Assembly (NCBI GenBank): GCA_963729625.1
Contig: CAVSOU010000016.1
Span: forward strand, 1-64,000
Length of the DNA: 64,000 nucleotides
Source of the DNA: an uncultured bacterium
Lineage (GTDB): Bacteria; Chloroflexota; UBA5177; JANWHV01
Direction of reading: 5' to 3'
Shown here: piece after piece, positions 1-64,000 of the stretch
Layout: each line of letters opens with the position of its first letter
Position numbering within the stretch: position 1 is the stretch's first letter
Notes under the pieces: model-generated
The model's input: the letters and a program-made list of their open reading frames with translations, nothing else
What the model was told of the DNA's origin: nothing
The model's database searches: none
Position numbers and translations under genes: made by a program

Positions 1-2
1 AG

Positions 3-302
3 AGCGTCCTCCAGCACATACGCGCGAAGATCATCGCGCACGGCTTCGGCATCCCACCGTGCTCCCAACAGCGGCCGCTGCACCCCTTGCGGCCCCAACT
101 CACCGATGGCCTCGGCTACCTGCCAACCGTTCTTGCGCTCCACCCATCCGAGCAACCCAGCCAGGAAGCGCCGCACCCGTCTCCGTACCTCGATCCGTCC
201 GAACCGATGGACAATCCGCTCGTGCAGTCGTTCCCACGCTGCCGTGCCCTGTTCCAAGACTGCATCTTCCGCCTCGTCACCCTGCCACCGCTCTGCGACC
301 AT
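3..302 (-). CDS. IS701-family transposase, N-terminal part (runs off window)
   Basis: Manual translation from ATG 302 (RBS GGGGAGGG): MVAERWQ...[44 protein letters not shown]...[14 protein letters not shown], a typical IS701 N-terminus. Not in the ORF track. Probable IS end CTACAGTCACATTT near 347-360. Confidence 0.85.
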
Positions 303-489
303 GCTCGTTCCCTCCCCACAGTTGGAGAAGGTTACCACGCTGGCTGAAATGTGACTGTAGGGGCGCAAGTATCGCGGCGGCCGGCGCGCTTTACGCCAAC
401 TGCTCGAAGAAGCACGTCGCAACGCCATGCACATGGTACGTTACGCACCAAGTCACGCTTGAAGTGGGACAGTAGGGGCGGGGTCGACG

Positions 490-1311
490 ATGCAGAGTGA
501 ATCGCCCGAGGCACAGCCGGCCCAACGTGAGCAGTGGCAGCAAGGCAGCGGCTATGACGCATTCATGGGCCGCTGGAGCCGGCTGCTCGCCCGCGCTGCC
601 CTGCCCAGGTTGGGCGTACCGCCGGGGCGGCGCTGGCTGGATGTTGGCTGCGGGACGGGCGCCTTCAGTCAGGCGGTGCTTGCCTGGGCCGCCCCCAGTG
701 CCGTCACTGGTGTCGACCCGTCAGCGCCGTTCATCGCCTTCGCGCAAGCTGCGCTGCCGGATCGACGTGTCCACTTTGTCGTGGGCGAGGCGCAGCAGCT
801 CCCAGTCGAGTCGGCCGCCTTCGATGTCACTGTGGCCGGGTTGGTGCTCAACTTCGTGCCGGATGCGGCGCGGGCGGTAGCGGAGATGGCGCGGGCCACG
901 TGTCCTGGTGGGCTGGTGGCTGCGTATGTCTGGGACTATGCGGCGGGCATGCAGGTCCTTCGCTGCTTCTGGGATGCGGCAACTGCTCTCGACCCGGCTG
1001 CTGCCTGCTTGGGTGAAGGCCGGCGTTTTCCCCTCTGCCAGCCGCAGGCACTGGCGGATCTCTTCCGTGCGGGGAGTCTCCTCGACGTCGCGGTTGGGCC
1101 GCTTGAGATCGCCACGACGTGTCGCGACTTCGACGACTACTGGACGCCCTTTCTCAGCGGCCAAGGACCGGCGCCGAGCTATGTCGCGGCGCTCGAAGCG
1201 CACGGTCGTGCGCGCCTACATGAGCGACTGCGCGCCAGTGTGCCGGCGCAGGCGGACGGCACGATTGCCTTGATGGCGCGGGCGTGGGTGGTGTGCGGCC
1301 GCCGAGGCTGA
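490..1311 (+). CDS. Class I SAM-dependent methyltransferase
   Basis: YDAFMGRWS, motif I WLDVGCGTG, GVDPS, LVLNFVPD. Confidence 0.9.
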   Translation: MQSESPEAQPAQREQWQQGSGYDAFMGRWSRLLARAALPRLGVPPGRRWLDVGCGTGAFSQAVLAWAAPSAVTGVDPSAPFIAFAQAALPDRRVHFVVGEAQQLPVESAAFDVTVAGLVLNFVPDAARAVAEMARATCPGGLVAAYVWDYAAGMQVLRCFWDAATALDPAAACLGEGRRFPLCQPQALADLFRAGSLLDVAVGPLEIATTCRDFDDYWTPFLSGQGPAPSYVAALEAHGRARLHERLRASVPAQADGTIALMARAWVVCGRRG

Positions 1312-1502
1312 GGCGCCTCACCTGTTTGTGCATGAGAATGCAGGCATCATCTGCACCGCTTCCTTGACCTGCCGTGCCGCCGGCCCATCACGCCGACACG
1401 CGATCGGGGCGTAAGTGTTCTTTCGACCTATCCGGCCAGCATCGAGACGAAGACATGCCCTGCCTCCCGTGAGATACGCGCCGAACAGAACAGGAGTATG
1501 TG

Positions 1503-1872
1503 TCAGTCGGGAGGCGAACCGGCAACACGCCGCAGGAGCGACGCAAGCTGTGCGTGCCCTTCGGCGTTCGGGTGCAGCGTCTCGGCGTAGTTCACAGCAT
1601 CCAGCGGGAAGAAGTAGCTCGAGGCAGAGCAGACGTCGTGCCCGGCGAAGATGGGTGCCGGGGAGACGAAGGTTGCCACGCCGGAGTCTTTCGCCGCCTG
1701 ATGGACGGTCTCATCCAGCTTTTCGATCAGACCATAGAAATTCGGCACGTCACTCGGGAAGACCCCGACGCGGCTAAACGGCAAGTAGAGAGCGGCACAG
1801 CCGATCGGCGCGGTGGGCGGCAAGACGTTCGGATAGCCAAAGACGACGACTTGCGCTGCGGGCGCGACCGGC
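1503..1872 (-). pseudogene. SGNH/GDSL hydrolase C-terminal fragment
   Basis: APAAQVVVFGYPNVLP...FAGHDVC...LHPNAEGH (block V His); N-terminal GDS motif absent. Confidence 0.7.
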
Positions 1873-2045
1873 GGCTCGTCGGTCCATCCTCTGCCGATGA
1901 TGGGCAATGTCGGCATCGCCGGCGCAGCGCTGCGCAACTGGGTGCACAGCCTGCACGCTGCCCTTGACGGCAAGGGCGTGTATGCCGGGCACGTGGCGAT
2001 CAGCGCTTGGATCGGGCGCGATCCGGGTGTCACGCCGGACGCAAT
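1873..2045 (+). pseudogene. Short-chain dehydrogenase (SDR) C-terminal fragment
   Basis: MMGNVGIAGAALRNWVHSLHAALDGKGVYAGHVAI; no Rossmann N-terminus; boundaries approximate. Confidence 0.55.
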
Positions 2046-2377
2046 GTGGGTCTGGGGCCGACCAGCGCCACGACATCGGCACCTACGGCGCTCCGCGGGC
2101 GCACACCCTCATTGTTACCGTGTACACGCTCTACCCTGTGGGCACCGATTCTGTTCCATGGTAGGTAGATCGTCTGAGCAGACTGACGATGCCACTGCCG
2201 CCATGAGGGAACTGGAAAGCGTACTGCGCTGAAACGTGCACGGTGCGTTTGGGGAGGGGCCGACGGGACAGGGCTGCGCAAGCAACACCTCATGATTGAG
2301 CGGCTGATGGCCCGTACGCCGCGCGGCAGGCGGCGCTGGACGCGGTGCCAGACGTCCCTGGAGCGAACGCGCGAGTG

Positions 2378-3768
2378 TTAGGCACTCGTGAGGGCATACA
2401 CGACGAGCGGCTTGTTGTCCGACTCGGTCATAACCAGGCGTGAGCCCCCAGCCAGGCTGATAGCTGCTCGGCGTGGACCGTAGCCGGCGCGCGCCACGAA
2501 CATCGCTTGGCGAACGGTCTTGCCCTGCGCGCCGAGCACGGCGAGCTGCAGGTGCGCAATCAACACCGTCTGGTCCTGCAAGGCAATGCCATAGAGCGCG
2601 CTGAACGTCTGATGCGGGCCTCTGAGCGCGACGATGTTCAGAGTCGCGGAGCCACAGCCATTGGCATAGAGCGACCACTGTTCCAGCGCCACCTGGTGAA
2701 TCATGGACATGTCCAGGGTGGTGGGGTGCACATTGCAGGACACCGTCAGCGCGCGCAGGTCAACGGCCGTGCCACCGACGGTACTGACCGGAGGCTCGCT
2801 GGGAGCGAACACGCGATCGTAAAGCGTGGCGTGTCCGGACAGCTGCATGTCGTAGAGGACGCCATTGGCGTTTCCGGTGAAGCTGATTTGCACGATGCTG
2901 GCGCCGCTGATGCTGGCGCTGATCGGCACGCCGGGCTGACCCTGATTGGCCGTCACGCTCACGGTCGAGAACGGCTTGCTGTTCTGATCCAGGACGACGA
3001 GGTGCGCGGTGATCGTCTTGTTGTCGGAGTCGTCGGATACGCCGATCCTTGCGCTGAAAGTCCCGGTTGCGTCGGTCATGATCAGCTCCGCGATGCCGCA
3101 CGTATCGACGGCCAGGTAGGTGTCGCGCGACACGAGCTTGTGGGCGACAGTCAGATCCGCCGTGCCGAGATTGGCATTGCACAGGCCGACGACCGCGTCG
3201 GGAGAAACGGGGACGGGCGCGCCATTGGGGCTGCCGAAGTCCTGACGATCCGGATTGTGATGCGGCGCCACAGCAGTGGGAAGGAAGCTGAGGCCGGCCA
3301 CCAGCAGGTTGACGTTGGTATTCCCGGCATCCATGGTGAACGTCACGGTACGCCCGCCCGCCAGGTTGACCCAGAGTGGCTGAAGCCCGCTGCCGAGGTA
3401 GGTCAGACCAATCGCCTTGCGCAGCAAGTGGCCGCCGGCATCGAGCACGGGCAAACCCACCTGTGTGGGTAGGCTGCTATAGTCCGAGGAGTCGATCTGT
3501 CCGTAGCGGAGTGCCAGCGCACCCGTCGCGGTGGCTGCGACCTGTATCGTGACTTTGCTGCAACCACCCTGCAGCTCCAGGGCTGTCGTCGCGGAGATCG
3601 CGATCGCGCTGACTGTACTCGCCTGGGAGAGTGCGGCGGCATTGCAGTCGAGATGCGGGGCGCTCGCCGGCACCGGCACGCCGCCCAGCGGCACGCCGCC
3701 ACTGATTAACGGTGTGGCTGCGAGCGCCCGCGCGGTGCCGGACAGCTTGAGATTGTACAGGTATGGCC
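2378..3768 (-). pseudogene. Repeat-domain extracellular protein (NPCBM/NEW2-like beta-sandwich repeats), 5' truncated
   Basis: Repeated TFSARIGVSDD / TFSALYGIALQD...PISASISGASIVQI units; 5' end replaced by ISL3 sequence. Confidence 0.55.
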
Positions 3769-4240
3769 CGTGGCGCGACCAAGGCAGGCAGGCGCTCGGT
3801 AAAGATGCGACGCGGACACCAGCGGACGCGACAGACGAACCGGCGGACGGTAAGGAGGATAGTAACCGGGGTGCTGCCGACGCTAAGGTCCGTGATCGTG
3901 CGGCGGTAGCGACTGTGCATGCGGCGCGAGCGACACCGGCATACGGGGCAGCGCCCGCGTCGTGCACGCGCCTTCGCGACAACCTGGATGCCGTCAGCAG
4001 CCCAACTGATGTGCTCAATCTGGATATCGGTCAAACCAGGGAACAACATTGCCGTCAGCACGGTGTGCCTGCCTCTCTCCAGGAGAACCTGAAACCTGGA
4101 GCTTTAGGCTAGCGTTCCTGTGCGTAGCGGACCAGCAGAGCTGACAGCCGCACCTCTCAAGCGGCACGTGGCTCTATCCGCTGACTGCGGTCCTCTGGAA
4201 ACACCGGAGAGAACCCCGTCATCAAATATGCCCATGAACC
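3769..4240 (-). mobile_element. ISL3-family left end plus transposase N-terminal fragment (CDS 4061 to ~3769)
   Basis: CPVCRCRSRRMHSRYRRTITDL...VRRFVC....CPRRIFTERLP zinc finger; end-like GGTTCATGGGCATATTTGATG from 4240. Confidence 0.8.
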
Positions 4241-4592
4241 AGAATCTGGCCCCAATGGAGCGGATAACGGCATTCGAATCTGGCCCCACCCAAGGCATAG
4301 CTCGGTACCCTCATCGCGATGGAAACGATGAAGGGGGCGAGAGAAGGGAATGCTCAGGGTGGAGGAAATCGAGACAATCCGGCGGGCCTACCATATAGAG
4401 AAAAGGAGCATCCGGGCGATTAGCCGGGAGCAGGGCCATCACCGGCGGGTGATTCGGGAAGCCATTGTGGGCACGCAGCCGTCGCCCCGACGCTACCGGC
4501 AGACGGGGCCGCGCAAGAAGTGGCGCGTGGATGTGGTGGCACCGCTGATCGACGCCTGGCTGCAGGCCGACCAGGTGGCCCCACCCAAGCAG
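4241..4592 (+). mobile_element. istA: IS21-family left end and istA N-terminal fragment
   Basis: GAATCTGGCCCCA repeated at ~4242 and ~4276; MLRVEEIETIRRAYHIEKRSIRAISRE...IDAWLQADQVAPPKQR. Confidence 0.75.
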
Positions 4593-5210
4593 CGAGTGTT
4601 CCAGATTGCCTGCGGGTACGAGGACCAGAACGATGCCGACAGTCTGCGCGACGACCCCTTGCTCAAGCTAGTCTGTGGGCGTCTGCCGGAGAGTGGTCCT
4701 GCCCTGGCCGGCCAGTCCACCTTCAGCCGCCTGGAGAACAGCGTGGACCGGCGAGCCTGTCGCCACCTGGCCCACGCCCTCCTGGAGGTGTACCTGGTGG
4801 CACGGGAGCAGGACGGCGTGCCTCGGCACATTCTGCTGGATATCGACAGCACCGACGACCCGACACACGGGCACCAGGAAGGGACAGCCTACCATGGCTA
4901 CTACCGCCAGCACCAGTACTACCCGCTGCTCGTCTTCGACGGGGAGACCGACCAGCTGATCACCGCCATCCTGCGCCCGGGCACGGTGCACGGCAGTCGC
5001 GGGGTCATCAGTGTGCTGCGCATGCTGGTCCAGGCCTTTCGGCAGCGCTGGCCCGGCGTACAGGTGGAGATCCGTGCTGACGCGGCGGGCGCCACACCCC
5101 GTATCTACCGCTTCTGCGAACGGCACCAGATCACCTCTACCCTCGGTCTGGGCACCAATGCCCGCTTGGCCGCCCTGGCCGCTCCCCTGCTCGCGCAGGC
5201 CCAGGCCCTG
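4590..5210 (+). pseudogene. IS1380-family transposase internal fragment fused in frame to istA fragment
   Basis: QRVFQIACGYEDQNDADSLRDDP, LDIDSTDDPTHGHQEG..YHGYY, LRPG..H, IRADA. Confidence 0.85.
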
Positions 5211-5512
5211 GAGTTGATCCGGTTCGGTGGAGGGATTGAGACTAGGTGGTTAGTCGCAAGGTACCTCCTTTCGTCGCGCGGAGAAAAGGCCGTGCTGGCA
5301 CGTCCGCGCTGCCTGTTTCGGTCGGAGGTGTGACCCTTCCGGCACCCCCTGCTGCGTCGTCGGTGCGGCGCGGGGGACGGTGATGGACGATCTGAACGCT
5401 GGCGCCCCGCGCCGCCCTCCAGCCTAGCAGGGGGGCCCGCCGGCGGGTCAACCCCGCTCCCTGCACGACGGCGCCGCTTTTGCCGGGCACGGGGAGGAGA
5501 CGGCGGCCGGTG

Positions 5513-5668
5513 GGTGCCTCCCTGCGGCTCCAGCTCATCAAGATCGGCGGCCGGGTGCGGGAAGGGCTGCAGCGCATCGGCCTGCACCTGGCCAGCAGCC
5601 ATCCCGGCCAGGTGCTCTGGGCGCTGCTCGCCATCCCACCTCCCAGCCGCGCACCGCCGCGCCGCTAA
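5513..5668 (+). pseudogene. IS1380-family transposase C-terminal fragment
   Basis: SLRLQLIKIGGRVRE...LHLASSHP. Confidence 0.75.
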
Positions 5669-5909
5669 CCCGAACCGCTGCTCCCGATCGACACCGCCAC
5701 CGCTGCGGTCCACCCGCGGCACGATGCCGCACGCCGCAGCGCCGACGCCGGCCTCTCCCCAGGCGAGCCCAGCCGGGGGCCAATGGACTCGCGCTGGGTC
5801 GCGCCGCCTCACCATGCCCCACATCCTGACCAGCGCCTACTCCCACAACGCGACGCATGCCATCACGAGCCTCCCAGCATCCTTGCTTAGCTCGTTTCCG
5901 TCAGGGTTC

Positions 5910-6155
5910 CTGCATAAGCGGGATGACTGCCTGCAGTCATGCGCGGGAATGAAAAGTGCGTAGCTGGCACACTCGAGAGGCGGCGGGCGCGCAACGTCGA
6001 ACCTTTATTCGGTGCCGGAGAGCCCGTTGAATAAGCTGACGTGGATGCGTCCAGGATTGCACGAGTGTTGCCAGCCTCTCGGGGTAGAGCACGGGTAGGA
6101 AAGTTGTTGTTCGCACTGCATCCACGAGCCCGCTGCATCGAGCAAGGGACAGGAG
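5910..6155 (+). ncRNA. Candidate bridge/seek RNA region of IS110
   Basis: Long non-coding end upstream of the recombinase, the established bridge-RNA location in IS110 sensu stricto; structure not computed. Confidence 0.55.
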
Positions 6156-6162
6156 GAAGGAC

Positions 6163-7401
6163 ATGCAGGTAGTCCATGCGCGGCGTTGCGGGATCGACGT
6201 GCACAAGAAATCGGTGACCGCATGCGTGATGCTGACGGATGCCACCGGCACAGCTTCGACGCAGGTGCACACCTTTTCCACCATGACAGTCGGGCTCTTG
6301 GCGCTGGGCGACTGGCTGCAGCAGTGCGGTGTTACCCATGTCGCCATGGAGTCCACCGCCATCTATTGGCGGCCGGTGTTCAACGTGTTGGAGGAGGCGC
6401 ACACCATCATCCTGGTCAACGCCCAGCACATCAAAGCGGTGCCTGGGCGGAAGACGGACGTGCGCGATGCGGAGTGGCTGGCGGACTTGCTCCGCCATGG
6501 CCTGCTGCAGCCCAGCTTCATCCCACCGGCACCAATTCGGAACCTGCGCGATCTGACACGGTACCGGAAGACGCTGATCGGCGAGCGCACCCAGGAGATC
6601 AATCGCCTGCACAAGGTGCTCGAGAGCGCCAACATCAAGCTTGGAATGGTGGCGACGGATGTGCTCGGGACGAGCGGGCGCTTGATGCTCGCGGCCCTAC
6701 TCAACGGCGAGGAGGACCCCCAGGTGCTCGCTGACTTGGCCCGGGGCCTCTTGCGCAAGAAGCTCCCGGCGCTGCAGCAGGCACTGGAAGGTCGTGTGCA
6801 GCCACACCACCGCGTCCTCTTGCGGCAGATCCTGGCGCATGTGGACTTCTTGGAGCGGTCCATTGCGGTCGTGCAAGCCGAGGTGGGCCAGCTCCTCGAC
6901 CCAATGGCAGAGGACGTTGCCCTGCTGCAGACCATCCCGGGTGTGAGCAAGCAGGCAGCAACCACCATCGTCGCTGAAATCGGCACCGATATGCGCCGCT
7001 TTCCGTCTGCCAAACACCTCGTCAACTGGGCGGGTGTGTGTCCAGGCAACCGCCAGAGCGGCGGCAAACGCCTGAGCAGTAAACCCACGCAGGGCAACAC
7101 GTGGTTGAAGGCCGTACTCGGTGAAGTGGCGTGGGTGATCGCGCGGCTGCGCGAGCCGAACTATCTGACGGCGCACTATCGCCGCATCGCCCGCCGCCGC
7201 GGCCGGTTCAAGGCACTCGTGGCCGTCAGCCACACGGTCCTGTCTATCGCCTACCACCTGCTGACCAAACGCCAGCCGTATCACGACCTGGGGGCGGAGT
7301 ATCTTGACCGGCTGGATCACGACCGCATTCAGCAGCATCACATAAGGCGCCTCAACGCGTTGGGCTTCGACGTTGCACTCACGCCACGCTTGGTCTCGTA
7401 G
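6163..7401 (+). CDS. IS110-family transposase (DEDD recombinase)
   Basis: GIDVHK, VAMESTAIYW, KTDVRDA, PGNRQSGGK (catalytic Ser); RBS GGAGGAAGG. Confidence 0.95.
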   Translation: MQVVHARRCGIDVHKKSVTACVMLTDATGTASTQVHTFSTMTVGLLALGDWLQQCGVTHVAMESTAIYWRPVFNVLEEAHTIILVNAQHIKAVPGRKTDVRDAEWLADLLRHGLLQPSFIPPAPIRNLRDLTRYRKTLIGERTQEINRLHKVLESANIKLGMVATDVLGTSGRLMLAALLNGEEDPQVLADLARGLLRKKLPALQQALEGRVQPHHRVLLRQILAHVDFLERSIAVVQAEVGQLLDPMAEDVALLQTIPGVSKQAATTIVAEIGTDMRRFPSAKHLVNWAGVCPGNRQSGGKRLSSKPTQGNTWLKAVLGEVAWVIARLREPNYLTAHYRRIARRRGRFKALVAVSHTVLSIAYHLLTKRQPYHDLGAEYLDRLDHDRIQQHHIRRLNALGFDVALTPRLVS

Positions 7402-7609
7402 ACCAGCCAGGGGTTTTCGTAGGAATCCAGGCTAGAAGACTGGGAGCTTCCCTAAGGGACAGCGGTATGCCCCAGTACTGAGCAATGGGGAGTGAGATTC
7501 AGGCGGCAGCCGCTCCACGAGCGACTGCCGGCGCTCTCGCTTCACGACCAGGCGGCTCGCCGCACGCCGTGCCGCCCTCGCCGATCCTTTCCCACCCGTG
7601 TCCGCCCCG

Positions 7610-8527
7610 TCAGTTGGTACCGACCCAGTCCGGCGTCGCCGCTGCCCGCCAGCGCGCGCGGATCGCCGCCACCTGCGCCGGGTCGAGCGGCCCAGTCTCG
7701 ACATGGGCCGCGTTCTCCAGCAGCCGCTCCGGCCGCCGCGTGCCGATGATCGCCGTGCTCACGCCCGGCCGGCCGAGGGCGAACCGGAGCGCCATGCCGA
7801 CCGCTTCCCGCAGGTCTCGGCGGAGGAAGTCGTAGTCGAGCACCCGCAGGCGCTCGGCGTAGCTGTCGGTGTAGCCGCGCGGCCAGTAGACCACCCCCTC
7901 CGGCGGCATGATGCCGGCCCACGCGACGTTGGCCAGCGAGCGCTTGGCGATCACGCCCATGTGCCGGTCGCACGCCAGCGGCAGCGTCAGGTCGATGCAC
8001 TCCTGATCGGCGATGCTCACCGACGTCTCCAGTACCTGGAAGCGTCCGGTCTCCACAGCGTACCGCGCCGCCTGGCTGTCGCCGCTGTAGCCAATGAAGC
8101 GGGTCTTGCCGGCAGCACGCGCACGCTCAACGACGTCGATGACGTCGCCGCGCTGCAGAACATCCGTCGTGCACGAGTGCAGCAAGAGCACGTCGAGGTG
8201 GTCCGTCTCCAGGCGGCGCAGGCTGCGATCAATGGTCTGTTCGAGCAGCCGCGGATCCCAGTCGTCGAACTGTTCCATGCCCGGGTTGTGCCCGCACTTG
8301 CTCACCAGCACGAGCCGGTCGCGCCGGCCGGGCAGTACGCGCCCCAGATCGGCCTCGCTCGCCCGGTAGCACTCCGCAGTGTCGACCACGTTGATGCCGG
8401 TGTCGAGCGCCATGTCCAGCAGCCGCGCCAGCGACACCTCGTCGATCGGGGTGTGCCCGATCTCGGACGCGCCGAAGCCGAGTGCGCTGACCAGTAGGCC
8501 GGTGCTGCCGAATGTCCGCTGTTCCAT
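7610..8527 (-). CDS. Aldo/keto reductase
   Basis: MEQRTFGSTGLLVSALGFG, DTAECY, SLRRLETDHLDVLLLH. Confidence 0.9.
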   Translation of the reverse strand: MEQRTFGSTGLLVSALGFGASEIGHTPIDEVSLARLLDMALDTGINVVDTAECYRASEADLGRVLPGRRDRLVLVSKCGHNPGMEQFDDWDPRLLEQTIDRSLRRLETDHLDVLLLHSCTTDVLQRGDVIDVVERARAAGKTRFIGYSGDSQAARYAVETGRFQVLETSVSIADQECIDLTLPLACDRHMGVIAKRSLANVAWAGIMPPEGVVYWPRGYTDSYAERLRVLDYDFLRRDLREAVGMALRFALGRPGVSTAIIGTRRPERLLENAAHVETGPLDPAQVAAIRARWRAAATPDWVGTN

Positions 8528-8587
8528 CCTTCTGCTCCCTTCACGTCGTCGGCTGAGCAAGCCACGCTCCTGACTTTCACGCCGCTT

Positions 8588-8760
8588 GCCCTTGAGCCCG
8601 GTCAGGGTTATGCCCTCCACAATGTAGCGCCGGCCAAAGAGGAAGATGATCAGTACCGGGAGCAGGGCCATGCTCACGTCGGCCAGCATGCCGGTGGAGC
8701 TGGTCATTGAGTACTGTCCTTGCGGCAGGCCGAATCCGACGGCGATGGTCAGGTCTTTCG
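8588..8760 (-). pseudogene. Carbohydrate ABC permease C-terminal fragment (stop lost, reads into the AKR)
   Basis: LTIAVG...MALLPVLIIFLFGRRYIVEGITLTGLKG. Confidence 0.7.
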
Positions 8761-8964
8761 GGGCATGGCACCTCCGCCGGGGCGGTCATGCGTCAGGCTG
8801 TAGAGGCGATGATGGTGGAATACCTCACGGCTGTGCAGTACTCCCACCCCTGTCCGTCCGGGCCGGACTCCTGGGAGACCCGGGGGATGGGGCTCGCCCT
8901 CTACCTCACGCTGCGCCCCGCAGGCATCGGCCCCAGCCCCGGGGCAGTCTCGTGTGAGGGGGCG

Positions 8965-9155
8965 CTCGGGCTCGGGCGAGACGGCCATACCCGTGGCCAT
9001 TGCCGCCATTGCCAAGCGGCATGGCGCCAGAATCGTGCACATAGGCTCCAATCGTGCAAGCTCGGTTGGTCGCGGCGCGGACCTGTTTGTCAGCATACCC
9101 TGCCGCACCACGCTGCACCTGGACGACGAAATCGACTCCCAGCAGCCTATGACCG
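8965..9155 (+). pseudogene. SIS-domain (6-phospho-3-hexuloisomerase-like) fragment
   Basis: SGSGETAIPVAIAAIAKRHGARIVHIGSN...ADLFVSIP...SQQPM. Confidence 0.65.
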
Positions 9156-9265
9156 TGCATGTGATCGACACTCTGAAGCACTTGACCGATCACACTGCAT
9201 GACTCTGCGGGCCGTACAGCAACGTCAGCAAACATGTCGGCACCGGCCCGATGCCTGCACAAGGG

Positions 9266-10261
9266 CTATGTCGCACGAACGAGTAGAGCAGCAAGGCCGA
9301 CCTGGGAGTGGAGCCCGTCTTTGATGGACCGGTCGCTTCCGGCGTACAAGAGGCAGTATCCATTGCTGCCCTGACGGAGAATGGGGCTGGCCACCGAGAC
9401 GCTATCGAACGCCCCCGCTGGACCGACGGTGAAGATGGGGTTTCCGGGGAATTTGGTCCAGTGCACGAGATCGTCGGACATGGCCAGGCCAATACCGGTT
9501 GGGTCGTCTAGACTCATGCCGTCGCCGGCGTAGAGCATATTGAACCTGCCATCTTCCGCGAAGACCTTTGGCGTGGTCACCGTATGGGCATCCCAGGATC
9601 CAGATGCGCCAACACTCAGGACCGGGTTGTCGCCGACCTCGGTAAACGTGAAGCCGTCGGTAGAGGTCGCCAGGAAGATGCGATATCCGTCCTGGACGAT
9701 GCGCACGAAGTACAGGTAGAGCGTGCCGCGATGCTCCACGAGGTGAGGGCACCGGCCGGGCATGACCGGATTGTTTGGCCACTTGGTGAAGGTGTAGCCG
9801 TCGGGCGACATGGCAAGGCCTATCGTCTCGCCGCCGTCGTCGACGTCGCCGGGCTCGAGCGCCCCACGTTCGAGCGCTTCGGCAAGCGCGTGTGCATCGG
9901 TCTGAGTTGCGCTGTAATAGAGCAGATATCGGCCGCCGAACCGGACCACCGCCGGGTCGAAGGCGCTCCCGCGGTCGAAGGCCTCGGGCCCTGCGTGCAC
10001 GATTGGGTTTCCAGGGTAGGGCGCCCAGTGCTTCGCTGCGGCATCGCCGAGTGGCGCGGTAAAGAGGCCGATCTGCTCGACACCGCCAGCCGAGCCCTCG
10101 ACATACATGGCAAGTTGTCCATCGAGCTCCAGCACGGTGCTATCGGAAAGGAAGTCGCGGCACCAATCCCCGCTGGCGGTGCTGACCACGGGGTTGTACT
10201 GGCTACGTGCCCAGAGAGACTGGTTGTGCCGTGGGTCGTGTGTAAAGAGACGCTCGAACAT
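9266..10261 (-). CDS. Five-bladed beta-propeller glycoside hydrolase/phosphorylase (GH43/GH130-like)
   Basis: Repeated IGLAMSxDxxxW/FTK(W/F)PxNP and GAFD/GSWD blades. Confidence 0.75.
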   Translation of the reverse strand: MFERLFTHDPRHNQSLWARSQYNPVVSTASGDWCRDFLSDSTVLELDGQLAMYVEGSAGGVEQIGLFTAPLGDAAAKHWAPYPGNPIVHAGPEAFDRGSAFDPAVVRFGGRYLLYYSATQTDAHALAEALERGALEPGDVDDGGETIGLAMSPDGYTFTKWPNNPVMPGRCPHLVEHRGTLYLYFVRIVQDGYRIFLATSTDGFTFTEVGDNPVLSVGASGSWDAHTVTTPKVFAEDGRFNMLYAGDGMSLDDPTGIGLAMSDDLVHWTKFPGNPIFTVGPAGAFDSVSVASPILRQGSNGYCLLYAGSDRSIKDGLHSQVGLAALLVRAT

Positions 10262-10298
10262 CGTATGCCTTTCTGTGCTTTGTGTATGCGGGATGGTT

Positions 10299-11114
10299 CT
10301 ATTCCTTGACGGAGCCGGCGAGGAGACCTGCCACGAGATAGCGCTGGCCGAAGAGATAGAGCAGCATCACGGGGATGCTCACGACCGTGAGGCTGGCCAT
10401 CAGTACCGGCACGTTGAGCGAGAACTGGCTTTGGAAGGCCGTGAGGCCGACGATGAGCGTGCGCAGGTCGTCCTGCTCGAGGAAGACGAGCGCGATCAGA
10501 AGCTCGTTCCAAGCCCACACGAAATTGACAATGAACGCGGTCATGAGCGCGGAAGCGGAGATAGGCAGGACAATGCGCAGCAGGCTCTGCATTTGGGAAC
10601 AGCCGTCGATCTGGGCCGCGTCGAGCAGCGCGGCAGGCAAGGTGACGAAGAAGTTGCGCAGGAGATAAATCGTGAATGGGAGCATCAGGCCGATGTAAAT
10701 GATAATGACCGAGATGCGCGAGTTGATGAGGCCGATCGTGACCATCAGGCGGAATTCGGGTACCAGCATGACTACCGGCGGGACCACCATCAGCGGAAGC
10801 ATGAGGTTGAAGATGAGGTCCCGGCCTCTAAAGGTGAAGCGGGCCAGCGAGAAGGCTGCCAGCGTGGCGAAGGCGGTGCTTACAGTAACGGACCCAATGG
10901 AAATGACGGAGCTATTCCAGAATAGTTGGCCGAGGTTCGCACCGCTCAGCGCGTCCGAGTAATTCCCCATCGTAGGGGTTGACGGGACATTCGCCGGGTG
11001 CAGCGCGAAGTCCAGCGGATTCTTAAAGGCGTTTACGAACATGAAATAGATGGGGAAGAGGACAATTACAGACAGGATCAGCAGGGGAATCTGACGCATT
11101 GCACGTACGATCAT
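10299..11114 (-). CDS. Carbohydrate ABC transporter permease (MalG-type)
   Basis: EAA loop DAAQIDG, WAWNELL, TM helices. Confidence 0.9.
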   Translation of the reverse strand: MIVRAMRQIPLLILSVIVLFPIYFMFVNAFKNPLDFALHPANVPSTPTMGNYSDALSGANLGQLFWNSSVISIGSVTVSTAFATLAAFSLARFTFRGRDLIFNLMLPLMVVPPVVMLVPEFRLMVTIGLINSRISVIIIYIGLMLPFTIYLLRNFFVTLPAALLDAAQIDGCSQMQSLLRIVLPISASALMTAFIVNFVWAWNELLIALVFLEQDDLRTLIVGLTAFQSQFSLNVPVLMASLTVVSIPVMLLYLFGQRYLVAGLLAGSVKE

Positions 11115-11121
11115 TGCGTTG

Positions 11122-12072
11122 TCACTCTCCCATCATGTTTTCGACGCGGCGACGGATGAGTGACTGGATGAAGAGGATCGCCGCAGCTACCAAGAGGACA
11201 ATGCAGGCCGCGGCCGACGCGAGATTGTACAGCCCTTCGCGGAACGCCTTTTCGTAGATGAGGTATTCCAGGACGTATGTGCTGTTGCTCGGCCCGCCGC
11301 CGGTCATGACGTACACGTAGTTGAAAACCCAGCTCAGCATTGTGATCAGGCTGATGGTGATGTAGAACTCGAGCACGGTGGCAAGCTGGGGTATGGTAAT
11401 GTGCCAGAGACGTTGCCACCAGTTGGCCTGATCGACCATCGCTGCTTCATAGAGCGCCTGATCCACGGAAGCAAGACGCGCCAGAAAGAGGACGACGCCG
11501 AAGCCGATCTGCTGCCAAACGATGACCACGAGTATGACCCAGATAGCAAGGTGCGTGTCGCCCAGCCAGTCCTGAATGAACCCTCCAAGGCCTACACTTG
11601 AAAGAATGTTGTTCAGGGCGCCGCGATATTGAAACATATAGGAGAAGACGATACCGATAGCTGCCGTGGCGAGGATGTACGGCATGAATATGATGGATCG
11701 GTAAAAGCGCCATCCCCAGATGCGTTCATGCAGCACGGCCGCGATCATCAGCGAGAGCACCGCCATGAAAGGCACGGCCAAGAAGAGTCGAAAGTTGTTG
11801 GTGATCGAGGTCCAGAAGAGGCTGTCTTGATACAACAACCGGTAATTGCCAAACCCGGCAAACGGCGCCTCCGAGGTGTTGTCGCTCAAGAAGCTTGAGA
11901 CGACAACGCTGACCATCGGGTAGAAGTAGACCAAAGCAATGGCCAGCGTTGCGGGCAGCAGGAACAGGTAGGGCGTGAGCCGTCGAAGCAACCTGTGCCT
12001 GGTGAGATGGCGGGAAGGGCCGCGGCAGAAGGCGGCCGCGGCCCTTCCCGAGTTGGCTAAAGGAGTTCCCAC
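11122..12072 (-). CDS. Carbohydrate ABC transporter permease (MalF-type)
   Basis: GFGNY, LYEAAMVDQA, YVMTGGGP. Confidence 0.9.
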   Translation of the reverse strand: MGTPLANSGRAAAAFCRGPSRHLTRHRLLRRLTPYLFLLPATLAIALVYFYPMVSVVVSSFLSDNTSEAPFAGFGNYRLLYQDSLFWTSITNNFRLFLAVPFMAVLSLMIAAVLHERIWGWRFYRSIIFMPYILATAAIGIVFSYMFQYRGALNNILSSVGLGGFIQDWLGDTHLAIWVILVVIVWQQIGFGVVLFLARLASVDQALYEAAMVDQANWWQRLWHITIPQLATVLEFYITISLITMLSWVFNYVYVMTGGGPSNSTYVLEYLIYEKAFREGLYNLASAAACIVLLVAAAILFIQSLIRRRVENMMGE

Positions 12073-13412
12073 TTCTTGTATGCCTTCACCTCATCCGCGT
12101 GCTGGGTCCGCCACTTGTCGATGCCCTGCTGAATCGTCGTCGCTGCCTGCGCTGGACTTGCGCTGCCAGAGAACATGGCCTGCGTGGCGGGCATCACCCC
12201 GAGGCCCTCGAACGCCCAGGGATAGTAGTACTGGTACCAGAAGTTGGGCATTACCTTGGTCCACTGCATGAATTTGCTGTCGACCTCGGTGTTCAGCCAT
12301 TCGGGCTTGAAGCGGTTGTCCGGAGACACCGCGTTCGCCCTGGCGTACATGAGCTTCATCATGTCATCGGTGTGGAGGAATTTGAGGAAGTCGGCGGCCA
12401 GCTCCTTCTTCTTTGAGAAGGAGGTGATGGTGAGGACCTGGACCGGCGCGCCGACACTGCGGGCGAACTTGCCGGTGCCGAACATCGGTGTCAGCATGAC
12501 ACCTGCGGTATCTTTGCCCATTTGTCGCTCGAAGCTGACGAGCTGTGGCTGGACCGAATTCGTCATTGCCGCCTGCTGGGTCGCGAACAGGTTCTGACCC
12601 TGGTAGAGGTTGAGAGACATGACGTCCCTGTTCCAGAAGCCGCGCGAGATGGTATCGGCTAGACGTGACAGCCACTCCGTGTACTTCGCGCCGGCGTAGG
12701 GAACACCCGACTTGAATGGGGCAATGGCCTCGCCCACGTTGTTGAAGTTCTGCTGGCCCATGTAGCTGACGAGCCAGCCGCCAAGATACGCATCCTTGTA
12801 TCCGGAGCCGATAGGTGTGATGCCCTTTGCCTTGAGCTTCGCGCAGGCATCCATGAACGCGGCCCAGGTGGTAGGTGGGTTCTTTGGGTCGAGGCCGGCC
12901 GCGGCGAACATCTTCTTGTTATAGGCCCAGGCCGAGCCGATCTGGTAGAACGGCAAGCCCCACTGGTGGCCGTTCCAGAACGTCTCGCGCCGCGCGTCGG
13001 AAGGGATATTGGCGAGCCACGACTTATCAATGTACTGGTCGAGTGGCGCAACGTTACCCATCCAAACGTCCTCAAGCGCCTGGGTACCGCCCCAGAAATA
13101 CTGGATGTCTGGGCCCACGCCGGCCTTGGCGGCCGTGCGGAAAGCGGAATAGAGTGTGTCGCTGTTTTGGAGCACGGCCTGGACCGTGATGCTCGGGTTC
13201 TTTTTCTCGTAGGCCTGAACCGCAGCCTTCATGAAGCTCTGCATGCCGGGAGCTTCTTGCTCCCCCCAGTACCACACGACAAGCTGCTGCTTGGATGCGG
13301 TGATAGGGCTGGCGTCGGCGGTAGTAACCCACTCGGTCGGGAGGGCACCCAGTGCCGCGGCTCCTGCAGCCGCGCCGACGATCTTGAGGAAGTCTTTACG
13401 CGATCCTTGCAT
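12057..13412 (-). CDS. Sugar ABC transporter substrate-binding protein with Tat-like signal
   Basis: MQGSRKDFLKIVGAAAGAAALG (RK variant), YNKKMFAAAGLD, PPTTW. Confidence 0.88.
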   Translation of the reverse strand: MQGSRKDFLKIVGAAAGAAALGALPTEWVTTADASPITASKQQLVVWYWGEQEAPGMQSFMKAAVQAYEKKNPSITVQAVLQNSDTLYSAFRTAAKAGVGPDIQYFWGGTQALEDVWMGNVAPLDQYIDKSWLANIPSDARRETFWNGHQWGLPFYQIGSAWAYNKKMFAAAGLDPKNPPTTWAAFMDACAKLKAKGITPIGSGYKDAYLGGWLVSYMGQQNFNNVGEAIAPFKSGVPYAGAKYTEWLSRLADTISRGFWNRDVMSLNLYQGQNLFATQQAAMTNSVQPQLVSFERQMGKDTAGVMLTPMFGTGKFARSVGAPVQVLTITSFSKKKELAADFLKFLHTDDMMKLMYARANAVSPDNRFKPEWLNTEVDSKFMQWTKVMPNFWYQYYYPWAFEGLGVMPATQAMFSGSASPAQAATTIQQGIDKWRTQHADEVKAYKKWELL

Positions 13413-13892
13413 TGACCTAGCCTCTCTCCAAAATGTGTGAAGAACGGGAACGCGCAGATCTACCATGACTGGGCGTGGCAGCCGCGAGATATGGTCTCCT
13501 ACCAAGGTCCGGTTTCGAGCAAGTGAAGCCCATGATTCCGTCAAACGGCAGGCGTTTACCTCCTCGTGTTAGCGCATTCACCTCCCTTCACCGCCCAGCG
13601 GACCTTCATCTCGAGTGATCCGGACGAACAATGACTGCCCCAGTCAGCCATCTCGGTCACGGGCGCGACGACAAGACATCTCCTGCTTCCAGGCAGCATT
13701 CGTTGCGGCCATCATTGCAGCCGCATCTATTCGCAACAGTCGCGCATCAAATCTAGCACCAGAACTCTTCAATGTCAACCAAATCATGATGGTTATTGAT
13801 CGATATTGCTCGATCTTCGGGCGCTGTCGTATAGTATGCGTAGGAGCGTTGGAGACAGGCCGGCGATAGCGGGACGAGCGGGGCATGCGTTG

Positions 13893-14690
13893 ATGGGCAC
13901 GATCACTGACGACAATTACCCATCCTTGATTGGTGAGGAGCGACGGCGGCGCATCCTCGAGGTGCTCGCGCGCAGAGGTGCCGTCCAGGTCACCGCATTG
14001 ACCAAGGCTCTGCGGTGTTCGGAAGCGACGTTGCGCCGCGATCTCCTGCGCCTGGAACGCGAAGGCCGGCTACGCCGCACGCACGGCGGCGCGGTCGACC
14101 TCACCGATAGCCCTGATCTGGAACTCCCTCCGCAAGACAAGGCCGTCTTGCAGGTGACCGAGAAACGCGCCATCGCCACTGCCGCGGCGCGCCTGATACA
14201 TCCGGGCGAAGTGATCGCGCTTAACGGTGGAACCACGACTATGGAGCTAGCCCGTAAGCTTCGCGCCATCGACGATCTGCGCGTGGTGACCAACTCGATT
14301 GGGGTCGCTACGGAGCTTGCCGGTCTTCCCGGCGTGGAAGTGACCGTGACAGGCGGTACACTGCGTGGCACGCTGGAGCTCATCGGCCCGCTCGCCGAGC
14401 AGTCGCTCCCCAACCTCTATGTGGATACGGCGTTTATTGGTGTCGACGGGCTTACTGTCGAGCACGGACTGACGACCTACAACCAGGCTGAAGCCCAGAC
14501 AAACCGCACGATGATCGCACAAGCACGCAGGCTCATCGTCGTCGCCGACCATACCAAGTTCGGGCGGAGGACGATGGCACTGATCGTGCCTATAAACCGG
14601 GTTGCAGCTGTAGTTACCGACGCGGGGGTCGCAGCAGAGCAGCTTGATGCCCTGCGCACGGCCGGAGTCGAAGTTGTCATTGGTGTCTAG
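13893..14690 (+). CDS. DeoR/GlpR-family transcriptional regulator
   Basis: SEATLRRDLLRLE...RRTHGGA, NGGTTT, VVTNS, ADHTKFG. Confidence 0.93.
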   Translation: MGTITDDNYPSLIGEERRRRILEVLARRGAVQVTALTKALRCSEATLRRDLLRLEREGRLRRTHGGAVDLTDSPDLELPPQDKAVLQVTEKRAIATAAARLIHPGEVIALNGGTTTMELARKLRAIDDLRVVTNSIGVATELAGLPGVEVTVTGGTLRGTLELIGPLAEQSLPNLYVDTAFIGVDGLTVEHGLTTYNQAEAQTNRTMIAQARRLIVVADHTKFGRRTMALIVPINRVAAVVTDAGVAAEQLDALRTAGVEVVIGV

Positions 14691-14718
14691 CTGACGACGA
14701 AGTCGAGGATTCAGAGGG

Positions 14719-15630
14719 ATGCAGATGAACACAATCGAGGATGATATTCGCAGCACTCCGGCCATCTTGCGCCGAACCTCCGCACGCATCGCCGAGCACA
14801 AGAGCGCGCTCGGCGCCCTGTTCGGCGGGCCGGTTGTCTTGCTCGGCTGCGGCACGTCGTACTGTGTCGGCTTGGCGGCAGCTGCCTCGTATGAGCAGAA
14901 ACGCCATGTGCCGGCGCAGGCCATTATCGCATCCGACTACGTTCCACGCCCTGGATGGACAGTGGTGGCGATCAGCCGAACAGGGCAAACCACGGAGCTG
15001 CTCCGCGCCATGCAAGCTGCCCAGGCGATTGGCGCCCCCGTGTTTCTCCTGGCTGGCGAGGAGGCCTCGCCGGCCGCACGGTTTGCCGATACGGTGCTCC
15101 CGCTCGAATTTGCAGCAGAAGCGGGCGTCGTTCAGACGCGCTTTATCACCACGGCCACTGCGGCGCTTCGTGACCTGATGCTGGACGAAGCCTCGGGTGA
15201 CGCATGTGGCGATCTCGCGCCGCAGTTGGAACAAAGCCTGGCTGCCTTCGATCCAACGCCATTTCTCAGGTTCGATCATGTCGTTTTCCTGGGGCGAGGC
15301 CCGCAGTGTGGGCTAGCCTGTGCCGCAGCACTGAACCTGCAGGAGACAGCCCTGCTAGTTCCTGAGGCGCATCAAACCCTGGATTATCGGCACGGTCCGA
15401 TCGCCGCAGCCGATGCGAACACTCTTGTGTGGGCTTTTGACGCAGCTAGCGACACAGAGAGCGCTGCTGTACTGGACGATGTTCGCAACACCGGAGCCAC
15501 GGTGTATGCCTCAGCGGCAGATCCACTTATCACCCTGGCTCAGGCTCAGCTCGTGGCGTTCTCCAAGGCCCGTACCGGCAATCTGGATCCGACTGCTCCA
15601 CGCAACCTCGTCCGCGCGATTATTCTGTAG
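14719..15630 (+). CDS. SIS-domain sugar-phosphate isomerase/deaminase (AgaS/GlmS-C-like)
   Basis: GCGTSY, AISRTGQTTE, LGRG, YRHGP, PRNL. Confidence 0.85.
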   Translation: MQMNTIEDDIRSTPAILRRTSARIAEHKSALGALFGGPVVLLGCGTSYCVGLAAAASYEQKRHVPAQAIIASDYVPRPGWTVVAISRTGQTTELLRAMQAAQAIGAPVFLLAGEEASPAARFADTVLPLEFAAEAGVVQTRFITTATAALRDLMLDEASGDACGDLAPQLEQSLAAFDPTPFLRFDHVVFLGRGPQCGLACAAALNLQETALLVPEAHQTLDYRHGPIAAADANTLVWAFDAASDTESAAVLDDVRNTGATVYASAADPLITLAQAQLVAFSKARTGNLDPTAPRNLVRAIIL

Positions 15631-15792
15631 GCGCCGCAGCGCAAACCGTGCGGATCTTGAGCGTCGATGAGGGGATAGGAGCTCGTGCCAGAGCTGCGGG
15701 TGCTGCAGCGGTGTTGTTGGGTACAAAGGAGGTCGGGTAGGCTGAAGGTTTGGGAGGAGTGCTAGGGGTCAGTCGGTTCATGGCAAAGGCTT

Positions 15793-15868
15793 GAGCCGTG
15801 TGCGGTGATGAATCGCACGCACGGTTCTGAGAGGGCGGAGGGGCGGCAACGCCTCTCCGCTACTCGAC
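15793..15868 (+). ncRNA. Group II intron 3' remnant (domains V and VI), no RT ORF
   Basis: GAGCCGTGTGCGGTGATGAATCGCACGCACGGTTC (DV with AGC triad), then hairpin GCGGAGGGGCG-GCAA-CGCCTCTCCGC, TACTCGAC ending in AC. Confidence 0.85.
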
Positions 15869-15980
15869 TCGGTCGCCATCGTCATCGTCGCAAGCTCCTC
15901 GACGAGGCACGAAACGGCGGACTCCATGGACGAGCACAGTGTCACCGATGTCTTCCTGTCGCCTAGCATACCGCAAGGGG

Positions 15981-16045
15981 TGATCAATTAGGTAATTGAT
16001 CATGCCTCCGTGCCACTTGCCATTTCCTATTGTTGTGAGACAATA
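15981..16045. promoter_or_regulatory. Palindromes/operator upstream of HTH-PIN operon
   Basis: TGATCAATTA-GG-TAATTGATCA (15981-16002); TATTGT-N6-ACAATA (16028-16045) overlapping a TTGCCA...GACAAT promoter-like pair. Confidence 0.5.
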
Positions 16046-16063
16046 AGTAGGGAGGCTGGCTGG

Positions 16064-16714
16064 ATGACGACAGAGCAGAAGCACACTAGCACGCACATAC
16101 TCCGGAGCGGGCGGCCGCCAAAGCTCCCCGAGGAGCGACGCGTACAGTTTTCGGTGCGGGTTGGCCCCGACTATATGCCCGTGCTGGATGCGTTGTCCAG
16201 CGAGCTGCAGTTGACGCGCTCAAGTACGATTGAGGCAGCTCTTGACGCGTTGTTGGCACAGCATCCCCGTCTGCAGGAGGAGACCATGGCAAGAGTGCAC
16301 CACCACGAAGGAGTCGTGACCCTGGATGAGCAGCAATTGACCCAATTGCGCGCGATGGCCGCTGGCGCAGAGACGCATGGCTTTCCCGCGCCCATGGCGC
16401 AGACGTTGCGTGACCTGGTGCAGCAGCTCTCGCAGGGCGAGCCGGTCACGGTCTACCCCGACGACACGGCACTGACGATCGCGCAGGCATCGGACCTGTT
16501 CCACATTGTGCCGCCTAATCTCGACAGGCGTCTGGACGAGGGGGTGATTCCCTTCTTCGTGCGCGGGTCGCAGCGCTACGTCTACATCCGGGACATGATC
16601 GCCTATGACCGGGAGAAGCGCGCCGAGCAGCACCGCTTGATGGGCATCATCCTGGAGACTTCGCAGGAGATGGGAGCCTACGACCTGCCACCGTCCGTCG
16701 CGCCGCAGGCGTGA
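16064..16714 (+). CDS. Putative antitoxin: RHH-like N-terminus plus excisionase-like HTH
   Basis: VQFSVRV...LTRSSTIEAAL; GEPVTVYPDDTALTIAQASDL...LDEGVIPF; overlaps PIN gene start. Confidence 0.75.
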   Translation: MTTEQKHTSTHILRSGRPPKLPEERRVQFSVRVGPDYMPVLDALSSELQLTRSSTIEAALDALLAQHPRLQEETMARVHHHEGVVTLDEQQLTQLRAMAAGAETHGFPAPMAQTLRDLVQQLSQGEPVTVYPDDTALTIAQASDLFHIVPPNLDRRLDEGVIPFFVRGSQRYVYIRDMIAYDREKRAEQHRLMGIILETSQEMGAYDLPPSVAPQA

Positions 16715-17349
16715 TGCCCCCGCAGGATCCGCGCGACCGGCATGTGGTCATTGACGCCAACGCGCTCTATGCCATGCCGCTGGCGGACACACTGCTGACC
16801 GCTGCCACGGCAGACAACCGGCTCTTCCAATTGCGCTGGAGTGCAGACCTGCTGCAAGAAGTGCGAGAGACCATGGAGCGGCATGGCCTCTCGGCTACCG
16901 CGGTTGAACGGCGCATCGGCGCAATGGCACAGAGCTTCCTCGACGAGGAGGTGCGTGGCTACCAGGAGCTGATTCCGCACCTGCAGCTCCCCGACCCCGA
17001 CGATCGACACGTGCTTGCAGCCGCCATCCATGCGCAGGCTGAGGTGATCGTGACGGACAACCTGAAGGACTTTCCACCTGCGGTGTTGGCCCCGCATGGG
17101 CTATGTGCGCAGAGCCCGAGCGAGTTCCTCACCGAGCTGGCCACGCAGTTTCCAGAGCAGATGCTTACCATCGTGCGTGAGCAAGCCGATCGCCTGCAGC
17201 ACCCAGCCATCACGTTCGATCAGTTGCTCCGTGTGATTGAGCAGTATGCACCGGATTTCAGCCGGATCTTGCGTGACCTGGAGATCCGCGATCGGGAGAT
17301 CGGCGCCCCACCGAGCGAGCCAGTGACACTGCCCGACGAGTCCGTATAG
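16711..17349 (+). CDS. PIN-domain protein (VapC-like toxin)
   Basis: VVIDANALY, LPDPDDRHVLAAA, IVTDNLKDFP. Confidence 0.9.
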   Translation: MMPPQDPRDRHVVIDANALYAMPLADTLLTAATADNRLFQLRWSADLLQEVRETMERHGLSATAVERRIGAMAQSFLDEEVRGYQELIPHLQLPDPDDRHVLAAAIHAQAEVIVTDNLKDFPPAVLAPHGLCAQSPSEFLTELATQFPEQMLTIVREQADRLQHPAITFDQLLRVIEQYAPDFSRILRDLEIRDREIGAPPSEPVTLPDESV

Positions 17350-17618
17350 CGGAAGAGGAGGCCAGTATTTCTCGACGCTCTGTATGAATTGACTTGGAGA
17401 TCATGTGGAGGGAGCTACCCGCCGCGCCACCAGGACAAGCCACCTCACCGGCCGACCTTGCGCAGCAGCATAACGGAGGGAGGGTATACCGCATAATTCC
17501 ACAGCCGCGGCTTCGCCGAAAGACCTGGGGCGATGTCGGGGGAGTACGCTGGTTCTGGCAAGTGGCCGCTACAATCCAAGGACGAGATCACGATCACGCA
17601 CGTAAGGAGTTAGTCGCC

Positions 17619-17828
17619 ATGTCCACTGACAAGCGTGGCTTCGCATCGATGAGCCCTGAGCAACAGCGGGCGCTCACCGGTGCCGGCGGCCGGGCCGCAC
17701 ATGCCGCCGGCACCGCCCACACATACACCCTAGAAGAGGCCGCGCGCGCCGGGCGTCTCGGTGGCCTGTCGCGCAAGGCGACGGATGTGGCGAGAGACGC
17801 CGCCGGTATCGCTCGACCCGCTGTGTGA
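17619..17828 (+). CDS. KGG-motif/Con-10 general stress protein
   Basis: RGFASMSPEQQR...GGRAAHAAGTAHTYTLEEAARAGRLGG; RBS AAGGAG. Confidence 0.8.
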   Translation: MSTDKRGFASMSPEQQRALTGAGGRAAHAAGTAHTYTLEEAARAGRLGGLSRKATDVARDAAGIARPAV

Positions 17829-17863
17829 ATTAACCTGTAGATTTCCTGAGGGGGCAGCCTGCC

Positions 17864-18069
17864 ATGTCCACCGCCGCCCGCGGATTCGCCTCCATGCCAA
17901 TCGGACTTCGCCGAGAAATTGCCGCCTTCGGGAGGCCGCGCCTCACTCCCGCAGCGGTCTGCGCGGTGGTGTGGTGACCTGCCAGGACCGCGCGCACATG
18001 GCAGGCAAGGGTGGCTGGCCTCGGAAGGGGGTCGGTGTGAGCAATAGCACGTGTATCAGCAGCGATTGA
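17864..18069 (+). pseudogene. Frameshifted KGG stress-protein paralog
   Basis: MSTAARGFASMP..RREIA, then in another frame GLRGGVVTCQDRAHMAGKGG. Confidence 0.6.
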
Positions 18070-18073
18070 GAGG

Positions 18074-18215
18074 ATGCCGATGGCATGCATGTACACCAAC
18101 AGCAAAGGCCAAGCCTACTATCTGCACGGGCGTGAGACGACACTAAAGAACAGCGGCAGGAAACAGACGCTGTATTTCTTCGCCAAAACGATTAAGGACG
18201 GGGCGCTCGACGACG
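18074..18215 (+). pseudogene. Small conserved hypothetical protein, 3' truncated
   Basis: YTNSKGQAYYLHGRETTLKNSGRKQTLYFFAK...GALDDV resembles a recurrent ~65-aa bacterial family; ends at a junction. Confidence 0.5.
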
Positions 18216-18752
18216 TTGGCCGAGGAGTTCGCCTTCCTAGGTGCCGACTTCGCCCAGCGCGGTACGGTGACCGACGAGGCGATCGGGGTTTTGCGCGCGC
18301 TCTGGACAGGCACACCGACCAGCTTCCACGGCCGCTTCTACGAGTTTGCCGATGCCGTGTGCGAGCCCCGGCCCACCGGCCCGATTCCGCTGTGGCTGTG
18401 CGGCAGCGCACCGGCGATGATTCGCCGCGCCGCCCGCTTTGGCGATGCCTGGAACCCCTTCGGCCCGAGCCTGCCCGCCTATGTCGACGGCGTCGCGGCC
18501 TTGCGTCGGGCAGCAGGAGAGCGCATGCCGTTGCTGTCCGCGCACTTGCGGATCCGCATCGGCGACACGGCACACCCAGACGCGCACGTGGCAGGAACTG
18601 TCGAGGAGGTAGCAGCGACGCTCCGCGGGTACCGGGAGGCGGGGATGGCCTACCCCATCTGCGATTTCGTCGCTGATGGGCTCGATGACCTCCTTAAGCA
18701 GATGCAGGTCATGGCGGAACGCATCACACCGCAACTGGTCGCCGCACCATAG
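18216..18752 (+). pseudogene. LLM-class (F420-dependent-like) oxidoreductase C-terminal half
   Basis: EEFAFLGADFAQRG..TDEAI, FHGRFYEF, IPLWLCG, RRAARFGDAW. Confidence 0.8.
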
Positions 18753-18871
18753 GCCCGCAGCACGCTCTCGCGCCAAGTCCGGTTTCGCCCGGCCTACGTC
18801 GTCGGCACAAGCCATCGCCATAATTCAGGAACGGAGGCCCAACCGGCTGAGGTGTCTGTCGACCCATGCAC

Positions 18872-19067
18872 CCCACATTCCTCACCCCGAAGGTTGAAAT
18901 GTGGAATTTCGCAGTTATCGTCAAGTTCGCGCACGCTGATCGTGGTTGAGACCGCTTCCCAGCGGTGTTCGCATGGCGCTATCTAGAACGGACGGCCTAG
19001 CAAGTGGCCGATCTGCACATCTCGGAAGCTAATTTGGCGCTTTTCTTGCAGGGGTGCGGAATGTGGG
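18872..19067. mobile_element. 196-bp MITE (IS1634-like ends)
   Basis: TIRs CCCACATTCCTCACCCC / GGGGTGCGGAATGTGGG (16/17), flanked by direct repeat ATGCAC at 18866-18871 and 19068-19073. Confidence 0.85.
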
Positions 19068-19114
19068 ATGCACGCGATGAGCTTGAGGCGACGCGAAGAA
19101 CGAGGCCCCGATCT

Positions 19115-19320
19115 CGGACCCGGAGCAGAGCCGGCGGAGCCCGCTGGGCCAACACCGCACTCGCCACGGCACCCCCGACCGCGCGCAATACCTGCTGGAG
19201 CGCCCGCTCCGCTGCCAACAGGTCGCCCGTCACCAGCACCCCGGCAATCTGCCACACGCCGTCCTCCAAGCTCGCTACGCCGTCCACCACTGCTGTTGCC
19301 AGGGTTCCGGTACCCTCCAT
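19115..19320 (-). pseudogene. Possible ISKra4/ISLre2-like transposase N-terminal fragment
   Basis: Strong RBS GAGGAGGAGG; DLLAAERALQQVLRAVGGAVASAVL; truncated before any Cys motif. Confidence 0.35.
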
Positions 19321-19449
19321 CGTGCCTCCTCCTCCTCGGGCACCTGGTTCACTTCAAGGGAAGAGCGTGCCCTGCAGAAGAGGAGGCTATCTCCTGGCTC
19401 TTTAACGCGCCCTGCCCGGCCGCCAACAATCATGAGGCACACTCGGTAT

Positions 19450-19476
19450 TTAGCAGTCCTTGATCGAGACTGCTAA
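19450..19476. promoter_or_regulatory. CIRCE operator (HrcA site), variant
   Basis: TTAGCAGTC-N9-GACTGCTAA perfect palindrome ~290 bp upstream of groES. Confidence 0.85.
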
Positions 19477-19765
19477 TTGGTGTATGCTGATTAATACGAG
19501 CCAGCGATCGCACCATGCCGTGTTGGTTCGGGTACTCGCAGATTGGTCAGGTAAAGGTGCTCCAGCGCCACGTGAAGGAACGCGTGGGTCGGCTGTATGA
19601 GCGCCTCTGCGGACTGCCCTGGGCCTTTTGGTCAGGACAACCATGCAGCGGTACACGCCACCTTGCAGCCCATGGGACAGCCCGTCATGCGCAGCACCAC
19701 GACGCGACGCTCTCGCTGGGCCCTGGTTGGACGAAGTGGTGCAGAAGTATGAGGAGGTACAGTCG

Positions 19766-20068
19766 ATGGCGACACAACTCGCAGTCACGATTCATCCGCT
19801 TGCTGATCGCGTGGTGATCAAGCCGGCGGACAAAGATCAGGTGAGCGCGGCGGGCGTGGTCCTGCCTGACACAGCCAAGGAGAAGCCCCAGAAGGGCATG
19901 ATCGTCGCCGTGGGACCGGGCAGGATCCTGGACAGTGGGCAGCGGCAGTCCCCTGAGGTGGCAGTCGGCCAGACGGTGCTCTATGCGAAGTATGCCGGCA
20001 CCGAGGTCAAGCTTGAAGGCGAAGACTACCTGATCTTGAGCGAGAAGGACATCCTGGCGATCGTGTAA
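19766..20068 (+). CDS. groES: Co-chaperonin GroES
   Basis: [34 protein letters not shown]; RBS GAGGAGG. Confidence 0.97.
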
Positions 20069-20131
20069 TCGGCGGCGCTGTCTCGGCCGACCCGCCCGTC
20101 GTTGGCGCCGCGCCCGGAACATGCATACTGA

Positions 20132-21778
<1,647 letters not shown>

Positions 21779-22053
21779 GCCCGGTCCCCAGGCCCGGACG
21801 TGATGGTCCGAGGTCAAGCGCTGGCGTGCCTTCCCAGGCCGCGATGTGGCTGCAGGTCGTGCCTGCCAGATGCCGCTTTCACTGGCAACTATGTGACAGG
21901 CCCAGAGCTGTATGACGGCTGGAACGTGTGGCCCGACGTCAACGGTCGGACAAGTCTTGGGGGCGCCGCTCCATATTGGGCAGAGGCTGTCCCCTGCTTT
22001 CAATGGGAAGGCGGAGCGAGACGCGTGGACATGAGAAGAATTGGAGAAAAGAG

Positions 22054-23025
22054 ATGCAGTACGTACAACTCGGACGCTCGGGTCTCAAAGTGAGCCGGCT
22101 GTGCCTTGGCACCATGAACTTCGGCCCGCTTACCAGCGAGGCGGATAGCTTCGCCATCATGGACCGTGCCTTGGATCTGGGCATCAATTTCTTCGATACC
22201 GCCAATGTCTATGGCTGGAAGAAGGGTGAGGGCATCACCGAGAATATCGTCGGGCGCTGGTTCGCCCAGGGAGGTGGTCGGCGGGAGCGCACGGTGATCG
22301 CTACCAAGCTCTACGGCGACATGGGAGACTGGCCAAACGAGTCGCGCCTCTCGGCCCTCAATATCCGCCGCGCCTGTGAGGCCAGTCTCAAGCGCATGCA
22401 GACAGACTACATCGACATCTATCAAATGCACCACGTCGACCGCCTGACGCCGTGGGAGGAGATCTGGCAGGCCATGGAGGTGCTCGTCCAGCAGGGTAAG
22501 GTCCTGTATGTGGGCAGCTCGAACCATGCCGGCTGGCATATCGCCCGAGCGAACGAGGTGGCCAGGAGCCGGCACTTCTTCGGCCTGGTCTCCGAGCAGA
22601 GTCTGTACAACCTCGTCGCGCGGACCATCGAGCTGGAAGTCATTCCCGCCTGCGAGGCGTACGGGATGGGCCTGATCCCCTGGAGCCCGTTGTATGGCGG
22701 ACTGCTTGGCGGCGCCTTGCAGAAAGCGAAAGAGGGCCGCCGAGCCTCCGAGGAGCAGCAGAAGCGTATCCAAGAGCTCCTGCCGAAGCTGGAAGCCTGG
22801 GAGCGGCTGTGCCGTGAGCTAGGCGAGCAGCCAGCTGACGTGGCGCTGGCCTGGCTCCTCAGCAACAAGGTGGTGACGGCGCCGATCATTGGCCCGCGCA
22901 CTGCGGCGCAGCTGGACGGATCGCTCCGCGCCCTGGAGATCGCTCTCAGCGCCGAGGTGCTGGCCAAGCTGGACGCGATCTTCCCAGGACCCGGTGGCCC
23001 CGCCCCCGAAGCCTACGCCTGGTAG
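22054..23025 (+). CDS. Aldo/keto reductase
   Basis: LGRSGLKVSRLCLGTMNFG, FFDTANVYG, DYIDIYQMHH, IPWSPL. Confidence 0.95.
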   Translation: MQYVQLGRSGLKVSRLCLGTMNFGPLTSEADSFAIMDRALDLGINFFDTANVYGWKKGEGITENIVGRWFAQGGGRRERTVIATKLYGDMGDWPNESRLSALNIRRACEASLKRMQTDYIDIYQMHHVDRLTPWEEIWQAMEVLVQQGKVLYVGSSNHAGWHIARANEVARSRHFFGLVSEQSLYNLVARTIELEVIPACEAYGMGLIPWSPLYGGLLGGALQKAKEGRRASEEQQKRIQELLPKLEAWERLCRELGEQPADVALAWLLSNKVVTAPIIGPRTAAQLDGSLRALEIALSAEVLAKLDAIFPGPGGPAPEAYAW

Positions 23026-23534
23026 CGGCTGGCCGAATCTACGTCGAGTGCACGCGCCCTGGCCAGCGTTGGACGACACGATGCACGTACAGGACGCACG
23101 GGCCGTTCCTCCGCCAGGAACGGTGGCGGAACGGCCCGTGTCCTTGCCGAGAGAGGTGCTCGACGACGTCGGTGGTGAATGCGGCCGTTGCATACGCATG
23201 CTCGAACGCCCGTGGCACCGACGTCATTCACACTGCTGCCGGCATGGGCGCACGGATCGATTGTGACACGACACTAACGAAAGGCAGTCACGGCTGCGAG
23301 GCCCACCCGGCGTCGGGAACCCCCACGGTGCCTGTGTGCGGCGGGTACGGAATTGGCAAGGCTTAGCGCCGCAGCCTAGTACACGGTCGGTGTCGTAGGC
23401 CCCACTGGCAGCGGGCCAAAGCGCTGTTCGTAGCCGCCTAACCCTCCACGAATCGCCGATCCATCGAGTTGGGCACCATGCACCTGCTCCCCGGCGCTCT
23501 TTGTCCACCCAGATCTGACGCTTCCGCAGTTATG

Positions 23535-23554
23535 GTGTATACTTGGGTATACAC
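23535..23554. promoter_or_regulatory. Putative TA operator
   Basis: GTGTATAC-TTGG-GTATACAC perfect IR just upstream of the brnT RBS. Confidence 0.6.
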
Positions 23555-23574
23555 AAGGAGACGAGGACGGCCGG

Positions 23575-23844
23575 ATGTTTGAGTGGGATGACGCGAACGT
23601 GGAGCACATCGCCGAACATGGTGTCACTCCAGAAGAGGCGGAAGAAGCCGTGACGGATCCGCGACGCGTACGCCTAGATGCCTACAACGCGCGCACCGAG
23701 GTGCGACGCGGCTACATCGGGCGCACCGCCGCCGACCGGCTGCTTGCGGTGGTCATCACGCGCCGCGGCAACCGGTTTCGGGTCGTGACGGCGCGCAATG
23801 CCACCCAGACAGAGCGCCGACGCTATCGCGGAAAGGGACAATGA
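23575..23844 (+). CDS. brnT: BrnT-family toxin
   Basis: FEWDDANVEHIAEHGVTPEEAEE...RVVTARNAT.ERRRY. Confidence 0.85.
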   Translation: MFEWDDANVEHIAEHGVTPEEAEEAVTDPRRVRLDAYNARTEVRRGYIGRTAADRLLAVVITRRGNRFRVVTARNATQTERRRYRGKGQ

Positions 23845-24170
23845 TGGTTGCCAGACACGACGAGCTGATCCCGGTAGAACGCGAGGATATCCCTGCCTTT
23901 GCCAATGAGGAAGAAGAGCATCGGTTCTGGTCGACGCACAGTTTTGGCCCGAAGATGCTAGCTGCGGCAGAATCTGTCCCCCTCGAAGGCGACGAGTGGG
24001 CGCCCCCTGCCCGCTCGCGTACCCCTGCCGTGCCCATTCGCTTTAGCCCTGACGTGATCGCGCGTACCAAAGCCCTGGCCGCCAGGCGCAACACCGGCTA
24101 CCAGACGCTGATCAAGGAGTTTGTGACTGAACGGCTCTACGAAGAAGAAAAGCGCGCCGGACTGCGCTAG
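23841..24170 (+). CDS. BrnA/CopG-like antitoxin
   Basis: IPAFANEEEEHRFWSTH; RHH-like PIRFS...GYQTLIKEFVTERL; ATGA overlap. Confidence 0.8.
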   Translation: MMVARHDELIPVEREDIPAFANEEEEHRFWSTHSFGPKMLAAAESVPLEGDEWAPPARSRTPAVPIRFSPDVIARTKALAARRNTGYQTLIKEFVTERLYEEEKRAGLR

Positions 24171-24410
24171 GACGCTGGCGCTGGGAACGGAATGAGGACA
24201 CAACGTGCCCAGGCACTCATGGGAAGCCAGCGCCATCGCAAGGGCCGGTTCAAGGAGCGTAGTGCGGCTGGCATAATCAGGCAGTCGCTTCGGCCGCTCG
24301 CAGTAGGCAACAGCCACGATGCAGGGTCGAGAATCGACATGCTGCTACCTGCGTGATCCGGGCGCATGCCTAACGCCCGGATATCGGAGGCAGGAGAGGC
24401 GCGTCGTCTC

Positions 24411-24697
24411 TTTACGGCACCGCTGGCGCGGCAAGTGCCTGCTCGACCTCCTGTGCATGCCCACTAGCATGTTTGCCCCCGATCATGAGGAGGAGATCGG
24501 CCATCGGCATCTCCCGGCCCCGCGGCAACGTGACCACGCGCACCAAAAGGTCGTCGGACAGCGCCTGCACCCTTGCCGCCAGCTTGGCCTGTCCGGCTTG
24601 GAACGCGGCCAGCAGATCGTCCTTGTCCTTCTCGACGTAAGCCGCGACCAGTTGGTGGTTGCGATCGTGCAGGCTACCTACCTCGCCTCCCAGTCAT
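24411..24697 (-). pseudogene. DinB-like protein C-terminal fragment
   Basis: Manual translation: HDRNHQLVAAYVEKDKDDLLAAFQAGQAKLAARVQALSDDLL...GKHASGHAQEVEQAL. Confidence 0.45.
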
Positions 24698-24699
24698 CG

Positions 24700-25432
24700 G
24701 ATCATCGCGCCCATCATCGTTAGTGCCGCTCTGGTGCTCGGCTCGGGGGCCGTGGCATTCGCCGCGCCCAGCACGCCTGCGGGGGCCGGTAAAGTGCGGA
24801 GCAGCCACGCCGGTGCGGCGCTGGCGCGGATTGCCGCCGTGGAGGGCGTGACACCGCAGGTGTTGCAACAAGACTTGAGTCAGGGCGAAACCCTGCTGCA
24901 AATCGCTAGCACCAAGTACACAAGCGCCGCAGCCTTGGCGACCGCGCTGCTGGCGCCCCAGAAGGCCAGGCTCGACGCCGCGGTAACTGCCGGACGGACC
25001 ACGGCCAGCCAGGAGACGGCGCGCTACAACGCGCTGTTGACCAAGATGGAGACGCTGGTCGTCACGCCGCATCCCACTCTGGCGGCAACCGGTTCGATGG
25101 GCGGCTTCAGAGGGCGCTCGATCGGATGGAACACCAAGCAGGTCGTGCAGCTCATCGCCGGCACCTGCAACACCACGCCGGCCGCGCTGACCAGCCTGCT
25201 GCACGCGGGAGGCACCAGCGTACTGGCAGCCTGCCAGAAGACCAATGCCTCGGCGACACCGGCGGCACTCACCGCGCTTGTCTTCGCGCCGCTCAAGACC
25301 AAGCTTGACGCCGCGGTGAATGCCGGCAAGATGACGCAGGCGCAAGCCCTGCAGAGGGCTACCAGCGAGCAACTGGCGATCGGCAAGGCGCTCACCAGGA
25401 CGCTACCGGCTCGCGCAGCCGCCGGGGCCTGA
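24700..25432 (+). CDS. Secreted hypothetical protein, start possibly lost
   Basis: Signal-like IIVSAALVLGSGAVAFA; internal repeat K(A/T)(R/K)LDAAVxAG(R/K)xT. Confidence 0.6.
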
Positions 25433-25568
25433 GCACCCAGATCGGAGAGCAGTATGGTCGCGTATCGTGGACCATACTGCTCGTATGCGGGCCGTCGCGT
25501 GGAGGCGCCTCAGGCACAGGGCTGGGGCGCCTTCGCGCTGCACTCGATAGCTCGGAAGGCACAGCAGT

Positions 25569-25691
25569 CAGGGCACCGGAGCGGGCCAGGGCCACGGCAT
25601 CGCCGGCGTCCAGGCCCGCTGCCGTGCACAGGTCCTCGAAGTTGCCGGGAGGCGGCTCCTGGCGCATGGCGGCGACGATGCGGCCGCAGGC
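25569..25691 (-). pseudogene. Short second fragment of error-prone DNA polymerase (dnaE2-like)
   Basis: 39-bp and 30-bp identities to 56221-56259 and 56313-56342. Confidence 0.75.
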
Positions 25692-25889
25692 TCATACCGC
25701 CAGCGCGTCGCCGGCCGGCACCGCGACGCACCAGTACACGGCACGGCTCAGCACGTCGTCATCCAGTATCAGTGCAGGCGCTCCAGCGTCGGCCATGGTC
25801 GCGGTGACCTGGCACTGAGTCGACAGGCGCGGAACCGACTGGGATCGCCTTGGCGATCCCGGTCGGCATGCTTCTCCGTCACGTGGGGG

Positions 25890-26290
25890 ATGGCGTGCCA
25901 GGGAGAGCAGTTCCCTGGCGCGCAGCCTGGCACTCGCCTCTGCGCTGATCGTCGCCGGCGCCTTGCTGGGCGGCAGGCTCGCCCGGGATAGTGGGCGGGC
26001 GATCGCCGCACGGCCCGATGTCGTGGCGAGTGATCTTTCCACAGCGACCGGTACCGATACCGGTACCGCGCCGATCACAGGCACAGTTACATTCGAAACA
26101 ACAATGACGCCGACCGTCACGGTTACCGTGACGCCAACCGTGACGCCGATCATCACAGACACCGCGATGCCAACGCCGACGCCACTTCCCGGGGGCCCCA
26201 CGACGGCCTATTTTGCCGAGGGCTACACGGGCGTGGCGGCGACGAACGGCAGGGCCACCTTCACCGAGGTGCTGAACCTGCTGAACCGTG
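25890..26290 (+). pseudogene. Secreted Thr/Pro-rich protein N-terminal fragment
   Basis: Hydrophobic segment, TPTVT linker, TAYFAEGYTG...FTEVLNLLN, then abrupt junction. Confidence 0.55.
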
Positions 26291-26319
26291 TCGCGCTCAC
26301 AGGTTCACGCCTGAAGAGG

Positions 26320-26460
26320 CCGCGCGCCGGAAGGCTTGGCGGCAACGCGGTCAGCCAGGATCGTGAGCACATGGCCAGGATCGGTCGGAAAGACGGCAAG
26401 ACTCCGAAGCGCCACGGTGTGCCGGAAGAAGACGGCAGTCAGTCTCGAGGCTCTGTGTGA
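26320..26460 (+). pseudogene. KGG stress-protein C-terminal fragment
   Basis: AGRLGGNAVSQDREHMARIGRKDG. Confidence 0.6.
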
Positions 26461-26518
26461 TATGGCGTGGAGATGCCAAGCGTATCTGAAGAAGTCAGGG
26501 CCGCAGGGATGGTGTATT

Positions 26519-26579
26519 GCGGCAAAGTGTTGACGGACTTGGCGCCAAGGTGTTGACAGGTTGCATGAAGATGTTGTCA
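26519..26579. repeat. Orphan transposon end (IS21/Mu-like) with three repeats
   Basis: GCGGCAAAGTGTTGAC, GCGCCAAGGTGTTGAC, GCATGAAGATGTTGTC at ~22-bp spacing, ending in CA. Confidence 0.5.
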
Positions 26580-26749
26580 GGGGAACCCTTCCCCTCTTGG
26601 GGGCACGTGGCTATTCGAGCCTTTCAGCGCGAACTGCTTTTGCAGGCGGGACGGCTCTTGCCTCTGAGCGCGCCGTGACTGACCGTCAGTGCGCCGCGCC
26701 ATGATGCTGCAAGCGTTCCGCGAGCGCGGCATAGCGCCGGCCGGCCTGC

Positions 26750-27513
26750 GCCACATTGCCGTGCAGATTCTCGAATTCTCCCTTGCCTTCGAGTCCGCGC
26801 GCCGGGGTGTGCGCTCGATCCTGTTCAACGCGCTTGAGGCTGATACCGCAGCGAAGGCGCAATGTGAGCAGTATCTCGAGCCGCACGAGTTTCGTAACCT
26901 CGATCACTTCCTCGACTACCTGGTCCATGACAGCCCGTTCGCGGCTCTGGTCATCATTGATGAGTTGCCCGACAGGCTTGAGAGCGTCCTAATCAACCGC
27001 TTCCGTTTTGGCGTTGAGGTCCTAGAAGTGGCGCGCTATGAGGACGAGCACGGGGAGCGGTTTTACCGCTTCAAGCCGTTCCTGGCAGACGTCAGCGCCG
27101 AGATTGCTGCGGTGCAGAAATCCGGATCGAACGGCACCCCGGTGCTGTCGCAGGATGCGCTCGACACTATTGTCGTTCCGGCACGTGAGGACGGCTTCCA
27201 GGAGGTATTCCTGGGAGAGAACAAATGGTATTCCATCCGCATCAGCGGCACTATGATCCCGCAGATCAAGTACATCGCGGCATACCAAGTAGCGCCGCGA
27301 TCGGCGATCACGTATATGGCACCGGTCGTGTCGATCGAGCCTTCGGACAAGGCCGGGAAGTACTGCGTCAACTTCGCTGAGCCCGCGCACGCTTTGCCCT
27401 CGCCCATCACGCTCGTGCCTGGCGGTCACGTCAAGGCACTGCAAAACTTGCGTTACACCAATCACGAGCGGTTGGAAGCGGCCAGGACGCTGGATGAGGT
27501 GTGGCAGGCTTAA
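26750..27513 (+). pseudogene. Hypothetical protein, probably nuclease-associated, 5' truncated
   Basis: LVIIDE; C-terminal DTIVVPAREDGFQEVFLGENKWYSIRI...IAAYQVAPRSAIT domain recalled from GIY-YIG/NucS-like proteins. Confidence 0.55.
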
Positions 27514-27770
27514 TGCAGTCACTCAGACGAGCCACCGTGGTTGAGCCAGCCAGTGAAGTTTGCGGCCCGCGGCCGTCGGCGTGGTTTCGCCACTTGGTCC
27601 CGCGCCGTTGCAACCCCACCTCGGCTGCGGTGTTCTCGGTGACGAGCGAGCCCTTCCGGATGAACTTGCGCACTATCGGCAAACTCTTGTGGCCGGTCTG
27701 GTCCATGATCGCCCGCTCGGAGACACCGGCGGCTGCTGCCGCCGTGGCTAGGCCGGCGCGCAGACTGTGT

Positions 27771-28603
27771 GACGCTCTGCCAGAATTCCCTTGACACATA
27801 CTTGCAGTCGTCGCGGAGACGATCATATCCTCAAGTGTCCAGACGGCAACGCGGGGTCAAGACGTGAGCGAGATGTGGGAGAGCAAGCGGGGCGGGGTGG
27901 CGATGAGTGCGCTAGCCGACAGTTCACGCGTGCGGGTCCTTGCGGCGCATGAGGCAGGCCATGCGCTTGCTGGCCACGCTGCCGGGTGCTATTTTCGGCG
28001 CGTCACTATCGATCCGCGTGTGATTGGCGACCGTCCAAACGTCCTGGGCTTCACGGAGTTCGATCCGCTGCTTGAGACTGGTACTGAGCCTGGAGCTATT
28101 CGCGATCCCCAGGTCGTCCTTCGCATCGCTCTCGCGGGCGCGCTTGCCTGCAAGGTCGTCACCGGTCACCACCATTGGAATGATGCTAAGGACGACATCG
28201 GCAAAGCGGCGCACGTCGCGGCCCACCCTCTCGACGGCCCACTACCTCCCCTGCTGAACCCGGAGACGATCCGAGACGTCATAAAGACACGACTGCAAAC
28301 CGGAACGCTGTCGTTGAGTGGTGACCTCGCTAGGGACGCGCAGATTCGCGACATTGCGCGGTGCGCTGTCGCCACGCGGGCGTGGTTGCGTACTGACGTC
28401 GTTCGCGTAGACCTGCTGGCGGTCACGCACGCGCTGGCGGCCGCACTGACGCTCTCGTACGACGAATTCAGGGACGTCCTGAGGACGCACAAGCCAACCG
28501 AGTCCGTGTGAGCGCTCGCGATCTGCCTGGGTTGTATTCCGATAGATAGACCCGTCTCACGGTAGAGTGCCAAGATGTGTCAAGTGAATTCTGGCAGAGC
28601 GTC
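27771..28603. mobile_element. Non-autonomous TIR cassette (MIC/tIS-like) with passenger gene
   Basis: TIR GACGCTCTGCCAGAATTC(C/A)CTTGACACAT 28/29 identical; TSD GACTGTGT at 27763-27770 and 28604-28611; no transposase. Confidence 0.9.
27864..28511 (+). CDS. HEXXH zinc metallopeptidase-like protein (M41/FtsH-protease-domain-like)
   Basis: AAHEAGHALAG, VTIDP, IALAGALA, A.DD. Confidence 0.7.
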   Translation: MSEMWESKRGGVAMSALADSSRVRVLAAHEAGHALAGHAAGCYFRRVTIDPRVIGDRPNVLGFTEFDPLLETGTEPGAIRDPQVVLRIALAGALACKVVTGHHHWNDAKDDIGKAAHVAAHPLDGPLPPLLNPETIRDVIKTRLQTGTLSLSGDLARDAQIRDIARCAVATRAWLRTDVVRVDLLAVTHALAAALTLSYDEFRDVLRTHKPTESV

Positions 28604-28730
28604 GACTGTGTCCCGCATTGATCGCGGGTTCCAGGTCCGCGGCCCGCGCCACGCGCTTGACGATCAGCGCTAGCGAACTGAACATCTCATGCGTTTGATC
28701 GCCAACGGTGTGGGGGGTAATCCCAGCGTC

Positions 28731-29318
28731 TCAAGTCCTGCCGAAGATCTCTATTACTAAGCTCCGCAACTCCGCGACCAGTTCTGGGTTGGAGTGCGTC
28801 TCATCAAACACCTTCACCAGAGACCAATACCACCAGTCCTGCTCCTCGCGACCGGCATTGAATCTCTTCCATACGTCGTCACCTATTCGGCGATAGTCCT
28901 GCAGAGTAGCCCTGGCGTTGTCCAGCTTGTCGGCCAGCGCGACCAGTCTGACGGACGGATCCGCTCTCCGCAGGTGCTGCAGGTACGTCTCTTTGCGCTC
29001 ACGCCATGGTGGTTTGGGGACCTGATCCGTCTCGGTACAGCCATCCACTATTTGGGCCACTGTATCGCCGAAAAGATCGCGGATTCGCTGCAGCGTTGGG
29101 GCTCCGCCCTGATCTTCGACGGCATCATGCAGGAGAGCCGCAATGGCTTCATCTTCCGTGCCGCCCGCGCGGAGCACAATGCTTGTGACGGCCAACAGAT
29201 GAGCGATGTACGGGACGCGGCTCGACTTGAGAGTCTGGGTCACGTGCAATTGAGCCGCGAAGCTTAACGCCTGGTCAAACCGATCGGACAGACGGGCAGC
29301 CTTGGGATCTTCGCTCAT
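28731..29318 (-). CDS. HD-domain protein (Mesh1/small alarmone hydrolase-like)
   Basis: ALSFAAQLH, PYIAHLLAV, AALLHDAVEDQ, LADKLDN. Confidence 0.88.
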   Translation of the reverse strand: MSEDPKAARLSDRFDQALSFAAQLHVTQTLKSSRVPYIAHLLAVTSIVLRAGGTEDEAIAALLHDAVEDQGGAPTLQRIRDLFGDTVAQIVDGCTETDQVPKPPWRERKETYLQHLRRADPSVRLVALADKLDNARATLQDYRRIGDDVWKRFNAGREEQDWWYWSLVKVFDETHSNPELVAELRSLVIEIFGRT

Positions 29319-29409
29319 CGTCGCTCCTTGGTCTCTTCGCCTACCACCTGAATGATACGATTGGTGTGGCCCGACTGCGGTGCAAGGCCTACAGCTACGC
29401 AACCACGGA

Positions 29410-29505
29410 AGCGTTCACCTTCGCGCATGCCACAGGCTACCTGCCCTTCAACGTGGGGCGCGGCCTGCGCCTACCCGCAGTGCGTGGCCGCCAGGCCGAG
29501 CGCAT
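29410..29505 (+). pseudogene. Tyrosine recombinase internal fragment
   Basis: FTFAHATGYLPFNVGRGLRLPAVRGRQAERI. Confidence 0.5.
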
Positions 29506-29973
29506 CCCACTATCTTCAACTCAAGCTACGCGGACGGACGCTGCAGCTGCCATATCTGAAGTACTCTGCTCGGGCGCCACGTAGGCGGAAGTGCTGGTCG
29601 CTCCCTTGCGAACAACGGCAGAGTTGGATGAGGTCGTCACCCATCCCACCAGAGCATGTGGTCCGACTGATTCGTGGTATGCGCCTACGGAGGACCATAC
29701 TTGAGCACATCGTACACATCGCCGTGTGTGGAGGGCACATGACGTCGCTCCTGCTCGCGGCATAATACGTCGCGGCCACGGGGCATCTGTCGGCGTTCGC
29801 CGCCACCTGACGCACAACTGACCGCAGTTCTTTGGCCCTCCGGCAGCGGGTCCTCGTCATGACCCTACTGTCGGGGTGATCGGTGAATCTAGTAGTATTG
29901 CCACCGCCAACCTACGAGGGCAAGCATCGTCGCTCAGGTGGTGGCTGACCAAGAAGGAAGACCCTGAGGAGGG

Positions 29974-30462
29974 GTGTCGATGGCAGAACGCGCACAGGAA
30001 CTGGCGGAGTGCTTCGCCCAGGCGAACGCGCACTTCATGGCGTTTGTCGAGCAGATTCCCGACGACCACTGGGACAAGCCGCTGCGTGCTGAGGACGGAC
30101 GATCGGCAGCGATTGTCGCCCGGCACGTCGCGTATGGCAATGCGTTTCAACAGCGCTGTTTTCACGCCATCGCCGCGGGGCGACCGCTTCTGGACGTCGA
30201 CCTCTCGCAGATTGAGACCCTGAACGCCGAGCTCGCCCGGCAATGGCAGTTTGTGCGGAAAGAGGAAGTGCTCGCTGAGTTGCAGCGGGTTGGCCAGGAG
30301 GTAACTGCCTGGGTTCAGGGATTGAGCCAGGAGCAGTTGGCGCAAACCGGCCGCTACTGGATCGGAGGTCCTTGCCTGAGCACCGACCAGTGGATCGAGC
30401 GCGCCCTGCTTGGCCATATCGAAGGGCATCTTCGAGAACTTCGCACCGCGCTAGGAGTGTAA
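29974..30462 (+). CDS. DinB/maleylpyruvate-isomerase-like protein
   Basis: IPDDHWDK...IVARHVA...GHIEGHL; RBS GAGGAGG. Confidence 0.75.
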   Translation: MSMAERAQELAECFAQANAHFMAFVEQIPDDHWDKPLRAEDGRSAAIVARHVAYGNAFQQRCFHAIAAGRPLLDVDLSQIETLNAELARQWQFVRKEEVLAELQRVGQEVTAWVQGLSQEQLAQTGRYWIGGPCLSTDQWIERALLGHIEGHLRELRTALGV

Positions 30463-31574
30463 CCGGATGCACGAACGGTGAGAAAGCCCGGTGTACATGA
30501 GAACCGCTGGAGGAGAGGCAGATGTATGCTGCGATCGTCGTGGGGACACGCTGTGCCGCCGACGCCTGCAGCGCCGTGAACGGCAAGGAAGTAGCGATAG
30601 ATGCTACCCACCAGGAAGGTAGGCGCGTGCGATGTGCGCTCGGTAAGAAGTAGAACACATAGGCTGCAGCACGAACCCTGACCGTGGCGCAGGGTTATCA
30701 GGGGGTGGTACTGGAACGGGTGGCACTACTGGGGGAGCTGGCGGCTCCGGCACGAAAATGCGCGCAACTCTGTGGCTCAAGACGCAGGCTGACCTCACGG
30801 ACCAGGAACGACGGATGCACGTCATCACGCTGCTCCGTCGTCTCGCAAGCATTGCCGACGACGAAGACCTTGACAGCATCACGGTCACGGTTGAGGGCGT
30901 TGGCAGCAAAGCCCGGCTCGATGAAGCCGCTACAATCGCAAGCAAGATTGTGGGGACACGGCAAAGGATCGAAGATATACCAGGCTAACCCGTGATCTCG
31001 CTGTAGTCCAAGACGGATATCCGCTCTCGTTGAACGTGTAAGCACCACCGTCCGAGAAGTAGTGTTCGACCCGATGGAGATGGTGAAGTGCTTGCTCGCG
31101 CTCAGTGGCCGGCTGCACGGGCGGGTGGTCCCCTCGTTTGTTCTAATAACTAGCTAGATAATAGAACACTTGCCAGGGCTTGACAACAGGGGAAATCCGC
31201 ATATCGTGCGAAGATGGTCCGCAAATAGGGCCAGTCGCTCCCCAAACCACAAGATATTGTGCGGCGCCCGGTCAGCTCGGGTTCTCAACAACTTTTCAAG
31301 GAGAATCCCCGCTAAGCTCGACGGTTTATTGAACTGGAAGCAATCAAGTGGCCACGTAGGCTTCATCGTCACCGGCATCTTCGAGGTTGAGGCCTGAGCG
31401 GAGCAGCAATGGCGCTGGCTGCGTCAGGGCGGCGCCATCCGCCTGGGCACCTGCCCCTGGGATGACCGATGACGTCTTGCTGCGTCCTCTGGTCTCTCGG
31501 CGTCATAAGGACAGCCTCCGTCTTGTTGTCCATACCACCTGAGGCTGCTGCGACCGCGCCTGTGGCTACACACG

Positions 31575-32414
31575 CTAGCGGCGTGTTTGGAGCCCTGGAC
31601 CTTCATCGAGTTGGATCGGTTCGGCTGCTGGATGTTCCTGGATTGCTTCGAGTACTTGACTGCGACCGCCGGCGAAGTGCACCCGCACGCGTACGCGGAG
31701 TGGAGTGCCTACCGGTAGGTCGACTGCTTCGACACGGAGCACGGGCTGTTGAAAAATCGCCTGCAAGTCTTCGGAAATGCGAATGGTGCGTGCGGCGAAA
31801 TAGCGACAGAGGCCGCTTTGCACGCGGAGCTGCCAATCGTGATCGGCGCCAGCCACGGCGAGGCGCTGGTCAAGAGATCGCCAGGACACCGTTGCGAGAC
31901 GGCTGAGGTCGACGACGTACGGACGGTTATCCTCGCACCACTCAGGGATAAGGAACGGGATGTAGCCCACGGCACCGCTTTCAGCTTCACGCCGCAAATG
32001 CGCTGGCAGCGCTGCCACGGGCCACACTTCGGCGATTGCCACGAAGCCTGCGGCGCTTGCAGCAGCCTTCGACATGGCCTCGCTTGAGTTTGCACCTTCT
32101 GCCTCGAGCTGCTGCCGAAGAATGTTGAACTCCTTGTCGATGGCGCAACCCTCGGACACCACGACTGCGAGGCTGTAGTTGAAGCAGCCCCACATCTCGA
32201 GAACCTGTGGCGGGCGAGCGCCCGGCGGGCCGTCGTCCCAGAAGCGCAAATGGAGTCCGTCACGCACCCCCACGCTGGGGTGCAGCGAGGTGGATCCGAG
32301 GCGCTCGGCGGGGCCGATCGTCTTCGCCCAAGCGACAAGAACGAGATCACCCTGACTGAGCGGGGCACTGGTCGTATCGGGATGCCACGCCGGGCGGCGA
32401 ACACGTGAGGCCAT
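31575..32414 (-). CDS. Hypothetical protein with PemK/MazF-like motif pattern
   Basis: LSQGDLV, AVVVSEGCAID, VVDLSRLATV, RYFAAR; starts immediately after the upstream gene stop. Confidence 0.55.
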   Translation of the reverse strand: MASRVRRPAWHPDTTSAPLSQGDLVLVAWAKTIGPAERLGSTSLHPSVGVRDGLHLRFWDDGPPGARPPQVLEMWGCFNYSLAVVVSEGCAIDKEFNILRQQLEAEGANSSEAMSKAAASAAGFVAIAEVWPVAALPAHLRREAESGAVGYIPFLIPEWCEDNRPYVVDLSRLATVSWRSLDQRLAVAGADHDWQLRVQSGLCRYFAARTIRISEDLQAIFQQPVLRVEAVDLPVGTPLRVRVRVHFAGGRSQVLEAIQEHPAAEPIQLDEGPGLQTRR

Positions 32415-32957
32415 CTAGCGTCGCGTCCGCAGGCCAACCGTGGCGCGAGCAGGCAGAGCTTCCTCTGCCGGCGGACTTACTGCGAGGACATGGCGCGTTT
32501 CCTCGTCGCTCACGTCGGGTCCCTCGCGGCTGCCAAAAGGCTGCCAGTCGTCTGCGACGCGGCGCTGAGTGGCGAGCTTTGCCAGCCAGGGAATGGCGGG
32601 CTCTGGCGGAGACTCCGCCTGTTTTCGCGACACTTGCACCACGAAGCGCACCGCGCGTGGCAGCTCGCGATCTACGGCGTAGGAATAGCGGGTGCTCGTG
32701 CCGCGTCCCGTCCAGGTGATCAGCTGCGCACGCCGTAGCTGCCGCAAACCTGCCTGCGTCGTGGCTCGCGGCAGTTGCAACCATTGCACGAGATCGCTCA
32801 GAGCGAAGCGCTCTTCTGGCTTCTCGACGAACACCGCGAGTAGGCGCGCTGTCGACCCGGATCGGAAGACGTGGCCGATGGGGCCCAACGCCCCGACCGC
32901 GTCCAGCGACCGAGAGCGTTGCGGCGCGCTGCGGAATTCCTTCTTGACTATCGACAT
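32415..32957 (-). CDS. Winged-helix DNA-binding protein
   Basis: FRSGSTARLLAVFVEKPEERFALSDLVQWLQLPRATTQAGLRQL...GRGTSTRYSY. Confidence 0.7.
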   Translation of the reverse strand: MSIVKKEFRSAPQRSRSLDAVGALGPIGHVFRSGSTARLLAVFVEKPEERFALSDLVQWLQLPRATTQAGLRQLRRAQLITWTGRGTSTRYSYAVDRELPRAVRFVVQVSRKQAESPPEPAIPWLAKLATQRRVADDWQPFGSREGPDVSDEETRHVLAVSPPAEEALPARATVGLRTRR

Positions 32958-33129
32958 GGTTCTATCCCTCGTATCTACTCATAGTATGAGTCCAGTCGCA
33001 TCAAGAAGCAAGGCGAGATGACTATGCGGCAGGGGTTATGCGCGAGTGGGGGCTGAGGGTGGATTGACGGCAAGAGCGATGGCTGGGGCAGGGTCCTGGG
33101 CGTGATCGCGGAGGCAAGCGGTAATCTGG

Positions 33130-33865
33130 TGGATGCTGCCCCTGCCGGTGTTTGCGCGCCAGCTTGAGCGAGGGCTGGAAGAAGTTCACCTAGAGTCGCA
33201 CCGCGCGGTACAGCTCCGCCAGTTGCCGGCAGGCTCGCTCGCCATCCAAGCGGTCATAGCCGACGAGTTGCCGCACGATGGTACCGTTCTTCTGCTCCAC
33301 GTAGCACTGGTCGTTGCTCCGGTACGTGCGGCCTCGCGTGAAGGTGATGCGTTCCTCGGTGCAGTAGGCGAGCACTGGGTAGTTGAGAAACTCCCCGCCG
33401 TTGTCGGTATCCAAGCCAAGCAGCGGAAAGGGCAGCAGCCGGCGGACCTCCGCTGAGCCCGCCAGCACGTCGGCGTGCGTGCGGTGCAGCAGCGGCAGGC
33501 ACTCAGTCCAGCCGGTAGCGACATCCGTGAGCACCAGGGTACTCAAGAAGGACCCTTCCGCCATCGTGCCGCAGTGTGCTACCGAGTCCGCCTCCATGAA
33601 GCCCGGCCGCACATCGTTCCACTCGGCAAAGGTCCGAATCGGCACCTGATGCTTGAGCAGGCGACCTGCCTTCGTGGTGCCAATGCCCCGCGGTTGGTCG
33701 CGCAGACGGGCTGCATGCAGGAGCCGGTCTGCGGTGGCCGGGCTCAGCTGCAACAGATCCCGGCGGACTGCCTCACACAGCAGCAAATGCCCGTGCCGCT
33801 CCAGTGTTGGCACCAGATCCGGCAGGAAGGGCACCAGCCGTTTCGCACACACATAGTTCGTCGTC
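33130..33865 (-). pseudogene. ISNCY-like integrase-core transposase fragment
   Basis: SPATADRLL, LLKHQVPIRT, EADSVAHCG, DVATGWTE, DTDNGGEFLN, NDQCYVEQKN; internal TAG before VNFFQPS. Confidence 0.85.
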
Positions 33866-34019
33866 ATCGACGTTGAGCGGTGCCGCCGCAGCGCGCGCCG
33901 AATAGCGCCCCTCGCGCTGCCCCGGCGGCCCGCCTGGCGGATGGCCATGGCGGCGAACGGTGAGGAGGCCACCAGCCGCGTCGACAGTCATGCCGCCTGC
34001 AAGTCCAGCGCAGCTTGAG

Positions 34020-34275
34020 ATCCGGGCGTGGCGATGACAATGTTGTCGAGGGATACCGCACATTGCAGGGGCCGTCTGCGCGTCCTGAGGAGTCGTGGGA
34101 GCACGACCTGGTGGCCGAATCCTCGGGAATGATCCCTGTCGGTATCGTGAATCGCAAGCGTGGTCTGGGTGCGTACCAAGTCCATCGCACTGATCAGTTC
34201 GCTCATCACGGTGTGTGGAAGAATCTTGGAGAGGGAACGTATGTGGTCAGCCTTGAGCCGACCACGAACTGGTCC
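34020..34275 (+). pseudogene. Aldose-epimerase/DUF4432-like fragment
   Basis: VWKNLGEGTYVVSLEPTTN. Confidence 0.55.
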
Positions 34276-34284
34276 TGGTCGCCT

Positions 34285-34686
34285 ACCATACACGACTTTG
34301 GCGTGGCGTCGGCTAGCCCGTCAGAGGGAGTCGACTACCCCGACGTTGCCCGGGATGTCGCCGAAGCGGTGTCGAGAGGAGAAGAGGAGCGGGCCATCCT
34401 CGTGTGCGGCACGGGCATCGGCATGGCGATCACGGCCAACAAGGTGCCTGGTGTGCGCGCTGCACAAGCGCACGACGTCTATTCAGCGCAACGAGCGCGC
34501 AAGAGCAATGACGCCCAGATCTTGGCCCTGGGAGCGCGGGTCATCGGGCTGGAACTCGCGAAGTCGATCGTGGATGCCTGGCTAGAGTCCGAGTTCGCGG
34601 GCGGTGCGTCGGCGCACAAAGTCGAGAAGATCAAACGGGTCGATGCAGACTATCGCTCCAGCGCAACTCGACCAGCTTCTCGTTGA
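34285..34686 (+). pseudogene. rpiB: RpiB/LacAB-family sugar-phosphate isomerase lacking N-terminus
   Basis: DYPDVA, ILVCGTGIGMAITANKVPGVRAA, SNDAQILALGARVIG; the N-terminal DHAG motif is missing. Confidence 0.8.
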
Positions 34687-34712
34687 GCCAGTGAGGGTGG
34701 AGCAACGGCTAC

Positions 34713-35336
34713 TTGGTCCCGCAGACTGGCTATTGGCCCGTGCTCAGGCTGAACTACGCTTCCATGGGCTGGAGCAGTCCGGACACTCGACTTGAGATCA
34801 AGGCGCTCGCTGCACGTTCCGTTCGAGACGTGGTGGACGAGGCCGGTCGGATCGATGTTCCGACCTGGCTGGATGAGCGGCAGGCGGAGTGCGCACCGGA
34901 CCCAGATGACCCGGACGAAGCTGACGCACTGGAGGCGCTCATTAGCCGGTGGCCAAGTGAGGCGGCGCCCAAACCCGACTTCTGGATCCTGAGTGCGGAG
35001 TTTCCCTCCCCGTGGCTCGAGCTACGACTGGTGCCAACGACCATTGCGCGGCACGTGCCGGTGTTCTTCAACTACGGCAATGGCCCGGCGCCGTGCGAGC
35101 ATGTCGCCGTGCTACAGGAATGGTATCGGCGCTACGGTGCCGAAATCGTGACCAGCGCCGGCGACACGGTGGAGATGACGGTCAGCCGCCTACCACGCTC
35201 GCGCAAGGCAGCCTGGACGCTCGCCTTTGACCACTATGCCTACTGTCCCGATCTGGTTCTGCAAGGCACGCAGACGATTGCGCGACTGGCCGCCGTCCTG
35301 CTCGACTGCGACAAGTGGTACTTCTGGTGGGATTAG
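34713..35336 (+). CDS. DUF4253-like protein, possibly 5' truncated
   Basis: WYRRYGAEIV, HYAYCPD, C-terminal WYFWWD. Confidence 0.75.
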   Translation: MVPQTGYWPVLRLNYASMGWSSPDTRLEIKALAARSVRDVVDEAGRIDVPTWLDERQAECAPDPDDPDEADALEALISRWPSEAAPKPDFWILSAEFPSPWLELRLVPTTIARHVPVFFNYGNGPAPCEHVAVLQEWYRRYGAEIVTSAGDTVEMTVSRLPRSRKAAWTLAFDHYAYCPDLVLQGTQTIARLAAVLLDCDKWYFWWD

Positions 35337-35705
35337 GCACCACTACCTGCGGACGCAGGTCTTAGGCGGAGCCGTGCGGGTGGAACTCGACGAGACGGTA
35401 GAGCAAGTCGCGCAGAGTCTTGCCGCACTCCGGGCACTGCATGTGCGCGTCAAGGCGAATGCCGCAGCCAGGGCAGTACCACGTACCTGCAACATCTGAA
35501 CTGGAGCGATCAAGCGGGATGCTTGCTCTGGCTCGGCAGAGCCGTACCGCCGCTCCAGCTCCTTTCGCAGCTGTTGAGACAAGGCATTCGCGCAGCAGGT
35601 GATGGGCGTGCACGCGCCCCGTGGTCAGCCTCCCGCCATCTCACGCGTGTACCGAGGCGCGACCGGATCATGCTCCGACAGCACCCATTCGTCGGATAGG
35701 TCTCA

Positions 35706-36737
35706 TTACTTGCTCGATAGAGGAGGCGACGTTGAATCGCGTACGACCAGCCTGGGCATGAACAGAGGTGGTGCTGTGACCACCGGTCCCGCCATGGCAC
35801 GCAGTAGGAGCTCGGTGGCGGCAGTCATCATGCCGGAAACGTCGATGTGAACCGTGGTCAAGGGAGGCCCTAATTCTGCGGCGCCAACGATGTCGTCAAA
35901 CCCGACGAGAGAGAGGTCTCGTGGCACCGACAATCTACGTTCCTTTGCTGCCCTGAGTACGCCTATGGCCATGAGATCGTTTGTCGCGAAGATGGCAGTA
36001 GGCGGCGCAGGAAGCTCGAACAGATCGTGCGCTGCGACGCGGCCGCCGTCAATCGTCGGGAAAGCCGTGTGGATGAACGCTGGATCGAGCGGCAAACCTG
36101 CGCGCGCCATGCCCGTGCGGAAGCCCAACAAGCGCAACGAGTGTCCCAGAGACCGTTCGGGTTCTGCACCATGCATGACGATGGCCAGGCGCCGGTGCCC
36201 CAGAGCCACCAGATGTTCCGCCACTTGACGTCCGCCTGCGGAAAAATCCAGGCCAACGCTTGGCACGAGATCCACTCCCTGCTCGTCCCACATGCACCAC
36301 ACAACAGGCAGCTTGGCCGGCACGAGCAGGCGAACAGTGTCGGACAACAGGCCTCCCGGCAGGGCAAGGATGCCGTCGACCCGGCGCGCAACGAGATCGG
36401 CTAGCAGTTCCTGGCCGAGCTGTACGTCACGATCCGTATTGACGCAGAATACACGATAGTCAGCATGATGCGCCACCCGTTCGACGACTTGTGCTACGGC
36501 GCCATAGAAGGGGTTAGCAATGTCGGCCACGATCAGACCGATCGTTCGTGTTCGCTGAGTGACAAGGCCCCGCGCAATCAGATTGGGTTGGTAGCCGAGT
36601 TCCTCCGCGCAACGGATGATCCGTTCGCGCGTCGCATCGCTGATCGAGCCTCTGCCCGACAGCGCATAAGACACCGTCGATACCGTCACGCCGGTTGCCT
36701 TCGCGATGTCTTGCAGGGTAATCACAATCAGGCCCAT
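35706..36737 (-). CDS. LacI-family transcriptional regulator
   Basis: TLQDIAKATGVTVSTVSYALS, YQPN, TAIFATNDLMAIG, SLVGFDD. Confidence 0.95.
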   Translation of the reverse strand: MGLIVITLQDIAKATGVTVSTVSYALSGRGSISDATRERIIRCAEELGYQPNLIARGLVTQRTRTIGLIVADIANPFYGAVAQVVERVAHHADYRVFCVNTDRDVQLGQELLADLVARRVDGILALPGGLLSDTVRLLVPAKLPVVWCMWDEQGVDLVPSVGLDFSAGGRQVAEHLVALGHRRLAIVMHGAEPERSLGHSLRLLGFRTGMARAGLPLDPAFIHTAFPTIDGGRVAAHDLFELPAPPTAIFATNDLMAIGVLRAAKERRLSVPRDLSLVGFDDIVGAAELGPPLTTVHIDVSGMMTAATELLLRAMAGPVVTAPPLFMPRLVVRDSTSPPLSSK

Positions 36738-36772
36738 CCCACCAGCAAGACCATTGATCCGCGACCGGCGAG

Positions 36773-37159
36773 CGAAATCAATCGTTTCACTTTGCAGTAT
36801 GAGCTGACGTTACAGCTAACACATCCCTAACGTCAAATCTGAGGCGAGCCAGCCGGCCAGCGAGCCGATAGGGGCATATAGAACAATTTGGGCACAAAGC
36901 TCTCGCTGGCAGAAGCAGATTGGAGAGTTTGGACGCCCTTGCAACCCGCCCCGGTCAGATGCCTGTGCCACGCGCCCCGCTGGGGGTCGGCGCGATGCCC
37001 GCCGCGACCGAACCTCGTCACTCATGAGACACGGTGCAACTGTCGCCCCTGCTCGCGGGTGGGCGGCTGGCAGTTCGAGGTGTGTATCGCTGTGCTTGAC
37101 ACGCAGTCTTGAGCCGATGTAATGTAAGCCTATGTCGCGAGGTGAAGCGTTTGATTTCG
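36773..37159. promoter_or_regulatory. Two LacI-type operators in the divergent intergenic region
   Basis: CGAAATCAATCGTTTCAC (36773-36790) and GTGAAGCGTTTGATTTCG (37142-37159) are 16/18 inverted copies with a central CG. Confidence 0.65.
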
Positions 37160-37282
37160 TGCTGCGTAGGCGGGATCAGGCAGTTTTCACCGTGTGTGGC
37201 AGGGCAGTGCGTTGGCGGGTATTGAGCAGGACATCGCCATCGCCCTGAAGGTGGCGACGTCCTGCACGGTCTAGGAGTCAAG

Positions 37283-38617
37283 ATGGCGCGCACTACAGTA
37301 CGAAAGCCATGCCAGCTGATCTCGCTCGTTCGCTCGGCTGCCGCCGCCGGCAGTATCGTTCTCGCCTTGACCTGTGGCGCAGTCGGGCCCATGAGTCACA
37401 CTGTTGCGGCAGGTCAGCCCGTTACACTCACGTTCTGGGACTGGGTTGATTCCAGCCAAGCGATTTCAATCTTTGAGAAGAGTCATCCGAACATCAAGGT
37501 CAAGCTCGATCTCGTCGCCGGCGGCGCCCCGGCCTACGCGAAGATGTTCGCCGCCATCAAGGCAGGCAATGCTCCGGACGTTGGTCTCATCGAGCTCAAC
37601 ACCCTGCCACAGTTCATCGGCACTGGTGGCCTGCTGGACATCAGCAAATACGGAGCCAACAGCATCAAGTCCGACTTCGTGCCGTGGTCATGGAGCCAGG
37701 TGAGCTATGGCGGTGCCGTATACGCGCTGCCATTGAGCGCGAGCCCGATCGGCTATCACTACAACACGAAGCTGCTGGCAAAGTACGGCGTGACGAAGAT
37801 CCCTGCGACCTACGCCCAGCTTGCCGTTGCAGCGGCGACGTACCACAAGAACAATCCAAACGGCTACCTCATCGACGTGCCGCCCTCGGCCAACTACATC
37901 GCACTGCTGACCTGGCAGGCAGGGGGGGCCTGGTTCACTGCCGCGAACAACGAGTGGAAGGTCGGCTTCACCACACCGCAGAGCCACCAGGTGGCAACTT
38001 ACCTGCAAGGGTTAGTTGACAAGCATCTGGCCTTTACGGAGGCGTCGTACCTGACTCCCTGGTACCAGGCGCTCAGTAATGGTACGCTTGCCAGCTTCGT
38101 GGGCCCGCAGTGGGCCGATGCCCTGCTCGCCTCCCAGGCGGCAGCGCAGAGCGGTAACTTCAGGGTTTCCGAGGCACCCCAATGGGTTGCCGGTCACCAG
38201 GTCGACGGTCAGGAGGGCGGTGGCTCCCTCGCTGTGTTCAAGGACACCGCTCATCCGCAAGAGGCTTTCACCTTCGTCGACTGGATGCTCACCAACCCGG
38301 TAGCGGAGTCCCTCAACTATAAGTCAGGCTATGGCTGGCCGACCACGATCTCGGGTAGCAAGCTGCCCGACCTCTCCGCCAAGCTGCCGTACTTCGGCGG
38401 GCAGAATCCCGAGCCCATCTACGCTGCGTCCAACAACGCGACGAATCAATCGTGGCAGTGGGGTCCGAACTACTCAACAGTAACAAGCGATCTCAATGCA
38501 CTGCTCGCCAACGCACTGTCCGGTCGCATGACCATCTGGCAGGCGCTGCAGCAAGAACAGGCCAAGGAGCTCGCCGGCCTCAAGGCTCTCGGCATCAACG
38601 CGGTAAGCGCTAGCTAG
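37283..38617 (+). CDS. Sugar ABC transporter substrate-binding protein
   Basis: TLTFWDW, FEKSHPNIKV, AGNAPDV, QWGP. Confidence 0.9.
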   Translation: MARTTVRKPCQLISLVRSAAAAGSIVLALTCGAVGPMSHTVAAGQPVTLTFWDWVDSSQAISIFEKSHPNIKVKLDLVAGGAPAYAKMFAAIKAGNAPDVGLIELNTLPQFIGTGGLLDISKYGANSIKSDFVPWSWSQVSYGGAVYALPLSASPIGYHYNTKLLAKYGVTKIPATYAQLAVAAATYHKNNPNGYLIDVPPSANYIALLTWQAGGAWFTAANNEWKVGFTTPQSHQVATYLQGLVDKHLAFTEASYLTPWYQALSNGTLASFVGPQWADALLASQAAAQSGNFRVSEAPQWVAGHQVDGQEGGGSLAVFKDTAHPQEAFTFVDWMLTNPVAESLNYKSGYGWPTTISGSKLPDLSAKLPYFGGQNPEPIYAASNNATNQSWQWGPNYSTVTSDLNALLANALSGRMTIWQALQQEQAKELAGLKALGINAVSAS

Positions 38618-38675
38618 TTCGCGCGCCGCCGGAAAAGCGCATGGGCGTGCTGCAGAGCTCTGCGCGAAGGAAGGA

Positions 38676-39653
38676 ATGGGTGTGTCTCTACCCGGTACCA
38701 CCTCGTCGACCGATCGCCCCGCACTCGCGGAGGGATTCAGGCGGCGAGGTGGCCGGGGCAGACGAATTAGCGGAACGCTGAGCTGGTCCAGCGCATCGTT
38801 GCTGGCGCCGTTTGCGCTGCTGTTCATCGGCTTCTTCCTGCTGCCCATCGCCTATGCAATCGAGCAGTCGTTCGTCGGATCTCAGTTCAGCGGACTAGGT
38901 CTCGGTCCACCTACGACCAAGTTCGTTGGCCTGGAGAATTACGTCCAGGTCATTACCGACCCTGACTTTGGCGCCGGTGTGGGGCGTATCGGGGAGTTCG
39001 CCCTCATCAACATCCCCATCACCATAGGCCTGGCGCTGCTTTTCGCCTTGCTGCTCGACGTGAGCTCGATGCCATTCAGGGGCTTCTTCCGTGTCGTCTA
39101 CTTCGTGCCCTACGCGATCCCCGGCGTGATTAGCGGCATTCTGTGGGCCTTCCTCTACTCGCCCAGTCTCAGCCCCTACAACCAGATCCTGAGCGCCATT
39201 GGAGCAGGGACGATCAGCTTCTTATCACCGCAGACGGTCCTCTTCGCGATCGTCAACATCGTGGTCTGGCAATACTCTGGGTACAACATGCTCATCCTCA
39301 CGGCGTCGCTCAACGCGCTTCCCACCGAGCAGTTCGAGGCCGCTTCCATCGACGGATGCGGAGAAGTGCGTAAGGCAATCTTCATCAAGATTCCGCAGCT
39401 GGCTCCCGCACTCGTGATGACTGTGCTATTCGCGATCATCGGTACTCTCCAACTGTTCAATGAGCCACTGATCCTGTCGCTCATTACGAAATCCGTAACG
39501 ACGACCTACACGCCGAACTTCATGGCATATACCGAAGCGTTCAGCAATAACAACACGTATCTGGCGGCAGCCATATCGGTTATCCTGGCCCTCATCACGG
39601 CAGTGTGCTCGTTCGCCTTCCTCGCCGTCGTGACCAGAAGAAGCGCACGATGA
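38676..39653 (+). CDS. Sugar ABC permease (MalF-type)
   Basis: FVGLENY, EAASIDG, IIGTLQLFNEP. Confidence 0.92.
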   Translation: MGVSLPGTTSSTDRPALAEGFRRRGGRGRRISGTLSWSSASLLAPFALLFIGFFLLPIAYAIEQSFVGSQFSGLGLGPPTTKFVGLENYVQVITDPDFGAGVGRIGEFALINIPITIGLALLFALLLDVSSMPFRGFFRVVYFVPYAIPGVISGILWAFLYSPSLSPYNQILSAIGAGTISFLSPQTVLFAIVNIVVWQYSGYNMLILTASLNALPTEQFEAASIDGCGEVRKAIFIKIPQLAPALVMTVLFAIIGTLQLFNEPLILSLITKSVTTTYTPNFMAYTEAFSNNNTYLAAAISVILALITAVCSFAFLAVVTRRSAR

Positions 39654-40555
39654 GAGCTGCTCCACGAACCGCGCGACGATCGGCCGAAAGCCCGGTCGGA
39701 TCGGTTATCTCAGGACCCCGACGAGTCTTGCTGTTCCTGCTGCTGACCGCGTTCGGCCTCTATTTTCTGGTGCCTGTATGGTGGCTGTTTGTAGCAGCCA
39801 CCAAGAGCACAGGTACCCTGTTCGCGAGCCGTGGTTTGTGGTTTAGCGGTGGATTCGACCTGTCTTCGAACCTTCAGCACCTCTTTTCGTACGAGAGTGG
39901 CATCTTTCCTCGCTGGATACTCAATACAATCGGCTACGCCGGCTTTGGTGCGGCCATCGCGGCAATTACGGCGGCAGCTGCAGGCTACGTCTTCGCCAAG
40001 TTTCGCTTTCCCGGCCGGCGGCTGTTCTTTTCGGTCGTGCTCGGCGGTGTCATGGTGCCGGCCAACATCCTGGCTATACCGCTCTATCTGCTATTCAGCC
40101 AGATACACGGCGCCAACACCTATTGGTCCGTGTTCTTGCCAGGATTGATCAGCCCGTTTGGCATGTACCTCAGCCGCGTCTTCGTGACGGCGGGCGTGCC
40201 GGACGAGGTCCTCGAAGCTGCTCGGATGGACGGGGCGGGCGAATACCGGATCTTCTTCACTATCGTGCTGCGAATCATGACCCCTGTGTTGATCACAGTG
40301 TTCCTCTTTCAGCTGGTGGGCATCTGGAACAATGTGCTGCTGCCGCTCGTGATGCTCAGTGACCAGAACACGTTCCCGGTGACACTGGGCCTCTACGGCA
40401 TGTACCAGTCGAGCAGTACCATTGGCGCTCCGCGAGACATCATCGCCCTCATTCTGATGGGAAACCTCGTGTCGGTAGTGCCCCTGGTAATCGCGTTCCT
40501 CGCCCTGCAGAGATACTGGCGTGGCGGGGTAGCGGTCGGCTCGGTGCGCGGATGA
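39650..40555 (+). CDS. Sugar ABC permease (MalG-type)
   Basis: EVLEAARMDGAGEYRIF, WNNVLLP, LQRYW. Confidence 0.92.
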   Translation: MRAAPRTARRSAESPVGSVISGPRRVLLFLLLTAFGLYFLVPVWWLFVAATKSTGTLFASRGLWFSGGFDLSSNLQHLFSYESGIFPRWILNTIGYAGFGAAIAAITAAAAGYVFAKFRFPGRRLFFSVVLGGVMVPANILAIPLYLLFSQIHGANTYWSVFLPGLISPFGMYLSRVFVTAGVPDEVLEAARMDGAGEYRIFFTIVLRIMTPVLITVFLFQLVGIWNNVLLPLVMLSDQNTFPVTLGLYGMYQSSSTIGAPRDIIALILMGNLVSVVPLVIAFLALQRYWRGGVAVGSVRG

Positions 40556-40738
40556 CACAGGCTGGCGGGATCTTCCCAAAAATGTGGCGCCGCTGGCAGC
40601 TACCCGGTCACCGGCGGCCGGTCGCTGCGTGCCGCGATCGGGTTGTGCGGTTCACGATGAGCCGCGGTGCTTGCAGCGGTCCGGAGCGTTGTAGGCCGCA
40701 CGTAACCGCAGGGCTCGAGTCGAGAAGGGGTTGACTCA

Positions 40739-43657
<2,919 letters not shown>

Positions 43658-43672
43658 CTATGGGGATTGTCC

Positions 43673-44506
43673 ATGAAAGCACTTGCAGATCCCGTACTTG
43701 TAGGACGCGGATTGGCCTTTGCGGAGGGAATCAATTTCTACCGCGATGGAACACTCTACTGTGTAGATCTGGACGGTGGCAGCATATGGCGCATGCCGCG
43801 CGGTGGCGCCCTGCAGGTATGGGTGAGTACGGACGGCAGGCCCAACGGATCCCGGTTTGGCCCTGGTGGTGACCTATTCGTGGCCGATCGTGGCCGCAGA
43901 CAAATCCTGCGCCTGTCCACGTCGACCGGTGAGATCGCGATCTTCGCGTATCAGCACGAGGATCAGGCCTTCAATGGTCCGAACGACTTGTGCTTCGGTC
44001 CGGACGGCTCGCTGTACTTTACCGACCCCGAGGGATCGTCGATCGACCACCGTGTGGGCGCGGTATACGCGGTAACTCCGGATGGATCGGTCACGCTCGT
44101 GGCAGCCGGCCTGGCCTATCCAAATGGAGTTGCGGTCACGCCGGACGGCTCGGTACTCATCGTCGCAGAGACCGACCTGGGCATGCTGCATCGCTATACT
44201 CTCTCCTCGGAGCGCCCCCTGAGGGAACTGGAGCCGTTCAGCGTGCTGAGTTCCGAGGGTGGTGGGCCAGACGGCATGGCCTTTGGCGCTGACGGGCTGC
44301 TGTACGTGGCCGACTATCTCCGCGGCTTTGTGCACGTCATCGATCCTCGTGGAGAGCGAGTTGCGCGCCTCGAAGGCATTGGCCCAACGCCCACGAACGT
44401 GGCCTTCTGGGAGGACAGCCTCTACGTGACCGAGGGCAAGAGCGGATCGATCTACCGTCTCGACATCGGCACGCGGGAGCAGCGGCCTTTTGGGCGCCCG
44501 TGGTAG
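43673..44506 (+). CDS. SMP-30/gluconolactonase family protein
   Basis: FAEG, FNGPNDL, YPNGVA, GPDGMA, PTNVAF. Confidence 0.9.
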   Translation: MKALADPVLVGRGLAFAEGINFYRDGTLYCVDLDGGSIWRMPRGGALQVWVSTDGRPNGSRFGPGGDLFVADRGRRQILRLSTSTGEIAIFAYQHEDQAFNGPNDLCFGPDGSLYFTDPEGSSIDHRVGAVYAVTPDGSVTLVAAGLAYPNGVAVTPDGSVLIVAETDLGMLHRYTLSSERPLRELEPFSVLSSEGGGPDGMAFGADGLLYVADYLRGFVHVIDPRGERVARLEGIGPTPTNVAFWEDSLYVTEGKSGSIYRLDIGTREQRPFGRPW

Positions 44507-44736
44507 AAACGCGCCGGCCGGACATGTGTGGCTGACCGCGACAAGAGCGTAGAGGGCGTCGATGCGGTCGACCATCTCCATGGCTGCGCCTGAAGGCTGT
44601 GGCCATCCGCTTGCGGCATCGCCGGCTCTTCTGCGGGGTTGCGGAAGACCGGCCACACGTGACTGGGCTTCCCGCTGCTCCTGAGAGGTCGCGGTGGGAT
44701 GTTGGGGGCAGAAGGATGTTGCACATGGTGTCGCCT

Positions 44737-45040
44737 TTACAGCAGCCAGAAGTTCTTTGTGGACCACGAGGTCTTGTCGCCGACCGCGAGGCATTGCGTG
44801 GTCGTTGGACAGGCGATTGCGCGCAGGGGGTCCGTGGAGGCAAAGGATGGCTGCACCGTCCAGATGTCAGCGGGGCCCGACTTGATGAGCATGACACCGA
44901 GGCTGCCCACTGCAATGCAGAGTGTGGGTGTTGGACAGCTGATCCCGCCCAGTTGGAGGCGATTCTGGATCAGGGTGCGCCACGTGGCCCCGTCGTCCGT
45001 GGTCACCAGTACGGCCCCGTCGCCCACTGCCATGGCTGAT
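44737..45040 (-). pseudogene. Cys-containing BNR-like propeller repeat fragment
   Basis: AVGDGAVLVTTDDGATW, ISCPTPTLCIAVG, IACPTTTQCLAVG. Confidence 0.6.
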
Positions 45041-45171
45041 GAGGCGCGAGTTAGAGGCCGATGGCAACTCCAACCATACGACGCCGCGTCGCCCTGCACG
45101 GTATGCTGGAGAGCAACCGCCCCAGCAACAATCTGGGCGCGACAGGCACTCAGTACGGGAAGGAGTGAGAA

Positions 45172-45645
45172 ATGGCCATCCGATTTGGCGTCTTCGTGCC
45201 TCAGGGCTGGCGCATGGATCTGGTGGGGATTGACGACCCCGTCGAACAGTACGAAACGATGACCCGCGTCGCTCAAGCTGCTGACCGCGAACCTGGCTGG
45301 GACTCCATCTGGGTGTTCGACCATTTCCATACCGTACCCACACCCGAGATTGAGACGACGTTCGAGTGCTGGACGATCACCGCGACCCTAGCGCGTGATA
45401 CCAGCCGCGTGAAGATCGGCCAGATGGTCACCTGCAACGGCTACCGCAATCCAGCCCTCTACGCCAAGCTGGCCTCAACCGTCGATGTGGCCAGCCATGG
45501 CCGACTCTATGCCGGCATCGGCGCCGGGTGGTACGAGCACGAGTGGCGTGCCTACGGCTATGGCTTTCCCGAGACGCGCGAGCGCCTGGCCCGACTGGCC
45601 GAAGCGTGCGAGATCATTCACCGCATGTGGACGGAAGCCTACCCA
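45172..45645 (+). pseudogene. LLM-class F420-dependent oxidoreductase, 3' truncated
   Basis: FGVFVPQGW, SIWVFDHF, GQMVTCNGYRNP, GIGAGWYEHE. Confidence 0.88.
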
Positions 45646-46674
45646 GTCGTGGGCAAGGGCCGCAGCAGCGCCCGCTCGGCCTGCCAGCGTGCTTCCCGGG
45701 TCAGATTGCGTTGGCGCACGATCTCCGCCAGGAAGCGGGCGTAGCTGACGCGGTCGACAAAGTCGCGACTGCCGCGCACGCGCAACGCCTGGTCGACGGC
45801 CAGCTTGAGCCGGTGGTGCGCCTGTTCCACGTCGCCGTTTTCGTGCGCTTCGCCGGCGTTGTTGACCGCCGCTTCCATACCGTAGTGCGCCAGCAAGGCC
45901 CGGTAGCGATCTGTGAACTCCGCCTGGCCGGCGACGCTCAGTGGGCGCACCGCCGTGCCCATATGGTCTGTCTTGTGCCGCTGGGGCACGCCGCCGAGTT
46001 GCCACAGGCAGTACTCGAGCCCTTCGGCCAAGGACTCGAAGCTCTCGCTGACACAAATGTGCGCCGCCTCCACGTTCGAGTAGGTGAGCACCAGGTGGAA
46101 CACCTCGTGCGGAAAGGGCAGGCCGCCCAGCGTCACCTGCAGGCTGCTCATGTGGGTGAAATCGGACTCGGCGAGATCGCCGGGCCGATGCACCTGCGCG
46201 AACATCACCTCCCGCTCCGGTCCGGCCACCGCGCGCCAGGTGGCCATGTGCCGCTGCACGGTGCGGAGCTGGCCCTCCTGGTAGCGGCCTGGGTGCTTGG
46301 CCTGCAAGAGGGCAAAGAGCGTCGTCGCCTGCAAGGCGGGATCACGCTCCAGTGCCGCCACCACCCAGCCCCACTCGCTGGCAAACGGATCGGGCCGTGT
46401 TCGATGCTGCCGTGGCCGCTTGAGTTGACTGGGCAGCTTGCCGACCTGCTCGTACTTGCGCGCGGTTCGCTCACTCATCCCGGCCCGCGCGGCCGCCACG
46501 ACCTGCGTGGCTCCTTTGCTGCGTTCCTTCTCCAAGATCCACACCTCAGCGTCTTTCTTCATGCCGTCCTCCGTACTTGGAGGACGCCACAGCCTGGTCA
46601 TCCGGGCAACCTCCGTGCCCGACTGACCGGCAACTTTCAAAGACGCCACCGGCAAATCTAATTGTCGTCCATCA
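45646..46674 (-). mobile_element. istA: IS21-family element B (left end plus istA from 46562, 3' truncated), inserted in istB of element A
   Basis: End TGATGGACGACAATTAGATTTGCCGGT...AAGTTGCCGGT; RTRPDPF, ESDFT, KTDH, HENGDVEQ. Confidence 0.8.
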
Positions 46675-47131
46675 GCCGGCCGGCGGCATCGAGGTCCTCG
46701 ACCAGGGCGGACAGGCTGGTGAAGAAGGCGGAGTAGCCGGCTTCCAGGGCTAGCCAGGCTAAGGATCCGGCCACGTGGGTTTTTCCGACCCCGGGAGGAC
46801 CGAGCAGGACAATACTGGTGGCCGTCTGGACGAAGGAGAGGCCGGCCAGTTCGCGCACCTGACGCTCGGAGAGCCCGGGCTGGAAGGAGAAGTCGAAGGC
46901 GTCCAGCGTCTTGCGGGCGGGCAGGTGGGCCGCTTGGCTGCGCCGCAGGAGCACGCGCTGACGACGCGCCTGGGCTTCGACGGCCAGGGCCCGGTAGAGG
47001 AAGGTCTCATACGAGACCTGCTGCTGGCGCGCTTCATCCAGGAGAGTCGGCAAGGCTTGGCCGAGATGGCGCAGTCCAAGTTGCACGAGCGGCGAGCTGC
47101 TCTCGGCGAGAAAGGCGTCCATCAGCGCCAC
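46675..47131 (-). pseudogene. istB: IS21 IstB ATPase, truncated after Walker A
   Basis: KTLDAFDFSFQP, LLGPPGVGKTH. Confidence 0.88.
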
Positions 47132-47670
47132 CCTTCCACGCCGTAGAGGGCATCATAGGCGGCAGTCGGCCGCTGGAGCACGGTCGGTGCCGGGAGCTGA
47201 TGCGCCAAGGGTTGCTGCTGACGGCGCAGCGATGTGGCCGGCAGGACGTCGCGGAACTGCTCAGGATGGGTAACGATCTCCCCCGAGCGGGCCTGCTTGG
47301 GGAGCTGGGCCAGCTGCTCGCCGTGCCGCCAGATGGAGAGGTGGGCGCCATGGTCACGCACCTGCACCGTGCTGCCTGCCGCGCTGGCCGCGGAGGGCAG
47401 ACCGTAGAGGACGCCGTCGAAGGAGAGATAGCCGTCCCAACTTACGCGGCGCTCCTCGGTCGCAAAGCGCTCCCAGGCGAAGGCCGCCGGCAACGGGCGC
47501 AGCTGCTCGGCGGCAAGCAGGTCACAGGGACGCTGTCGGGTGGTGCGGTGCACACGCCCATTGCGCCGATCACACCAGGCCAGGGCCTGCAGATTGAGGT
47601 CATCCAGGTCGCCAAAGTGCGCCCCGGGCCAGAGACTCCGTTTGACGACCCCAATCGTGCGCTCGATCTT
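47122..47670 (-). pseudogene. istA: IS21 element A istA C-terminal part
   Basis: KIERTIGVVK, LDDLN, RVHRTT, RRVSWDGYLSFDGVLY. Confidence 0.9.
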
Positions 47671-47676
47671 CCCCTT

Positions 47677-48011
47677 GGACAAAGCTAGGCAATGCACCGG
47701 ATGGCACTGGTGTGGCAGAAACCTTCAGCGTCACGCACCCATTCCACCCCTGGCATGGGCGCAGCTACGGCGTGCTGGCCCAGAAGTACCGCTGGGGTGA
47801 TCAGCGCGTGTACTTCCAGGATGAGCAGGACCGCCTGCGGTCGCTCCCGCTCGCCTGGACCAGTCTGGCCGCACCAGACCCATTCGTGGCCCGTGCCGCG
47901 GGTCGCGCGTTCTTCCGGCCTGCCGATCTGCTGGCGGTTGCCCTGCTTTGCCAGCGGCTAGACAGCGTCTTATGCACAGGGCGAGGCCACGATGAGCAGT
48001 CAAAGGTGTAA
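47677..48011 (+). CDS. DUF5372 (Y4bD/Y4pK-like) protein; 5' end predicted to be supplied by 51073-51088 on circularisation
   Basis: VTHPFHPWHG, WGDQRV, SLPLAWTS, DPF, AGRAFFR; frame is open back to the attL core. Confidence 0.75.
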
Positions 48012-48048
48012 GCTCAATTATGCCGCATGTGTAAAGGGAATTATGCCG
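48006..48048 (+). repeat. Tandem direct repeat inside the LSR element
   Basis: TGTAAGCTCAATTATGCCG and TGTAAAGGGAATTATGCCG. Confidence 0.75.
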
Positions 48049-48177
48049 TCCGGTGGCAGGGACCGTGAGACTTGCCCGCAGCCACTCTACCCGATCGTCG
48101 CTGCCTGTTCTCAGGAAACTTGCGAGAATGGTCCTCGCAATGGCCACGATGTGCTTGGCTCTCGGGGGCGATTCTGC

Positions 48178-48206
48178 TTGCACAACGGCACCATGATGGT
48201 CATAAT
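48178..48206 (+). promoter_or_regulatory. Sigma70-like promoter for the HTH-small ORF-LSR operon
   Basis: TTGCAC-N17-CATAAT. Confidence 0.6.
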
Positions 48207-48240
48207 GAGTTTGACATATCGGCCGTTGCAGGAGAGTCGC

Positions 48241-48756
48241 ATGCCTACCACCACCACTGCTGATGATGAGAAAGTCGCCGCTCTGCGCCTCGCTCACGCC
48301 CTGCATCATCAGGCTGCCCTGGTGACGGACCCGGCGTTTGGCGCAGGACAGTCGTTCTTTGATGCACGGGATCTGGTGCAAGTGAAGTACGAAATGTTGC
48401 GCCGGGTGCACGTCGACGGCCATAGCGTGAGCCAGGCGGCTCACGCCTTCGGGTTTTCCCGACCCTCATTCTATGCGGCACAGCGGGCCTGGCTGGCCGC
48501 CGGACTGGCTGGCCTGATCCCTCAGCGGCCTGGGCCACGCCGCGCGTCCAAGTTGGCACCCGCCTTGATGGCGTTTGTGGACGGCTGTTTGCACCGTGAG
48601 CCCACCTTGCGGGCACGCGATCTTGCCGCTCGACTCGCGGAGCAATTCGGCGTGCAGGTGCACCCCCGGAGCATTGAGCGGGCCTTGGTACGCCGGGGAA
48701 ACCCGTTGCTGGCGCGGCTGCCGCGCCAGTTCCGAGAGGAGGAGCTGAGTCCATGA
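48241..48756 (+). CDS. HTH (homeodomain-like/winged-helix) protein
   Basis: FFDARDLVQVKYEMLRRV, AAHAFGFSRPSFY, GLIPQRPGPR..KL, VHPRSIERAL. Confidence 0.85.
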   Translation: MPTTTTADDEKVAALRLAHALHHQAALVTDPAFGAGQSFFDARDLVQVKYEMLRRVHVDGHSVSQAAHAFGFSRPSFYAAQRAWLAAGLAGLIPQRPGPRRASKLAPALMAFVDGCLHREPTLRARDLAARLAEQFGVQVHPRSIERALVRRGNPLLARLPRQFREEELSP

Positions 48757-49007
48757 GCGCTGTCTATGAAACCTTGCGCGGTGCTGCCCAGCTGCAGCAG
48801 CTGCCCGTCGCCTTCGCCCGCGATTGGGAGCTGCTGCGGCGGCAGGGTATGACGGCCTGGTTGCAGGCGTCTCCGGCGCTCGCACCGCCGACCCAGCTCA
48901 CGTGGTCCCTGGCCAAGCCAGCCGGTGCGCCCGCGTGCGTGTTGCCTGCTCTGGCGCACCTGCTCAGCGCGATGATTCTCGCTCAGCGAGGGGAGCACGC
49001 CCCATGA
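48753..49007 (+). CDS. Small hypothetical protein (RDF candidate)
   Basis: YETLRGAA...LLRRQGMTAW; ATGA overlaps with both neighbours. Confidence 0.7.
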   Translation: MSAVYETLRGAAQLQQLPVAFARDWELLRRQGMTAWLQASPALAPPTQLTWSLAKPAGAPACVLPALAHLLSAMILAQRGEHAP

Positions 49008-51076
49008 TGGCTGCACAGGAGAAAGTCAGTGCCCAGCATCTTGCCCGTATGGCCTACCTGTATGTCCGCCAAAGCACGGTGCGCCAAGTGTTTGAGAACA
49101 CGGAAAGCACGGTGCGGCAGTATGCGCTGCGCGAGCGGGCCATCGCACTGGGGTGGCCTCCAGAGCGCATCGTCGTCGTAGACAGTGACTTGGGGCAGTC
49201 TGCAGCCTCGGCGGTCGACCGCGCCGGCTTCCAGACGCTTGTCGCCGAGGTCGGCTTGGGGCATGTCGGCATAGTCCTTGGTCTGGAAGTGTCGCGCCTG
49301 GCGCGCAACAACAGTGACTGGCATCACTTGCTGGAGATCTGCGCCTTGACCGAGACCTTGATCCTGGATGAGGACGGCATCTATGATCCCGGTCACTTCA
49401 ACGATCGCCTCTTGCTCGGCTTGAAAGGCACGATGAGTGAGGCCGAGCTCCATGTCTTGCACGCCCGGCTTCGTGGCGGCATTCTGAGCAAGGCCCGGCG
49501 AGGAGAATTGCCGATCCCGTTGCCGATTGGTTTTGTGCGCACCGAAAACGGTACGGTGGTGCTCGACCCTGACGCGCAGATCCAACACGCCGTCCGGCTG
49601 TTCTTCGCCACGTTCGCGCGCACCGGCTCCGCCTGGACGACGGTCAAGGTATTCCGAGAGCAGGGCTTGCTCTTCCCGCGTCGTCTGCACAGCGGCCCCC
49701 ATAAGGGTGAAGTGCTCTGGGCGCCGCTCTTGCATAGCACCTGCCTGCATCTCTTGCACAACCCACGCTATGCCGGGGCGTCCTTTTTTGGTCGCACCCG
49801 CCAGCACAAACTGGGAGACGGCCGGGTGCGCAGTCGCCTTCTGCCGCAGGACCACTGGCTGGCCCTGCATCAGAATGCGCATGCCGGCTACATCAGCTGG
49901 GCCGACTTTGAACAGAATCGGGCGCGTCTGCTCGAGAATGCCCAGGCGTGCGGCCAGGACCGGCGACACGGGCCGCCACGGGAGGGGCCGGCGCTGCTGC
50001 AGGGTCTCGTCCTGTGCGGCCGGTGCGGGGAGCGGATGACGGTGCGTTATCATCGGCACCACGCGCAGCTCATGCCAAGCTACCTCTGCCAGCGTGTCGG
50101 GATTGAGCACGGCGACCATCTCTGCCAGGTCGTGCCGGGGGCACGTCTGGACCAGTTGATCGGGGAGTTGTTGGTCGCTACGATGACCCCCGCCAGCGTG
50201 GAGGTCGCACTCGCCGTGCAAGCGGAAGTCGCGCAGGACGTGGAAAACACGGACCGCCTGCGCTTGCTGCAGGTAGAGCGCGCTCGCTACGACGCCGATC
50301 TCGCAGCCCGGCGCTTCCGCCAGGTGGATCCTGACAATCGCCTGGTCGCGGCCGTCCTGGAAGCGGAGTGGAACGAGCAATTGCGCCTGCTCACAGAGGC
50401 CCAGGCGACGTACGATCAGCAGTGCCAGGCCGATCGGCAACAGATCAGCGCGCACGACCGGGCGGCCCTCGTGGAGCTGACCGCGGACTTTGCCCGTCTC
50501 TGGCGTGACCCGCACACTCCCGACCGCGAGCGCAAACGCATCGCACGTCTTCTCCTCGCGGATGTGACCATCACCAAACAGGACGACCATATCCTGGCCC
50601 AAGTCCGCTTCGTCGGCGGCGCAACCCGCACACTGCAGGTTCCCTTGAGCCATGACTCCAGCCAGTTCCACACCACCGACCCGGCTATCGTGGCCCAGAT
50701 AGACGACCTGCTCGACCAGTACACGGATGCCGGTGTGGCGCAGGTGCTCAATGAACGTGGCCTCCAGACCTTCACGGGGCGCCCATTCACCGCCACCCGC
50801 ATCACCAGCCTGCGAAAGCGGTGCCACCTACGGGACCGCTACACCAGATTGCGCGCGGCAGGCTTGTTGACCCGCCGCGAGATGGCCGCGATTCTGGGCA
50901 TCTCGACTGCCACGGTGCCGGTCTGGCGAGACCAGGGTACGCTCCGCGCCTACACCTATAATGATCAGGGTGCCTGCCTCTATGAGCCGACCGGCAACTG
51001 CCCGCCGCAGAAATACATCACCCGCTACCGTACGCGAAGAATCCTACAGCAGCAGCATGTTGGAGGTGCAGTATGA
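49004..51076 (+). CDS. Large serine recombinase (resolvase, recombinase, zinc ribbon, coiled coil, HTH), 690 aa
   Basis: AYLYVRQST (catalytic Ser), DSDLGQS, EVSRLARN, LLQGLVLCGRCG, VDPDNRLVA. Confidence 0.95.
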   Translation: MMAAQEKVSAQHLARMAYLYVRQSTVRQVFENTESTVRQYALRERAIALGWPPERIVVVDSDLGQSAASAVDRAGFQTLVAEVGLGHVGIVLGLEVSRLARNNSDWHHLLEICALTETLILDEDGIYDPGHFNDRLLLGLKGTMSEAELHVLHARLRGGILSKARRGELPIPLPIGFVRTENGTVVLDPDAQIQHAVRLFFATFARTGSAWTTVKVFREQGLLFPRRLHSGPHKGEVLWAPLLHSTCLHLLHNPRYAGASFFGRTRQHKLGDGRVRSRLLPQDHWLALHQNAHAGYISWADFEQNRARLLENAQACGQDRRHGPPREGPALLQGLVLCGRCGERMTVRYHRHHAQLMPSYLCQRVGIEHGDHLCQVVPGARLDQLIGELLVATMTPASVEVALAVQAEVAQDVENTDRLRLLQVERARYDADLAARRFRQVDPDNRLVAAVLEAEWNEQLRLLTEAQATYDQQCQADRQQISAHDRAALVELTADFARLWRDPHTPDRERKRIARLLLADVTITKQDDHILAQVRFVGGATRTLQVPLSHDSSQFHTTDPAIVAQIDDLLDQYTDAGVAQVLNERGLQTFTGRPFTATRITSLRKRCHLRDRYTRLRAAGLLTRREMAAILGISTATVPVWRDQGTLRAYTYNDQGACLYEPTGNCPPQKYITRYRTRRILQQQHVGGAV

Positions 51077-51082
51077 GACCCA

Positions 51083-51766
51083 CCCCTTCGTCTGGGGGGT
51101 GTAGGGCTTACAGACGCGAATGCTCAGGCCCACGGAGGCGGCAAAGTCGGCAAAGCGGGCATTCCAGACTGGGATCTGGCCGTCCATGTCGACCAGCACG
51201 CTCTTCATGCGGTCCGTCAGCGCCACCTGCGGCAGACCGCCGAAGTACTCGCAGGCCCGCATCAGGCCGCGAATCAAGGTCGATGTATCACAGCGCTTGC
51301 TGAACTGCACAAAGCGCATGCGAGAATAACCCAGCACGGCCGAGAACCCGTAGAGCTTGTGTGTCGTCCCCTCTCGCTCGTAGACAAACTCGCCCCAATC
51401 GAACTGTAGTTGCTCCCCCGGTCCCGTCTCGTACCGCACCACCGGCTGGTGCCCGGCCGTCCCCAGTCGAAAGGGCTGCACAAAGTCCTTCAAAATGGTG
51501 ATGCTGCCCGTATACCCCTGCGCCTGCAGCCGCTCGCGCATCGTCTCACAGTTATAGAGATGATCCTCGCGCAGCCAGGCCATGATCTGCTCCTTATAGG
51601 GATCCAGCTTCGACCGCCGCCGCGGCCATGCTGCTGGGGACGGCGCACCACGCAGGTACTTGCGTACCGTGTTGCGCGAATGTTGGAGTTCCCTGGCACT
51701 CGCCCGGATCGGTTTCCCTTCCGTGGCCAGTCCCAGTATCTTGTTCACGGTCCCACTCCTTAGCAA
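51083..51766 (-). pseudogene. istA: IS21 element A istA N-terminal part
   Basis: SRNTVRKYL, SKLDPYK, RYETGPGEQLQFDWG, LGYSR, LTDRMK, CKPYTPQTKG. Confidence 0.92.
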
Positions 51767-51823
51767 GATTCCATCACCCTTCTCACCTGGTTCTTTGTGG
51801 AGATAAGGGTCATGGTTGGTTCA

Positions 51824-51877
51824 GGGGTGGGTCAACTCTTTCGGCGATCCAGGGTCAAGTCTACGCCGGCCCGGGCA
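51824..51877 (-). repeat. IS21 element A left end
   Basis: TGCCCGGGCCGGCGTAGACTTGACCC...GAGTTGACCCACCCC (TG start, repeated TTGACCC). Confidence 0.65.
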
Positions 51878-51929
51878 GGTGGCCGTTGCGGCGGCAGCAG
51901 GGGAAGCACTCGCTGCCACTGCGCCTCGC

Positions 51930-52560
51930 TCAGCACGGGATCCAGATCTGCTGCACCGGCAGCACGATCGGCGCCCTCACCGGTATGAGCACCGGACGAC
52001 GTGCGCGGCGCGCCACATGGCACCGTTTCGCGATAGCTTGGTGGCGCCGTCGCCAGTACGACCAGGCTAGCCGGAAGCCGAAGCGCTCGGGTGGCTCTGT
52101 CAGGGCGAGCAGCAGTCGACGCACCTCCGGCACGGTCAGGGGCAGCAAGCTCAGCACTCCTGAATCCCCTTTTTTCCACCGTCCATGTCCGGAGCGGCGG
52201 TGGCCTGGGTGCGCGTGACTTCCAGGTAGGCGTGGGCCAGCAATGCCAGGGTGATATGCCGGTACCAAGCCCCCCAGCGCCGCACCTCGTACTGGTCCAG
52301 ACCCACCAGGTCCTTGGCCCGCTCGAACCCTTCCTCGATGGCCCAGCACATCCCCGCCACGCGGACCAGGGCCGACAAGGGCGTCGCCTCCGGCCCGTAG
52401 GCGCGATAGTAGGCCAGTTCCGTCGGGTCGCGCAGGCTGCGCCGGGCCAGCACCCACTGCGCTCTGCCCGGTGTGGTCGGTGCCGGTAGAGCGCTCCAGG
52501 CCCACGCGTACAGCCGCGGGCCCTGGCTCCCCTCCCCGGTGTCAAGGCCGGCGGGGGTTT
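51930..52560 (-). pseudogene. IS701-family transposase C-terminal fragment with A AAA AAG slippery site
   Basis: [47 protein letters not shown]; tail LLPLTVPEVRRLL...WSYWRRRHQ in a second frame after GGAAAAAAGGGG (~52166-52177). Confidence 0.88.
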
Positions 52561-53010
52561 GGCTCTCCGGCATAGTTGGTGCACTGCTTGAGCCCGCTAT
52601 GTGGCTAGCATGACGCGTACGCGGAGGAGATCAAAGCCCGATCGCCCATATCCGCTTCTCTTGATTAACTTGAGTCTGTTCACCTGGCCTTCCACCTGCC
52701 CCTGGCTCTCTGTGTGGGTGAGGGCGGCTTCGACCGCCGTACGATCGCGCCAGATGCCGTGGGCGACGCTGATGAACTCGGCAATGCCGCTCAGCTGGAC
52801 GCCCTTCAACCATTGGTACAGCCCGGAAACGTCGCGCTCGCGAATGAGCGTCTGGAACTCTCGCGTCAGCGCCTGCGCCAACGCAATCTGGGGACAGCGG
52901 TGAAACAGCCTGGTCACATAGGCCTGCTCCTCAGCAGTGAACCTGTCCGGCTCCTTCAGGAGCAACCAACACGCGGCGCGCGGAGAGTACCCAGCGGTGG
53001 CCGCCATGCT
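52561..53010 (-). mobile_element. ISL3-family transposase C-terminus and right end
   Basis: [29 protein letters not shown]; end GGCTCTCCGGCATAGTTGGTG at 52561. Confidence 0.85.
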
Positions 53011-53484
53011 TGTACGAGATCTCCTGTGCGCGGTCTGGCGTGGCGCGCTGGAGGGATCGCGCCAGGTATGCACGAGTGGCCCGGTGGGCGAGTCGAGACG
53101 TCTAAGCGCGGCGCTCGCCGGACATGCTGGAGTGCACTACACCGAGATGCTGTTCCAGCATCTGCTCCGACGAGAGGGAAGCTGCCGATTGTTCGACTGG
53201 CGCGGGAGCTTGGCAAATTCTTCCTCGCGATGTACCCACTGTTCCGGCAGGCTGCAGACTCGTGATCGAACTGTGCCCGGCCCCAGGACGTGCAAGTGTG
53301 CAAGGCACCCCCCACCACGGCGAGCACACCTGACAGCGTGCGCTGACGGTCCGACCGATGAGCGCTGCCGCCGCCTGCGTGGTCGCAAGTCCGGCGCGGT
53401 GTGGCCCGTGTGCGCGCCCGATCGAGCAATGTAGCACTGCCGACACACTCTCCTTCTCTGCGGTCCCGTTCGGCGGCACGCAGA

Positions 53485-53955
53485 CTATGCCGATACCGAT
53501 TCCCCCGGCTCTGCCCCGCTTTCAGCAGGAAGGACCCCGAACACGACCTGTTCGTGGATCGTCAGGCCCAGCGCCTCGGCAACGGCCTGGATGCGCGCGA
53601 GGCTGACGCCGGCATAGCGTGTCGCTTCGTATCGCTGTACCTGCTGCTTCTTCAGGCCGAGGCGTACGGCCAGGTCCCGCTGTGACAGCTTTGCCGCCGT
53701 ACGCGCGCGTATGAGTGCCTCCGGCAGTTCGCCGAGCGACTGCAATTCAAGGACCGTAATCTCACCGCGGCGCAGCGACTCGTAGTCCGCGATGTCTTGG
53801 CGGAACTCCTCAAGCTGACTGTCGTATTGATCGCGCAGGGCCTGAGCGGCGCGCGGCTGCAGGCTGTTCGCGTGCGTATCGACGCCCGCGCGTGCCTGGG
53901 CAAAGCGCTCCAGCCAGCTCTTGGTGATGCGGTATTGCCGCTCATTGGTGATCAT
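53485..53955 (-). CDS. XRE-family HTH protein (antitoxin-like)
   Basis: MITNERQYRITK; LSQRDLAVRLGLKKQQVQRYEATRY. Confidence 0.85.
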   Translation of the reverse strand: MITNERQYRITKSWLERFAQARAGVDTHANSLQPRAAQALRDQYDSQLEEFRQDIADYESLRRGEITVLELQSLGELPEALIRARTAAKLSQRDLAVRLGLKKQQVQRYEATRYAGVSLARIQAVAEALGLTIHEQVVFGVLPAESGAEPGESVSA

Positions 53956-54404
53956 GGCAGGTCTCCTAGACTGAGGGCAACGATGCCCTTTGGCTCCCCG
54001 GAATCCCGATCGCGCTGAAAGAACTCGAGGTAAGGCGTGCCCCAGGGATCGGCGGCGGATTCGGCAATGAACAGCTCACCGCCGAACATCGCTTTCTGCG
54101 CTGCTCGGCGGTGACTCCAATCGAGCAAGGTCGGTTGGAGGGAGTCGAGGGCATCGAAGTCCAGCCCAGCCATTTCCCAGCAGGCGTCGAAGTCATTTGG
54201 TAGCTCCTTCGCCATGACAAAACTCCCGTCGAGGTAGACTCTCGCGCAGCCAACCTGGCGCAGGCTATCCAGCGCGGCCTTGAATCCCGCGAGCAACCGC
54301 AGGCGCCTCGCGTTGAACCCGTAGCGTACAAGGATCTCATGCCAGGTTGCCTCATGCATGCCAGGCGGGAGGCGTCCGGTATCAGCTGCACACGGGGGAA
54401 TCAC
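53952..54404 (-). CDS. DUF6932-like nucleotidyltransferase-fold protein
   Basis: GRLPPGMH, YLDGSFVMAKELPNDFD, KGIV. Confidence 0.8.
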   Translation of the reverse strand: MIPPCAADTGRLPPGMHEATWHEILVRYGFNARRLRLLAGFKAALDSLRQVGCARVYLDGSFVMAKELPNDFDACWEMAGLDFDALDSLQPTLLDWSHRRAAQKAMFGGELFIAESAADPWGTPYLEFFQRDRDSGEPKGIVALSLGDLP

Positions 54405-54439
54405 AAGACAATTCTAGCGTTGTCTTAAAGCAGTGTCAA
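54405..54439 (-). promoter_or_regulatory. Leaderless sigma70 promoter with operator
   Basis: Minus strand TTGACA-N17-TAGAAT, 6 nt before GTG; IR AAGACAA-N8-TTGTCTT. Confidence 0.75.
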
Positions 54440-54760
54440 TGACGGGCGTCAAGGGCGGTCACCGCGTGCGCCCTGTTGCCTGCACCCTCCCGATCGAGCC
54501 GACGGTGATGTTACAAGGCGCAGCGCACACACCTCGTTTGTGCGTTCCTTCCCGCCACCGACCGTTGCATGGAGGCTTAGCCGCGGGCTGATGGTGTCGC
54601 GGTCTGCGGTTGATCATGAGGGCTACGCCCGTATCGCTGTCCCGGCCGGGACAGCGACCGCCGTGGCGTGCTGGAGGGTTGGCACCACTGAGCAAGACGG
54701 TCTTGTCGTCCTATCTCGGCCACAGACGAAAGTAGCAACTATCACGCATACGCCGTTACT

Positions 54761-54792
54761 GAGATTCGTATAATCCACATTATCCGAATCTC
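54761..54792. other. dif/lox-like tyrosine recombinase site
   Basis: GAGATTCGTATAA-TCCACA-TTATCCGAATCTC, arms 12/13 complementary, 6-bp spacer. Confidence 0.6.
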
Positions 54793-54871
54793 GTTGGAAT
54801 GACATGGCGCAACCCCGCGAGTAGTATTCTATGACGCGGGATCTGAGGCACACCCAATAGGCGGGCTCACC

Positions 54872-54917
54872 TTGACACCTCCTGCGGCATATACTAAAAT
54901 CCGTATATGCCGCAGGA
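54872..54917 (+). promoter_or_regulatory. Leaderless sigma70 promoter with 15-bp IR operator
   Basis: TTGACA-N17-TAAAAT; TCCTGCGGCATATAC-N8-GTATATGCCGCAGGA spanning the -10 and ATG. Confidence 0.8.
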
Positions 54918-55272
54918 AGAGGAATGGGCGAGTGAGTTTTACGTTGAAGAGGACGGCACAGTCCCTGTTGAAGCATTCCTCAACCAACTCGATGTGAAGA
55001 CGCTCGCCCGCTTCCGCTGGTCCATGGAGCAGCTCCGCCTGCGCAATGTGCTTGCGCGCGAACCGCTTGTGCGCCATCTTGAGGATGACCTGTGGGAATT
55101 GCGCGAGGAGAGCAGTACCAACATCTATCGGATCATTTACTTCTTCTTCACCGGTCGCCGGATTGTCTCTCTGCATGGCTTTCAGAAGAAGACCCAGAAG
55201 ACTCCTGCTCGCGAGGTGGCGACGGCGCGCAAGCGCGCAATCGCCTTCCAGGCACGGGAGGGGGGAAGGTAA
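54907..55272 (+). CDS. RelE/ParE-family (HigB/Gp49-like) toxin
   Basis: PVEAFL, LWELR, YRIIYF, LHGFQKKTQKTP. Confidence 0.9.
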   Translation: MPQEEEWASEFYVEEDGTVPVEAFLNQLDVKTLARFRWSMEQLRLRNVLAREPLVRHLEDDLWELREESSTNIYRIIYFFFTGRRIVSLHGFQKKTQKTPAREVATARKRAIAFQAREGGR

Positions 55273-55278
55273 TCATCG

Positions 55279-55596
55279 ATGCCAGAACGACCAGCGGCTG
55301 AAGGACGGCAACGCTACGACGACTACTGGGCAACGAAGATGGCCGACCCCGAGTTTCGCGCTGTGTATGAGGAAGAGGCGGCCAAGAAGGACGTGTGGCT
55401 GCAACTCGTGGAAGCGCGCCAGGCGGCAGGGTTAACACAGGCCGAGCTGGCCAAGCGGCTTGGCGTCTCCCAGGCCCAGGTGGCCCGCATCGAAAAGCGC
55501 GGGTACGACGCGTATACGCTGAGCACCCTTCGTCGCTATGTCCAGGCCCTTGGCGCGGACTTTACCTTGCAGGTTGCGGTGCGGCGAGCCGGTTAG
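55279..55596 (+). CDS. XRE-HTH antitoxin (HigA-like)
   Basis: DPEFRAVYE, GLTQAELAKRLGVSQAQVARIE, TLRRYVQALG. Confidence 0.9.
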   Translation: MPERPAAEGRQRYDDYWATKMADPEFRAVYEEEAAKKDVWLQLVEARQAAGLTQAELAKRLGVSQAQVARIEKRGYDAYTLSTLRRYVQALGADFTLQVAVRRAG

Positions 55597-55632
55597 AGCG
55601 CATTGACATTCCACACGACAACGCTGCCGTGT

Positions 55633-56935
55633 CTACCGTGTCAGCGTACCGGGCACCGACCGGCACGTACCATCGTGTGTCTCGCGTGTGGAGGGTGCCA
55701 CCCAGGTGGACAGGCTTGTATCCAGCGGCAGCACACGACGGGCACGCACGGCCAGGGCGCCGGTTCGCCACTCGACGTTGCCCTCCACCAGCACAAGCGC
55801 TTCGCCCTTGATCACGCGCCGATCGCGCGCGTAGACATCCGGCATCACCACGATGTTGACGAGGCCTGTCTCGTCGGAGAGCGACTCGAAGACCACGCCG
55901 CCGGCAGTGGGTGGGCGCTGGGTGCCGATCTGCTGGCCGGCGATGCGCACCGGCGTGCCCGGCGGCAGCCTGGCGAGGTCGGTGGAGCGCGGGCAGCCCT
56001 GGGCGTTCAGGCGCTCGCGGAAGTGTGAGATGACGTGTTGCCCGGGACTGAGGCCGAGTGCCTGGCGATCGAGTAGCAGGTCTTCAATGGGTGTGGTCGG
56101 CGCCAGGGCAACAGGTGGGTCGACCACCTCCACGGCACGCGGCAGCCAACCCTCGCGCCGGGCTCGGGCCACCACCTTGGCCTGCCACATGGCCTGGCGG
56201 CGATTTGGGACGAGGGCGCGCAGGGCACCGGAGCGGGCCAGGGCCACGGCATCGCCGGCATCGAGGTCTGCTGCTGTACACAGATCTTCGAAGATGGCAG
56301 GTGGTGAGTCCCGGCGCATGGCGGCGACGATGCGGCCGCAGGCCGCCTCGCTCATGTCGCGGATCTGGCGCAGGCCCAGCCGTACGGCGCCGTCGGGCTC
56401 GATGGTGCAGAGGACCTGACTGGCGAAGATGTCTACGGGCCGTACCGTGACGCCATGCCGGACGGCGTCCTGCACCACCAGCTCATTGGGATAGAAGCCC
56501 ATGGGTTGGGCGTCGAGCAGGGCCGCGCAGAAGATGTCCGGATGGTGCACCTTGAGCCAGCAGGAGACATAGCTCAGGTAGCCGAAGGCGTAGGCATGTC
56601 CACGCACGAAGCCGTATCCGGAGAAGGCGGTCATGTTGGTGAGGATGTCCTCGCAGGCCTGGTTGCCGATGCCCCGCTTGCGCAGCTGCTCGCGTAGCCG
56701 CGCGGTGAGCGTGGCCATGCGGTTTTTGCTGCGATTGCTGCTCATGGCCCGCCGTAGCTCGGCGGCCTCGGCCGGCGTCAATCCGCAGGCTCGACCCAGC
56801 TCGATCACCTGGTCCTGGAACAGCATCACGCCCAGCGTGTCGGCCAGCACCGGCTCCAGCAGATCCCTGCCGGCTTTGCCGCCGGGATAGGTGATCGGCT
56901 CCATACCGCGGCGACGGCGCAGGTAGGAGAGCACT
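55633..56935 (-). pseudogene. dnaE2: Error-prone DNA polymerase III alpha (DnaE2/ImuC), C-terminal part only
   Basis: TLGVMLFQDQ, ALLDAQPMGFY, VRLGLRQI, QRPPTAGGVVF.SLSDETG OB fold. Confidence 0.88.
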
Positions 56936-57403
56936 AAAAAGTCGGTGGCGCTGTCCTGGCGCGAGGGAAATGCTGGAAGACCGACTGGGTCTCCTTGTGC
57001 TCTCGGTAATCGACCGCAGTGCTGATTGGCGACCATGGCTCGCGAGACAGCCTGCCCACTGTCACGGCCACTACTTCAGACGGCCAGCAAAGTGGTCCAG
57101 CGAGGGTCGCTGGAAGTCAGGTACGCCGAAGGCCGAGTTGATCTATGATGCGCCACGGGTCACGAACTTGCGCCGCGGCGCCAGCCTGGCCCCCACCCAT
57201 CCACCAAAGACATTTGTCGAGCGCACGCAGAGGTGATCGGGGCTCGAGCGGGCCAACCCAGGCGGCGTCCGGGGCACTGAGACGCGCGACCGCGTATACC
57301 TGCCGAACCACGCTTCGGTATGCTTGCGGGTGGTCCCATGACGACAACGATGTTAACTTACAGTATGAGGGCATGCGCGGTTCTGTCAAGCGCCGACACA
57401 GTG

Positions 57404-59065
57404 GTAACTGGTCAGACTGCTGGCAAAGGAATTCAGGCGCAGCTCAGGTCTGGCTGAGGAGACAGACGAGCAGGGCCAGACACGCCATGAAGGGGTTGAG
57501 TCCCGGCGCCTGCCACGTGGCGAACAGGCTGGTCAGGCGCGTGCGGGTGGCAGACCCTTCGGGGCTGCGGGTGCCGCCGCTGATCTTGCGCGCCACAGCC
57601 AGCGGCCGGATGCGGCGCTCGGCGAGGTTGTTGTCGGCGGCGAGGCCCGGGACGAGCACGAACTGGAAGAGTTCGGCCTCATGGCGCAACAGCAGCTTGG
57701 CGGTGGCCTGGCAGGGATGGCCCTTGACCTGGGCGTAGCGCAACCCCAGCCGGTGGCTCACTGCCACCAGCCGGTCATAGGCGTGTTGCCGCTGCGCCGC
57801 CGTGGGCGGGTCCGTCGCGTGCACGAACGCCACCGCCCGGTCGTAGAGGCGGCGTACGGCGCGCGCCCAGGCGCGGACCGCCGCATCCTGGGGGTGCCGC
57901 TCCTTGAGGTCGTGCAGGAGGCGGAGCAGGTGCACCCAGCAGCGTTGGTGCTTGCCGGGATAGACGTTGTAGGCGGCGTAGAAGTCGGTGACGAGGTGGC
58001 CAGTGAAGCTGCCGCGCAGCCGCTCAAACACCGCGCCGGCGCGGCTGGCATCGCGCTCGACATAGCACACCGGCGCTGGCCCTGGGGTGGTCAGCAGCCA
58101 GAGGTAGCCGTGCTGGCCGTCCTCGCGCCAGCCGGTCTCGTCCGCGTGCAGGATGGGGCTGGCTTGCGCCTGGGCCTGGAGGTCGGCGACCGCAGGCGCC
58201 GCCACCTGGGCGATGCGCCGCAGGAGGTCCACGATGGCGCCGCGGCTCAGGTGCAGCCCGTGCAGCGTCTGCAGGTAGAGCTGGATCTGCCCGATCGGCA
58301 GCCGCAGGGCCGTGCGCAGCGTCGCTACCAGGCTGGCCACGCCCAGGCCGAGGCGGCCCTGCCCCACGGCCAGGTCCGCCGGCAGCGGCGGCACGCACCA
58401 GCGCTGGCAGACCGGACACCAGCGCCGGACGAAGGTGTGCTGCGTCACCACCACCGGCGCGGGCGGCGGCAGGTCCACCACCTGCCGCTCCCACCAGACG
58501 CTGCCGCCGCGCAGCCGGGAATCACAGTCCGGACAACGCTCGTAGGTATGCGTGGCAAACGCCGTCGGCGGGTCGAGCGGTCGGCCGTGATTCTGCTCGG
58601 GAGCGCGGACCCGACGCGGCGTGGCCGGCTCCTCTCGGCGCTGGCGGGCCGCCTTGCCCAGCTTGCGCCGCCGCTGCGCGTCCTGCTCGAGTTCGGCCAA
58701 GCGGGCAGCGGTGGCCACCACCTGCCCTTCCAGCGCGACTACCCGCTCCTCACGCGCTCGCGCCTGTGCCTCCAGTTCCCCTACGCGGCCATCGCGGGCG
58801 CGGACCTGCGCTTCCAGGTCCTGCACGCGCTCGCGCAACGCCGCATTCTCGGACTGCAGTGCCGCGATGGCGGAGGCATCAGTTGCTGCGTGCTGTTCGT
58901 CCATGGGCGGGCTGACCAACGCGGAACCACGGGGGAACGACTCGTACCGCCCTCGGCGACTGCGGTGGCAGCTGGCCAGGCGTGTTCCCTACGCTAGCAG
59001 GCCCGCGCGTAATGCGCAAGCTCCGCCCGTCTGCTCAACCCGGACGCGGAAGTCTGAACTCTTAC
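57404..59065 (-). mobile_element. IS66-family element (single transposase)
   Basis: TIRs GTAACTGGTCAGACT / GTAAGAGTTCAGACT (12/15); no matching TSD. Confidence 0.8.
57444..58919 (-). CDS. IS66-family transposase
   Basis: Coiled coil, CPDC, QVVDLP, HADETGWR, VTDFYAAY, QRCWVHLLR, DNNLAERRIR. Confidence 0.93.
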   Translation of the reverse strand: MVSPPMDEQHAATDASAIAALQSENAALRERVQDLEAQVRARDGRVGELEAQARAREERVVALEGQVVATAARLAELEQDAQRRRKLGKAARQRREEPATPRRVRAPEQNHGRPLDPPTAFATHTYERCPDCDSRLRGGSVWWERQVVDLPPPAPVVVTQHTFVRRWCPVCQRWCVPPLPADLAVGQGRLGLGVASLVATLRTALRLPIGQIQLYLQTLHGLHLSRGAIVDLLRRIAQVAAPAVADLQAQAQASPILHADETGWREDGQHGYLWLLTTPGPAPVCYVERDASRAGAVFERLRGSFTGHLVTDFYAAYNVYPGKHQRCWVHLLRLLHDLKERHPQDAAVRAWARAVRRLYDRAVAFVHATDPPTAAQRQHAYDRLVAVSHRLGLRYAQVKGHPCQATAKLLLRHEAELFQFVLVPGLAADNNLAERRIRPLAVARKISGGTRSPEGSATRTRLTSLFATWQAPGLNPFMACLALLVCLLSQT

Positions 59066-59524
59066 CGGCTCGAGAGCGTGAAGCATTACCTCTGGCACGG
59101 AAATGTGGCCGAGGCACTCGAGCGCCTGGCATGGCTGGAGGATGATCTCGAGTGCTGGGGCTGCGATGAAGACGGACACAAGCACCGCCAACCGGACAGT
59201 CCGAAAGCGGCACAGATGCTGAAGTATGTACAAGAGTTGGCCACCTACATCAGCAACAATGCCGGGTCAATCGTGAATTACGGCGAACGGTATCGGTGTG
59301 GCGAACGCATCAGCACCGGATTTGTCGAATCGACGATCAACCAGGTGGTGAGCAAGCGCATGGTGAAGAAACAGCAGATGCAATGGACGCCCGAGGGGGC
59401 GCACTTGCTGCTGCAAGTCCGGACGCAAGTACTCAACGACGACTGGGAGACGACGTTTCGGACCTGGTATCCCGGCTTTCGACCGTCGTCAACGCCGACT
59501 GTGCCTGCCGTGAGGGCGGCCTAG
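59066..59524 (+). pseudogene. ISKra4-family transposase C-terminal fragment
   Basis: KHYLWHGNV, VNYGERYRCGERISTGFVESTINQVVSKRMVKKQQMQW. Confidence 0.9.
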
Positions 59525-59547
59525 ATGCCACCGGGTTTGCCGCCTGT

Positions 59548-59940
59548 CGGCCCGGCGACACGCTGGTGGTGTGGAAGCTCGACCGCCTCGGACGCTCCTT
59601 GCCGCACTTGGTGCAGACTGTACATGACCTGGATGACCGTGGAATTGGCTTTCAGAGCCTGCGGGAGAACATCGACACCACCAGCTCGGGTGGTCGCTTG
59701 GTGTTCCACCTGTTCGCGGCGCTGGCGGAGTTCGAGCGGGACCTAATCCGTGAGCGTACCAACGCAGGCTTGTCGGCAGCACGGGCACGCGGCCGAAAAG
59801 GCGGGCGGCCCAAAGGGGTGAACCAGGTCAAGCAGAATGCCGCGCTGGCGCTCCAAAAGGACCCCAGCCACAGTATCCGGGAGAGTTGCCAGATCGTAGG
59901 TATCTCGCGCAACACCTACTATAAACATGTGAAACATGTG
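59548..59940 (+). pseudogene. Small serine resolvase/invertase lacking catalytic N-terminus
   Basis: GDTLVVWKLDRLGRS, IDTTSSGG, AEFERDLIRERT, GRKGGRP, GISRNTYY. Confidence 0.88.
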
Positions 59941-60295
59941 GCTCGGGTGCGGGGGGGAGTCACCTGCAGCACAACCGAAGGTATCGAGGCGAAGGTCGCT
60001 CCCGGCGCGGTAGTGGGCCGGCACGCGTCATGGCCCATGCTATACGCGCGAGTTATAAAAGCTCTCCTTCCACGGCAAGCAACAGCGCTTCACCCTCAGC
60101 GACGAGGGCTCGTACATCGACGTCGCGTTCTATCACCGCGGAATGCGCCGCAACGTCCTAGTGGACTTGAAGGCCTTTGTGCCAGGCGATGTCGTCCATC
60201 ACTTCGGCTGTTGAGAACCGGCACGATTCCGAGTACTATCAGTCTCAGCTATTCACGTGCATAATGACGCTTCCAGGCTTGGAGGGTGATGCCAT

Positions 60296-61801
60296 ATGTT
60301 CCACTACGTCACTCGTTCGCTGTCCCTGGCACTGCTCGCGCTGATAGTGAGCATTACTCCGGTCGTTGCGGCCGGCCGGACGCTCTACCGCCAGCAGCAA
60401 CTGAGTAGTTCCGAAGCCGTGCCCACTGGCCTGAAGATCACCCTCCCAACACACGACCTCAATACAAGTTCGATACGAACTACCAGCACAGGCTTCACGC
60501 TCAACCTAACGAATAATCTCGCAGTTTTCTACAGCATTAGCCCATCGCCCTCGGCGGTCTCATCACACGAAGTGCTCTGGAGCCGTGGGCTGCTTGGGCC
60601 CAAGCAGAAAGTGGCGATATCGGTCGCACTGACCACGAGTGGGCAGGGGGTGCTACTTGAACTTAATCCGACCACCTCGCGCGCGGTGACACTCGACGAG
60701 TTGGTTATGGCCATCGATCTGGTCGAGGTCTATCTGGGAATGGATGTCGATCCCGTCGCAGTACTCGATGCCGCGCCTGACCTAATTAGCGTTGGTACGG
60801 AGCTTCTGGGGGCGAGTGACTATAGCGCACCGCTTGGAGCCCTGCAGAAGATCCTAAGTGCCGATAGTATGCAAGCTCGTGCGCAAGCGGTCATGGGACT
60901 GAGCACTTCCATGGCGACAGTACTGGCAAAGCCCGCACTTCTGAAGCAACTCGCACCACTTTTGGCGGCGGGCCTAAGCGGTGCCAGCGGCAAAACGGTC
61001 ACACCAGCGTCAGTAAAAGCCGCCATGACCGGACTCAGCCCAGTGCTCAACGGCCTATCTCGGCTAATCATCGGAGGCCGTATCGGCGCGATGTTTGTCG
61101 ATTTCGGCAAGCTCATCGCCGAAAGGGTATCCTCGCCCGACAATAATGCCTTCGCACCGTTGATTCCCTTTAGGCTCACGGTCGGTACGACGATACAACC
61201 GACAAAGAAGTGGAACCTTGCTCACGATTTTCGCACGTACCCCAATCAAAAGAATCCAAACCCAGACAGCTACGGGGATTCTCACGTTTGGTACTTCATG
61301 GAAAGCGGCTCATTATCTCACGATCCGACATCCTACACACTACTACCTAGCTTCACCAAGAATGAATTCTTTGTTGATGGTCTACAGGCCTGGCATGGTC
61401 CAGTAGCTTCTGGCAATAACAACTTTCTGCCCCTAGTTGGCCTTAACACCACGGGCTTCCTGCAGCACGCAGAGACCATTACTTGGCCGGCGGGTGATAT
61501 CAACGTTCACCCATTACCGGACCGCATGGTTGCTGTTGGATGGCGAAGCCCGATAAGCGGCGAGGTGGCGGCAGGTGGAAGCGTGAATGATCTGGATGCA
61601 ACCTGCGGCGATGGTGTGAAATGGTATATCGACAGAGGTTCGTCGACAGTCATACAAGGAGTGCTTCCGAATGGGGGGCACCAGAGTTTCGCTGCAAAGA
61701 CTAAAGTAGGTACAGGAGAATTTCTCTACTTTATTGTTAGTCCGAATGCCAACTACTGGTGCGACTCGACAGGGCTGAACATCAATATTGTCGGCCGATA
61801 G
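60296..61801 (+). CDS. Secreted hypothetical protein with C-terminal beta-sandwich-like domain
   Basis: Signal peptide; C-terminal VHP...AVGWRSP...CGDGV.W...LYFIVSPNANYWCDST; visibly lower GC. Confidence 0.7.
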   Translation: MFHYVTRSLSLALLALIVSITPVVAAGRTLYRQQQLSSSEAVPTGLKITLPTHDLNTSSIRTTSTGFTLNLTNNLAVFYSISPSPSAVSSHEVLWSRGLLGPKQKVAISVALTTSGQGVLLELNPTTSRAVTLDELVMAIDLVEVYLGMDVDPVAVLDAAPDLISVGTELLGASDYSAPLGALQKILSADSMQARAQAVMGLSTSMATVLAKPALLKQLAPLLAAGLSGASGKTVTPASVKAAMTGLSPVLNGLSRLIIGGRIGAMFVDFGKLIAERVSSPDNNAFAPLIPFRLTVGTTIQPTKKWNLAHDFRTYPNQKNPNPDSYGDSHVWYFMESGSLSHDPTSYTLLPSFTKNEFFVDGLQAWHGPVASGNNNFLPLVGLNTTGFLQHAETITWPAGDINVHPLPDRMVAVGWRSPISGEVAAGGSVNDLDATCGDGVKWYIDRGSSTVIQGVLPNGGHQSFAAKTKVGTGEFLYFIVSPNANYWCDSTGLNINIVGR

Positions 61802-62237
61802 GAGCGTGTTCAGAAGAGTACATCCCCCTGCCGCGCGTAGGAACCCGTATAGAGGAATATGGCGGTTGATGCGTGTTCGCGCGGCAACGAAGCACGATTG
61901 CTCATGCCGCCGTACTGACATACCGGCGACCTGATCTTTCATTGTGGGCGGGTTCCCGAGCAGTGTGTGCTGAACTCGAGAAAGTCGGGGATCGCACCAG
62001 TGCCAGACCCAACATTAGCTTGGTTGGTGTTCTGCCGGCATCGTTACTGACCAAGGTATGCTTAGCAGAATTCCATCCGGAACATGATCCGGCTATGACA
62101 AGCCGCAGACCAGCCTGGTGACCCCCAGGTCTTTAGCGCTCTCGAAGTATCGGAGTCGTCGCGTGTTGCCTCCACGTTGTCCACCATCGTGTGCAGGCAA
62201 GCTGCCGTCACACCACCGACTTATCAGTGCTCTCCGG

Positions 62238-62900
62238 GATGGTGGCACCATCCTAGTCAGCAGCAGCGGTGGGGCGAGCTGGCAGTCCGTCGCGTCCGGC
62301 ACAGGCCTCATCCTCTGGGGCATCGACTGCCCCAGCGAGGCACGCTGCCTGGCGGTGGGGGATAGCGGCACCATCCTGATCAGCAGCGACGGTGGGGCGA
62401 GCTGGCAGCCCGTCGCGTCCGGCACAGGCCTCGTCCTCTGGGGCATCACCTGTGCCACTCCAGAGCGCTGCTTGGCGGTGGGGAAATTAGGTACTACGCT
62501 GGCGAGCAGCGACGGGGGAACGAGCTGGGAGAGCGTCTCCTCTTCCGTTGGTAACGGCAGCAGTGGCATCCGCTGTCCCAGCGCAGAACGCTGCTTGACG
62601 GTAGGGTTCGAGGGCACGGTCATGGCGAGCAGCGACGGCGGGGCGAGTTGGCAGAGTGTGAGCAACCCGGCCTTCGGCCCCGGCAACCACCTCAATGGCA
62701 TCGCCTGTGCCAGCGAGGCACGCTGCCTGGCGGTCGGGGATGGCGGCACCATCCTGATCAGCAGCGACGGTGGGGCGAGCTGGCAGTCCGTCGCGTCCGG
62801 CACCAGCAACGACCTCTTGGGCATCGCCTGTCCTAGCCCAGAGCGCTGCCTGGCGGTGGGGTATGGCGGCATCATCCTGGCCGGTTCGGCAGGTCAATAG
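62238..62900 (+). pseudogene. Cys-containing BNR/YCF48-like propeller repeat protein, 5' truncated
   Basis: About five ~41-aa (123-bp) repeats GTILxSSDGGASWQSV...GIxCPSxxRCLAVG; another degenerate unit at ~62925-63102. Confidence 0.75.
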
Positions 62901-63216
62901 TGCCGCGTTGTCGCCCGAGGTTGGCATGACCGGCCTCTGCGGGGCACGATCCTGGGCAGCACGGATGGCGTGGTGTGGAACGCTGTGCCGTCGTCCGGAA
63001 CCACGAGCGATCTCTCTCTATGGCATCACCTGCCAAAGCGCGTCGGCCTGCCTGGCGGTGGGTGCGGACGGCACCGTGCTCTCTGGCTCAGCCGGGCCGT
63101 AGATGTCGGATAGTGCGGATCTGGTGCGCGGCACCGCTACGCCTCCAGCGGCATCTCGTACTGCAGACTCCTCCCGACTGACGAACGAGAGCTAGCCGCC
63201 TCTCACAGGCCCACGT

Positions 63217-63657
63217 TTGCCAAAACTGCGAGCCACGTATGTAGCCCAAGTGTTGGCGAGGTTTGTCACCGTCATCCTGGGTGAATACACCGCCGTGCGA
63301 GGCATTGCATATGCGCTGCATACCGTGCTGGACACGATAGCCGCCGCGGTGATCGTGGCGCCTGACGACGGGACGGTTCGAGCACCGGCGGCCGCCGCAG
63401 TGTGCGCCCGCTTCCTGGTGCCGGCGATGGTGCAGGTCTGTGCGACGCATGAGCAGCAGGACCAGGCGCTGCAGGAGGCTGCGGAGCGCGGCGACGACGT
63501 ACTGCTGTTCAAGGATCGCGACTGCGACCTTCGTCGCGTCGTGGCTCGGCTCAAGAACCAGGGCCTGCGGGTGCACGTGCGCTCCTCGCACGGTCTGCCG
63601 CTCCCGGCCAGTCGCTTCGGTCCCGCGCGTGTGCCGCGATCACGGCCGGCCGCCTGA
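63217..63657 (+). CDS. Hypothetical protein (weak NYN-domain C-terminal resemblance)
   Basis: DDVLLFKDRDCDLRRVVARLKNQGLRVHV. Confidence 0.3.
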   Translation: MPKLRATYVAQVLARFVTVILGEYTAVRGIAYALHTVLDTIAAAVIVAPDDGTVRAPAAAAVCARFLVPAMVQVCATHEQQDQALQEAAERGDDVLLFKDRDCDLRRVVARLKNQGLRVHVRSSHGLPLPASRFGPARVPRSRPAA

Positions 63658-63792
63658 TACGATCAGCTACGTCAAGCAGCGTCCGCTAGAAGCAGACGGT
63701 TTGTGCAACTCTAGCCACGAGGGGTGGAGGACACGAGAGGCCGCGTGACGGCGGCTCGCTGGCCACGCACGGCACGAGCAAGGGAGGCAACC

Positions 63793-63999
63793 GTGAGACG
63801 CGCGACACGTGGCAGTGACACTCGATCGGACGCCGAGGTTAGGTGGTGTTCGATTCCCAACGTCGGGCCGGCCACCGCAGGCGATTTGATTCGGCTGGGC
63901 GTGACACGGCTTGAGGACATGGCCGGCCGCGATCCGGATGAGGTGTACGCGGCGCTGTGTGCGCTTGACGGCGTGCGGCATGACCCATGCGTGCGGGAT
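63793..63999 (+). CDS. Cdd1/mitomycin-resistance-like helix-hairpin-helix protein (runs off window)
   Basis: Manual translation after RBS AGGGAGG: SIPNVGPATAGDLIRLGV...AGRDPDEVYAALCALDGVRHDPCVRD. Confidence 0.8.
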   Translation, partial: MRRATRGSDTRSDAEVRWCSIPNVGPATAGDLIRLGVTRLEDMAGRDPDEVYAALCALDGVRHDPCVRD

Positions 64000-64000
64000 G

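Follow-up and report, generated by a model that had tools for sequence, protein, structure and literature searches.

A probable mobile insertion cassette carrying a stand-alone FtsH-type peptidase gene in the integrase remnant of an uncultured bacterium

What kind of element brings a peptidase gene, with no transposase of its own, into the remains of a tyrosine recombinase gene? In the window, by which we mean the whole 64-kb stretch of DNA that was analysed, an element of 833 bp (27771-28603) is bounded by inverted repeats and by two exact copies of an 8-bp sequence. The parts of the element are as follows.

27763..27770, no strand: left copy of the target-site duplication, GACTGTGT, directly abutting the left tip
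27771..27844, plus strand: left terminal inverted repeat, with core 27771-27821, matched by the nhmmer end profile over 27771-27844 (E 8.8e-15)
27791-27796: TTGACA, facing inwards, inside the left repeat
27864..28511, plus strand: passenger gene, 215 aa, with a GTG start at 27864 and alternative ATG starts at 27873 and 27903
28534..28603, minus strand: right terminal inverted repeat, with core 28553-28603, matched by nhmmer over 28603-28534 (E 5e-15)
28578-28583: TGTCAA, which is TTGACA facing inwards, inside the right repeat
28604..28611, no strand: right copy of the target-site duplication, GACTGTGT, directly abutting the right tip

The inverted arms (27771-27821 and 28553-28603) are 51 nt long, 80% complementary and 731 nt apart, and one arm finds the other in a BLAST search of the whole genome with an E value of 4e-6. 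Aligned directly, the arms are identical at 28 of their first 29 bases, the single mismatch being position 19. Repeat search and direct alignment reproduced the element of the original prediction, 833 bp long with 28/29 terminal repeats and an exact 8-bp duplication, and the open reading frame said to fill it does occupy the interior. The likeness of the left repeat to a wider family of ends extends to about 27844, as seen both with nhmmer and in alignment to ends from metagenomes; the right repeat is 88 to 90% identical to the metagenome ends across 51 to 52 nt. An inward-facing TTGACA is conserved in the repeat of every copy. Its presence in both arms had been noted before and stands; a consensus promoter scan found TTGACA with no -10 element at 16 to 18 nt and called neither a sigma-70-like plus-strand promoter in either repeat nor a promoter for the passenger gene. 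The element has a G+C content of 62.1%, not far from the 63.4% around it, and the end module, the second repeat and the cassette had no Rfam matches at E <= 0.1.

The element interrupts a gene on the minus strand, of which two pieces are left.

27611..27770, minus strand: distal piece of the interrupted tyrosine recombinase remnant (HSLRAG...AAEVGL), matching PF00589 at E 5.7e-4, below the Pfam cut-off
28612..28730, minus strand: proximal piece of the remnant (39 codons, ...LALIVKRVARAADLEPAINAG), beginning right after the stop codon of an HD_4-domain gene at 28731-29402

On the minus strand, the left GACTGTGT runs from the third base of the Gly codon, through the codons for His and Ser, to the first base of the Leu codon in a GHSLR motif. 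Excision of 27771-28611 in silico makes the minus strand read ...LALIVKRVARAADLEPAINAGHSLRAGLATAAAAAGVSERAIMDQTGHKSL..., which restores AGHSLRAG as had been claimed, and the restored site aligns, free of indels across the junction, to the intact gene for a 335-aa integrase in a congener (G004). The distal piece is 79% identical to residues 283 to 335 of that integrase, and the whole remnant makes up 93 codons of the 3' end of the gene, corresponding to about residues 243 to 335. The frame of the distal piece runs on stop-free to 27431, the stop codon after ...VGL being missing, and a complete tyrosine recombinase catalytic domain (Arg...His-x-x-Arg...Tyr) is not present in the target. The earlier placement of the insertion in the HSLR motif of a tyrosine recombinase is thus right as to the site; the recombinase itself is a 3' remnant and not a working gene. 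The cassette entered its present site as one unit, duplicating 8 bp and splitting the His-Ser codons of GHSLR in this remnant.

The passenger had been described as an M41-like HEXXH peptidase, and the analysis supports this. The zinc site reads HEAGH at residues 29 to 33. The Pfam M41 model (PF01434) scores 20.2 bits (E 5.9e-4), which is below its threshold of 29.9, and a profile search of the PDB with the passenger and four relatives finds FtsH with an E value of 2.9e-11 across the whole protease domain. All 49 sequences of an alignment share H29, E30, H33 and D111, and in the PDB profile search D111 falls opposite the Asp in the 'AEND' motif of FtsH, the third zinc ligand in FtsH structures. 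An AlphaFold model built on the 49-sequence alignment has a pLDDT of 87.0 and a pTM of 0.85; it replaced a poor model from a 5-sequence alignment (pLDDT 44.1), which was discarded. Foldseek returned 42 PDB matches to the model at E <= 0.001, and the 25 listed with values below 0.001 are all FtsH, YME1, AFG3L2 or FtsHi, the TM-scores against FtsH-type structures being 0.55 to 0.61 when normalised to the query. By sequence and predicted fold, then, the passenger is a complete FtsH-type zinc peptidase domain, in which the catalytic Glu and the three zinc ligands are all present. It is not a full-length FtsH, a protein that has an AAA+ module and an N-terminal membrane anchor: its match spans only positions 416 to 509 of the 598-position FtsH model, and Pfam finds no AAA domain in it.

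It had been allowed that the passenger might prove to be the remnant of a transposase, and by its FtsH-type sequence and predicted fold it is not one. Pfam, NCBIfam and PHROGs gave no match to a transposase family, neither DNA-binding nor nuclease or DDE features were detected in the protein, and the PADLOC (defence) and PHROGs (phage) libraries had no match to it. The passenger has about 186 short relatives, which form a loose set of stand-alone M41-domain proteins of 150 to 225 aa; most of those listed carry precomputed PF01434 matches. The passenger protein itself is found in 1 of the 21 genomes of the class. Two loci elsewhere in the phylum show the context in which stand-alone M41 genes occur, the gene following those for helix-turn-helix proteins at one and having housekeeping genes on both sides at the other, which is too small a sample for a pattern; neither is flanked by inverted repeats detectable by BLAST. 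On the basis of these features, we regard it as probable that the passenger is active in the cytoplasm as a zinc metallopeptidase. We can only speculate that it would cut peptides or unfolded substrates alone, or work with or against the FtsH-type machinery of the host; among the papers listed by a literature search, none was a functional study of stand-alone M41-domain proteins, judged by title and the start of the abstract. Stand-alone FtsH-type peptidase domain proteins are common in metagenomes.

The original prediction left room for the terminal repeats to be peculiar to this locus. They are not: ends of the same kind are present at seven or more other sites, elsewhere in the genome, in G004 and in metagenomes, and the cassette ends form a repeat family across this genus and environmental DNA. 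In the genome of 5.4 Mb the nhmmer end profile marks only four places, namely the two cassette arms and two truncated solo ends, at C11:355426-355625 (200 nt, 88%) and C8:295998-296088 (91 nt, about 80%). Contig C21 finishes with 30 nt that agree with positions 27 to 56 of the repeat at 25 of 30 bases and are probably a third end, at which the assembly stops; the best candidate for a partner repeat near this contig end is no better than shuffles. G004 has one end (C17:185559-185609), and six of seven pattern matches in metagenomes are true ends, which represent four distinct, independent sites. All copies have exactly the tip GACGC in common. The 8 to 12 bases outside the tip are unrelated among eight aligned ends, one of which (L043) offers two flanking bases only. 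Inside the end the loci diverge from one another after 260 to 414 nt, and the genes found there differ, being a Tn3-type DUF4158 fragment at L043, IS66 fragments at L038 and a BTAD regulator at L042. No homologue of the passenger lies beside the other ends, and a second end is absent at all eight loci examined. A bias of insertion to the HxxR codons of integrases, which had been suggested, was not seen: seven ends have readable flanks, and among these an integrase gene is hit by one insertion, which accounts for both cassette ends. The remaining five are outside integrase genes, the closest being some 240 bp downstream of such a gene.

Comparison of the terminal repeat with other genomes had been proposed as a way to autonomous partners and other cargoes, and the searches returned single ends and no partner. 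The neighbourhood of the ends yielded no cognate transposase of any family, either in the genome itself (87% complete, in 21 contigs) or on the metagenome contigs. An exact 18-mer scan of 185,579 species genomes gave 20 matches, all by chance and none extending. Of 401 genomes of the same phylum, two matched the end module, both of its own genus, and among the 21 genomes of the class its own genus alone matched; viral contigs and plasmids each gave 0 matches to the repeat. These collection scans used exact patterns, by which diverged ends would be missed. The class and phylum tallies include up to six unpublished genomes (G018, G055, G175, G226, G271 and G343), and no locus or specific claim rests on them.

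Target duplications of 8 bp are known in the ISL3, IS6, IS66, IS256 and IS1595 families. For the Mutator-like families (IS256, ISKra4 and ISLre2), to which the element had been likened, the evidence is the length of the duplication alone, which fits at 8 bp. The sole locus for the IS256-family transposase (PF00872, Transposase_mut) in the genome, at C5:87722-88827, is frameshifted and split over three frames, its best flanking inverted repeat (22 nt, 86%) is unlike the cassette ends by eye, and no PF00872 gene adjoins any end of the cassette family. A resident intact ISL3 copy (G000 C21:15552-17340) has 23-nt repeats and an exact 8-bp duplication, AATAAACG. Its repeat resembles that of the cassette no better than shuffles do, 1117 and 1103 of 2000 reaching the score, and an assignment to ISL3 was rejected. 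Genes of the IS6 family were not found in the genome, and copies in congeners show no ends like those of the cassette, which also removed IS6. The cassette repeats do not enclose the IS66 fragments of L038 or those of the window.

Mobile insertion cassettes, in the accounts given in PMC6199540 and PMC4337579, consist of two inverted repeats and at least one gene with no transposase, are 0.7 to 3 kb in size and are moved in trans. The size and layout of the element fit this definition, which supports the same reading here. The earlier description of a transposase-less cassette, bounded by inverted repeats and an 8-bp duplication, is well founded, its sole supported reading frame being M41-like. 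We consider it likely that the element is a mobile insertion cassette, of a kind already known, belonging to a terminal-repeat family with no assigned transposase. It would be a non-autonomous transposon in which two inverted copies of one end, some 50 to 70 nt each, surround a single passenger gene. The transposase would be of the DDE type, as expected from the unrelated bases that flank the tips, and would act in trans, coming from an autonomous relative that may be absent from, or unassembled in, the genome. No autonomous partner was found anywhere searched, and movement in trans is an inference. The cassette is the only two-ended copy known, so its mobility is documented by one insertion event.

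A bolder reading, which we hold to be doubtful, is that the ends define a transposon family not described before and restricted to this lineage, of which few genomes have been sampled. The repeat of about 50 nt and the 260 to 414 nt of shared subterminal sequence would then act as a portable module, picking up single genes, from the host or from elsewhere, time and again. On this view the FtsH-like peptidase would be cargo under selection, disturbing FtsH-type proteolysis in the host or taking part in it, for example by cleaving a regulator. Candidate cargoes of such a module would be the M41 peptidase and, possibly, a low-G+C gene of 301 aa at the C21 end.

It is improbable that the cassette derives from the Tn3 family, as the TnXax1 cassettes of Xanthomonas do, and is moved by a Tn3-type transposase. 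This is suggested by the open reading frame at L043, which has DUF4158, the N-terminal domain of Tn3 transposases (E 3.7e-24), about 530 nt inside the end, by a stretch in G004 with weak likeness to DUF4158 (E 3.1e-6), some 1.3 kb away from the end, and by the integrase genes or fragments that adjoin ends in the window, G004 and L043, tyrosine recombinases being often carried by Tn3-type elements. At L043 neither a second end nor a full-length DUF4158/DDE_Tn3 gene was available for comparison. The DUF4158 gene there, however, is fragmented and fused to an integrase tail. With loci diverging so soon inside the end, that gene may be a mere neighbour in a mobile-DNA junkyard. It is present at one of the four metagenome sites only, and the weak stretch in G004 lies outside the tip. 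Tn3-family repeats start with GGGG, and the cassette tip is GACGC. The duplication is likewise at odds with this family, being 8 bp here and 5 bp in the Tn3-derived cassettes as presented in PMC4337579.

Even less probable, in our estimate, is a small circular cassette integrated by a tyrosine or serine recombinase, with the 8-bp repeat as the crossover core and the terminal repeats as recombinase-binding arms. Joined end to end, the element does present two 28-nt inverted arms around an 8-bp spacer, formally like a recombinase site, and integrase genes are near several loci of the end family. A fixed core would recur, but the tip-adjacent bases of the other ends are unrelated, which is what DDE-type transposition leads one to expect. 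Moreover, the target arms on either side of GACTGTGT are unlike the arms of the element, and the genome has no paralogue of the interrupted integrase.

There is very little to commend the view that the element is an autonomous insertion sequence mobilised by the HEXXH protein itself. A single reading frame filling 833 bp between terminal repeats, with an 8-bp duplication, is indeed the layout of a minimal insertion sequence; the protein, however, is an FtsH protease domain by its invariant residues and predicted fold, with none of the features of a DNA-handling enzyme noted above, its short relatives are numerous and at the two loci examined stand free of BLAST-detectable repeats, and the other ends of the family are not beside its homologues. 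A chance inverted repeat or an assembly chimera is just as hard to credit, despite there being a single two-ended copy and three public DNA runs (one study) that contain short pieces only, too thin in coverage to join across the element or give independent support to its junctions, given that the exact duplication abuts both tips, that the frame restored by excision is colinear with that of an intact homologue, that independent copies of the same end exist in other genomes and metagenomes, and that one Logan contig crosses the boundary between interior and right repeat (28421-28580) with zero differences. No RNA run was listed as containing parts of the region.

The cassette is thus a real but fairly ordinary kind of element. 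Among mobile insertion cassettes with one gene it is a clean case, from a lineage that is uncultured and thinly sampled, with 21 genomes in the class, and it indicates that transposons can carry small FtsH-type peptidase domains, standing alone, as cargo. A terminal-repeat family is defined as well, in which the 51-nt end together with the subterminal module is a handle for finding the autonomous element. Its main value lies in annotation and in a lead on the biology of M41 peptidases that lack an AAA domain; it opens no long-standing question.

The closest parallel is MIC231 of the IS231/IS4 group in Bacillus cereus (Chen et al. 1999 and De Palmenaer et al. 2004, as cited in PMC6199540). As portrayed in PMC6199540, it shares with the present cassette the inverted repeats of insertion sequence type, the missing transposase, the passenger gene, a size within 0.7 to 3 kb, the duplication and the expected movement in trans. 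Unlike the cassette here, MIC231 has a co-resident parent, IS231, and trans-mobilisation has been shown by experiment; the cassette repeats, unlike those of MIC231, match none of the insertion sequences tested. The original MIC231 reportedly also carries a peptidase gene, for a D-stereospecific endopeptidase; the word 'endopeptidase' does not appear in PMC6199540. The TnXax1 cassettes of Xanthomonas, as outlined in PMC4337579, are derived from Tn3, occur with many cargoes between the same ends and resemble the present element in having a passenger between transposon-type inverted repeats of less than 100 bp, with the transposase absent. According to the same outline they have 5-bp duplications and an identified active transposon, whereas the cassette here has 8 bp and none identified. 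As for the passenger, it has no transmembrane segments and no AAA+ ATPase module, unlike FtsH, and is 215 aa long as against at least 600 aa. Its likeness is to the protease domain of FtsH, the whole of which aligns (Thermus thermophilus, PDB 2DHR; Thermotoga maritima, 3KDS and 2CE7), and the two have in common HEAGHA, the LAGxxAE helix, the third-ligand Asp and the C-terminal helices.

The cassette in the window is 833 nt long and is laid out as follows.

27763-27770 and 28604-28611: 8-bp target duplication GACTGTGT, touching both tips
27771-27821 and 28553-28603: inverted-repeat arms, 51 nt, 80% complementary
27864-28511, plus strand: passenger open reading frame, 215 amino acids, containing HEAGH

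Aligned tip to tip, the first 29 bases of the two arms differ only at position 19. Scripted deletion of 27771-28611 leaves the minus strand reading ...LALIVKRVARAADLEPAINAGHSLRAGLATAAAAAGVSERAIMDQTGHKSLPIVRKFIRKGSLVTENTAAEVGL..., and the restored DNA aligns continuously across the junction, with no indels, to an integrase gene of a congeneric genome, G004. The insertion is therefore real. The original prediction had described inverted repeats, an 8-bp duplication, one open reading frame, and a frame restored upon removal, all of which the sequence bears out.

The target had been called a tyrosine recombinase, and that identification holds for the sequence but not for a working gene, since the integrase-like part of the interrupted frame spans just 93 codons (approximately residues 243 to 335 of the G004 protein) and has no stop after ...VGL, the point where the G004 gene terminates. 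The intact G004 integrase has 335 amino acids (PF00589, E 4.5e-16), and the distal piece of the window remnant is 79% identical to its last 53 residues. No paralogue of the interrupted integrase was found elsewhere in its own genome. The interrupted frame begins immediately 3' of the stop codon of an HD_4-domain gene and shares its frame, a junction resembling a deletion or fusion scar. Other features of the window include the following.

16711-17349, plus strand: PIN_3-domain protein (E 4.2e-14)
26689-27513, plus strand: 274-amino-acid open reading frame; no Pfam, NCBIfam, or PADLOC match, one weak PHROGs match (E 0.09)
28731-29402, minus strand: the HD_4/RelA-SpoT-type hydrolase-domain gene (PF13328, E 3.9e-26; phrog_990, E 1.1e-24)
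33190-33972, minus strand: weak rve integrase-core fragment (E 9.4e-5, under the cut-off)
52612-52998, minus strand: ISL3 transposase fragment (PF01610, positions 108-240)
57488-58179, minus strand: IS66-like stretch, 76 to 78% identical to IS66 fragments of metagenome locus L038

The surroundings at 24 to 34 kb, which hold several open reading frames without family matches, a DinB-like gene, and the weak rve-type fragment, are consistent with a decayed mobile region. The 274-amino-acid frame is convergent with the integrase remnant and overlaps its stop-less read-through (27431-27610). The PIN_3 protein and the rve fragment likewise point to mobile or toxin-antitoxin-type genes nearby, and insertion-sequence remains are also abundant at the far end of the window.

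Single-sequence searches leave the passenger almost without relatives. Among 5.8 billion proteins, a word-indexed search retrieved only the passenger itself, and HMMER run in full against 1.84 billion representatives gave six proteins at an E value of ≤0.001, the closest having 170 amino acids and 41% identity. Alone, the passenger matched Pfam M41 with an E value of 5.9e-4 (20.2 bits; cut-off, 29.9) and the FtsH equivalog with an E value of 0.062, and PADLOC and PHROGs gave no match. A profile built from the passenger and four relatives matched FtsH chains in the PDB (E 2.9e-11) over the entire protease domain, including HEAGHA, the LAGxxAE helix, the Asp of "AEND," and the C-terminal "ETL..EE" helix. 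The same profile retrieved 186 proteins at an E value of ≤0.001; among the best 120 of these, many have 150 to 225 amino acids with precomputed PF01434 matches, and source names include "ATP-dependent Zn protease" and "cell division protein FtsH." Residues A27, H29, E30, A31, H33, A34, G92, and D111 are invariant in a 49-sequence alignment. The AlphaFold2 model from that alignment (pLDDT 87.0, pTM 0.85) was preferred to one from a 5-sequence alignment (44.1), which was set aside, and its top Foldseek matches in the PDB were exclusively FtsH, YME1, AFG3L2, and FtsHi protease domains (E values down to 1.1e-6; query-normalized TM-scores of 0.55 to 0.61). The profile match, invariant residues, and modeled fold together show that the passenger is a complete and probably active FtsH-type peptidase domain without an AAA+ module or membrane anchor. 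The proposed M41-like HEXXH peptidase is thus supported, and the profile and predicted fold rule out a transposase remnant.

With the passenger as query, a match was found in 1 of 21 genomes of the class, its own. A literature search for short M41-domain proteins surfaced no study of such proteins; the cargo is unusual, yet part of a widespread, unstudied set. Another genome of the phylum encodes a 197-amino-acid stand-alone M41-like protein (locus L069, G336:C85, 1459-3516, minus strand). That gene lies directly downstream of those for two helix-turn-helix proteins, one with transposase/resolvase-type matches, a single example that makes no pattern.

The original prediction had also placed an inward TTGACA in each arm. 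This motif is kept in all close copies of the end, and a decayed copy on contig C8 reads TTGACG. A consensus promoter scan of 27600-28800 found no plus-strand promoter; the only match it gave, at 27849-27822, reads on the minus strand.

Whether the repeats occur elsewhere was answered in the affirmative: ends were found on contigs C11 and C8 of the same genome (5.4 Mb, 21 contigs, 87% complete), in G004, and at four metagenome sites. BLAST and fuzzy searches located the C11 copy (C11:355575-355625), which comparison with metagenome copies lengthened to 200 nt (C11:355426-355625, 88%); the same comparison uncovered the decayed copy (C8:295998-296088, 91 nt, approximately 80% identity). An nhmmer profile of nine ends recovered both arms, C11, C8, and nothing more in this genome. 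At the end of contig C21 (region C21:41429-42572), the last 30 nt agree with repeat positions 27 to 56 at 25 of 30 bases, and the assembly probably stops within another copy. The adjoining 1.2 kb, on the inner side of this putative copy, has 54.6% G+C, versus approximately 63% for the genome, and encodes, reading inward, a 301-amino-acid protein assigned to no family by Pfam or PADLOC, for which a language-model search returned only "hypothetical protein" clusters. This gene is a candidate second cargo for the end family.

Matches to the end among 21 class genomes and 401 sampled phylum genomes were confined to the source genome and G004, whose single end (C17:185559-185609) lies approximately 240 bp downstream of a XerC/D-like integrase gene. 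Class and phylum tallies (ends, passenger, DUF4158, stand-alone M41 genes) take in up to six unpublished genomes, on which no specific claim depends. Scanning 185,579 species genomes for an exact 18-mer yielded 20 matches, against approximately 17 expected by chance by our own calculation, and none continued into the neighboring sequence (no more than 14 of the 33 following bases agreed). A 21-base pattern scan of metagenome contigs gave seven loci, six of them true ends with 88 to 90% identity to the window's right end over 51 to 52 nt, representing four distinct insertion sites: L037, L038 (shared with L040 and L041), L042, and L043. Viral contigs and plasmids gave no end matches.

Every copy starts with the tip GACGC, and the bases outside it are unrelated across eight aligned ends, L043 contributing only two flanking bases. 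The constant tip and unrelated flanks fit transposition with variable target duplications and do not fit recombination at a fixed crossover core. Moving inward from the tip, the metagenome copies and C11 have another 200 to 414 nt in common before diverging at differing points, and the content beyond this module varies by site.

L043, 532-1404: frameshifted Tn3-type DUF4158 gene running into a tyrosine-recombinase C-terminal motif (LGHRNIQSSLIYAEV)
L038: IS66 transposase fragments
L042: BTAD regulator

L038 also carries, at 1909-3156 on the minus strand, a helix-bundle domain of the NrS-1-type primase-polymerase (PF22763, E 1.5e-17) and, at approximately 3700-3990 on the plus strand, a zinc-finger/helix-turn-helix fragment without a Pfam match. 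This fragment looks by eye like an IS6-type transposase N terminus and terminates just outside the repeat tip. None of eight loci examined has a second, inverted end, so the window cassette is the only two-ended member known; every other copy has the look of a truncated relic lying among mobile-DNA debris. Both cassette ends match one end type over approximately 65 to 75 nt, and the cassette interior is unrelated to the module that the metagenome copies and C11 have in common. A separate repeat of approximately 150 nt (78 to 92% identical) occurs in the subterminal region of two metagenome ends (in L042, approximately 271 to 422 nt inside the tip) and at three places without the terminal repeat: C11:134037-134188 of this genome, approximately 450 nt upstream of an ABC-transporter solute-binding-protein gene, and C10:1055011-1055159 and C10:177360-177478 of G004. 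It has no match in Rfam.

An 8-bp duplication is compatible with ISL3, IS6, IS66, IS256, and IS1595, among other families. A Tn3-type origin of the ends draws on a Tn3 association at one metagenome site, L043, and a weak one in G004; against it, the cassette's duplication is 8 bp, versus 5 bp in the passages of PMC4337579 on Tn3-derived cassettes. L043 itself, with a second DUF4158-like start at approximately 1314, is a patchwork of Tn3-like pieces adjoining the end module. ISL3 is represented in this genome by an apparently intact insertion sequence.

C21:15552-17340: ISL3-family element with a 575-amino-acid open frame, perfect 23-nt repeats GGCTCTGAGCCACTTCTGATGCT, and an exact 8-bp duplication AATAAACG

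This copy was rejected as the parent, as its repeats align to the cassette repeat no better than shuffles. The sole IS256 copy in the genome is frameshifted, with repeats unlike the cassette's, and IS6 has no genes detected there and no similar ends in congeners' copies. With these four families giving no assignment, the originally proposed Mutator-like label stays a guess.

Mobile insertion cassettes are defined, in passages of two papers (PMC6199540; PMC4337579), by two inverted repeats, no transposase, at least one gene, a length of 0.7 to 3 kb, and mobilization in trans. The window element has the anatomy so described, and the one defining feature that the searches did not supply was an identified parent element. 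We file it as a mobile insertion cassette, an element new in itself and of a kind already known.

Follow-up and report, generated by a model that had tools for sequence, protein, structure and literature searches.

A large serine recombinase element whose attP probably lies in the 5′ part of its DUF5372 gene

The stretch of DNA analyzed here (the window, 64,000 nucleotides of a Chloroflexota contig) contains a large serine recombinase (LSR) element of 3,412 bp at positions 47677–51088, with the gene order DUF5372, HTH, small ORF and LSR (Table 1). An earlier note on this DNA had listed an HTH gene, a small ORF, an LSR gene, a promoter-like site and the element ends, and all of these items were found in the window. 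ATGA overlaps couple the HTH, small ORF and LSR genes (48753 and 49004), and the LSR stop shares bases with a third ATGA (51073), which is preceded at 6 nt by GGAGG (51062–51066). The ORF starting at this third ATGA has 16 nt left before the element ends. The hexamer CCCCTT is present at both ends (47671–47676 and 51083–51088).

Table 1. Features of the LSR element and of the interrupted target gene (window coordinates)
Feature	Position	Strand	Remarks
C-terminal part of the interrupted istA, starts KGKIER	47122..47676	-	Pfam Mu-transpos_C_2
Left TT crossover dinucleotide (attL core)	47675..47676	+	CCCCTT common to both ends
DUF5372 gene body	47676..48011	+	open from junction codon TGG 47676; internal GTG 47712; stop 48009-48011
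Left (P') arm, ends TGCACC; codes for leader codons 6-13 of fused DUF5372	47677..47698	+	mirrors right arm
Two direct repeats, operator-like	48006..48048	+	end in AATTATGCCG, spacing 23 bp
Sigma-70-type promoter (predicted)	48179..48206	+	consensus scan; reads into HTH, small ORF, LSR
HTH protein, 171 aa	48241..48756	+	Pfam HTH_32/HTH_28/HTH_29
Small ORF, 84 aa	48753..49007	+	ATGA overlaps on both sides, translational coupling
Large serine recombinase, 690 aa	49004..51076	+	Pfam Resolvase + Recombinase + Zn_ribbon_recom + C-terminal HTH_17
Shine-Dalgarno GGAGG and ATG of fused DUF5372 ORF	51062..51075	+	ATG overlaps LSR stop (ATGA)
Right (P) arm GGTGCAGT...CCTT	51065..51088	+	contains right TT core copy, 51087-51088
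N-terminal part of the interrupted IS21 istA (target gene)	51089..51766	-	Pfam rve

The product of the leftmost gene matches Pfam PF17342 (DUF5372; E 2.7e-20, 72.6 bits versus a gathering cut-off of 25), while no family match was found for it in NCBIfam and PHROGs. Its AlphaFold2 model (pLDDT 87.5) is an SH3/KOW-like barrel with additional helices. A fold search returned generic SH3/KOW/Tudor-like barrels only (best Z 5.6, rmsd 1.7, 47 residues aligned), Foldseek gave E values no better than 3e-3, solved structures included no sequence match, and the ESM Atlas yielded DUF5372 clusters only. In NCBIfam, the HTH protein partly matches IS630 and IS481 transposases in their N-terminal part, and no family was found for the small ORF in Pfam, NCBIfam or PHROGs. 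The recombinase shows the domain composition of an LSR (PF00239, PF07508 and PF13408, i.e., resolvase, recombinase and zinc ribbon), a PHROG integrase match at 5e-40, and R22, Q23 and S24 invariant in 27/27 aligned sequences.

The element is inserted antisense in istA of an IS21, and its insertion point coincides exactly with the codons for the catalytic-Glu motif. The rve match ends at profile position 102 of 102, directly at the junction, and the istA frame can be read on from one flank into the other (...PQT followed by KGKIER). It is this continuity that indirectly indicates, for the window itself, precise insertion at the dinucleotide with no duplication beyond the core. For the family member from pNGR234a, the same was found directly: the flanks are 2 nt apart in nine plasmid records versus 3,322 nt in pNGR234a, and the one empty site read as sequence belongs to this member (Sinorhizobium plasmids). 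Comparison of empty and occupied sites thus confirmed the TT crossover for the pNGR234a member. The window's own genome contains no empty site, both copies (contigs C16 and C9) lying in the same interrupted IS21, and no empty copy of the target IS was found in G063. Overall, our data show that the family homes into DDE transposase genes, with a preference for the region of the catalytic-Glu motif.

When the ends are joined in silico, the ORF starting at 51073 enters the sequence from 47677 onwards in frame and continues without a stop to give 5 + 111 = 116 codons, just as the earlier note had proposed. The joined site described there was recovered as well: GGTGCA (51065–51070), 16 nt, TT, 16 nt and TGCACC (47693–47698) make up 46 bp. 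This GGTGCA-N16-TT-N16-TGCACC arrangement is an attP of the kind known for LSR elements, imperfectly palindromic around a central dinucleotide. It lies inside an ORF that is split upon integration; the split ORF is that of DUF5372, and the LSR ORF (49004–51076) stays intact in the integrated state, which sets the element apart from the SSV "split integrase". Across 30 non-redundant junctions, palindrome columns -4..7 and 38..49 are conserved and TT occupies the core position in 29, with a G at -2 kept on the right arm only (23/30 versus 6/30 at the mirrored position).

Frame fusion turned out to be a consistent property of the family. The fused frame is open from the right-end start codon in all 39 non-redundant relatives for which both ends are available, namely 30 genome loci, 8 further copies and the copy of S. 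meliloti 1021. The earlier note had made its case depend on fusion being commoner than 1 in 3 among homologs, and the 30/30 genome loci, together with the 8 and the 1, are far above this proportion. Right-end starts in the 30 junctions were ATG (25), TTG (4) and GTG (1). Stops interrupt the fused frame in 0/30 cases, frame +1 in 21/30 and frame +2 in 24/30; since the geometry is repeated in every two-ended relative and stops usually interrupt the alternative frames, chance does not suffice to account for it. Further copies were in frame in 12/12 cases (8 of them being the new non-redundant ones mentioned above), including families with a CG or TG core. The start-to-domain distance is 48, 51, 54 or 60 nt, every value being a multiple of 3. 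Where CTG, CAC or CAG replaces the ATG at arm position 8 (8/30), an in-frame ATG or TTG stands at position 11, and an in-frame start at the right-end position or 3 nt downstream is found in 30/30.

The LSR stop lies between -24 and +8 nt from the right-end start, and relative to the arm the LSR gene is read in each of the three frames (12, 16 and 2 of 30), which means that the conserved arm does not belong to the LSR coding sequence. It should be kept in mind that the conserved recombinase-binding arm contains the right-end ATG and some of the SD-like GAGG, so that the conservation of these cannot count as fully independent evidence for translation. On the other side of the junction, the leader of approximately 20 codons is in frame and stop-free in 59/59 non-redundant metagenome left ends, and leader stops were absent from the 39 two-ended relatives. 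The single out-of-frame left end is that of L067, a copy whose LSR is frameshifted too. A seemingly frameshifted "type B", suggested by one boundary placement in an Acidobacteriota MAG, was rejected as an artefact of flank similarity: anchor-based analysis placed TT one repeat further in, with both types in frame.

Upstream of the DUF5372 domain, the integrated element offers about 35 nt of its own DNA, without a promoter, and the flank frame is closed by TGA at 47643 and has no start codon. The promoter-like site of the earlier note, in its turn, proved to be the sole + strand match in an intergenic stretch; the scan gave 3 matches versus 0.4 expected from shuffles, none of them at the element ends. 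In the DUF5372–HTH spacer of relatives, TTGACA and CATAAT each occur in 19/29 cases. The consensus scan placed a promoter in two of four elements scanned, the window element and L034 (an 11/12 match at the same relative place), and found none in L079 and L007. This conserved promoter is internal, located between DUF5372 and HTH, downstream of DUF5372 and directed away from it, unlike the Tn4451-type arrangement with -35 and -10 halves on opposite ends. ATTATGCC and its reverse complement GGCATAAT also recur in relatives, GGCATAAT overlapping the -10.

A joined form was found in one metagenome contig, L167 (1,822 nt), which contains the LSR C-terminus, AAGGAG, ATG, the joined site, in-frame DUF5372, HTH and the LSR N-terminus, and which could derive from a circle or from a tandem dimer. 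Joined forms were sought via a DUF5372-anchored protein search, and 1/74 is therefore no estimate of their frequency. As to the circles expected by the earlier note, this one assembled site is a candidate, and no joined-end contig was found in the four runs compared with the window, whose assembled contigs cannot show absence. No RNA runs containing the window element were listed. An element 100% identical to that of the window occurs with other flanks in run X1, diverging before 47675; the window element has apparently been mobile recently. In run X3, a relative's contig stops matching exactly at 51088. The flank context of the X1 copy was not reconcilable with contig C7 of G000. Intact family copies are also present in rhizobia, e.g., S. 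meliloti 1021 and S. fredii NGR234.

Taken together, these results make us fairly confident that the element is a small non-replicative LSR transposon whose attP lies in the 5′-terminal part of the DUF5372 gene that it carries. In the integrated state, the DUF5372 body is at the far left, and the RBS, the start codon and the first five codons are 3.4 kb away at the far right. Excision, through attL × attR recombination at the TT core, would unite the ends. In the resulting circle, the internal promoter (48179–48206) would transcribe HTH, small ORF, LSR and DUF5372 as one operon, with DUF5372 translation coupled to that of LSR. The full-length 116-aa DUF5372 protein would therefore mark the excised state, and the circle is likely to be its sole, or at least its main, source. 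The frame, leader and promoter data thus support the recombination-gated switch suggested in the earlier note, while circle-only synthesis and the role of the protein are what we infer. As to this role, we would only tentatively suppose that DUF5372 acts in the integration phase, where it might act against an excision factor expressed alongside it or assist LSR in capturing its degenerate target, so that the non-replicating circle re-inserts.

One might argue instead that DUF5372 is an ordinary gene translated in both states from an internal start at the left end, the right-end ATG being a by-product of arm geometry or sequence. The earlier note needs one correction here: GTG 47712 is a possible internal start, which public gene callers use (P0001, 99 aa) and from which translation could occur in the integrated state, given a transcript entering from the flank. 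Some ATG, GTG or TTG between the crossover and the domain was found in 5/30 genome elements and 18/59 metagenome left ends, and the right-end ATG does fall within the conserved arm. However, 41/59 left ends have no such codon, no conserved internal start position was found when relatives were checked for an own start in the integrated state, and called N-termini of database DUF5372 proteins are erratic, some falling within the domain, others at differing codons of the leader or well out in the flanks. Moreover, the leader is never broken by a stop and varies in length only by multiples of 3, a lost right-end start is compensated in frame, and the element has no room for a promoter 5′ of the gene, its conserved promoter pointing away. 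We therefore consider an ordinary internal start unlikely.

It is very unlikely, in our opinion, that the fused ORF is real and merely uses a head-to-tail tandem or a plasmid-borne joined form as its template, without sensing any state. L167 would fit a tandem and no circle was found in the contigs of the four runs, but single copies flanked by target DNA, with no tandem, make up 73/74 metagenome loci with upstream sequence and all genome loci, and attL × attR recombination by serine integrases yields a circle. DUF5372 could also be an excision (directionality) factor, supplied by read-through from the flank or in trans, the junction frame merely boosting it after excision. Known LSR directionality factors are small and diverse in structure, and DUF5372 is strictly linked to this LSR clade: 59/75 loci have DUF5372, HTH and LSR in this order on one strand, and many of the other 16 end before the DUF5372 position. 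Yet a factor needed before excision would then sit where it is least expressible in the integrated element, its strong production from the circle would work against a non-replicating molecule integrating again, and the flanking DNA is a transposase gene read in antisense, which changes from one insertion site to the next. Such a role appears improbable to us.

Returning to the split-gene transposon, we might venture a broader scenario, which we regard as possible rather than probable. The family would represent widespread, undescribed hyperparasitic LSR transposons of many bacterial phyla and of hundreds of rhizobial plasmids, including pNGR234a and pSymA of S. meliloti 1021, which home into the catalytic-Glu motif DNA of DDE transposases of several IS families and inactivate them. 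The attP-split gene would be a topological sensor, circle-only DUF5372 switching the recombinase from excision to integration. If true, this would be a natural recombination-gated switch in bacteria, in which a protein gene is assembled by excision and disassembled by integration, giving a minimal LSR transposon a simple way to tell the integrated state from the excised one. The family's bias toward transposase genes points to a mobile element parasitizing and inactivating insertion sequences, and DUF5372 is an uncharacterized accessory protein that may control directionality. In addition, the analysis defines a large family: its ends are known, its attP measures 46 bp and its target is degenerate, which makes it of interest for serine-integrase tools.

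The genes y4bA-D and y4pH-K of pNGR234a (the "Y4bD/Y4pK family", DUF5372) belong to the same element family as the window element. L079 likewise consists of DUF5372, HTH, an ORF annotated as "transposase" and a recombinase, with the fused frame in frame. Searching the literature for DUF5372 and the y4 names, we found annotation only, and no publication on the element or on its ends, target or split gene. The att-in-gene design has so far been described for archaeal tyrosine integrases only. A review presents SSV1-type ("suicidal") integrases of archaeal viruses and plasmids, whose att site lies within the ORF, so that the gene is whole only as a circle and is partitioned on integration, and calls this arrangement exclusive to archaea (PMC8371274). 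The window element resembles them in that its att site is also inside an element ORF that is whole only when joined. However, the split gene of the SSV1 type is the tyrosine integrase itself, whereas here a bacterial LSR stays intact and the accessory DUF5372 gene is parted from its RBS, start codon and promoter.

Other known systems gain an expression signal from end joining. The state-dependent promoters across attP of ICEclc (Pcirc) and ICEKp1 (P3'end) lie at one end of the element, and only circularization lets them drive a gene at the other (PMC13023037). These are conjugative elements with tyrosine recombinases, and the driven gene, int, keeps its own start; unlike in the window element, no ORF is split. 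Tn4451/Tn4453 (TnpX), studied by Lyras and Rood in 2000, reportedly assemble a promoter for the recombinase from the joined ends of the circular intermediate. They are likewise small LSR transposons in which end joining creates an expression signal, but there it is a promoter that is assembled, while in the window element the promoter is internal and an SD, an ATG and 5 codons are joined to the gene body. The window LSR also lacks DUF4368 in the Pfam listing, and its target is a transposase-gene motif. In the circles of IS911, IS30 and IS21, joined promoter halves give a transient signal favoring integration, which is similar to what we suppose for the non-replicating circle of our element; these IS have DDE transposases, though, and assemble promoter halves and no coding sequence. 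Overall, the archaeal SSV-type split integrase genes and the junction promoter of Tn4451 are the closest precedents for the arrangement described here.

The element is an insertion of 3,412 bp with four genes on one strand, the first encoding a DUF5372 protein and the last a large serine recombinase (LSR). Both of its ends carry CCCCTT. The three ATGA overlaps that the earlier note had claimed were found at 48753, 49004 and 51073, and the ATG at the last of these positions indeed has GGAGG upstream, with 16 nt remaining before the element ends. The whole IS21-plus-element composite is present again on another contig of the same genome (C9, 7191-13683; 99.9% identity), where it is followed by another insertion of about 1.3 kb.

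Features of the element and of the interrupted IS21 (window coordinates)
Feature	Position	Strand	Remarks
Insertion	47677-51088	+	3,412 bp
DUF5372 gene	frame open from 47676; internal GTG 47712; stop at 48011	+	Pfam PF17342, E 2.7e-20
Direct repeats	48006-48048		just after DUF5372; end in ATTATGCC(G)
Predicted promoter	48179-48206		-10 region 48199-48206
HTH protein gene	48241-48756	+	HTH_32/HTH_28
84-aa ORF	48753-49007	+	without family match
LSR gene	49004-51076	+	690 aa; Resolvase, Recombinase, Zn_ribbon_recom, C-terminal HTH_17
istA, N-terminal part	51766-51089	-	rve domain, profile end 102/102 right at the junction
istA, C-terminal part	47676-47122	-	begins KGKIER; Mu-transpos_C_2
istB of the target IS21	46658-47131		truncated
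IstA-like ORF	45639-46655		truncates istB

A family scan with the LSR as the query and one genome per species yielded 75 loci from many phyla. The DUF5372, HTH and LSR genes follow one another in this order in 59 of them, and many of the other 16 end before the expected DUF5372 position. Within the phylum of the window, PF17342 is sporadic (18 of 401 genomes), while rhizobial plasmids are rich in the family, the LSR being matched in 440 plasmid records. Several loci have a more complex structure. In L072 (1405-4741), the LSR gene is broken by a stretch of about 2.5 kb holding an inverted pair of LSR-like and HTH-like genes; about 2.5 kb also split the LSR in L042 (1170-5700); L052 (1552-3468) has a second LSR, 35% identical, ending about 330 nt upstream of DUF5372; and one genome (G063) harbors two copies placed head to head, 1.2 kb apart.

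Our first boundary call was made on a multi-copy Acidobacteriota MAG. It was wrong because the target sites in this MAG are alike, and it was dropped in favor of an anchor-based boundary. Right ends share a conserved arm consisting of (G)AGGTGCAGT, ATG, about 9 nt and CCTT, the position of which is independent of the LSR stop position. The common pattern of left ends is TT, mostly GG, about 9 nt and (G)TCAAyTrCAC. When the two ends were joined in silico, column counts over 30 non-redundant junctions revealed a palindrome, with positions -4 to 7 mirroring positions 38 to 49 about the central TT. Thus, the 46-bp joined site proposed in the earlier note is borne out across the family. Cores other than TT were also observed, namely CG in three copies from one complete genome (G063:C1; L110 and L111 among them) and TG in L118; these members retain the arms and the fused frame described below.

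Independent evidence for the boundaries came from plasmid records and assembled contigs. The pNGR234a member (region 33951-37270 of this S. fredii NGR234 plasmid) occupies positions 2257-5576 of locus L079 (3,320 bp). Its two flanks are separated by 3,322 nt in pNGR234a and by exactly 2 nt in nine other plasmid records, which have an annotated, intact transposase CDS of the ISNCY family there. The empty site of pSF25509a, inspected as sequence, reads left flank, TT, right flank. Searching Sinorhizobium plasmids with the same member returned dozens of copies matching only between the predicted ends. Contigs of run X1 match the window element at 100% identity and depart into other flanks at 47675 on the left and at 51090 on the right; in run X3, the match of a relative's contig stops at 51088. 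The left flank in X1 exactly matches contig C7 of the window's own genome (L078, 579094-579210), and a version of the right flank with three mismatches lies 54 nt further on; between the two, there is a TT...TT-bounded stretch holding a 38-nt motif that is repeated 1.1 kb upstream. This arrangement could not be reconciled with a simple insertion.

Right ends were located in 57 loci and left ends in 55. Both were available in 40 loci, leaving out L004, L060 and L073 with their unconvincing right anchors, and merging junctions at least 90% identical gave the 30 non-redundant ones. In all 30, the frame is open from the right-end start codon into the DUF5372 domain; stops occur in frame +1 in 21 junctions, in frame +2 in 24 and in the fused frame in none. 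One locus flagged by its tblastn offset (L071) has a translation that enters the domain, its frameshift lying further downstream in the gene. The start codon is at arm position 8 in 22 junctions (21 ATG, one GTG) and at position 11 in the other eight (four ATG, four TTG), which have CTG, CAC or CAG at position 8; the loss of the start is thus made good in frame. The distance from start to domain is 48, 51 or 60 nt. As the LSR stop lies anywhere from -24 to +8 nt relative to the start, and all three LSR frames relative to the arm are represented (12, 16 and 2 of 30), conservation of the arm is not explained by LSR coding. Translational coupling of the fused ORF to the LSR is plausible from this layout.

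Another 12 copies, found in whole genomes or on plasmids, are likewise in frame. After discounting two that repeat earlier loci and counting three copies of a single element once, they add eight new non-redundant elements, including CG- or TG-core families, pNGR234a and a Paraburkholderia copy that is also inserted in an IS21 istA. The frame fusion is retained as well in the pSymA copy of S. meliloti 1021 (L200; NC_003037.1, about 424972-428289). This 3,316-bp element is apparently intact: its LSR is uninterrupted, and the fused ORF has 107 aa. It lies within an IS21-like transposase gene and is well suited as a laboratory model. An exception is L067, whose left end is shifted by one base relative to the frame; since its LSR is also split between frames, we consider it a decayed copy.

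The left end was further assessed in a DUF5372-anchored scan of metagenome contigs, which gave 80 loci and 76 usable left ends (L169 was too short; L122, L174 and L193 scored low), 59 of them non-redundant. In 59 of 59, the junction codon (TGG in 44) and the domain share one reading frame, and the leader of about 20 codons in front of the domain is free of stops in every case. An ATG, GTG or TTG is present after the junction codon in only 18, and in nine of these the conserved arm itself contributes a TTG; among genome loci, an internal start codon was found in 5 of 30. Stop-free, in-frame leaders in which starts are rare indicate that the leader is coding from the first base of the element and that the left end mostly provides no start site. 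In databases, the called starts of DUF5372 are erratic: some fall within the domain, others at various codons of the leader or well out in the flank.

In the spacer between the DUF5372 and HTH genes of 29 non-redundant elements, the most shared hexamers are TTGACA and CATAAT (19 of 29 each), and GGCATAAT is present in 14. With a consensus scan, a promoter was called there in the window, and L034 gave an 11/12 match at a corresponding position; L079 and L007 gave no hit. The predicted promoter points away from DUF5372, which leaves the integrated gene upstream of its only evident promoter and bordered on its other side by a transposase gene in antisense orientation. The -10 region in the window, GGCATAAT, is the reverse complement of the direct repeats just after DUF5372. 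Together, these look like a candidate operator set for autoregulation, perhaps via the HTH protein. That protein partially matches NCBIfam models of IS630 and IS481 transposases, in their N-terminal DNA-binding region; genes of this kind are also what the element inserts into.

A natural joined site was found among the metagenome loci. A right-arm matrix derived from the genome loci was applied to the 32 nt preceding the left TT; scores ranged from -12.7 to -67.7 in 73 of 74 loci, consistent with target flanks, and reached +22.6 in L167. Its first 124 nt encode an LSR C-terminus (YEPPGDD...) and match, by tblastx, the 3' ends of the LSR genes in L034, L114 and L120. Next come AAGGAG and, after 4 nt, the ATG with the right arm, TT and the left arm; they are followed by an in-frame DUF5372, the HTH gene and the first 135 residues of the LSR. 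L167 shows the two ends joined in an actual assembly, and both a circle and a head-to-tail tandem fit it.

As for the targets, the rve domain ending at the junction and the C-terminal part starting with KGKIER place the window element exactly at the catalytic-Glu motif codons of istA. This IS21 is itself nested with another IstA-like ORF (45639-47131 and 51044-51878 in the window), and a search of its own genome for an uninterrupted copy found none. The flanks of family members contain, on the opposite strand, continuous ORFs meeting at [K/N]-x-x-[V/I/A/C]-E. Pfam assigned rve to 12 contexts, mostly with the domain end at the junction, DDE_Tnp_IS66 to one, rve_2/rve_3 to one, Mu-transpos_C_2 to two more and a transposase-type HTH only to four. 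A tyrosine-integrase gene (L018), a DUF222 gene (L019) and several flanks without a Pfam match are exceptions, and the attB consensus is weak at the DNA level. Hence, the family is multi-targeting and strongly biased to the catalytic-Glu region of DDE transposase genes, relative to which the elements are always antisense.

The earlier note had observed a fourth gene split between the element ends and read it as one expressed only from the circle. The observation is confirmed, and the reading is supported at the sequence level; the anatomy, its conservation, the boundaries, the target and one joined site are established. By excision, the DUF5372 body would gain the Shine-Dalgarno sequence, the ATG and five codons, and the completed gene would come last in an operon after the HTH gene, the small ORF and the LSR. 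In the circle, the internal promoter would read through the LSR and over the joined ends into DUF5372, and full-length protein would be made from the excised form only. A non-replicating circle would have to re-insert, and thus a role in the integration phase is the most coherent one. We can only guess at its nature: DUF5372 might neutralize a co-expressed excision factor or aid the capture of degenerate targets. An alternative, also conjectural, is that DUF5372 is itself the excision factor, although this fits the layout of the element less well than an integration-phase role. In the AlphaFold2 model (48-sequence alignment; pLDDT 87.5), residues 14-64 form a five-stranded barrel of the SH3/KOW type, two helices come after it, and the leader is poorly ordered. 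The invariant residues are concentrated in an H-P-F-H-P motif. Structural matches are generic (best Z 5.6, to NdhS and KOW domains; Foldseek E no better than 3e-3), and the sequence has no match among solved structures.

Literature searches for DUF5372, for y4bD, y4pK, y4bA and y4pH, and for serine recombinases in transposase genes found no description of this arrangement, with most subscription journals outside their coverage and an older account, e.g., in the 1997 pNGR234a paper, being possible. The principle of an att site within a gene is already known: SSV-type archaeal tyrosine integrases have it in their own gene, an arrangement that the review PMC8371274 calls exclusive to archaea. For ICEclc and ICEKp1, PMC13023037 describes promoters that act across attP in a state-dependent manner; it also cites the junction promoter of Tn4451. 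The LSR survey preprint 10.1101/2021.11.05.467528 reports multi-targeting LSRs with DUF4368, and the DUF5372-linked family is absent from its accessible part. What appears to be new, judging from these searches, is the homing of DUF5372-LSR transposons into transposase genes and the predicted application of the att-in-gene principle to an accessory gene in a bacterial transposon of the serine-recombinase type.
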